Assembly (NCBI RefSeq): GCF_049243625.1
Contig: NZ_CP046975.1
From: Corynebacterium amycolatum
Lineage (GTDB): Bacteria > Actinomycetota > Actinomycetes > Mycobacteriales > Mycobacteriaceae
Reading direction: 5' to 3' (one strand)
Length of the DNA: 32,000 bases
Below, piece after piece: positions 1-32,000 of the stretch. Position numbers and translations under genes: made by a program. How positions within the stretch are numbered: the first letter of the stretch is position 1; each line of letters starts with the position of its first letter. Below the pieces are notes generated by a model that saw only the letters and a program-made list of their open reading frames with translations, searched no databases and was not told where the DNA came from.

Positions 1-426
1 AACGACTCCGTTATCCAGAAACTGTCCACCGAAGAATCCCTCGAGCTGCTGGCTACGCAGACTTTTGGGCGCCTGGTTGTTCGTCGTAAAGATGATATGG
101 ATCTTTTCCCGCTGAACTACGTCGTTCATGAGGGGAGCATTTACTTCCGCACTGCCGAGGGGTCGAAGCTTTTTACTGTTTCTCTGAACCACGATGTTCT
201 TTTTGAGGCCGACTTTGTTGACAAGGATGCCCAGAAGGCATGGTCGGTCATTGTAAAGGGTGACGCAGAGGTTCTCACCTCCCGCGCGGATATTAACGCT
301 GCAGATGAGCTGCCGCTGAAGCCCTGGCTGCCGACGTTGAAGTACAACTACGTGCGCATTACTCCGAACGATGTTTCCGGTCGCCATTTCCACCTCGGTG
401 AGGAGCCGAATCGCTACGAAGTGTAG
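1..426 (+). CDS. PPOX-class (pyridoxamine 5'-phosphate oxidase-like, FMN-binding split-barrel) family protein; 5' end lies outside the window
   Basis: Frame 1 is open from base 1: NDSVIQKLSTEESLELLATQTFGRLVVRRKDD precedes the tracked Met at 97. The segment LVVRR..DLFPLNYVVHEGSIYFRTAEGSKL...WSVIVKGDAEVL resembles the Pyridox_ox_2-type family. The family call is from memory of its sequence pattern. Confidence 0.6.
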   Translation, partial: NDSVIQKLSTEESLELLATQTFGRLVVRRKDDMDLFPLNYVVHEGSIYFRTAEGSKLFTVSLNHDVLFEADFVDKDAQKAWSVIVKGDAEVLTSRADINAADELPLKPWLPTLKYNYVRITPNDVSGRHFHLGEEPNRYEV

Positions 427-442
427 CGGCGGCATACGGTGC

Positions 443-482
443 TTTTGCTTTACGACGGTGGAGGCTCCGCCGTAAAGCAAAG
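443..482 (+). terminator. hairpin downstream of the PPOX-like gene (possible terminator, no clear U-tract)
   Basis: TTTGCTTTACG (444-454) pairs with CGTAAAGCAAA (471-481). No T-run follows directly; a T6A6 tract lies at 533-544. Confidence 0.3.
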
Positions 483-589
483 CTAGCAGCGTGCAAAGGC
501 AACATTTAGTGACTGAGCACCGCCGTTAGCTGTTTTTTAAAAAATTGTTGGGTTAAATTACCTAAAAGCGCCCTAAGTGAGATTCAACG

Positions 590-611
590 CGTTACAGTCG
601 CAAATGTGACG
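590..611. promoter_or_regulatory. imperfect inverted repeat, candidate TetR operator
   Basis: CGTTACA-N8-TGTGACG has 7-bp arms with one mismatch. It overlaps the first possible start (606) of the TetR gene. If it is an operator, the ATG at 675 is the more likely true start. Confidence 0.2.
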
Positions 612-1202
612 TGCACCATAGAATCGACCGATGGGGTGCCAGCGCAGCCCGATGTGCGCAGGCAGTCCCCACGTATGCAGAAGATCGTAGATGAAGCGCG
701 CGCGATGCTGCGCGAATCGGGTTGGAGCGCAATCAGTATGCGCCGTCTAGCGGCGCGACTCGATGTGAAGGCTCCATCGCTGTATAAGCACATCAGCGGC
801 AAGGAAGAGCTCCTCCAGCTGCTGCTGACCGAGAGTCTCGAGAATCTGGGCAAGCGTATTCATGCCGCCATTGATGAGGAATGCACTTCAGCGTCTCTGC
901 TGCAGGCGTACCGCCAGGCAGTTCTCGACGATCCGCATGGTTACCGACTGATGAGTCGCACCAATTTCGTGAATGTCGTCTCGCCTTCGTCATTGGATGC
1001 CTGGATTCGCGATGCATTCATTAAGGTTGCTGGCGATGAGCCTAAGGGATTGGCCATGTGGGCGTTCGCGCACGGTTTGGTGACCGCCGAGCTCGTCCAG
1101 GATGGTTCACCTGCGCTGGAACCAAGTGCCGAAGCCGGTGCGGCAGACAGCTTGGCCGCAGTTGGAGCTATTTGGGACGCTGGCGCGGAGGCCTTCTCTT
1201 AA
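606..1202 (+). CDS. TetR/AcrR family transcriptional regulator
   Basis: The N-terminal HTH is typical of TetR: WSAISMRRLAARLDVKAPSLYKHISGKEELL. An alternative start is the ATG at 675 (MQKIVDEARAML...). Confidence 0.8.
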   Translation: MTCTIESTDGVPAQPDVRRQSPRMQKIVDEARAMLRESGWSAISMRRLAARLDVKAPSLYKHISGKEELLQLLLTESLENLGKRIHAAIDEECTSASLLQAYRQAVLDDPHGYRLMSRTNFVNVVSPSSLDAWIRDAFIKVAGDEPKGLAMWAFAHGLVTAELVQDGSPALEPSAEAGAADSLAAVGAIWDAGAEAFS

Positions 1203-1239
1203 GGGGGGGCTCACTGCTGGGCCGACCCGGGGCAGTAGC

Positions 1240-2100
1240 TTAGCGCCACCAGGAATCGGCCGGTCCAGGAGGGACGGCTCGCTTGTGCCGGGAAATGGAG
1301 TAGAGGTGCTCGATTCGCGCGGCATCCTCATCTGAGACGGCCTTGCCTTCGAGGTAGTCGTCGATGGCGGTATAGGTCACCCCGAGCGCAACTTCGTCGG
1401 GAAGCGCAGGGCGATCTTCTTCCAGGTCGGCCGTCGGCACCTTCTCCCACGTACTGGATGGTGCGCCGAGGTGACGGAGTAAGGCCGCGCCCTGGCGCTT
1501 GCTCAGCCCCTGCAGCGGGACGAGGTCGCAGGCGCCGTCGCCGTGCTTGGTGTAGAAGCCGGTGACAGCCTCCGCGGCGTGATCTGTTCCGATGACCAAA
1601 GCGCCGTCAACACCCGCCACTGCGTACTGGGCAATCATGCGCATGCGGGCCTTAATATTTCCCTTGTTGAAGTCGCTGATAGCGCTGCCGGCCAGGGCAT
1701 CGGTGACCTGGGCGGTCATCGCGGCGGTGGCCGGTTCGATATCGATAGTTAGCCTTTGGTCAGGTTGAATGAATTGCAGTGCCACCTGTGCGTCGTCCTC
1801 ATCGGCCTGCACGCCGTGGGGGAGGCGAATGGCAATGAAGGTGGCGTCCTCGCCGCCGTTGCGAAGCTTTTCGACGGCCAACTGCGCTAGACGTCCGGCC
1901 AGCGTGGAATCTTGACCGCCGGAAATTCCGAGCACGAATCCCTTGGCGTGCGCGGCGCGGAAATAATCGCAGAGAAAATCGACTCGGCGGCTGATTTCCT
2001 CGGCGGCATTGATGGTGGGCTGGACGTGGAGGTCGTTAATAATCTCCGACTGGAGGGGATGTGGGAAATCCTGTGTGCCTACTGGTGTCATGAGCCTCAC
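1240..2100 (-). CDS. nadE: NH3-dependent NAD+ synthetase
   Basis: PP-loop motif [10 protein letters not shown] is present. The N-terminus is NadE-like ([18 protein letters not shown]) and the length is about 280 aa. The start is either GTG at 2100 or ATG at 2091. Confidence 0.9.
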
Positions 2101-2228
2101 TCTACCGCTAGTTCAGGACGGGAAAAGGGATGATTTTCCTGCCAGAAGAGTGCCAAAGCTCTCATCTTTATCGAGTAAGTGCTGTTCGGATAGGGGGTCT
2201 TTGGCCGGAGGGTGGCAAGATTTCCAGC

Positions 2229-3611
2229 GTGAGTACAACCGAACAGAATAAGACTGGACCGAACCGGGAAACCACCACAACTCGGTCGATAGCCGTGGCT
2301 ATCATCGCCGCTCTGGGCGGCCTCCTCTTTGGTTACGACACCGGTGTCATCTCAGGCGCGCTGCTGTATATCCAGCGCTCTTTTGAGCTGACTCCAGGAC
2401 AGGAGTCCACTGTCACCGCCATGCTCTTGGTCGGTGCGGCTATCGGTGCGTTCCTGGGTGGTCGCGTAGCGGACTCTCTGGGGCGCCGTGGCACCATCCT
2501 GCTCGGAGCGGTCGGCTTCATCATCGGCAGTATCTGGTGTGCTTTCGCTACTAGTGCGTTTTCGCTGGGTACTGCGCGTACTTTGCTCGGCGTCTGTATC
2601 GGTGGTGTTTCCATCGTCGTACCGATGTACATCTCCGAAATGGCACCACCGCATGTGCGTGGACGCCTGGTCAGCCTGAACTCGCTGATGATCGTGATTG
2701 GTCAGCTGGTGGCGTTCCTCACCAACTCCGCCCTAGCCTCCTCCGGTAACTGGCGACTCATGCTTGGATTAGGCGCTGTCCCCGGCATCGTGCTGCTCAT
2801 CGGCATGCTGGTTCTGCCGGACACTCCGGCCTACCTCGTCCGTCGAGGACAGGAGGGCAAGGCGCTGGCCGTGCTGCGTCAGATACAGGGAGATGAGGCG
2901 ACCCTGGCTGAGGTTGCCGTTGGTGAGGCGTCGTCAAGCGCCGATCAGCGTGCAGCCGAGCGCCTGGCCGTGAAAACCCCGTGGGTGCGACGCACCGTCA
3001 TCATCGCGATGCTGATTGGCGTGACGCAACAGGTCACGGGCGCGAACGCGATTATGTATTTCGCGCCGACGATGATGAACAAGGTTGGCTTGTCGACGGA
3101 AAGCTCTGTCTATACCTCCATCATCATCGGTATCGCTTCGGTGATTTCGTGTGCAATTGGTATGAGCATCATTGACCGCGTTGGTCGTCGGCGAATGCTG
3201 ATTATCGGTCTGGTGGGCTGTGCAAGCTCGCTGCTCGTGCTGGCGCCCGTCTATGGTTTGTCGAGTAACTCTTCGACGGGTGCCATGATGTCGCTTCTGC
3301 TGATGACCGTATTTATCGTGTTCCAGCAGGCGGCTGTGTCGGTGGCGACCTGGCTCCTGATTTCCGAGATCATCCCGACAGAGGCCCGTGGCCTGGGTAT
3401 GGGGCTGGCAGGGCTCGCGCTATGGGTTGCGAACTGGTTTGTGGCACAGGCTTTTCTTCCGATGGTGGATGCTGTCGGTGGTGCGTGGTCGTTCTTCTTC
3501 TTTGCCATTACGGGCGCAATTGCGCTGGTATTCACCATCAAGGCGGTGCCGGAGACCTCAGGTAAGACGCTTGCCGAGGTCCGCGAGTACATGATTGCCG
3601 CTGCCAAGTAG
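2229..3611 (+). CDS. MFS sugar-porter family transporter (inositol/sugar:H+ symporter-like)
   Basis: Sugar-porter signatures are present: GYDTGVISGAL, GRRGTILLG and PETSGKTLAEV. The protein has 12 hydrophobic segments. The ORF is open from 2130, but the in-frame GTG at 2229 (VSTTEQNK...) removes a non-genic-looking leader. Confidence 0.85.
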   Translation: MSTTEQNKTGPNRETTTTRSIAVAIIAALGGLLFGYDTGVISGALLYIQRSFELTPGQESTVTAMLLVGAAIGAFLGGRVADSLGRRGTILLGAVGFIIGSIWCAFATSAFSLGTARTLLGVCIGGVSIVVPMYISEMAPPHVRGRLVSLNSLMIVIGQLVAFLTNSALASSGNWRLMLGLGAVPGIVLLIGMLVLPDTPAYLVRRGQEGKALAVLRQIQGDEATLAEVAVGEASSSADQRAAERLAVKTPWVRRTVIIAMLIGVTQQVTGANAIMYFAPTMMNKVGLSTESSVYTSIIIGIASVISCAIGMSIIDRVGRRRMLIIGLVGCASSLLVLAPVYGLSSNSSTGAMMSLLLMTVFIVFQQAAVSVATWLLISEIIPTEARGLGMGLAGLALWVANWFVAQAFLPMVDAVGGAWSFFFFAITGAIALVFTIKAVPETSGKTLAEVREYMIAAAK

Positions 3612-3862
3612 AGAAGTGGAAGCAGTTGCAACGTGGGGAGTCACGATCTTGGGGTTGACTGTGAAAGAACATGTTTCCCCCGGATTTTTGGAGTTATTCC
3701 GCTTATTAGGTAGTATGGCAACTCGTGTCGTAACGCATACTCTTTGATATTTCTTCGGATTATCAGGAAAGGTGCGTTGCCAGGCAGTCACTGGGGTGAT
3801 TGTCCGGGGAGAGTGCAGTGTGCACATCCCCGTTTCGGAGCCGAGTAGAAAGGAGCGCCCGA

Positions 3863-3985
3863 ATGAAGGTCCGCAAGTCCCTTCGGTCGCTGAAGAACAA
3901 GCCGGGCGCTCAGGTCGTGCGCCGTCGTGGCAAGGTCTACGTGATCAACAAGAAGGAGCCGCGCTTCAAGGCCCGCCAGGGCTAA
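3863..3985 (+). CDS. rpmJ: 50S ribosomal protein L36, Cys-less (type B / zinc-independent) paralogue
   Basis: [40 protein letters not shown] is a 40-aa L36 sequence with no Cys residues. An RBS (GAAAGGAG) lies at 3848-3855, 7 nt before the ATG. The tracked ORF from 3800 is an upstream over-extension. Confidence 0.85.
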
Positions 3986-4030
3986 GCCTTATTTAGGCTA
4001 GCGCGAAGCAAATAGCTTCCTCATTTATTG

Positions 4031-4091
4031 CCAAAACCGCAATCTGAAGTCGCAGTTTTACTGTGGCTGAAGGTTGCGGTTTTTGGTTTTT
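4031..4091 (+). terminator. rho-independent terminator after L36
   Basis: AAAACCGCAATCTGAAG ... CTGAAGGTTGCGGTTTT forms a long near-perfect stem. It is followed by TTGGTTTTT. Confidence 0.6.
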
Positions 4092-4442
4092 GGAGGGACA
4101 GGTTCAGGCGGTGACAGCGTTTATGGCTGGGGGCGGTGGAGCGATGGGGCGATGGAAGTTACTGACTGCGTTTATGTCAAAATTGGCCCGAAAAATGGCC
4201 TGAAAGTGTCATAAACTCGGACAGTTTCACATGTGCAGCCTGTAATTTTTGAAATCGCTGCGGAATCCGAAGTTGGGTAGGGGAGGGATAGGGCAGAGCA
4301 GGGACACTGCGGCACCTGGTATTGGTGTGATTGGCCTCGAGCCGTCTTGCAGTAATTGGTTTAACCAAAATGGACCGATAGTTGTTTTTCTACGATTTTC
4401 TAGAATTTTTAGCGTGAAATTACAAGGTTGTGGTGCGTCTGT

Positions 4443-4458
4443 GTACAACATCTTGTGC
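4443..4458. promoter_or_regulatory. candidate NrdR box 1 upstream of nrdH
   Basis: GTACAACATCTTGTGC has an ACAA-N4-TTGT palindromic core. It resembles the 16-bp NrdR-box consensus as I remember it (acaCwAtATaTwGtgt). Confidence 0.45.
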
Positions 4459-4495
4459 GCCAGAGATCTCCGAACAGGGAATACCATGGTTGTGA

Positions 4496-4511
4496 GTACT
4501 ACATCTAGTAT
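4496..4511. promoter_or_regulatory. candidate NrdR box 2 upstream of nrdH
   Basis: GTACTACATCTAGTAT has an ACTA-N4-TAGT palindromic core and the same central CATC as box 1. It lies 53 bp centre-to-centre from box 1. Confidence 0.45.
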
Positions 4512-4724
4512 GACTAGAGTTTTCTAGGCACCAAGTGTAGTGTTTTCGATGTCGAGCCAAGGAGAGCTAAAAGGACCTGTCTGCCACCCGTACTCGGTTT
4601 CTCATGAACCCTGGGAGCTTTCGGTCATTCAACCAATCCGCTGATTCCTCGGCCGCTTCCGTTGTTTGTACGAAGTCGATCCGATTCATTGGTCTTACCC
4701 AAAGCCAGAAAGTTTGTGAGAGTC

Positions 4725-4949
4725 ATGGTTACCGTTTACAGCAAGCCTGCATGTGTCCAGTGCCGCGCTACCACTCGTGCCCTCGATAAGGCTGGAATTG
4801 CCTACGATATCGTCGACATCACCATGGACGATGAGGCTCGGGACTACGTCATGGCTCTCGGTCACCTCCAGGCGCCGGTCGTTGACACTGGCACTGAGAC
4901 CTGGTCGGGTTTCCGCCCGGACCGCATCAAGGCTCTCCAGGCAGCTTAA
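4725..4949 (+). CDS. nrdH: NrdH-redoxin (glutaredoxin-like electron donor for class Ib RNR)
   Basis: MVTVYSKPACVQCRATTRALD carries the CVQC redox motif, and WSGFRPD is also present. It is 74 aa and lies directly upstream of nrdI-nrdE. The tracked ORF from 4662 is over-extended. Confidence 0.9.
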   Translation: MVTVYSKPACVQCRATTRALDKAGIAYDIVDITMDDEARDYVMALGHLQAPVVDTGTETWSGFRPDRIKALQAA

Positions 4950-5034
4950 GAATCACACACCTCTCCGCAGATTTCGTTAACCGCACAGGAAACGGAGATT
5001 GCGGGGGTTTTGCGATGTAAAGGGTGAAGCTCTC

Positions 5035-5457
5035 ATGCTGGTGGTGTATTTCTCCTCGGCGACGGGGAATACACACAAGTTTGTTGAAAAGCTAGGTATC
5101 AAAAATGCCCGCATTCCCATCCGTCGTAATGAGCCGGAGCTTATCGCCGATGAGCCCTATGTCCTCATTTGTCCGACTTATGGTGGTGGCGTTTCCATCA
5201 GCGGTGGTAACTCAAGGCCAGTTCCTCCGCAGGTCATCAAATTTCTTAATAATGAGCACAACCGCTCTTTCATCCGAGGTGTGATTGCTGCCGGCAATCT
5301 CAACTTCGGTGAGGACTTCTGTAAAGCAGGGGATGTCATCTCCTACAAGTGCAAGGTTCCATATCTATATCGCTTCGAGCTGATGGGAACCGACCACGAT
5401 GTGCGGCGAGTCCGAGAAGGGCTAGAGGAGTTCTTCCACGGTAGAGTCAGCGCCTAA
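5035..5457 (+). CDS. nrdI: class Ib ribonucleotide reductase assembly flavoprotein NrdI
   Basis: [21 protein letters not shown] is a flavodoxin-like N-terminus typical of NrdI. The gene sits between nrdH and nrdE. Confidence 0.9.
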
Positions 5458-5622
5458 GTTGGCAAGCCTCAGTGTCGAGGGAAGGGGCACTGAGGACAAC
5501 CGAATGGATACGCTCGCGGAAGCCGTCGTAAAGCGGTGTGCGAGGAAAATAGCTAGATTGGATTGCTCTGGGCAGTGTTTGAACAGACCCTGTGCAGGCA
5601 AATGAATATTAAAGGAGTCAAC

Positions 5623-7776
5623 GTGTCGGAAATGGGCAAGCAGGTCGCGGAGCCGGTGGGTGAGGACAAGCTGGATTACCACGCGCTCAATGCGCTGCTG
5701 AATCTGTACGGTGAAGACGGCAAGATTCAGTTCGATAAAGACCGCATGGCTGCGCGCCAGTTCTTCTTGCAGCATGTCAATCAGAACACTGTGTTCTTCC
5801 ACAACTTGCGGGAGAAGCTCGATTACCTGGTAGAAAATCACTACTACGAGGCCGAAGTTCTGGAGAAGTACGAATTTGAGGACGTCAAGGCACTGTTCAA
5901 GCAGGCCTATGCCCACAAGTTCCGTTTTCAGACTTTCCTGGGTGCTTACAAATACTACACCTCGTACACACTGAAGACCTTCGACGGCAAGCGTTACTTG
6001 GAGCGCTACGAAGACCGTGTCTGCATGGTTGCTCTCACGCTTGCCGACGGCGACTTGGGGCTCGCGCAGCACCTGGTTGATGAGATCATCACCGGACGCT
6101 TCCAGCCTGCTACTCCTACATTCCTCAACTCCGGTAAGGCCCAGCGCGGCGAACCGGTGAGCTGCTTCCTGCTGCGTATCGAGGACAATATGGAGTCCAT
6201 TGGCCGCGCCATCAACTCCTCGTTGCAGCTGTCCAAGCGCGGCGGTGGTGTGGCACTGCTGCTGAGCAACCTGCGTGAACAGGGTGCTCCGATTAAGCAC
6301 ATCGAGAATCAGTCTTCTGGTGTCATCCCGGTTATGAAGCTGCTGGAGGACTCCTTCTCCTACGCTAACCAGCTGGGTGCTCGCCAGGGTGCTGGCGCTG
6401 TCTACCTGCACGCGCACCACCCGGACATCATGCGCTTCCTGGATACCAAGCGTGAGAATGCGGACGAAAAGATTCGCATCAAGTCGTTGTCGCTCGGCAT
6501 TGTCATTCCGGACATCACGTTCGAGCTGGCCAAGCGTAACGACGACATGTACCTCTTCAGCCCGTACGATGTCGAGCGCGTCTACGGTAAGCCGTTCGCG
6601 GACATTAGTATCACCGAGAACTACGCGGATATGGTCGAGGATCCGCGTATTCGTAAGCAGAAGATCAACGCGCGTCAGTTCTTCCAGACCATCGCTGAGA
6701 TTCAGTTTGAGTCCGGCTACCCGTACATCATGTTCGAGGATACGGTTAACCGCGCGAACCCGATTGAGGGACGTATTAATATGTCGAACCTCTGCTCGGA
6801 GATTCTGCAGGTCAACACCCCGTCGACTTACAATGCAGACCTGTCCTACGAGCACGTTGGTGAGGACATTTCCTGTAACCTTGGCTCGCTGAACATTGCG
6901 ATGACCATGGATTCGCCAGACTTCGGTCGCACCGTCGAGACTGCCATTCGTGGCCTGACTGCGGTCAGTGAGCAGACTTCTATTGATTCGGTGCCATCGA
7001 TTCGCAAGGGAAACGACGGATCTCACGCCATCGGCCTGGGGCAGATGAACCTGCACGGCTACCTTGGCCGCGAGAAGATTATGTACGGCTCGGAAGAGGG
7101 CCTGGACTTCACCAATGCCTACTTCGCAGCAGTGCTCTACGCTGTCCTGCGCGCTTCTAACAAGATTGCTCGTGAGCGCGGTCAGAGGTTCGTCAACTTT
7201 GAGAACTCCGACTACGCCAGCGGCAAGTACTTCGATAACTTCGATCCGGCAGAGTTTCAGCCGAAGACTCAGCACGTAAAGGAGATCTTCGCGAACTCCA
7301 CCGCACACATTCCGGACGCTGAGGACTGGGCGCAGCTGAAGGCCGACGTCATGGAGTACGGCCTGTTCAACCGCAACCTGCAGGCAGTGCCGCCGACCGG
7401 TTCGATTTCGTACATCAACAACTCGACCTCGTCGATTCACCCGATTGCATCTCAGATTGAGATTCGCAAGGAGGGCAAGATTGGTCGCGTTTACTACCCG
7501 GCTCCGCACTTGGACAATGACAATCGCGAGTACTTCCAGGATGCCTACGAAATCGGCTACGAGAAGATTATTGACACTTACGCGGTCGCTACCAAGTATG
7601 TTGACCAGGGACTGTCCCTGACCTTGTTCTTCAAGGACACGGTGAGCACTCGTGATCTCAACCGTGCGCAGATTTACGCATGGCGCAAGGGTATTAAGAC
7701 TCTGTACTACATCCGCCTGCGTCAGGTTGCGCTGGAGGGTACTGAGGTTGAGGGCTGCGTATCCTGCATGCTTTAA
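5623..7776 (+). CDS. nrdE: class Ib ribonucleoside-diphosphate reductase alpha subunit
   Basis: NrdE-typical features are present: N-terminus [24 protein letters not shown], active-site region NLCSEILQ, and C-terminus LYYIRLRQ...CVSCML. AAAGGAG lies 5 nt upstream of the GTG at 5623. Alternative starts are ATG at 5632 and ATG at 5602. Confidence 0.95.
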
Positions 7777-7828
7777 GCAAGCGTGTTTGAGGGCTAGGCA
7801 TCTAATGCTTTAGCTGTAGCGCATTGAA

Positions 7829-7877
7829 GGCGCGAGAATTTCCCCGAGTTTTGTCGGGAGGTTCTCGCGCCTTTTTC
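7829..7877 (+). terminator. rho-independent terminator after nrdE
   Basis: GGCGCGAGAA...TTCTCGCGCC forms the outer stem and CCCCGA/TCGGGAG an inner stem. TTTTT follows. Confidence 0.7.
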
Positions 7878-8011
7878 GTCACTCCACCCAATTGGGAACA
7901 AATGTAAATATTACTATTGACGGTTGTAATGCAGGTAATTAACCTGGGCAGTGGTACACCAATGTTCGCGTAATTTTCACCCACGGCTAGTGGGAGAAGG
8001 GGCTGGAAGCC

Positions 8012-8737
8012 ATGTCCGATACCACTGGTAAGAGCACTCCACACATCAACCCAAAGGGTGCGCCGATTGCAGAAACTATTTTGTTGCCAGGTGACCCGCT
8101 GCGTGCGAAGTTCATTGCGGAGACCTATTTGGACGATGTCGTTCAGTTCAACGAAGTTCGCAACATGCTGGGTTTTACCGGCACCTACCAGGGGCAGGAA
8201 GTGTCTGTCATGGGGTCCGGTATGGGTATTCCGTCTATCTCGCTGTACTCCTGGGAACTTATCCATGTTTTCGGCTGCAAGAAGCTGATTCGCGTCGGTT
8301 CGTGCGGCGCGTTGCAGCCGGAGCTGGACCTGTATGACGTGGTTATTGGCCAGACGGCGTCGACTGACTCCAATTTTCTATCGCAGTACAACTTGCCGGG
8401 AACATTCGCCCCGTCCGCATCTTTCCGTCTGATTGAAGATGTTCGCGATCGCGCCCGCGAGCAGGGCATCACAACACACGTCGGCAACATCTTGTCCAGC
8501 GATATTTTCTACAACTTCCAGGATGATGTGAACGACCGTTGGGCACGCATGGGTGTGCTGGCGGTGGAGATGGAATCTGCTGGCCTTTATGCCACTGCCG
8601 CCGAGGCCGGTGTGGAGGCCATGGGAATCTTCACTGTGTCGGACAACATCGTCACCGGTGGAAAGACCACTCCGGAAGAACGTGAGAAGGCCTTCACGAC
8701 GATGATGGAGCTCGCATTGCCGCTGGCTCGACTCTAG
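8012..8737 (+). CDS. deoD: purine nucleoside phosphorylase, DeoD type (hexameric PNP family)
   Basis: DeoD-like segments are present: TPHINPKGAPIAETILLPGDPLRAKFIAE, GSGMGIPSISLY and VEMESAGLYA. Length is 241 aa. Confidence 0.9.
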   Translation: MSDTTGKSTPHINPKGAPIAETILLPGDPLRAKFIAETYLDDVVQFNEVRNMLGFTGTYQGQEVSVMGSGMGIPSISLYSWELIHVFGCKKLIRVGSCGALQPELDLYDVVIGQTASTDSNFLSQYNLPGTFAPSASFRLIEDVRDRAREQGITTHVGNILSSDIFYNFQDDVNDRWARMGVLAVEMESAGLYATAAEAGVEAMGIFTVSDNIVTGGKTTPEEREKAFTTMMELALPLARL

Positions 8738-8787
8738 TGTCCTGGTCTGCAATCAATTGGCTTGAAGTGTGAAATAGGTACAGTGCG

Positions 8788-10245
8788 ATGAGCAATCCCG
8801 CCAGTAATACCAGCTTGAACGTGAATCTCTCTCAAAGCGCAGCGTCCAACGCTGCGGCGCCAAACCCTAAGGCCGCAGTCCCGGTCTTGCTGTTTTCCTT
8901 TGTATTCTGTTTGGTCTTGGACAATGGCTTTAAGTTCATGACCAAGCCGATTGCGGAATCTCTGGATCTCAGTGTCTCCACGGCCAGTCTGCAGGCGACA
9001 CTCGCCGGTATTTTGATTGGCATTGGAGCGGTGGTGTACGCCGCATTGGCGGACAGCATCAGTATCCGCAAATTGATGATTGTCGGTATTGGCTTTGTCG
9101 CCGTGGGCTCTCTACTGGGTTATTTCTTCCAGGGAGTATGGCCAATGGTGCTTACTGCCCGCATTATTCAAACTGCCGGTCTGGCGGCGGCTGAGACACT
9201 CTACGTCATCTATGTCACCAAGTACCTAAGCCCAGAAGATCAGAAAACCTACCTCGGCTTTTCCACCGCGGCCTTCCAAGCTGCGCTGCTGATTGGAACG
9301 TTGACCTCGGGGATTGTGGCTACCTACATTTCCTGGCCGGCTATGTTCCTGATTTCGCTCATTCTGATAGTTGCCATTCCGTTCCTGATTAAGACAGTTC
9401 CGGAAGAGCAGCAGCAGAAGAGTCACCTGGATATATTCGGCCTGTTCCTCATCGCGGCTATCTCCACTGCGGTGATGCTGTTCTTGCAGCGGTTCCAGCA
9501 GCAGGTCCAATGGTGGTGGCTGGCGGCCGCTGTGTTGGGTGTCGCGCTCTTTGTCTGGCACATCCGGGCGCACGGCAACGCCGTGGTCAGCCCGTCGTTC
9601 TTTACCAATGCCCGCTACGTTTGCGCGCTGATTGTTGTGCTCGTGGTTTACATGGTCCAGTTGGGGTATTCGGTCATTCTATTGCCGTATATGGTCGACG
9701 AGCTCTATGGCATTAACCTCGACGGTGCTGCCTACATTCTCGCGCCGGGTTATCTCTGTGCTGTCATCGTTGGTGTGATGTCTGGCAAGATTGCCAAGTT
9801 CCTGTCTTCGAGGCAGGCTATTGTCGCAGCTATCAGCATCATTATCGTGGCGTTGCTCATTCCCGCAGTGCTGCCGGGGGCCGGTGTTGCCACGGTTATC
9901 GTGTCCATGATTCTGTTCCCATCAGGGTTCGCGCTCATGTATGCGCCGTTGGTCGCGACCGCACTGCAGAACATTCCCGCGGCCAAGTCTGGTGTCGCAA
10001 TCGGTTTCTATAATCTGACTATCAACATCGCCGTCCCGGTTGGCATTGCGTTAACGGCCATGCTTGTTGATTCTCGGCCGGCCTTCTTCAGCGCCCTTTC
10101 CATCGCGCAGTCTGAAGCAGAAGGGGTCTCCGCTACTATCGCTTGGTTGCTCGCGCTCATGGCTGTCGTAGGTTTGCTGGTGTACGTCATCTCCGACCGC
10201 CTCATCAACGACACCGCAGAAAACCGCGAGAAGGTTCACGCCTAG
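8788..10245 (+). CDS. MFS transporter (about 14 hydrophobic segments, DHA2-like); substrate unknown
   Basis: The 485-aa protein is strongly hydrophobic throughout and has MFS-like periodicity. No diagnostic substrate motif was recognised. Confidence 0.75.
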   Translation: MSNPASNTSLNVNLSQSAASNAAAPNPKAAVPVLLFSFVFCLVLDNGFKFMTKPIAESLDLSVSTASLQATLAGILIGIGAVVYAALADSISIRKLMIVGIGFVAVGSLLGYFFQGVWPMVLTARIIQTAGLAAAETLYVIYVTKYLSPEDQKTYLGFSTAAFQAALLIGTLTSGIVATYISWPAMFLISLILIVAIPFLIKTVPEEQQQKSHLDIFGLFLIAAISTAVMLFLQRFQQQVQWWWLAAAVLGVALFVWHIRAHGNAVVSPSFFTNARYVCALIVVLVVYMVQLGYSVILLPYMVDELYGINLDGAAYILAPGYLCAVIVGVMSGKIAKFLSSRQAIVAAISIIIVALLIPAVLPGAGVATVIVSMILFPSGFALMYAPLVATALQNIPAAKSGVAIGFYNLTINIAVPVGIALTAMLVDSRPAFFSALSIAQSEAEGVSATIAWLLALMAVVGLLVYVISDRLINDTAENREKVHA

Positions 10246-10270
10246 GTTCGCGCAACATTTTGCACCTGGT

Positions 10271-10310
10271 GCTTGACGACGGACATTGCGTCGTCAAGCG
10301 CCTTTTTCTT
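10271..10310 (+). terminator. rho-independent terminator after the MFS gene
   Basis: GCTTGACGACG (10271-10281) pairs perfectly with CGTCGTCAAGC (10289-10299). CCTTTTTCTTT follows. Confidence 0.7.
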
Positions 10311-10515
10311 TGTGTGACGTGGGTGCATGAGGAGAGGGGGCACAAATAAAAGGTGTTCATTGGAGAGATAGCCAACAGTGGTGTGCTGAAAGAGGGCAGT
10401 GTGGGTAAGCTGCTAAGGGTAGTGGCTCCTTTCATCGGGAGCCTGACGTTTTGTAGTGGGACAAGGCTGGAATAGCCACCGCTGCAGCCGCTGTTTTCGA
10501 ACTCGTAAAGAGTGA

Positions 10516-11601
<1,086 letters not shown>

Positions 11602-11929
11602 AAGCACAGGTGTAGGGAACATTCCGCACCGAGCCCTACTCTGGTGACAGCACACACGGGGGTAGTAGCCCTAGCCTCGACGGTTCCTGCTAAAAAGGCG
11701 TTAGCCCAGGTTAAGACAATTCTCAGGAAACTAATAGTGTGCTTAGCTGAGTGGGGAAGTGGGCCGGAAAATTCCTTGGCCTTAACTTTTTCCAAGGTTC
11801 AGACTAGAATCTGGCACATAGTGGTAGGTGGTTTCGCCGTCGCGTACTCACCTGCACTATTCTCACAAGGACAAAACTTCAAATCCCTGTAGTGAGTTAC
11901 AGGAAATCTTCGCGTAGTAAGGAGGAAGA

Positions 11930-13630
11930 ATGACTGCAGTAGCGCCTCGTCCAGATCATGGCGTTGTAGCGCCGGAACGGCCGCAGCCGTTCGGACATGA
12001 GCGTAAGGGCAGCTGGGCGTGGGAAATGCTGACCACGACCGACCACAAGAAGCTGGGCATTATGTACATCATTATGTCCTTCTCGTTCTTCTTTGTCGGC
12101 GGTCTGATGGCTCTGCTTATCCGTGCTGAGCTCTTCGCCCCAGGACTTCAGTTCCTTTCTAACGAGCAGTTCAACCAGATGTTCACCATGCACGGCACGG
12201 TGATGCTGCTTCTGTTCGGTACCCCGATTGTTTGGGGTTTTGCTAACTACATTCTGCCGCTTCAGATTGGTGCTCCGGACGTGGCTTTCCCGCGTCTGAA
12301 CGCCTTCGGCTTCTGGCTGACAACTATTGGTGGCATTCTGATGTTGTCGGGTTTTCTGACTCCGGGTGGTGCTGCTGACTTCGGTTGGACTATGTACTCT
12401 CCGCTGTCTGACCCGATTCACTCCCCGGGTGTCGGTTCTGACTTGTGGATTGTCGGTGTCGGTGTCGGTGGTGTCGGTACTATCGCTTCCGCTATTAACA
12501 TGACCACCACTGTCCTGTGCCTCCGCGCACCGGGCATGACCATGTTCCGTATGCCAATCTTCACCTGGAACATCCTGGTTACCTCGATTCTGGCTCTGCT
12601 GATCTTCCCGATTCTGACTGCAGCTGCTCTTGGTGTTCTGTACGACCGTAAGCTGGGCGGTCACATTTACGACCCGGCAAACGGTGGCGCCATGCTGTGG
12701 CAGCACCTGTTCTGGTTCTTCGGTCACCCAGAGGTCTACGTTCTGCTGTTGCCGTTCGTGGGCATCATTACTGAGGTTGTTCCGGTCTTCTCCCGTAAGC
12801 CGCTGTTCGGCTACGCAGGTATGGTCTTCGCGACCCTGTCTATTGCAGGTCTGTCCATGGCTGTGTGGGCGCACCACATGTTCGTGACCGGTGGCGTTCT
12901 GCTTCCGTTCTTCTCGTTCATGACCTTCCTGATTTCGGTCCCGACCGGTGTTAAGTTCATCAACTGGATGGGTACGATGTGGCGTGGCCACATGACCTTC
13001 GAGGCCCCGATGACCTTCGCTCTCGGCTTCATCGTGACCTTCCTGTTCGGTGGTCTGACCGGTATTATGCTGGCATCCCCGCCGCTGGACTTCCACGTCT
13101 CTGACACCTACTTCGTCGTGGCACACTTCCACTACACTCTGTTCGGTACCCTGGTCTTCGCTTCCTACTCGGGCGTTTACTTCTGGTTCCCGAAGATGAC
13201 CGGACGTATGCTCGACGAGAAGCTGGCAAAGGTTCACTTCTGGCTGACCTTCATCGGCTTTAACCTGACCTTCCTGGTCCAGCACTGGCTGGGTAACGAG
13301 GGTATGCCGCGTCGTTACGCCGACTACCTCGAGACTGACGGTTTCACCACCCTGAACATGATTTCCACCGTTGGTGCGTTCATCCTGGGTCTGTCTGTTA
13401 TCCCGTTTGTCTGGAACGTCTTCAAGTCCTGGCGCTACGGTGAGGTCGTCACTGTTGATGACCCGTGGGGTTACGGTAACTCTCTCGAGTGGGCTACCTC
13501 TTGCCCGCCGCCGCGCCACAACTTCACCTCGATGCCGCGCATCCGCTCGGAGCGCCCGGCGTTCGAGCTGCACTACCCGCACATGGTTGAGCGTCAGCGC
13601 GCAGAGGCCCACGTTGGTCGCCAGCTCTAA
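11930..13630 (+). CDS. ctaD: cytochrome c oxidase (aa3) subunit I
   Basis: Haem-copper oxidase subunit I motifs are present: [14 protein letters not shown] and HHMFVTG. The protein has 12 or more TM segments. A strong RBS (GTAAGGAGGAAGA) precedes the ATG. Confidence 0.95.
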
Positions 13631-13681
13631 GAGCTAGTGGCTACATGGCTGATGCAACTCTGAGTTAATAACTACGCGAAG

Positions 13682-13730
13682 CTACGGCCCCATCACGGAT
13701 CTCCGTGATGGGGCCGTAGTCTTGTCTTTG
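13682..13730 (+). terminator. terminator hairpin after ctaD
   Basis: A perfect 17-bp stem forms between CTACGGCCCCATCACGG and CCGTGATGGGGCCGTAG, with loop ATCT. It is followed by the T-rich run TCTTGTCTTTG. Confidence 0.65.
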
Positions 13731-13743
13731 AGAGTCTTTCCTA

Positions 13744-13821
13744 GGGAAGGCGCAGTAAGGGGGGGGGGCAGGGAGCGCAGCAAGGGAGCTGGAGGGGAGA
13801 GCAGCGGAGAGCAGGGGGGGG
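13744..13821 (+). repeat. purine-rich tract with G10 and G8 homopolymer runs and short direct repeats
   Basis: The G10 run is at 13759-13768 and the G8 run at 13814-13821. GAGAGCAG occurs twice in direct succession, and there are several GGG/GGGG blocks. The tract lies between the ctaD terminator and the serB start. Confidence 0.9.
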
Positions 13822-13914
13822 CGACAGCTAACGGCTGTGACTGGCCACCCTCCGAAGTGCGGTATCCCGCAATGCGATGAGCACTCTGCTGGGGCTTCAT
13901 GCGATACTGGATTG

Positions 13915-15207
13915 GTGAATGAACAGGTAACTACCTCTCCCAGTCAGTCCGCAGATACCGATGCCTTGTCGGTTTCGTTAGCACCGGGACTAGCTCCGGT
14001 GCTTATTACCGCCGTTGGCCGAGACCGCCCGGGTGTCTCGGCAGCCTTCTTCCGTGTGCTCGCGGCCCACGGAGTTCAGATTCTTGATGTGGAGCAGTCG
14101 GTGTTCCGCTCTAATTTGAGTCTCGGTGCGCTTGTTGGCGTTACAGAAGAGAAGGTCGGCGTTCTGCGTGAGGGGCTCATTGAAACACTGAAGCCTCACG
14201 GCATGACTGTCAGTTTTCAGCTTGATGCCCCGATTGAGCGCAGCGATGGATCTACCCATGCACTTGTCGTATTGGGCAATCCGGTCAATGCTGAGGATAT
14301 TTCCCGTATCGGCCGTACTCTCGCAGATTACGGTGCAAACATCGATTCCATTCGCGGTATTGCCGACTACCCAGTTACTGGCCTGGAGCTGCTTGTCTCT
14401 ATTCCGGACCCGAAGCCGGGTGCGGGCATTCCGCTGCGTAAGGCGCTGGTTGAGCTTGCACAGGACCAGGACATTGACATCGCAATTGAACGCGCAGGTT
14501 TGCAGCGCCGATCCAAACGCTTGATTTGCTTCGATGTGGACTCCACTTTGATTACCGGTGAGGTCATTGAGATGCTGGCCGCCCACGCTGGTCGCGAGGC
14601 GGAGGTTGCAGCGGTTACAGAGCGCGCTATGCGCGGTGAACTGGACTTCGCTGAGTCATTGCACGAGCGAGTTAAGGCTCTGGCAGGCCTGCCGGTCAGC
14701 GTCCTTGAGGAAGTTACCGACTCCATCGAGCTGACCCCTGGCGCCCGCACTACGATCCGCACGCTGAAACGTCTCGGTTACAAGTGTGGTGCCGTCTCCG
14801 GTGGGTTTATCCAGATTCTGGAGCCACTGGCAAAGGATCTCGGCCTGGACTTTTACAAGGCCAATACCCTCGAGATTGAGGACGGAAAGCTGACTGGTCG
14901 CGTGGTCGGCGGTGTCGTCGATAGGCAGGAAAAGGCCCGCAGTCTTAAGGCGTTCGCCGCGGAGTCTGGGCTTCAGATGCACCAGACCGTCGCTGTCGGC
15001 GATGGCGCCAATGACATCGATATGTTGTCAGTCGCGGGCCTCGGTATTGCTTTCAACGCGAAGCCGGCGCTGAAGGAAATCGCTGACACGTCGGTCAACG
15101 TTCCATTCATGGACTCGATTCTGTTCATGTTGGGTATTTCCCGCGATGAAATCGACGATGCCGACCGCGAAGATGGCACCTTCCGCCGCGTGCCGTTGGA
15201 GCAGTAG
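13915..15207 (+). CDS. serB: phosphoserine phosphatase SerB with N-terminal ACT-like domains
   Basis: HAD motif I (FDVDSTLI) and GDGANDIDML are present. The N-terminal regulatory region (VLITAVGRDRPGVSAAFFRVLAAHGVQILDVEQ) resembles mycobacterial SerB2. The start is uncertain: the ORF is open from GTG 13837, and I favour GTG 13915 or TTG 13912. Confidence 0.85.
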   Translation: MNEQVTTSPSQSADTDALSVSLAPGLAPVLITAVGRDRPGVSAAFFRVLAAHGVQILDVEQSVFRSNLSLGALVGVTEEKVGVLREGLIETLKPHGMTVSFQLDAPIERSDGSTHALVVLGNPVNAEDISRIGRTLADYGANIDSIRGIADYPVTGLELLVSIPDPKPGAGIPLRKALVELAQDQDIDIAIERAGLQRRSKRLICFDVDSTLITGEVIEMLAAHAGREAEVAAVTERAMRGELDFAESLHERVKALAGLPVSVLEEVTDSIELTPGARTTIRTLKRLGYKCGAVSGGFIQILEPLAKDLGLDFYKANTLEIEDGKLTGRVVGGVVDRQEKARSLKAFAAESGLQMHQTVAVGDGANDIDMLSVAGLGIAFNAKPALKEIADTSVNVPFMDSILFMLGISRDEIDDADREDGTFRRVPLEQ

Positions 15208-16007
15208 TGCGACGCCAGGATCACAAGAATCCCGCTGTCACGGACGCATCATCGGTGCCGGAATGGTTCCGCATTGCCCATAGCCTCCTGCCGCAACCCG
15301 ATAGGGAAGACCATGGCGAGGATGTGCCGTGGGCAATGGCTATTTTGCTTGAGGTGCCGAAGAAGGAACGCCCCTCGCGCACTGCGCTGCTCCGCGCCGC
15401 CGCGATGGCTGTTGTTGCTTGTTGCCTCGACGAGCGCGCAGGCGATGACACTTCGGCCTATCAACAAGGTCTGGTGTCTTGGTACGGCGCGCGCATCCGC
15501 AAGCTCACACGTCGCGCTCGCAATATCGGCTGGCAACGCGCTCAGCTTGCACCGGGTGTCACCGTAGATGTCGACGGCGCGCAAGCTCGCGCACTAGTGC
15601 CAACTCCTGTCGACGATACCTACCCAGAGATTGCCAAACTACAAATTTCCGGCACCGATTTGCCTTACGACGACCCGGAGACCACATCTCCCGACGACTC
15701 GGGCAACCGTGGGAGTGCTGACACCTTTGCTCCGCCAGTGATTTGGGTGGACAAGAACCTGAATATGTCCGTAGGAAAGGTGGCCGCGCAAGTTGGACAC
15801 GGCTCAATGCTCTATGCGGCCAGCCTGTCGGTTGAGGAAGCGTGGGCGTGGGCGCAAACTGGCTACGCGTTAGATGTGAAAGAAACACCGCGGGAGCTGT
15901 GGCCAGCGCCAGAGCTACGTGCTGTAGAAGTTCAGGATGCTGGGTTTACAGAGATTGCCCCTGGATCAATCACCGTGTCGGTCACGCCAGGGGCACAGGG
16001 GCAGTAG
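15207..16007 (+). CDS. tandem PTH2-like (peptidyl-tRNA hydrolase 2 fold) domain protein; function uncertain
   Basis: The C-terminal half matches the PTH2 pattern as I remember it (GK.aAQ..H ... DAG.T.i.pGs.T): NMSVGKVAAQVGHGS ... VQDAGFTEIAPGSITVSVTPG. The N-terminal half looks like a degenerate second copy. Its GTG start overlaps the serB stop (TAGTG). Confidence 0.5.
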   Translation: MRRQDHKNPAVTDASSVPEWFRIAHSLLPQPDREDHGEDVPWAMAILLEVPKKERPSRTALLRAAAMAVVACCLDERAGDDTSAYQQGLVSWYGARIRKLTRRARNIGWQRAQLAPGVTVDVDGAQARALVPTPVDDTYPEIAKLQISGTDLPYDDPETTSPDDSGNRGSADTFAPPVIWVDKNLNMSVGKVAAQVGHGSMLYAASLSVEEAWAWAQTGYALDVKETPRELWPAPELRAVEVQDAGFTEIAPGSITVSVTPGAQGQ

Positions 16008-16014
16008 CGGACAG

Positions 16015-17592
16015 CTAAGCGCGTGCTGCCTCCATGGCCTTAAGATCCTTGCGCAGGATCTTGCCGGTTGCCGATTTTGGAATCTCATCCATGAATTCGA
16101 CTACTCGCACCTTCTTGTACGGTGCGACGCGGTCGGCAACAAAGTCCATTACCTCATCAGCAGTGAGTGACTTTCCTTCTTTGAGCACCACATATGCCTT
16201 CGGAATTTCCTCACCATCGGAGCGAATGACACCACTGCAGGCAGCATCAGCGATATCCGGGTGCTCGAGAAGCACGGACTCAAGTTCTGCCGGTGGTACC
16301 TGGTAACCCTTGTACTTGATCAGTTCCTTGAAGCGGTCGACAATGTACGCATTCCCTTCCTTGTCGAGTTCCGCAACGTCGCCTGTTCGCAACCAGCCGT
16401 CGACAAGCGTTGCAGCCGTAGCTTCGGGATTGTTGAGATAACCCTTCATTACCTGAGGACCGCGAATCCACAGTTCTCCGGACTTGGAACGTCCTGATTC
16501 AGGAACTGGGATTTCATCGAGGTCCTCAGTATCGAGGTCAACGATTTTGTACTCGGTGTTCGGGACTGCTCGACCGATGGAATCCAGTGGGCTGTCGTGT
16601 CCGATACGAATGTGCGCGGCAGGGGAGGACTCGGTCATACCGTAGCCCTGGGCGACAGTGCAGCCGAGGCGCTTTTCCACCTGCTCCGCCAAATCCAGCT
16701 GAAGCGAAGCTGCGCCGGAGAAAATAGTCTCCAGACTGGACAGATCGAAGGAATCGACAGCCGGGTGCTTGGCCAACCCAACTGCGACCGGCGGTGCGAT
16801 GAACGCAAACTTGACCTTGTGCTCCGAAATAATGGAAAGGAAATCCAGCAAGTCGAACTTGCCCATCGTGTACTGGGTAGTGCGTCGCCAGAGGCAAAGA
16901 TTGAGCAGAGCAGTCAAACCGTAGATGTGGAAGAACGGCAGAATCGTAACCGCCGGGGTTGTCTCATCCAATGCCTCGACAGTTGCTGCTCCTGCCTGAG
17001 CCACGTTGGCAACAAGATTGCGATGCGTGAGTTGGACGCCCTTTGGCACACCAGTGGTGCCAGAAGAAAACGGAATGACAGCAACGTCATCGGGAGAAAC
17101 GTCTACATCTGGTCCCGCATGGCCTTCAGCAAGCAGCTCACCCATGCCGTGAAGCCCCGTCAGACCGATAATCATCTCTTCCGGGAGGCCAGCGGCCTCA
17201 GCGCCGTTAGCACCGGCCCAACCAATCGACGAAGTCGTCAGCATCATCTTGGCGTCAGAGATACGCAGCTGCGTTTCAACGTCCTCGGCAGTTGCCAGCG
17301 AGGCAACAGTCGTGCAGATTGCACCTGCGCGAAGAACACCGTGCAGAGCGACTGCGAAGGTGGTGGAGTTAGGGCAGTGCAGGGCAACAACATCGCCCTT
17401 TTTAATTCCACGTGCAGCAAGAGCGCCCGCGAAGGCCTCAATGCTGGCCTTCAAATCCCCGAAAGTTACCTCTGAGCCGGAGTCAACTACTGCGAGTTTA
17501 TCCTTGTGCCGAGGCTCGATTTCGCCAAACAGAAAATCGAATAGAGAGGTCTCCGGAATATCGATGTTGGGAAGACTGCTAGTCAGCGGCAT
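16015..17592 (-). CDS. AMP-dependent acyl-CoA synthetase/ligase (FadD / 4-coumarate-CoA ligase-like)
   Basis: AMP-binding signature IPFSSGTTGVPKGV is present, along with GYGMTE, GWLRTGD and the C-terminal PKSATGKILRKDL. The probable start is the ATG at 17592 (MPLTSSLPNIDIPE...); the ORF is open to 17679. Confidence 0.85.
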   Translation of the reverse strand: MPLTSSLPNIDIPETSLFDFLFGEIEPRHKDKLAVVDSGSEVTFGDLKASIEAFAGALAARGIKKGDVVALHCPNSTTFAVALHGVLRAGAICTTVASLATAEDVETQLRISDAKMMLTTSSIGWAGANGAEAAGLPEEMIIGLTGLHGMGELLAEGHAGPDVDVSPDDVAVIPFSSGTTGVPKGVQLTHRNLVANVAQAGAATVEALDETTPAVTILPFFHIYGLTALLNLCLWRRTTQYTMGKFDLLDFLSIISEHKVKFAFIAPPVAVGLAKHPAVDSFDLSSLETIFSGAASLQLDLAEQVEKRLGCTVAQGYGMTESSPAAHIRIGHDSPLDSIGRAVPNTEYKIVDLDTEDLDEIPVPESGRSKSGELWIRGPQVMKGYLNNPEATAATLVDGWLRTGDVAELDKEGNAYIVDRFKELIKYKGYQVPPAELESVLLEHPDIADAACSGVIRSDGEEIPKAYVVLKEGKSLTADEVMDFVADRVAPYKKVRVVEFMDEIPKSATGKILRKDLKAMEAARA

Positions 17593-17727
17593 AGGGGAAA
17601 ACAACCTTTCTGCACGTGCGTCAGGCTTCAGATGAATTCCTTGAACAAGGATCACCGTGTTAGCTTCGTTGTGTTTCACATCACAGTAGTAGGTGTGCTG
17701 ACAGTTCGTGCAGATTTTGGGAAAAAT

Positions 17728-17749
17728 GTCATTTCTTATGTGAAATGAC
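17728..17749 (-). terminator. hairpin after dinG (weak terminator and/or operator in the acyl-CoA synthetase promoter region)
   Basis: GTCATTTC-N6-GAAATGAC forms a perfect 8-bp inverted repeat. On the minus strand it is followed by ATTTTTCCC. It lies 8 nt downstream of the dinG stop. Confidence 0.35.
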
Positions 17750-17756
17750 TACCTAG

Positions 17757-19862
17757 CTAGCTGTCCCGCGTCAGCCTAGTCAGTGCACCAGCAGCGACAT
17801 TGAGGTCAGTCGTCCGCCAGAAGTCAGGCATCGATGCGGCAATCCAGGATCCATAGCGCGCCGTCGCCAACCGTGAATCCAGTACCGCGACGACACCGCG
17901 GTCATCGACTTGACGTAGCAGACGACCAGAACCTTGCGCCATCAGTAGCGCTGCATGTGTCGCTGAAACCTCCATAAAACCGTTTCGGCCAGCGGCATTA
18001 GCCGCATCGGAGCGCGCGGACAGTAGCGGGTCGTCGGGTCGGGGGAACGGGATACGATCGATGATGACACACGATAGCGATGGGCCAGGAACATCGACGC
18101 CTTGCCACAGCGTCAGCGTGCCAAACAAACATGTCTGTGGATTAGCTGCGAAGCGATCAACCAGAGCGCCGATAGAGTCATCGCCTTGGCACAGGACGTC
18201 GTAAGGCAGGCGCTTGCGCATTTCCTCCGCCGCTGCCTCGGCGCCTCGGCGAGAAGAAAACAGCCCCAGCGTTCGCCCACCAGCGGCGCGGATGAGGCGT
18301 TCCATGATCGCGAACTGCTTTGGCGTGGCGCCGTCGCGTCCAGGACGAGGCAGGTCGCGTGCGACGTAGAGGATGCCAGATTTCTGCGGGTCAAAGGGCG
18401 TGCCGACGTCCAAGCCATCCCACCCGCCGGAGGGAAGCCCCCAGGCAGCGGCCATAGCATCGAACTTGCCGCCAAGAGCAAGTGTTGCTGAGGTCAAAAC
18501 GACGGTGGATTCGCCGAAGAGGCGTTCGCGAAGTAGTGCTGCGATGGACAGGGGAGCGACATAAACTGTCTTGTTCTCGCCAAGCCATACGACATCGTCG
18601 CTGCTGAACTCGAGAATCCGGACGACAGTATCGTGCATATTCTCCACGGCTGCGCGCACGGTCTGGCGCTCCGTGCTGTCAGAGTCGGAACCCGAACCCC
18701 CGGAGCCCGACCCGCCAGAGTTGCCTGAGCCAGAGGTGCCCAGCGTGGTTTGCAGTTGCCACAGGCTATCGCGGAGCGAAGCTAGTGCCGCTCCCAGCTC
18801 ACCGGGAATTTCTTCGAGTGCGCCGCTGTAGGCGTCGGCAAGCAATGCGACGGTCTCGCCGAGTAGATCCGTGGCATCGGTGACATCATCGACCTGCTCT
18901 GCGGCGCCGAATTTGCGGGCGCGCCGGGCCATCATGGTGATACCGGCAGGGGAGAGCTCGTCGGTGGCAACGGAGGTGATTCGGCCGTCGAGCTCGTGAG
19001 CCTCATCAATGACGACGCAGTCGTGCTGCGGCAAGATCATGGCGTCGGAGAGCGCATCGATGGCCAACAGGGCGTGGTTGGTGACAACGATGTCGACGTT
19101 GGAGGCCTCGCGGCGGGCTTGTTCGGCGAAACACTCCTCGCCGAAAGGGCAGGAAATGGCGCCGACGCATTCGCGGGCCGTGACGGAGACCTGCCGCCAG
19201 GCTTCGTTGGAGACGCCCTTGTCCAGGCTGTCGCGGTCGCCGGTGTCGGTGTCATTGGCCCACTCGCGTAGCCGCATGACCTCGGCAGCGGTTCGGCTGA
19301 GCTGCGCTTCGCTGAGTAGAGCAGTTGGGCCGCCCATACCGGTCGGCTCGGATTCATCACCGTCGATGACGGGATCTTTGATGACATTTCCGACCTTGGA
19401 CTTGCACAGGTAGTTTGAGCGGCCTTTGAGGATTGCGAAGGTTGGCGTGCGGGACAAGTGTGGCTCTAGCGAACTGACTAGCCGCGGCAAGTCGCGTTCG
19501 ACCAGCTGGCGTTGCAGCGCAATGGTCGCCGTGGAAACGATTACCGACTCGTCGGACTCCATTGCTTGCACAATGGCGGGCACCAGGTAGGCCAGTGACT
19601 TACCAGTACCGGTACCGGCTTGTACCGCTAGGTGTCGCTCGCGCGCAAAGGCGGAGGCCACCGACCGGGACATTTTGACCTGATTCGGGCGAGTTGTTCC
19701 GCCGAGTCCCTTCACTGCTGCATCGAGAAGAGCTTCGATGCTGTCCGAGTCATGGACGCTGGCTCTCGGCGAAGCTAGCTCGTCAGCATCGTCAACATCG
19801 TCAAAGTCCTCAAAGCCGTCCGATAGCTCTGCAAAATCTGCGTGCTCGGGAGTATCCGACAC
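17757..19862 (-). CDS. dinG: ATP-dependent DNA helicase, DinG/XPD (Rad3) family
   Basis: Walker A (AGTGTGKSLAYL) and DEAH box (VIDEAHEL) are present. A four-Cys Fe-S cluster pattern is also present (LCKSK ... ECVGAISCPFGEECF). Length is 701 aa. Confidence 0.85.
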   Translation of the reverse strand: MSDTPEHADFAELSDGFEDFDDVDDADELASPRASVHDSDSIEALLDAAVKGLGGTTRPNQVKMSRSVASAFARERHLAVQAGTGTGKSLAYLVPAIVQAMESDESVIVSTATIALQRQLVERDLPRLVSSLEPHLSRTPTFAILKGRSNYLCKSKVGNVIKDPVIDGDESEPTGMGGPTALLSEAQLSRTAAEVMRLREWANDTDTGDRDSLDKGVSNEAWRQVSVTARECVGAISCPFGEECFAEQARREASNVDIVVTNHALLAIDALSDAMILPQHDCVVIDEAHELDGRITSVATDELSPAGITMMARRARKFGAAEQVDDVTDATDLLGETVALLADAYSGALEEIPGELGAALASLRDSLWQLQTTLGTSGSGNSGGSGSGGSGSDSDSTERQTVRAAVENMHDTVVRILEFSSDDVVWLGENKTVYVAPLSIAALLRERLFGESTVVLTSATLALGGKFDAMAAAWGLPSGGWDGLDVGTPFDPQKSGILYVARDLPRPGRDGATPKQFAIMERLIRAAGGRTLGLFSSRRGAEAAAEEMRKRLPYDVLCQGDDSIGALVDRFAANPQTCLFGTLTLWQGVDVPGPSLSCVIIDRIPFPRPDDPLLSARSDAANAAGRNGFMEVSATHAALLMAQGSGRLLRQVDDRGVVAVLDSRLATARYGSWIAASMPDFWRTTDLNVAAGALTRLTRDS

Positions 19863-19876
19863 AGTTCCCCCGCCGC

Positions 19877-21187
19877 CTAAACGCCGTGAAAACGGACGGA
19901 CAGTACCGGCTCGTCACGGGAAAGTGCGAGCCCCTCCCACGGGAGGCTGACCAGCGCCTTAACCAAGTGATCGCGGGACTCTTCCAAGGTCGGTAGGCCA
20001 TCGACGACCTCGCCATCGCGCATCATCGGAATGGTTAGATCGCGGTAGTGCAGGTTGCCCACATCCGGGATTTCCGAGCCGAGCGGGAAAGCGATTTCCT
20101 CCACGGCGGTACCGGAACGGCGGCAGGTACGAATCGCCGCCTTCACGCCACCGTGGCTTCGCTTGTCCAACGAGCGCTTGGCGACGGGCACCCCATCAAC
20201 TTCGACCATCTTGTAGACCAGTCCCGCAGTCGGTGCGCCGGAGCCAGTGACTACAGAGGTGCCCACGCCGTAGACATCGACCGGCTCGGCCCTCAGCGCC
20301 GCAATGGCGAACTCGTCGAGGTCAGAGGACACTACGATGTTGGTGTTGTGTGCGCCCAGCGAGTCCAGCTGCTGACGCACCTGGCGAGCGAGAACTCCGA
20401 GGTCACCGGAGTCAATACGTACACCGCCGAGTTCCGGCCCCGCGACCTCAATGGCCGTATTGACGCCCTCGGTGATGTCGTAGGTATCCACCAACAAAGT
20501 GGTGTCGGTCCCCAGCGTGTCAATCTGAGCTTTGAAGGCTGCAGTCTCGTTTGTCGTGCCATCTGGGTTGGTGTGTAACAGAGTCCACGCGTGCGCAGCG
20601 GTACCGGAGGCTGGGATGTTGTACCGTGCCGCTGCCTCCAAGTTGGAGGTGGCGCTAAAACCTGCCAGGTAGGCGGCGCGGGCAGCGGTCACAGCTGCTT
20701 CTTCATGAGTACGACGCGAACCCATTTCAATAATCGGGCGCCCACCGGCAGCCGTGACCATTCGGGTCGCTGCCGAGGCAATGGCGGAGTCCGCATTGAG
20801 AATGGAGAGAATAACAGTCTCCAAAATGACACACTCGGCGAAAGTGCCCCGCACAGTCAAAATGGGCGAGGCGGGGAAGTAGAGCTCTCCTTCGCGGTAG
20901 CCGTCGACTTGGCCGCTGAAGGAATAGTTACGCAGGTAATCTAGCGTCCGGTCGTCGAGGAAGTCCAGCGAAGCCAGCTGTTCCTCGGTGAAGCGGAAGT
21001 TGCGGATAGCATCCAATACACGCGCTGTCCCAGCGACAACGCCATAGCGGCGCTCATTCGGCAGACGACGGCCAAACACCTCGAAGGCGACCTGGCGCTC
21101 GCCGGATCCGTCGGCAAGCGATGCCTGCAGCATCGTCAGTTCGTACTTATCGGTGAGAAGGGCGGTGGAGGAATGCTTATCAATCAC
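19877..21187 (-). CDS. pncB: nicotinate phosphoribosyltransferase
   Basis: STALLTDKYELTMLQASL is a typical NAPRTase N-terminus, and IIEMGSRRTHE and SGTAAHAW are present. I place the start at GTG 21187 (or TTG 21193). The tracked 703-aa ORF running up to 21988 is an artefactual 5' extension that lies antisense to clpS. Confidence 0.9.
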   Translation of the reverse strand: MIDKHSSTALLTDKYELTMLQASLADGSGERQVAFEVFGRRLPNERRYGVVAGTARVLDAIRNFRFTEEQLASLDFLDDRTLDYLRNYSFSGQVDGYREGELYFPASPILTVRGTFAECVILETVILSILNADSAIASAATRMVTAAGGRPIIEMGSRRTHEEAAVTAARAAYLAGFSATSNLEAAARYNIPASGTAAHAWTLLHTNPDGTTNETAAFKAQIDTLGTDTTLLVDTYDITEGVNTAIEVAGPELGGVRIDSGDLGVLARQVRQQLDSLGAHNTNIVVSSDLDEFAIAALRAEPVDVYGVGTSVVTGSGAPTAGLVYKMVEVDGVPVAKRSLDKRSHGGVKAAIRTCRRSGTAVEEIAFPLGSEIPDVGNLHYRDLTIPMMRDGEVVDGLPTLEESRDHLVKALVSLPWEGLALSRDEPVLSVRFHGV

Positions 21188-21262
21188 GGTCAATAGTCTA
21201 GTCGGCTGAAGCTGGCCGGGGCAGTCGGTTCCGGCGAGCGCGCGCCACTCCGTACTATCCTG

Positions 21263-21562
21263 GTGCCTATGAGCATGCCAGCAGCAACACCGATGCCCAC
21301 TATGGATGCCGATGTCGTGACGGAATCGAACCGACCCTGGCAGTGCATTGTGTGGGATGACCAGGTTAATTCGATGAGTTATGTCACCTACGTGTTCCAG
21401 ATGCTCTTCGGCATGGACCGAAAGAAGGCGCACGCGCTGATGATGACGGTTCACACGGAGGGTAAGGCAATCGTGTCTTCCGGTGAGCGTGACAAGGTAG
21501 AGGCCGATGTGAAGAAGCTCCACAAGGCGGGCTTGTGGGCAACAATGGAGCAGGCTGACTAA
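21263..21562 (+). CDS. clpS: ATP-dependent Clp protease adaptor ClpS
   Basis: The ClpS core is present: [46 protein letters not shown]. Length is about 99 aa. The start is GTG 21263 or ATG 21269. Confidence 0.9.
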
Positions 21563-21592
21563 GCCGATATTCGACAGCGGGAGAGAATTTAC

Positions 21593-22144
21593 ATGCGTCC
21601 TTGGAAGCGCAAGCGATCCCTTCTCGGCGGTGGCATCAAGTACGTCACGGCTTTTGAAGGCACGGAGCGGGATTTGCTGCTGAATCTGGCTGCTACTGTG
21701 GCGGACTCGCTGATGGAGCGAGCCCGGTCGGCGCCGAAGGATGAGCTCGCGGAAATGACGGGAATGCCCGTCGGACACTCCGAGGCCCCAGCCGATCCTA
21801 AGCTTGCGCGACTGTTGCCGGACTTCACCAAGCCGGGTGAGGAGAGCGTGGAGGGGGAAAACGCCCTCATGCGCCAGCTGCATGAGTCGGAGATTGTAGA
21901 GAGCAAGCTCCATTCCCTGCGTGCGATTATCGACGCACTGGAGCCCGCCGAGTCGGGGCAGGTATCCATTTCGGAAAGCGATGCCCATGCCTGGGTTGCA
22001 GGAATCAATGACCTACGTATTTACCTGCACGTTTCCATGGAGAACCTCAATGGCTCCATCGAGCAGATTGAGCAGACCGACGCGATGTACCAGTGGCTGT
22101 CCTACAACCAAGAGTCACTGCTGGATCAGCTTATGAGTGAGTAA
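21593..22144 (+). CDS. DUF2017-like protein (conserved clpS-adjacent actinobacterial protein)
   Basis: The position immediately downstream of clpS matches the arrangement in other Actinobacteria. The acidic 183-aa sequence fits my recollection of DUF2017. The family assignment is from memory, not a search. Confidence 0.55.
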   Translation: MRPWKRKRSLLGGGIKYVTAFEGTERDLLLNLAATVADSLMERARSAPKDELAEMTGMPVGHSEAPADPKLARLLPDFTKPGEESVEGENALMRQLHESEIVESKLHSLRAIIDALEPAESGQVSISESDAHAWVAGINDLRIYLHVSMENLNGSIEQIEQTDAMYQWLSYNQESLLDQLMSE

Positions 22145-22228
22145 CGAATCCGAGCAAAACCCCGAAAGATGCAGTAATCAACTGAGGCTAACTGCCATGA
22201 ACTGTGGTGAAAGGTGCCGTAGGCGACA

Positions 22229-23332
22229 ATGAATTCTGAGATTTTCGCAATCAGCCCCACCGACATTCGACACCAAGCCAGCAGTGCTGCGTTGGGCACG
22301 AGCATCGACATTGGCGCAGGATGTCTCGACTCCATCGACGGCATCTCCATCGGCCATGCTGCTGAGGGGGATACCGGAGTCACCGTCATCGCCGCTCCAG
22401 GCGGTGCTGTCGGCGCTGTCGATGTCCGCGGTGGCGGTCCTGGCACTCGCGAGACCGACCTGCTCGCACCGGAGAATACCGTCGAACGCGCCCACGCTGT
22501 CGTTTTGGCTGGCGGCTCCGCATACGGCCTTGCAGCTGCCGACGGAGTTATGCGCGAACTGCGTGACCGCGGCATTGGCTTTGAGGTCACTCCAACTCGT
22601 CCAGATATCCTCGTGCCCATCGTTCCCGGTGCTGTCATCTTCGACTTGCTGTTAGGTGAGCCGACGCTGCCCACCGCTGAACTCGGGCGCGAAGCGTTGT
22701 CGCACGCGCTTGACGACGTCCCGGAGGACACTCCCTCCGGAACAGTAGGTGCCGGTGTTGGCGCTATGGCCGGGGCAATTAAGGGTGGTTTTGGACAAGC
22801 CCGTGTGACCTCCGCCGATGGTAAGTACTTTGTGGCTGCCGCAATGGTGGTTAACTCCTTTGGTGCAGTCATTGACCCGGAGGGACACCTTTACGGAATG
22901 CCGGCGGCTGCCGGTGCCAGCAAGGAGGCATTGGCCCAGTTGGACCAGATTTTCGTCGGTAGAACCAAGATTCTCGCAGATGCGGCTGGCGACGGGGAGT
23001 CGTCGGCAAGCACGCGAAACACGACGATTGGCACGTTGATAACCAATGCGCCGGTGACGACTGCGCAGTTGAAGCGGTTGGCGATGTGCGGTCATGATGG
23101 GCTGGCACGAGCGATTCGGCCGGCTCATGCACCGATGGACGGTGACACGCTGTTTGCGCTCAGCTCGGCCGAGGCAGCGGATAGCGAAAACGCTGAACCC
23201 GTGGGCTCGGATGTGGTGGCGCTGTTGGCTGCGATGGCGGCCGATGCGGTGCAGATGGCTATTGTCGATGCCGTGATGAGTGCAACGGGGCGCGCGGGAG
23301 TAGCCGCGCTGTCAGAGATGCTGGACAAGTAG
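22229..23332 (+). CDS. peptidase family S58 (DmpA / P1 aminopeptidase-like, Ntn hydrolase)
   Basis: GGGPGTRETDLL is present, as is the self-processing/nucleophile region RNTTIGTLITNA typical of S58. Confidence 0.8.
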   Translation: MNSEIFAISPTDIRHQASSAALGTSIDIGAGCLDSIDGISIGHAAEGDTGVTVIAAPGGAVGAVDVRGGGPGTRETDLLAPENTVERAHAVVLAGGSAYGLAAADGVMRELRDRGIGFEVTPTRPDILVPIVPGAVIFDLLLGEPTLPTAELGREALSHALDDVPEDTPSGTVGAGVGAMAGAIKGGFGQARVTSADGKYFVAAAMVVNSFGAVIDPEGHLYGMPAAAGASKEALAQLDQIFVGRTKILADAAGDGESSASTRNTTIGTLITNAPVTTAQLKRLAMCGHDGLARAIRPAHAPMDGDTLFALSSAEAADSENAEPVGSDVVALLAAMAADAVQMAIVDAVMSATGRAGVAALSEMLDK

Positions 23333-23348
23333 TGAGGGAAGTTCGCCA

Positions 23349-24023
23349 ATGAATCCGCAATGGAGCTCGGGACAACAGCAGAATTACCAGAACTATGCGC
23401 AGTACCCGATGCGCGGTCCCGTGCAGACGCGGCGGAATAATCAGATTGTTCCGCAGGATCGCGACGGCGGGCTCGGGGCGGCCATCAGTACGGCTATTGG
23501 GTACCTGGTACTTATATGGACGGTCTTTCTTGTCAACGATTTCATCTTTGGTGGGGCGCTGAACAACTTCGGTGTGCGCCCACGCGAAACCTCGACGCTG
23601 TGGGGAATTTTGACCGCACCGCTGCTGCACGCAGATTACGGGCACATTGTGGCGAACTCTCTGCCCGGGGCGTTGTTCGCCGGTTTGATTGCAATGTCGT
23701 CGAAGCGGCTATTTTGGCAGGTCACGCTCTTGATTACGGTCGTTGGTGGCGGTCTGACATGGCTGGTCGGCGGTGTAAATACCGTCCACATCGGTGCGTC
23801 CGGCCTGATTTACGGCTGGCTGGCGTTTTTGGTCGTACGCGGTTTCGTGAACCGTCGGGTGATGCAGATTATTTTGGGCGTGATTCTGGCATCGATGTAT
23901 TCGGGTCTTATCTGGGGAGTGCTGCCAACACAGATGGCTGTTAGTTGGCAGATGCACCTCTTCGGTGGGCTTGCGGGCATCTGGGCTGCGGTGATGTTTA
24001 AGCGCGGTCGCGCACGTGGCTAA
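23349..24023 (+). CDS. rhomboid family intramembrane serine protease
   Basis: Catalytic Ser motif HIGASGLIYG is present, and a His lies in MHLFGGLAG. The protein has six hydrophobic segments. Confidence 0.8.
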   Translation: MNPQWSSGQQQNYQNYAQYPMRGPVQTRRNNQIVPQDRDGGLGAAISTAIGYLVLIWTVFLVNDFIFGGALNNFGVRPRETSTLWGILTAPLLHADYGHIVANSLPGALFAGLIAMSSKRLFWQVTLLITVVGGGLTWLVGGVNTVHIGASGLIYGWLAFLVVRGFVNRRVMQIILGVILASMYSGLIWGVLPTQMAVSWQMHLFGGLAGIWAAVMFKRGRARG

Positions 24024-24115
24024 GAGCCCGAGGTAAGCGGCATCAGCTCCTGGCGGAAACGGCCTAGAATAGGAGCTTCGGTGTTTGACCAACGATATGA
24101 GGAGTCCAGATAGCG

Positions 24116-24982
24116 GTGGGAGCAGAAGCAGGAACTCAGGCAGTCAATCAGCTGACGGCGCAGGATAGCGGCTTCCCCGACCGAACAGCGCCGATTGGCA
24201 TCTTCGACTCCGGTGTCGGTGGGCTGACAGTGGCGCGTGCCATCATGGATCAGCTGCCGCACGAGTCGATTATGTACATCGGCGATACTGCCAACGGCCC
24301 TTACGGCCCGCTGCGCATCGCCGAGGTTCGTCAGCACGCTGAAGCGATTGCCGATGAACTGGTTGCACGCGGCTGCAAGATGATAGTCATTGCCTGCAAC
24401 ACTGCTTCGGCCGCATTTTTGCGTGATGCCCGCGAGCGCTACCCAGTCCCAGTAGTCGAGGTCATTCTGCCCGCCGTGCGCCGTGCGGTCTCGACCACCA
24501 GGAACGGAAAAGTCGGCGTAATCGGTACCGCCGCCACGATTCGCTCCCGTGCCTACCAAGATCTCTTTGATGCAGTGCCCGGCGTGGATGTCTCCGCGGT
24601 CGACTGCCCGCGATTCGTGGACTTTGTCGAGCGAGGAATTACCTCTGGTCGCCAGATTCTGGGACTTGCAGAGGGCTACCTCGCGCCATTGCAGGCCGAT
24701 GGTGTAGATACGCTCGTGCTGGGCTGCACCCACTATCCGCTGCTGTCTGGTGTGATTCAGCTGGCCATGGGGGAGGACGTCGCCCTAGTGTCCTCGGCGG
24801 AGGAGACGTCGAAGGACGTTCTGCGCATCCTCACAAAGACCGACATGCTCGCTGACCCGGAGAGTAATCCGACCCCTGTGCGCACATTTGAATCCACTGG
24901 AGATCCGCAAGTTTTTGCATCACTGGCAAAGCGCTTCCTCGGGCCCGGTATTAGCCAGGTCACTATGCATTCCCAAATGTGA
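24116..24982 (+). CDS. murI: glutamate racemase
   Basis: MurI motifs are present: [21 protein letters not shown] and LGCTHYPLL. Confidence 0.95.
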
Positions 24983-25055
24983 CCTTTCTTATTAAATCCA
25001 GACACTCCATTGGTTTTTTGCTCGGTTTTGATCAATTACATGGCAAGCTTGAAGT

Positions 25056-25838
25056 ATGCGATTGAAGGTTCTGGGATGTACAGGCAGCATGGGTGGCCCA
25101 TCGGCGCCAGCATCTGGCTACCTCATTGAGCTGGATAACGGTCGAACCTTTGTCATTGATTTGGGTCCCGGTGTCCTCGCCGAATTGCAGAAGATCTCTG
25201 ATCCTGCAGCTTGTGATTTGTTACTAACTCATGTGCACCCAGACCACACTGCAGACATTCCAGGGCTGCTCGTCTGGCGTCGCTTCCACCCGACAGCCCC
25301 GGCGAGTTCCCGGAATCTCCTGGTTGGCCCCGGAGACATTCACGACCGGATAGGCACCATGTGCAAAGCACTGGGAAGTGAAGAAGATGCCAACCTGGAA
25401 GACACTTTTGACCAGGTTGTGAGTAGCCCCGGTGAACCACTGTTAGTCGGTGGGGGCGAAGCGGACGGAGGCGCCGTCGTCACGCCGTATAACATGGTCC
25501 ACCCGGTGCCAGCTGTTGGATACCGCATTGAAGCAGATGGTCTGACCATTGCATACACCGGAGATACTGCGTGGACCGATGAACTGGTGGAGCTGGCGCG
25601 GAATGCGGATATCTTCATCTGTGAAGCCACATGGTGCAGTAACGAAGAGGGCACACCGCCGGACATGCACCTGACGGGCTATGAGGCCGGAAAGGCAGCG
25701 ACGCTGGCGGGGGTCAAGAAGCTGGTGCTGACTCACATTCCGCCATACGCCGACGGTGAGGAAGCACTGGGTGCTGCGAAGAGTACCTTTACCGGTGACG
25801 TTGAATTGGCCTACCTGGGCATGGAGCTAGGCGGCTAG
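25056..25838 (+). CDS. MBL-fold metallo-hydrolase
   Basis: The HxHxDH motif is present ([10 protein letters not shown]). The gene occupies the conserved position between murI and rph, which in M. tuberculosis is held by Rv1339, reported there as an atypical cAMP phosphodiesterase (from memory). Confidence 0.8.
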
Positions 25839-25906
25839 TCTCATCGATTATCGGGTTTCCGTACAGCTGTCGCACCGCTTTCGCGCCGGGCGGTAGGGTA
25901 GTTGGC

Positions 25907-26668
25907 ATGACTACAGCTAATTCCGATTTTCGCCGTGCCGATGGACGCGCGGTTGATGAAATGCGCAAGGTGACCATCACTCGTGGCTTCACCGACAATC
26001 CGGCAGGTTCTGTGCTGGTTACTTTCGGCAATACGCGTGTGATGTGCACCGCTTCCGTTGAGCAGTCGGTGCCGCGATTCAAGCGTGACTCCGGCGAGGG
26101 CTGGCTGACTGCTGAGTACTCCATGCTGCCGGCCTCTACCCACGAGCGCATGCCCCGCGAGTCGATGCGCGGCAAGGTCAAGGGTCGTACCCACGAGATT
26201 TCCCGTCTAATCGGTCGCTCGCTTCGCGCAGCTATCGACTTGAAGGAACTCGGTGAGAACACCATCAACATCGACTGTGATGTTCTGCAGGCGGATGGTG
26301 GTACTCGTACCGCCTCCATTACCGGTGCGTACGTTGCGCTGGCTGATGCCCTGACCTACCTGCATGCAGCGGGCGCAGTGCCGGGCACCCCGCTGAAGGC
26401 ACCAGTCGCAGCTGTTTCGGTCGGCATTATTGACGGCCGCGTCTGCCTGGACCTGCCTTACGAGGAGGACTCTCGCGCTGAGGTCGACCTCAACGTGGTG
26501 ATGACCGCAGAGGGCAAGTTCGTCGAAATCCAGGGCACTGGCGAGGAAGGCACCTTCGACCGAGGTCAGCTGAATGACATGCTCGACTCTGCGGAAAAGG
26601 GTCTTCGTGAGCTCATCGCCCTGCAGCAGGAAGTTCTGCGTGCGCCGTACCCGGGTGAGCTGCCGTGA
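25907..26668 (+). CDS. rph: ribonuclease PH
   Basis: RNase PH sequence is present: [19 protein letters not shown]...[18 protein letters not shown]...MLPASTHER. Confidence 0.95.
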
Positions 26669-27366
26669 AGCTCCTTGTCGCTACCCGAAATTCTAAAAAA
26701 CTAGTCGAGCTCGACCGCATCCTGCGTGCGGCGGGTATTGATTCGGTGGAGCTTCTTTCGCTTAGCGACGTCCCGGAGTACCCAGAGCGCCCTGAAACCG
26801 GTCGCACTTTTGCGGACAACGCCTACATCAAGGCTTTCGATGGTGCGACACACACCGGCTACGCGTGCTTGGCTGACGATTCGGGGCTCAGCGTAGATGA
26901 GCTAAACGGTATGCCGGGTGTGCTCTCGGCGCGCTGGTCCGGCACCCACGGAGACGATGTCGCTAACTACGAGCTGCTGCTCGCTCAGATGGGGGACTGC
27001 CCAGATGAGCGTCGTACGGCGTCCTTCCGTACCGCTTGCGCGTTGGTCGTCCCCGGTGTCAAGGAGGTGCCGTCCGCGCTAGCCGACGGCGGTTTCCCAG
27101 CCGTCCTCGATGAAGCCGGTAACCTGCTGCTGGTTGTAGAGGGCCGCTGGCCTGGCTCCATTCTGCGCGAGCCTGTTGGGGACAATGGGTTCGGCTATGA
27201 TCCGGTGTTCGCGCCCGCAGTTGGAGAGGGCAACGAAGCTGAGGCCACTTTGTCTGCGGCACAAATGAGCGCCGAAGACAAGGACGCTTTTAGTCACAGG
27301 GGGCGTGCACTGCGTGCCTTGACTCCGGCGCTGAAAATCCTGGCTGAGGCAGAGTCTGAGGGATAG
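26665..27366 (+). CDS. rdgB: non-canonical purine NTP (XTP/dITP) pyrophosphatase, RdgB/HAM1 family
   Basis: [29 protein letters not shown] and GFGYDPVF are present. The GTG start overlaps the rph stop (GTGA). Confidence 0.9.
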
Positions 27367-27412
27367 CCCTGGGGTGAGCCCACGGGCGAGCCCTCGGGCT
27401 GCCGAGAGCCCG

Positions 27413-27766
27413 CTACTTCAGCTGGAAAGCGGTCTCGACTTCCTCGCGGCGCTTCTTCTCGACGAAGAAGGAGAGGAACGGGACTACGCCACCGAGCGCG
27501 GTGATAATCCACTTTGCTGGTTCCCAGCGGGCCTTGGTACCCAGGTTTACGGTGGCAATGAGGAATGCCATGTAGCCGAAGCCGTGAATCTGGGCGGTGT
27601 AGAAGAACCACCGCGGCGCGTCGGCGGAGTTGTCGAGGATGAGGTACTTGTAAATCATCTCGGCACACAGCAAGAGCAGCATCACACCCGTGAAATAGGC
27701 GGTGACGGAGAAGTACGTCAGTGCCTTCCTTACGCGCTCTTGACGATCTGGATTGATGTTGGTCAC
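27413..27766 (-). CDS. DUF3817-like integral membrane protein
   Basis: The 117-aa protein has 3-4 hydrophobic segments. IHGFGYMAFL and GGVVPFLSFFVEKK are as I recall for DUF3817. It is convergent with rdgB. Confidence 0.6.
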   Translation of the reverse strand: MTNINPDRQERVRKALTYFSVTAYFTGVMLLLLCAEMIYKYLILDNSADAPRWFFYTAQIHGFGYMAFLIATVNLGTKARWEPAKWIITALGGVVPFLSFFVEKKRREEVETAFQLK

Positions 27767-27799
27767 TAAAAGTCCTTTTCTCGAATAAGCAGTTATCGC

Positions 27800-28195
27800 C
27801 TAGGCGTTGGTGCCAGAATCCGTCGATTGTGTCTCATCCACACGCTGCACCTTTCGCGAGCCATCTGGGTTGGTCGGCAGGAAGTCGTCTGGAATTTCCG
27901 TCATGACATCGTCTTTAGCCTCAAATGCGGCCTCGCTATTGCCGCTCAGGCGTTCGCGTTCGTACTCCATGTACTTGCGGTAGGCCCAAATAAAGAACAG
28001 GCCGAAAGCTGGCCACTGCAGTGCGTAGCCCAGGTTTTGGAATGAGCTGGTTGTGTTCCACCTGCTGAGCTGCCAGTAGGCGAGTGCAAGAGTGGCGCCG
28101 ACTGCAAGAGCCAAGAAGATTAGTTGCACCACGCGGGTACGAGTGGGAATCTTCGCTGGCTTGTCAGTGGTATTGGAATGCTGTGAAGTGGACAC
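27800..28195 (-). CDS. small membrane protein, two predicted TM helices, unknown function
   Basis: VVQLIFLALAVGATLALAYWQL and LGYALQWPAFGLFFIWAY are hydrophobic helices. The C-terminal tail is acidic. No family was recognised. Confidence 0.5.
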   Translation of the reverse strand: MSTSQHSNTTDKPAKIPTRTRVVQLIFLALAVGATLALAYWQLSRWNTTSSFQNLGYALQWPAFGLFFIWAYRKYMEYERERLSGNSEAAFEAKDDVMTEIPDDFLPTNPDGSRKVQRVDETQSTDSGTNA

Positions 28196-28418
28196 ATAAC
28201 CACCATAGCTAGTCCGTGACCTGCCAAGCTAGCGCGCTCGCTGGATAAGGCAGGGGATCCGGCATTACGAATTCTGCTAGGACATTAGGAAATCTGCGGC
28301 GAACCCGTTAAAGTGTGTACAGTCCAAATGAGCTGTGAAAGTTCGTTGTGCCTGTAGGTGGCTAATAAGTAGTCCATGCTTACGGGGACTGTACGTAACT
28401 GTCACGGATTCGCGACGG

Positions 28419-28500
<82 letters not shown>

Positions 28501-28507
28501 CACATAA

Positions 28508-28538
28508 ATACCCCGTGACTATGCAGGTCACGGGGTAT
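28508..28538. terminator. perfect 12-bp hairpin directly after tRNA-Leu (bidirectional terminator candidate)
   Basis: ATACCCCGTGAC - TATGCAG - GTCACGGGGTAT. The reconstructed integrase reading frame on the minus strand ends inside this hairpin (stop codon at 28528-28530). Confidence 0.6.
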
Positions 28539-29267
28539 CTTCGTTCTCCAGCCCGTCAGATTTTCCGCCCTCATTAGGCCGCGTGCCCAAAATCTGGCCC
28601 ATTTCCCGCCCGATTTCACCCAGTCCGGTGTCGAACAGATGAGAGCACGCATCGAGGGTGATGGACGGGCGCGCGCGTGCCCCAGCTGCCTATGCACCTG
28701 CATGACATTGGCACTAGAGGCAATGAGCAGTGAGGCAGAGGTGTGAGGAGGTCATGACAGCCTAGTCTCTTAGGAAACGTGTCATCGTCATCCGCGCACG
28801 TGCTCATGGTGGAGGTCCACCAGGAATGTGAACCCGTCGGTAGAGCAGCGGGTCAGTAAACGGGTCGCTGTGGAGGGTGTACCGCACCAGCTCGGCAGGG
28901 TGGCGGCCTGCAACCCGTGGGCGCAGCTGCTCGACAACCTGCGGCGGCATAGAGATGGTGCGCTCTCGCCAGTCTTAGTAGTCTCGCCTATGACCGTGCG
29001 GTCCGTCTCCGAGCGCGTGACCGTCTTGGAATAGACCCCGGCGGTGACAGTTTCGCGCCACGCGTCCAGTTCCGCATTGACTGTCTCCACCGCAGAGTTC
29101 ACCGTGCGGTCTGCTTCGGCCAGCGTCTCGGCGTAGTCGGAGTCTATCTCTGCGCCAAGGGTGGCACGCTGACGTGCCTGCTTACCCTCCACCGCGGTCA
29201 TGCGCCGCTCACGCTCGACTTTCACCTCGTTGTAGGTACCAGTGCGCTCCGTCACAGCGCCTGGCAC
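28528..29267 (-). pseudogene. tyrosine recombinase (phage-type integrase) pseudogene, 5'-truncated and multiply frameshifted
   Basis: Minus-strand translation, read across three frames, gives several integrase-like pieces:
- TTKTGE / RTISMPPQVVEQLRPRVAGRHPAELV...LLYRRV
- TFPKRLGCHDL, then a 1-nt gap where the Arg codon of HDLRHT should be
- HTSASLLIASSANVMQVHRQLGHA, then another frameshift
- TLDACSHLFDTGL...
These correspond to the box II region. The codon expected to be the catalytic Tyr is TGC (Cys). An in-frame stop follows ...GGPPP. The remaining length is far too short for a complete integrase. Confidence 0.7.
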
Positions 29268-29397
29268 GCCGCTTCGGCGCGATCAAAAGTCTCCTTTTTC
29301 CTAGGTCACGTACAGGAAACGCCCGGCGCGAGGGCACTGCTGCATGGGGCGGTGCACAGTCGCGTCGGGCGGGGTGTGTGGATAGGTGGCAGGTGGG

Positions 29398-29771
29398 TTA
29401 TGTGACGAGCTGCCCAACCCGTTGATATGAAATATCGAGCAGCGTGGCTGTATCGCGGTAGGCCAATCCCCGGTCTACGAGGTGGCGGGAGGCGCGAGCA
29501 GTTGCGGCTGCGGCTGCCGCCTTTTCCACGAGGAGGGTACGGTTACGGGCAATAGCTGTGGCGGCCTCCTCCCCGCGGGGAGTGTCCATCTGAATGACTA
29601 TCTCGGCGGTGTCCGGGTCTGTCTCTATCTCCGGGTACAGCTCTAACGCCCGGCGCAACTGTCTTTTTCCTCGACAAGGTTGCGACCCTGGGTGAATAGT
29701 CCTGAAACCTGGGGCACTGCAACAGCCCACCGGTCTCCGGAGCGTTCCACCTTTGCTGTGTATGTAGGCAT
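29398..29771 (-). pseudogene. HicB-like antitoxin / HTH DNA-binding protein gene interrupted by a frameshift in an A5 run
   Basis: From the ATG at 29771, MPTYTAKVERSGDRWAVAVPQVSGLFTQGRNLVEEK... has a HicB-type N-terminal pattern and stops at 29643-29645. A second frame continues ...ALELYPEIETDPDTAEIVIQMD...ARASRHLVDRGLAYRDTATLLDISYQRVGQLVT, which has a C-terminal HTH. Adding one A to the A5 run (T5 at 29664-29668 on the plus strand) joins the two frames into a 125-aa protein. Confidence 0.6.
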
Positions 29772-29798
29772 GTGCCAAGTTTCGTGGGGCAAGCTGCT

Positions 29799-29820
29799 CG
29801 TGTCTAGAGGAGTAGACACG
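29799..29820. promoter_or_regulatory. perfect 8-bp inverted repeat in the divergent intergenic region (operator candidate)
   Basis: CGTGTCTA-GAGGAG-TAGACACG lies 28-49 nt upstream of the HicB-like ATG. A second small inverted repeat, TCGGCT-N6-AGCCGA, follows. Confidence 0.25.
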
Positions 29821-29862
29821 GGCTAGCTCGGCTTGGGGTAGCCGAAAGGTACAGGTCTTTCA

Positions 29863-29891
29863 TTGAGGCAGGAAGTGAACCATTCTATAAG
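29863..29891 (+). promoter_or_regulatory. candidate sigma-70-type promoter for the secreted-protein cassette
   Basis: TTGAGG (29863-29868), a 17-nt spacer, then TATAAG (29886-29891). It lies about 80 nt upstream of the ATG at 29974. This is a pattern match only. Confidence 0.25.
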
Positions 29892-29973
29892 TGACAGTCG
29901 CCCAGCTAATAAAATACCGCGGGGCAGCTTGTCGCCAACGGTTTGGTAAGCGTACTCACGGAAGGCTCCAACC

Positions 29974-30498
29974 ATGCGCACACGCACAATATCCCTACTC
30001 ACAGCGGTGGCAATCAGCGTCGCCAGCCTAGGAACAGCAGCGCCCGCCCAGGCCCAAGTGGACGAGAGTCTTGGGTCTATCGCGATTCCCTATGTCCTAT
30101 CTGATACCCCACTTGACGAGGGCACCACCGCCGTTCGGGCTGTCAAGGAATATGGCCCCTGCACCCTATGGCTGGACTACATCCACCTACGGAAGTCAGG
30201 TAACTGGGGAACCATTGGCTTCAAGCCACACACAAAGTGCAGCGTCCCAGTCACGAGTATCAAACACAGCTCCGACTTGAGGTACAAATACTACACCGCG
30301 TGGAGGCTTGCCCTAAGCGGGGTGCGCGATTCTGCCTACAACACGAATCGTCTAGACCAGAACAACATTGCATTTACATGTAACGGGAAAGTAGATACCC
30401 GCTTCATCGGTGTCACGTTGGGAACTATCGTCTATCGGGGGAAGACCTACTACGCCCGAAGCTACTCCGAGGTCGCCAATCTCCCATGCAGGGTGTAG
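29974..30498 (+). CDS. secreted protein of unknown function (Sec signal peptide, four Cys in the mature part)
   Basis: The signal peptide has a basic n-region (MRTRT), a hydrophobic core (ISLLTAVAISVASLG) and an AQA|Q signal-peptidase I site. There is no lipobox and no twin-arginine motif. The mature part is about 147 aa, looks beta-rich, and has Cys in PCTLW, TKCSV, FTCNG and LPCRV. An RBS (GGAAGG) precedes the ATG. No family was recognised. Confidence 0.6.
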   Translation: MRTRTISLLTAVAISVASLGTAAPAQAQVDESLGSIAIPYVLSDTPLDEGTTAVRAVKEYGPCTLWLDYIHLRKSGNWGTIGFKPHTKCSVPVTSIKHSSDLRYKYYTAWRLALSGVRDSAYNTNRLDQNNIAFTCNGKVDTRFIGVTLGTIVYRGKTYYARSYSEVANLPCRV

Positions 30499-30502
30499 AA
30501 CC

Positions 30503-30922
30503 ATGACTATGAAAGTTGTTGTCTGCGTCGTTTATCCCCGCTATCCGGATAACACGGAACCTCTCGGCGGGTTCGTCGAGTCCGAGGAGACCGCCCGCAA
30601 GATAGACGACTGGTGGCGCGCGCAACCTGGCGACATGATTGGCACCTGGGAAGATTTCGAGGTCGAGGTCAATAGCCGCGACCAGATTCTCTACGGGGTA
30701 TTTAGTGGTACGCCCGCCCACAAAATTGACGAGCCAGACTATTACGACCCCATCTGTCACGGGGTGTACACAGACCGTAAGGTAGCTGAGCGCGAGGCAA
30801 AACCTAAGACGATGTGGGCGGCCAACAACTGCCCTCCGAAGTTTGTGCTTCCGTTCCGCCTGGGCTGGAAGTTTGACCGGTATTTCCCCGATGGAAAGCC
30901 CTGGCCACCAGACCAGCTGTAG
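30503..30922 (+). CDS. 139-aa cytoplasmic protein of unknown function, tandem paralogue 1
   Basis: The start ATG lies 4 nt after the stop of the secreted-protein gene (MTMKVVVCVVYPRYPDNTEPLGGFVESEE...). There is no signal peptide or TM segment. It is the same length as, and collinear with, the next gene. The tracked ORF from 30410 is an over-extension. Confidence 0.7.
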   Translation: MTMKVVVCVVYPRYPDNTEPLGGFVESEETARKIDDWWRAQPGDMIGTWEDFEVEVNSRDQILYGVFSGTPAHKIDEPDYYDPICHGVYTDRKVAEREAKPKTMWAANNCPPKFVLPFRLGWKFDRYFPDGKPWPPDQL

Positions 30923-30945
30923 GCCTCCCGCAGAACGCAAGAATA

Positions 30946-31365
30946 TTGCCTATGAAAATTGTTGTCTGCGTCGTTTATCCCCGCTACCCGGATAACACTG
31001 AACCTCTCGGCGGCTTTGTCGAATCCGAAGAAACTGCCCTCGCGATTGACAACTGGTGGCGCGCGCAACCCGGCGGAATGATGGGCACCTGGGAAGATTT
31101 CGAAGTCGAGGTCGAAAGCCGCGACCAACTCCTTTACGGAGTGTTCACCGGCACCCCCACTCTTGAAATCACCGATAGCAACTTCTGGGACCCCATCTGT
31201 TACGGGGTGTACACCGACCGGGAAGAAGCCGAGAAAGCGACTAAGCCAAAATCAATGTGGGAAGCGAACAACAGTCCCCAGAAATACGTCCTCCCCTTTC
31301 GCCTGGGCTGGAAATATGACCGGTATTTCCCCGATGGAAAGCCCTGGCCGCCAGACCAGTTGTAG
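30946..31365 (+). CDS. 139-aa cytoplasmic protein of unknown function, tandem paralogue 2
   Basis: MPMKIVVCVVYPRYPDNTEPLGGFVESEE... By my manual gap-free alignment, 108 of 139 residues are identical to paralogue 1. Confidence 0.7.
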   Translation: MPMKIVVCVVYPRYPDNTEPLGGFVESEETALAIDNWWRAQPGGMMGTWEDFEVEVESRDQLLYGVFTGTPTLEITDSNFWDPICYGVYTDREEAEKATKPKSMWEANNSPQKYVLPFRLGWKYDRYFPDGKPWPPDQL

Positions 31366-31547
31366 GCCTGCGACAGTCCCGCCTCTTTTGGCGGGAACAC
31401 AAAACGGGGCAGCCGCACAGCGCGTGTGAGTACCATTCTGGGAAACCTCTGTTCGCTCATTCCACTGCGTAGGGCGATCGAACCTGTCGATACAATGACG
31501 CTGCTCGAATCGTAACTTGAATCGTAAGGTGGAAGCAGGGAGGCAAC

Positions 31548-31745
31548 TTGAGCATCTCGATGCATCTGGATGAGTACATGGCGCGTCGTGGCATAGTTCC
31601 CGACGACACTGTGGTCAACGATGATCCCTGCGCAATCTTCGACGGCAAAGTCGAGCGCGACGGTAGGTCGCAGCAGGACCTTGAAGAGTCAGAGCGGCGC
31701 TTAGAAGAAGCGGAGTCCGCAATCTTGGATGCGCTAGGCGATTAA
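31548..31745 (+). CDS. small acidic hypothetical protein (65 aa; doubtful)
   Basis: This is an ORF call only. It has a TTG start at 31548 (an in-frame ATG follows at 31560). GGAGG lies upstream at 31538-31542. The C-terminus is acidic and helical-looking (DLEESERRLEEAESAILDALGD). No family was recognised. Confidence 0.3.
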   Translation: MSISMHLDEYMARRGIVPDDTVVNDDPCAIFDGKVERDGRSQQDLEESERRLEEAESAILDALGD

Positions 31746-32000
31746 TTGGCGAAAACTGAGCGTTCTAGTCGCACATTGACGCTCATTCTGAGTGTGATGT
31801 TCATCACCGATTAGGTGTAAATCGACGCAGTCATCGTGGCTTCATTTTCCGTAGCCGATGCTGCCGCGGGGATGAAGCGCAAGTAGTTTCCCAGCGGGGA
31901 AACACTGTTTCCTACCTGCGGAATTCTTTTGCTTTTGGGGTGCTGGACCCGTTGACCTCGTTGCTATTCCGGACTCCCTACTTTAGGGGGCCAAACTATT

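Follow-up and report, generated by a model that had tools for sequence, protein, structure and literature searches.

A candidate secreted toxin and immunity pair from two apparently undescribed actinobacterial protein families, encoded beside a tRNA-Leu of Corynebacterium amycolatum

Gene content and genomic setting

The window (the whole stretch of DNA that was analysed, 32,000 nucleotides from Corynebacterium amycolatum, contig NZ_CP046975.1 of assembly GCF_049243625.1) carries an islet of about 3.5 kb that has a tRNA-Leu as its left edge and the type-I fatty-acid synthase (FAS-I) gene on its other side; the latter lies just past the end of the window and its downstream position was read in the loci L006-L011. 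An initial annotation had placed three same-strand genes on this islet next to the tRNA, in agreement with the ORF coordinates and tRNA calls: all three genes are on the plus strand and tightly spaced. The region contains the following features:

28419..28501, plus strand: tRNA-Leu, anticodon TAG (ARAGORN; Rfam tRNA model, 55.8 bits)
29960..29965, plus strand: Shine-Dalgarno-like GGAAGG motif, 8 nt upstream of the ORF1 ATG (read from the sequence, function presumed)
29974-30498, plus strand: ORF1, ATG start, 174 aa (ORF list and sequence)
29974..30054, plus strand: ORF1 residues 1-27, predicted Sec-type signal peptide with cleavage at AQA|Q (n/h/c architecture read from the sequence)
30055..30144, plus strand: ORF1 residues 28-57, acidic linker or pro-region with …IPYVLSDTPLDE… (alignment A1 and long-form sequences)
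30145..30498, plus strand: ORF1 residues 58-174 and stop codon, basic all-β four-Cys core, putative toxin domain (AF2 model and family conservation)
30503-30922, plus strand: ORF2, ATG start, 139 aa, putative immunity protein, beginning 4 nt past the ORF1 stop
30946-31365, plus strand: ORF3, TTG start, 139 aa, putative second immunity gene, 23 nt past the ORF2 stop
30497..31239, plus strand: direct duplication, unit 30497-30796 versus unit 30940-31239, 79% identical (repeat search, family D1)
31377..31396, plus strand: G+C-rich hairpin with a 7-bp stem (UCCCGCC/GGCGGGA) and a 6-nt loop, 12 nt past the ORF3 stop

The two intergenic distances are those given in the initial annotation; the second increases to 29 nt if ORF3 starts at the ATG at 30952, a start that yields a protein of 137 aa and is favoured by gene callers on identical contigs. 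ORF1, ORF2 and ORF3 most likely form a single operon. The hairpin downstream of ORF3 is a possible terminator of this operon, albeit one that has no U-tract: the region 31366-31410 has a folding energy of -19.1 kcal/mol (z = -2.6), and the hairpin was not called by the consensus terminator scan. A scan for consensus promoters and terminators returned none above chance. The duplication unit starts 6 nt ahead of the ORF2 start, and there is thus no 3′ remnant of a toxin gene before ORF3.

The cassette lies at an integration hotspot: the tRNA-Leu of L009 is the insertion site of a separate mobile element, which is located upstream of the islet, and homology to the window picks up again at position 28476, with the final 26 nt of the tRNA-Leu. 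Other loci of the cassette are bordered by transposases. A direct repeat of the tRNA-Leu 3′ end bounding the islet was not found in a repeat search, and, with the L009 element being upstream of the islet, we rejected the idea that the islet is an integrated element bounded by such repeats. The cassette had no blastn match in collections of phages and of plasmids, and a scan of viral contigs found no relatives, leaving a phage or plasmid origin unsupported. The islet itself is decayed and has pseudogenes, namely a HicB-like gene with a frameshift and an ORF of 159 aa that is degraded.

ORF1 is a predicted secreted protein with a basic four-cysteine core

The N-terminus of ORF1 (MRTRTISLLTAVAISVASLGTAAPAQA|QVDE) has a basic n-region followed by a hydrophobic core and an A-x-A site, with a Kyte-Doolittle maximum of 2.05 (15-aa window) at residue 6, and similar signal-peptide-like N-termini are present in most full-length homologues. 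The initial annotation had described a 174-aa protein with a Sec signal and four mature cysteines, and both parts are sustained by this n/h/c pattern and by the near-invariance of the cysteines in homologues: C63, C89, C136 and C172 do not vary among 32 homologues, and their conservation in a set of 102 diverse representatives is 99-100%.

Residues 28-57 have an AF2 pLDDT of 64-74 and include a β-strand at residues 35-42. The linker motif 'PY[IV]xAxSPxEA…' precedes the core domain and is also kept in long multidomain forms. The core domain has 13.4 kDa, a pI of 9.7 and a net charge of +10; in the AF2 model, mature ORF1 is all-β, with pLDDT mostly >90 and no helix of 4 or more residues. Family-wide, the conserved core positions are R73 (100%), G82 (98%), K84 (97%), T87 (96%) and S75 (80%), and conservation across the representatives revealed no acidic or His residue that is conserved throughout the family. 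As only R73, K84, T87 and partly S75 are conserved in addition to the cysteines, no catalytic site stands out and the protein may instead act by binding, a point that counts against the toxin and immunity reading discussed below. The conserved Arg, Lys and Thr are a hint that ORF1 may target nucleic acid or phosphate.

ORF2 and ORF3 are acidic paralogues

ORF2 (pI 4.9, net charge -6) matches the profile of the partner family, A4, with an E-value of 1.8e-36, and its AF2 model is α+β (pLDDT 88.7, pTM 0.81); ORF3 is still more acidic (pI 4.4, net charge -10). Both were initially annotated as 139-aa paralogues without export signal, and indeed neither has a hydrophobic segment (Kyte-Doolittle maxima of 0.83 and 0.86 for ORF2 and ORF3, respectively).

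The two proteins are 78% identical (79% at DNA level), with a dN/dS of 0.135 and a dS of 0.96, values that are those of old duplicates which are both under purifying selection. Their description as 'diversified' paralogues is therefore correct in the sense of divergence (78% identity) and fails in the sense of overall positive selection (dN/dS 0.135). Positive selection between ORF2 and ORF3 was rejected on this overall value; residues 31-60 alone reach 0.53, in a windowed analysis that is saturated. The lack of overall diversifying selection between the two paralogues counts against the same reading. The positions that vary among close alleles show an enrichment at residues 72-82 and 90-112 of the partner and at residues 113-131 of the toxin; this enrichment is too weak for these segments to be taken as a toxin/partner interface, and we rejected this assignment.

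The locus L014 of a related species has a diverged toxin allele and one sole partner gene. ORF3 is 98.5% identical to this partner at protein level and 91% at DNA level, whereas ORF1 and ORF2 have merely 80-81% DNA identity to the L014 locus and the core-genome flanks 89-92%. Because of its 98.5% identity to the sole partner of L014, the second partner copy looks like a stacked immunity gene.

No match to known families or folds in the libraries searched

Searches of ORF1, ORF2 and ORF3 against Pfam, NCBIfam, PHROGs and PADLOC returned noise alone, at E>=0.01; the matches to Tachylectin, DUF4170, S-layer PS2 (signal peptide only) and P2 tail protein I were all at this level and were rejected. 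A Pfam scan of 102 members of the toxin family, one by one, gave nothing consistent. When PDB sequences were searched with the profiles A1, A4 and A5 no match was found: the best profile match, at E = 2.1, was to the MelC caddie protein and fell into the signal-peptide region. At the level of structure, the ORF1 model had no Foldseek match in PDB and BFVD at E<=1e-3 and a TM of at most 0.41; generic β-sandwiches (Kir channel cytoplasmic domains, arrestin, GM2 activator) among its matches were rejected as not significant. For the ORF2 model, the best Foldseek match in PDB had an E-value of 2 and a TM of 0.2.

Two candidate identities of the partner family were rejected. The UniRef label of one partner homologue, P0079, is YCII-related, but none of 57 partner members matches the YCII Pfam model at E<=1, and the label seems to have been assigned automatically. 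The 57 members, searched against Pfam, gave only sub-threshold matches to DUF7336 (PF24024), and nothing in PHROGs. These DUF7336 matches occur in 20 of the 57 (best E 7e-4), and the partner family does not reach the Pfam gathering cut-off of 25 bits; the two matches that were inspected individually span 14-19 residues that form a strand-helix motif, with scores of 11.7 and 16.4 bits. The similarity to DUF7336 is a weak lead.

Pfam, NCBIfam, PHROGs, PADLOC and PDB searches thus concur with the initial annotation, which had recognised no family for any of the three proteins, and the profile and Foldseek searches matched no non-toxic family either. Most likely, judged by every family and fold library that was searched, both the toxin and the partner families are previously undescribed. 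The same results mean that there is no sequence or structural likeness to known toxin or immunity families, a point that counts against reading the pair as toxin and immunity protein.

The pair is conserved across Actinobacteria

The survey comprises a modest sample of 17 independent loci seeded by the secreted protein and five seeded by the partner; a genome scan with a narrow search pattern returned 10 loci, and a metagenome scan with a partner subfamily returned one locus. In 16 of the 17 independent actinobacterial loci, the partner gene is directly downstream of the toxin gene on the same strand. The downstream ORF matches the partner profile in 14 of the 17 toxin-seeded loci (E between 1e-63 and 5e-5), with spacings that range from an 8-nt overlap to about 65 nt; in most loci the two genes overlap by up to 8 nt or are a few nt apart. 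In L012, the downstream ORF is about 110 nt away and has a weak partner match (hmmsearch E 0.007; hhalign E 1e-3, co-linear across 110 columns), while the partner of L023 is linked via the partner of L004 (BLASTP E 3e-9). The downstream gene of L013, a divergent long form, is unrelated and encodes 284 aa, which speaks against the toxin and immunity reading. A toxin gene without a small downstream gene was not found among the surveyed loci. At least ten actinobacterial genera have the pair, including Corynebacterium, Actinopolyspora, Angustibacter, Nocardioides, Nostocoides, Rothia, Janibacter and Pseudonocardia; it is also present in C. diphtheriae and C. belfantii, and the family is common in free-living soil and halophilic actinobacteria too.

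The five partner-seeded loci differ in what accompanies the partner. The pair is intact in L028 and L030, and L026 and L029 have an orphan partner. In C. canis (L024/25), an intact partner gene adjoins a toxin gene that is transposase-disrupted and frameshifted and in which Ser replaces Cys136. Loss is asymmetric: partners persist without toxins and the reverse was not seen. A further arrangement is found in L016, where a 3′ fragment of another toxin allele, 36 codons long and ending with its stop (profile positions 155-187, E 5.6e-14), abuts a second partner gene.

The secreted domain family comprises 246 representative clusters at E<=1e-3. Its commonest form is a stand-alone Sec protein of 150-200 aa that has no trafficking or repeat region; in every long protein that was listed or read, the domain is the C-terminal end. 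Three LGFP repeats precede it in six proteins (E 1e-43 to 1e-66), and in other long forms the N-terminal region is large, rich in repeats and up to 927 aa long. Both LGFP-type long forms that were examined, L012 and L020, have a partner-like gene downstream. The charges of the two families are opposite: the toxin core has a median pI of 9.7 and a median net charge of +10.5 (range +3 to +22), the partner family a median pI of 4.9 and a median net charge of -8 (range -15 to -3).

Comparison with known toxin and inhibitor systems

One close organisational parallel is with polymorphic toxin-immunity systems (Zhang, Aravind et al. 2012, PMC3482391): shared are the C-terminal position of the toxin domain in secreted proteins with differing N-terminal regions (here the signal peptide alone, three LGFP repeats, or 300-800 repeat-rich aa), the small immunity-type gene directly downstream on the same strand, stacked or orphan immunity genes, a cassette of toxin 3′ fragment and immunity gene (L016) and neighbourhoods rich in mobile elements. 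The pair differs in that neither protein matches any Pfam Ntox, Tox or Imm family and that its commonest form is the stand-alone Sec protein.

ABP systems, which consist of the toxin AbpT, the S8 protease AbpP and the immunity protein AbpI, are Gram-positive systems with Sec-exported toxins, cytoplasmic immunity and extremely cationic toxin domains (PMC13460014). Like the pair described here, they occur in Actinomycetota including Corynebacterium (PMC13460014; PMC12582261). Shared features are the Sec-type signal, the cationic core (+10 in ORF1) and a partner that has no hydrophobic segment, with both localisations in our case being predictions. However, the islet and its flanks, in the window and in L006-L011, contain no gene for an AbpP-like S8 serine protease; the sole peptidase gene there, about 7 kb upstream, encodes a housekeeping enzyme of family S58. 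The folds differ too: the ABP BetaH domain is a β-sheet around an amphipathic cationic helix, whereas ORF1 has an acidic stretch of about 30 residues before the core and no helix in its AF2 model, and an all-β fold with two disulfides is not among the listed ABP toxin folds.

The cassette resembles barnase-barstar, and RNase Sa with its barstar-like inhibitor, in that the gene for a small, basic protein secreted via Sec precedes, on the same strand, that for a small acidic protein of the cytoplasm, and these pairs may work by the same logic. A disulfide bond is present in RNase Sa as well. Barnase, however, is α+β with catalytic Glu and His, whereas ORF1 is all-β with no conserved Glu/His pair. 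An identity of ORF1 with barnase, RNase Sa or RNase T1 was rejected (no Pfam match for ORF1 and 102 members, and no RNase among the listed Foldseek PDB matches), as was an identity of the partner with barstar (0/57 members match in Pfam, and no barstar is among the listed Foldseek PDB matches). Lactococcin 972 was rejected on the absence of a Pfam match, a soluble and acidic partner and a cassette with no ABC or membrane gene. The dissimilarity of ORF1 to barnase, RNases Sa and T1, lactococcin 972 and SSI, as stated in the initial annotation, holds for both sequence and fold.

Nuclease domains of the colicin E3/E5 type with their Im proteins and RNases of the MazF type likewise combine a basic toxin with an acidic inhibitor, but colicin E3/E5 and MazF have no fold or sequence similarity to ORF1. 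Colicin E5, RelE and MazF are RNases that can act via Arg, Lys and Thr without His or Glu. This chemistry fits the residues conserved in the ORF1 family, as a lead only.

A secreted toxin with stacked immunity genes is the favoured reading

The initial annotation had proposed effector and immunity as a hypothesis, and this is what the comparative evidence favours: conserved synteny, orphan partners, the C-terminal position of the domain, the L016 cassette and the complementary charges. Further support comes from the match of ORF3 to the L014 partner, the maintenance of both paralogues (dN/dS 0.135), the mobile-element setting and the precedent of the ABP systems. In this reading, to which we assign a probability of roughly 0.6, ORF1 is a putative secreted toxin of the polymorphic type, ORF2 its putative cognate cytoplasmic immunity protein and ORF3 a putative older immunity allele stacked behind it. 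Co-transcription, physical binding, toxicity, the target and any entry into other cells are inferences of this reading. ORF1 would be exported via Sec and its signal peptide cut at AQA|Q; the basic all-β core would fold outside the cell with two disulfide bonds and attack a cytoplasmic target in competing actinobacteria, probably an anionic, phosphate-containing one and most plausibly RNA, DNA or a nucleotide. ORF2 would be produced by coupled translation, and the acidic protein would bind and block toxin that has folded before export or that re-enters from sister cells. ORF3 would guard against a close variant of the toxin that is in circulation among neighbouring Corynebacterium lineages.

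Two aspects of this mechanism are difficult. No receptor-binding or translocation module is recognisable in the 147 aa of mature ORF1 and there is no gene for a processing protease nearby, so the entry of ORF1 into a target cell is unexplained. And if both disulfides are needed, the reduced cytoplasmic precursor might be inactive, so that the need for self-protection would be weaker.

ORF1 may alternatively be a secreted extracellular hydrolase or modifying enzyme that serves in nutrient scavenging or acts against the host, with ORF2 and ORF3 providing only self-protection of the producer, comparable to barnase-barstar or to the streptococcal NADase SPN and IFS. The anatomy of the locus fits such an enzyme just as well (Sec signal, acidic cytoplasmic partner, tight coupling, basic enzyme-like domain), the short form of ORF1 has no uptake module and both C. 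amycolatum and C. diphtheriae are host-associated. However, orphan partners and a partner kept beside a decayed toxin gene are sensible only if toxin arrives from outside; moreover, the second immunity allele matches the partner of another lineage, a toxin fragment with partner as in L016 is typical of inter-strain conflict systems, and the family is common in free-living actinobacteria of soil and halophilic habitats too. We regard this alternative as unlikely.

A non-toxic role of ORF1 is quite unlikely: here, it would be a disulfide-stabilised β-domain that binds a component of the wall or membrane, with ORF2 and ORF3 serving in regulation, in assembly or as a chaperone before export. LGFP repeats are generally viewed as cell-wall-anchoring modules in Corynebacteriales, and the fusion of the domain to these repeats and to large surface-protein-like N-terminal regions would be natural for an envelope protein. 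So would the restriction of conserved residues to Arg, Lys, Thr and Cys, with classical catalytic residues absent, and the top Foldseek matches, weak and not significant as they are (TM 0.25-0.3), to generic β-sandwiches including the lipid-binding GM2-activator and NPC2. However, a dedicated chaperone in the cytoplasm is not normally required for export via Sec, and an envelope function leaves much unexplained: the orphan and duplicated partners, the retention of a partner after toxin decay, the orphan 3′ fragment cassette, the opposite charges in every family member and the mobile-element setting. That the three are unrelated island genes and neighbours by chance, an alternative raised in the initial annotation and compatible with a decayed, pseudogene-bearing islet, is refuted by the conservation of adjacency, order, strand and tight spacing in 16 of the 17 loci from at least ten genera, and its probability is close to nil.

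The toxin and immunity reading can be taken further, tentatively and with doubt prevailing. ORF1 could represent a new, disulfide-locked all-β toxin fold with an Arg/Lys/Thr active site, a diffusible Sec-secreted antibacterial of skin and mucosal corynebacteria and many soil actinobacteria. It would get into competitors with no recognisable module for receptor binding or translocation and with no processing protease. The immunity protein that neutralises it would have a new fold as well, and strains would collect immunity alleles against the variants of their neighbours.

Implications

If the favoured reading is correct, one undescribed toxin family and one undescribed immunity family, both without Pfam model or PDB fold match, would be added to the small set of Gram-positive and actinobacterial protein weapons. 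On the comparative evidence, annotators can also put a name to about 250 clusters of 'hypothetical proteins'. A secreted domain of 13 kDa with a simple partner is experimentally tractable and could uncover a new enzymatic activity or import route, and a tight inhibitor pair might be useful as a tool. The carriers include clinically relevant species, namely C. diphtheriae, C. belfantii and the C. amycolatum group, a skin commensal and opportunist with multidrug resistance; soil and halophilic actinomycetes widely carry the pair as well. It could account for the exclusion of strains within skin and nasal communities.

Gene organisation of the cassette

The cassette is part of a 3.5-kb islet bounded by tRNA-Leu and the gene for type-I fatty-acid synthase. 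The islet also carries two opposite-strand genes in decay, one for a HicB-like antitoxin and, probably, a 159-aa ORF:

28419-28501: tRNA-Leu(TAG)
28788-29267, minus strand: 159-aa ORF, N-terminal half like a coiled-coil phage-like protein (weak PHROG matches)
29398-29819, minus strand: frameshift-split HicB-like antitoxin (N-part 29643-29819, C-part 29398-29778; PHROG 8245, E 9e-6 and 2e-9 for the two frames)
29974-30498, plus strand: ORF1, 174 aa, the putative toxin
30503-30922, plus strand: ORF2, 139 aa, putative immunity protein (partner), starting 4 nt past the ORF1 stop
30946-31365, plus strand: ORF3, 139 aa from a TTG, second partner, 23-nt gap to ORF2

These coordinates and the tRNA call bear out the three tightly spaced same-strand genes near tRNA-Leu of the initial annotation, and its description of the products holds too. 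ORF1 has a textbook N-terminal Sec signal, MRTRTISLLTAVAISVASLGTAAPAQA/QVDE (slash: cleavage site), and the hydrophobic core is kept in most full-length homologues; neither ORF2 nor ORF3 has a hydrophobic segment, in line with the reported lack of an export signal. The partners are indeed paralogues, with 78% protein identity: given a dS of 0.96 and a dN/dS of 0.135, the duplication is old and purifying selection acts on both copies. The window is 100% matched across 6 kb in genomes of the Corynebacterium amycolatum group (e.g. Corynebacterium sp. ATCC 6931), where all three genes are annotated as 'hypothetical protein' and ORF3 is called from an ATG at 30952 (137 aa).

Both families lack known relatives

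ORF1, ORF2 and ORF3 gave nothing above noise against Pfam, NCBIfam, PHROGs and PADLOC, and profile searches against all PDB sequences found no match. When 102 diverse toxin-family and 57 partner-family members were scanned one by one, the sole matches were sub-threshold, very short ones to DUF7336 in 20 partners. AlphaFold2 models built from the family alignments were confident for both proteins: ORF1 is predicted to be all-β with long hairpins (mean pLDDT 81.6, mature core blocks 91-98) and ORF2 to have an α+β fold (pLDDT 88.7, pTM 0.81). Foldseek found nothing significant for the ORF1 model in the PDB (generic β-sandwiches only, best E 1.7e-3, TM <=0.41) or BFVD, nor for the ORF2 model in the PDB (best E = 2). 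The initial annotation could not assign the proteins to a known family, and these profile and structure searches bear this out. As neither sequence nor Foldseek searches gave a match, barnase, RNase Sa/T1, barstar, lactococcin 972 and SSI are ruled out; all but barstar had already been doubted from the sequence.

The partner (e.g. ORF2, 30503-30922) apparently contains two strand-loop-strand-helix units, …EPLGGFVESEETARKI… and …DPICHGVYTDRKVAERE…, which hints at an internal duplication; the weak DUF7336 matches come from the first unit.

Distribution and domain architecture

A word-indexed search identified 33 homologues of the secreted protein and an exhaustive profile search 246 representative clusters (E<=1e-3). 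All named sources are Actinomycetota: Corynebacterium, Rhodococcus, Aeromicrobium, Nocardioides, Nostocoides, Janibacter, Rothia, Arsenicicoccus, Angustibacter, Actinopolyspora and Carbonactinospora. The partner seemed restricted to Corynebacterium in a first search (13 matches). The gene directly downstream of distant toxin homologues is a diverged partner relative, with the common motifs …EPL…(S/T)E.EA…, DPI..VYTDR..AE and LP.GW, and a profile including these sequences retrieved 60 proteins, from Saccharopolyspora, Actinopolyspora, Salinifilum, Bounagaea, Pseudonocardia, Actinomadura and Angustibacter. Within the C. amycolatum group, the partner cluster at 90% identity has 186 member sequences and the partner variant P0254 is found on 134 contigs; for the toxin cluster, the counts are 13 members and 81 contigs. 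These numbers point to partners being more widespread, or more variable, than this toxin allele.

Among the longer family members listed or read, the domain is always at the extreme C-terminus: in six representatives it follows an N-terminal region and three LGFP repeats (E 1e-43 to 1e-66), in others 300-800 aa of repeat-rich sequence. A short linker, PY[IV]xAxSPxEA…, which is conserved and corresponds to ORF1 residues 38-50, moves together with the domain.

Charge and conserved residues

The secreted protein (13-16 kDa) has a core that is basic family-wide (median pI 9.7, net +10.5), while the partner is consistently acidic (median pI 4.9, net -8). The ABP systems of Gram-positives, too, have toxin domains that are reported as extremely cationic (PMC13460014). 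Barnase-barstar and the colicin nuclease-Im pairs show the same pattern of basic toxin and acidic inhibitor. That the protein is exported by actinobacteria and has four invariant Cys suggests two disulfide bonds, with C63-C89 and C136-C172 as the probable pairs. Across 102 diverse representatives, only Arg73 (100%), Lys84 (97%) and Thr87 (96%) are near-invariant besides the four Cys and Gly82; Ser75 is conserved in 80%, and there is no conserved His, Asp or Glu. Arg73, Lys84 and Thr87, perhaps with Ser75, could form a phosphate- or anion-binding site. Because the metal-independent RNases MazF, RelE and colicin E5 use Arg/Lys/Thr chemistry, our leading guess for the target is a nucleic acid or nucleotide. 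A purely binding function is an alternative guess for the secreted protein. The cassette might instead encode a secreted enzyme that is not a weapon, with an inhibitor for self-protection, which we consider unlikely; slightly less likely again is that the secreted protein binds the envelope and the partner acts as its accessory factor.

Toxin and partner genes are linked

Linkage was surveyed by running both profiles against the six-frame ORFs of every retrieved locus, among them 17 independent toxin-seeded and 5 partner-seeded loci. A same-strand partner was directly downstream in 14 of the 17 toxin-seeded loci (E 1e-63 to 5e-5). The LGFP long form L012 is followed by a gene that matches weakly but co-linearly (hmmsearch E 0.007, hhalign E 1e-3), and L023 has a relative of the Angustibacter-type partner (BLASTP E 3e-9 to that of locus L004). 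Only L013, whose 793-aa toxin is the most divergent long form, has a different downstream gene (6404-7258): its 284-aa Trp-rich product is unrelated to the partner and has no Pfam match, and may represent a separate immunity family that serves this toxin subtype. In most loci the two genes are close together: 4 nt apart in the window, 2 nt in C. diphtheriae and 1 nt in Angustibacter, and overlapping by 8 nt in Actinopolyspora. The gap is widest in loci L005 (~65 nt) and L012 (~110 nt). Chance adjacency, and with it the unrelated island cargo considered in the initial annotation, is excluded by this linkage.

Two of the five partner-seeded loci have an intact pair (L028 and L030, the toxin ORF of the latter missed by annotation), and two, in Bounagaea and Saccharopolyspora gloriosae, have orphan partners. 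In C. canis, the toxin gene has a DDE transposase insertion, a frameshift and a Cys136 to Ser change, next to an intact partner. Thus, partners outlast toxins, and as no surveyed locus has a toxin gene without a downstream small gene, the asymmetry is as expected for toxin and immunity. Were the partner a chaperone or assembly factor, this asymmetry would be absent.

In Actinopolyspora halophila (L003, 2711-4620), the pair adjoins a CBASS-like defence pair (SMODS/AGS_C nucleotidyltransferase and SLATT_4 effector), with a phage-type integrase and transposases of the rve and DDE types around it; the neighbourhood looks like a conflict-system island.

Signs of recombination at cassette loci

In the metagenome-assembled locus L016, an orphan piece lies behind a toxin-partner module: a second partner gene to which the final 36 codons of another toxin allele are fused (fragment 72% identical, profile positions 155-187, E 5.6e-14). 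A toxin tip displaced in this way along with an immunity gene is the signature of recombining toxin loci, as in CDI and Rhs orphans. In polymorphic toxin loci they mark recombination (PMC3482391). The first partner gene of L016 (5495-5921) has a frameshift near its 3′ end, perhaps as a pseudogene or through misassembly; the other copy (6375-7144) has a ~70-aa low-complexity C-terminal extension, like the 209-aa homologue P0040.

ORF3 and the sole partner gene of L014, a locus of a related Corynebacterium, share 98.5% protein and 91% DNA identity; the L014 toxin is 87% identical to ORF1. DNA identity to L014 is only 76-81% for ORF1, ORF2 and the upstream islet genes, and 89-92% for the core flanks. 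The simplest reading of these identities is that ORF3 would be the resident immunity allele, ahead of which a module of diverged toxin and ORF2 was later placed; the window strain would thereby be immune to both toxin variants.

The islet adjoins an integration hotspot

On a metagenome contig (L009, 1-8500), a separate mobile element with genes for DNA polymerase A, an FtsK/SpoIIIE-like protein, DUF6011 and HTH proteins is integrated in tRNA-Leu, which marks this tRNA as an active hotspot of integration in the species group. Homology to the window restarts at 28476, hence the islet adjoins the hotspot yet lies outside this element; the final 26 nt of the tRNA, from this position, are probably the attachment repeat. 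The cassette had no match in phage collections, plasmid collections or viral contigs.

The HicB-like gene has the same truncated 86-aa call in identical-protein contigs, and its L014 orthologue (4471-4848) is a single intact ORF of 126 aa. The 159-aa ORF has 76% DNA identity to L014 3919-4177 and a Cys/Arg/Ser-rich C-terminal half that is apparently out of frame. A 59-aa ORF (29823-30002, minus strand) overlaps the ORF1 start at the site expected for a HicA toxin upstream of HicB; L014 has a counterpart with ~70% protein identity (by eye). The ORF has no HicA motif or family match, and may be spurious or an undescribed small toxin gene. Downstream of the cassette, a tandem 12-nt repeat (31504-31527, CTCGAATCGTAA/CTTGAATCGTAA) precedes a conserved acidic 65-aa ORF (31548-31745, plus strand; 84% DNA identity in L014), called as 61 or 65 aa in identical-protein contigs and without a family match.

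A candidate toxin-immunity system

The cassette is probably (about 0.6) an antibacterial toxin with its immunity proteins; the effector and immunity hypothesis that led the initial annotation is supported by comparative genomics. It functionally resembles polymorphic toxin-immunity systems and shares the logic of barnase-barstar, with neither of these folds present. The closest experimentally studied analogues are the ABP systems, with a Sec-dependent secreted cationic toxin and a cytoplasmic immunity protein (PMC13460014); our cassette stands outside the ABP family because it has neither the S8 protease gene nor the BetaH domain. We would not call the system a new category: its logic is known, and what is new are the toxin and immunity families, whose predicted folds have no PDB match. 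As a candidate, it is widespread, readily testable, presents two apparently new folds and occurs in medically relevant corynebacteria.
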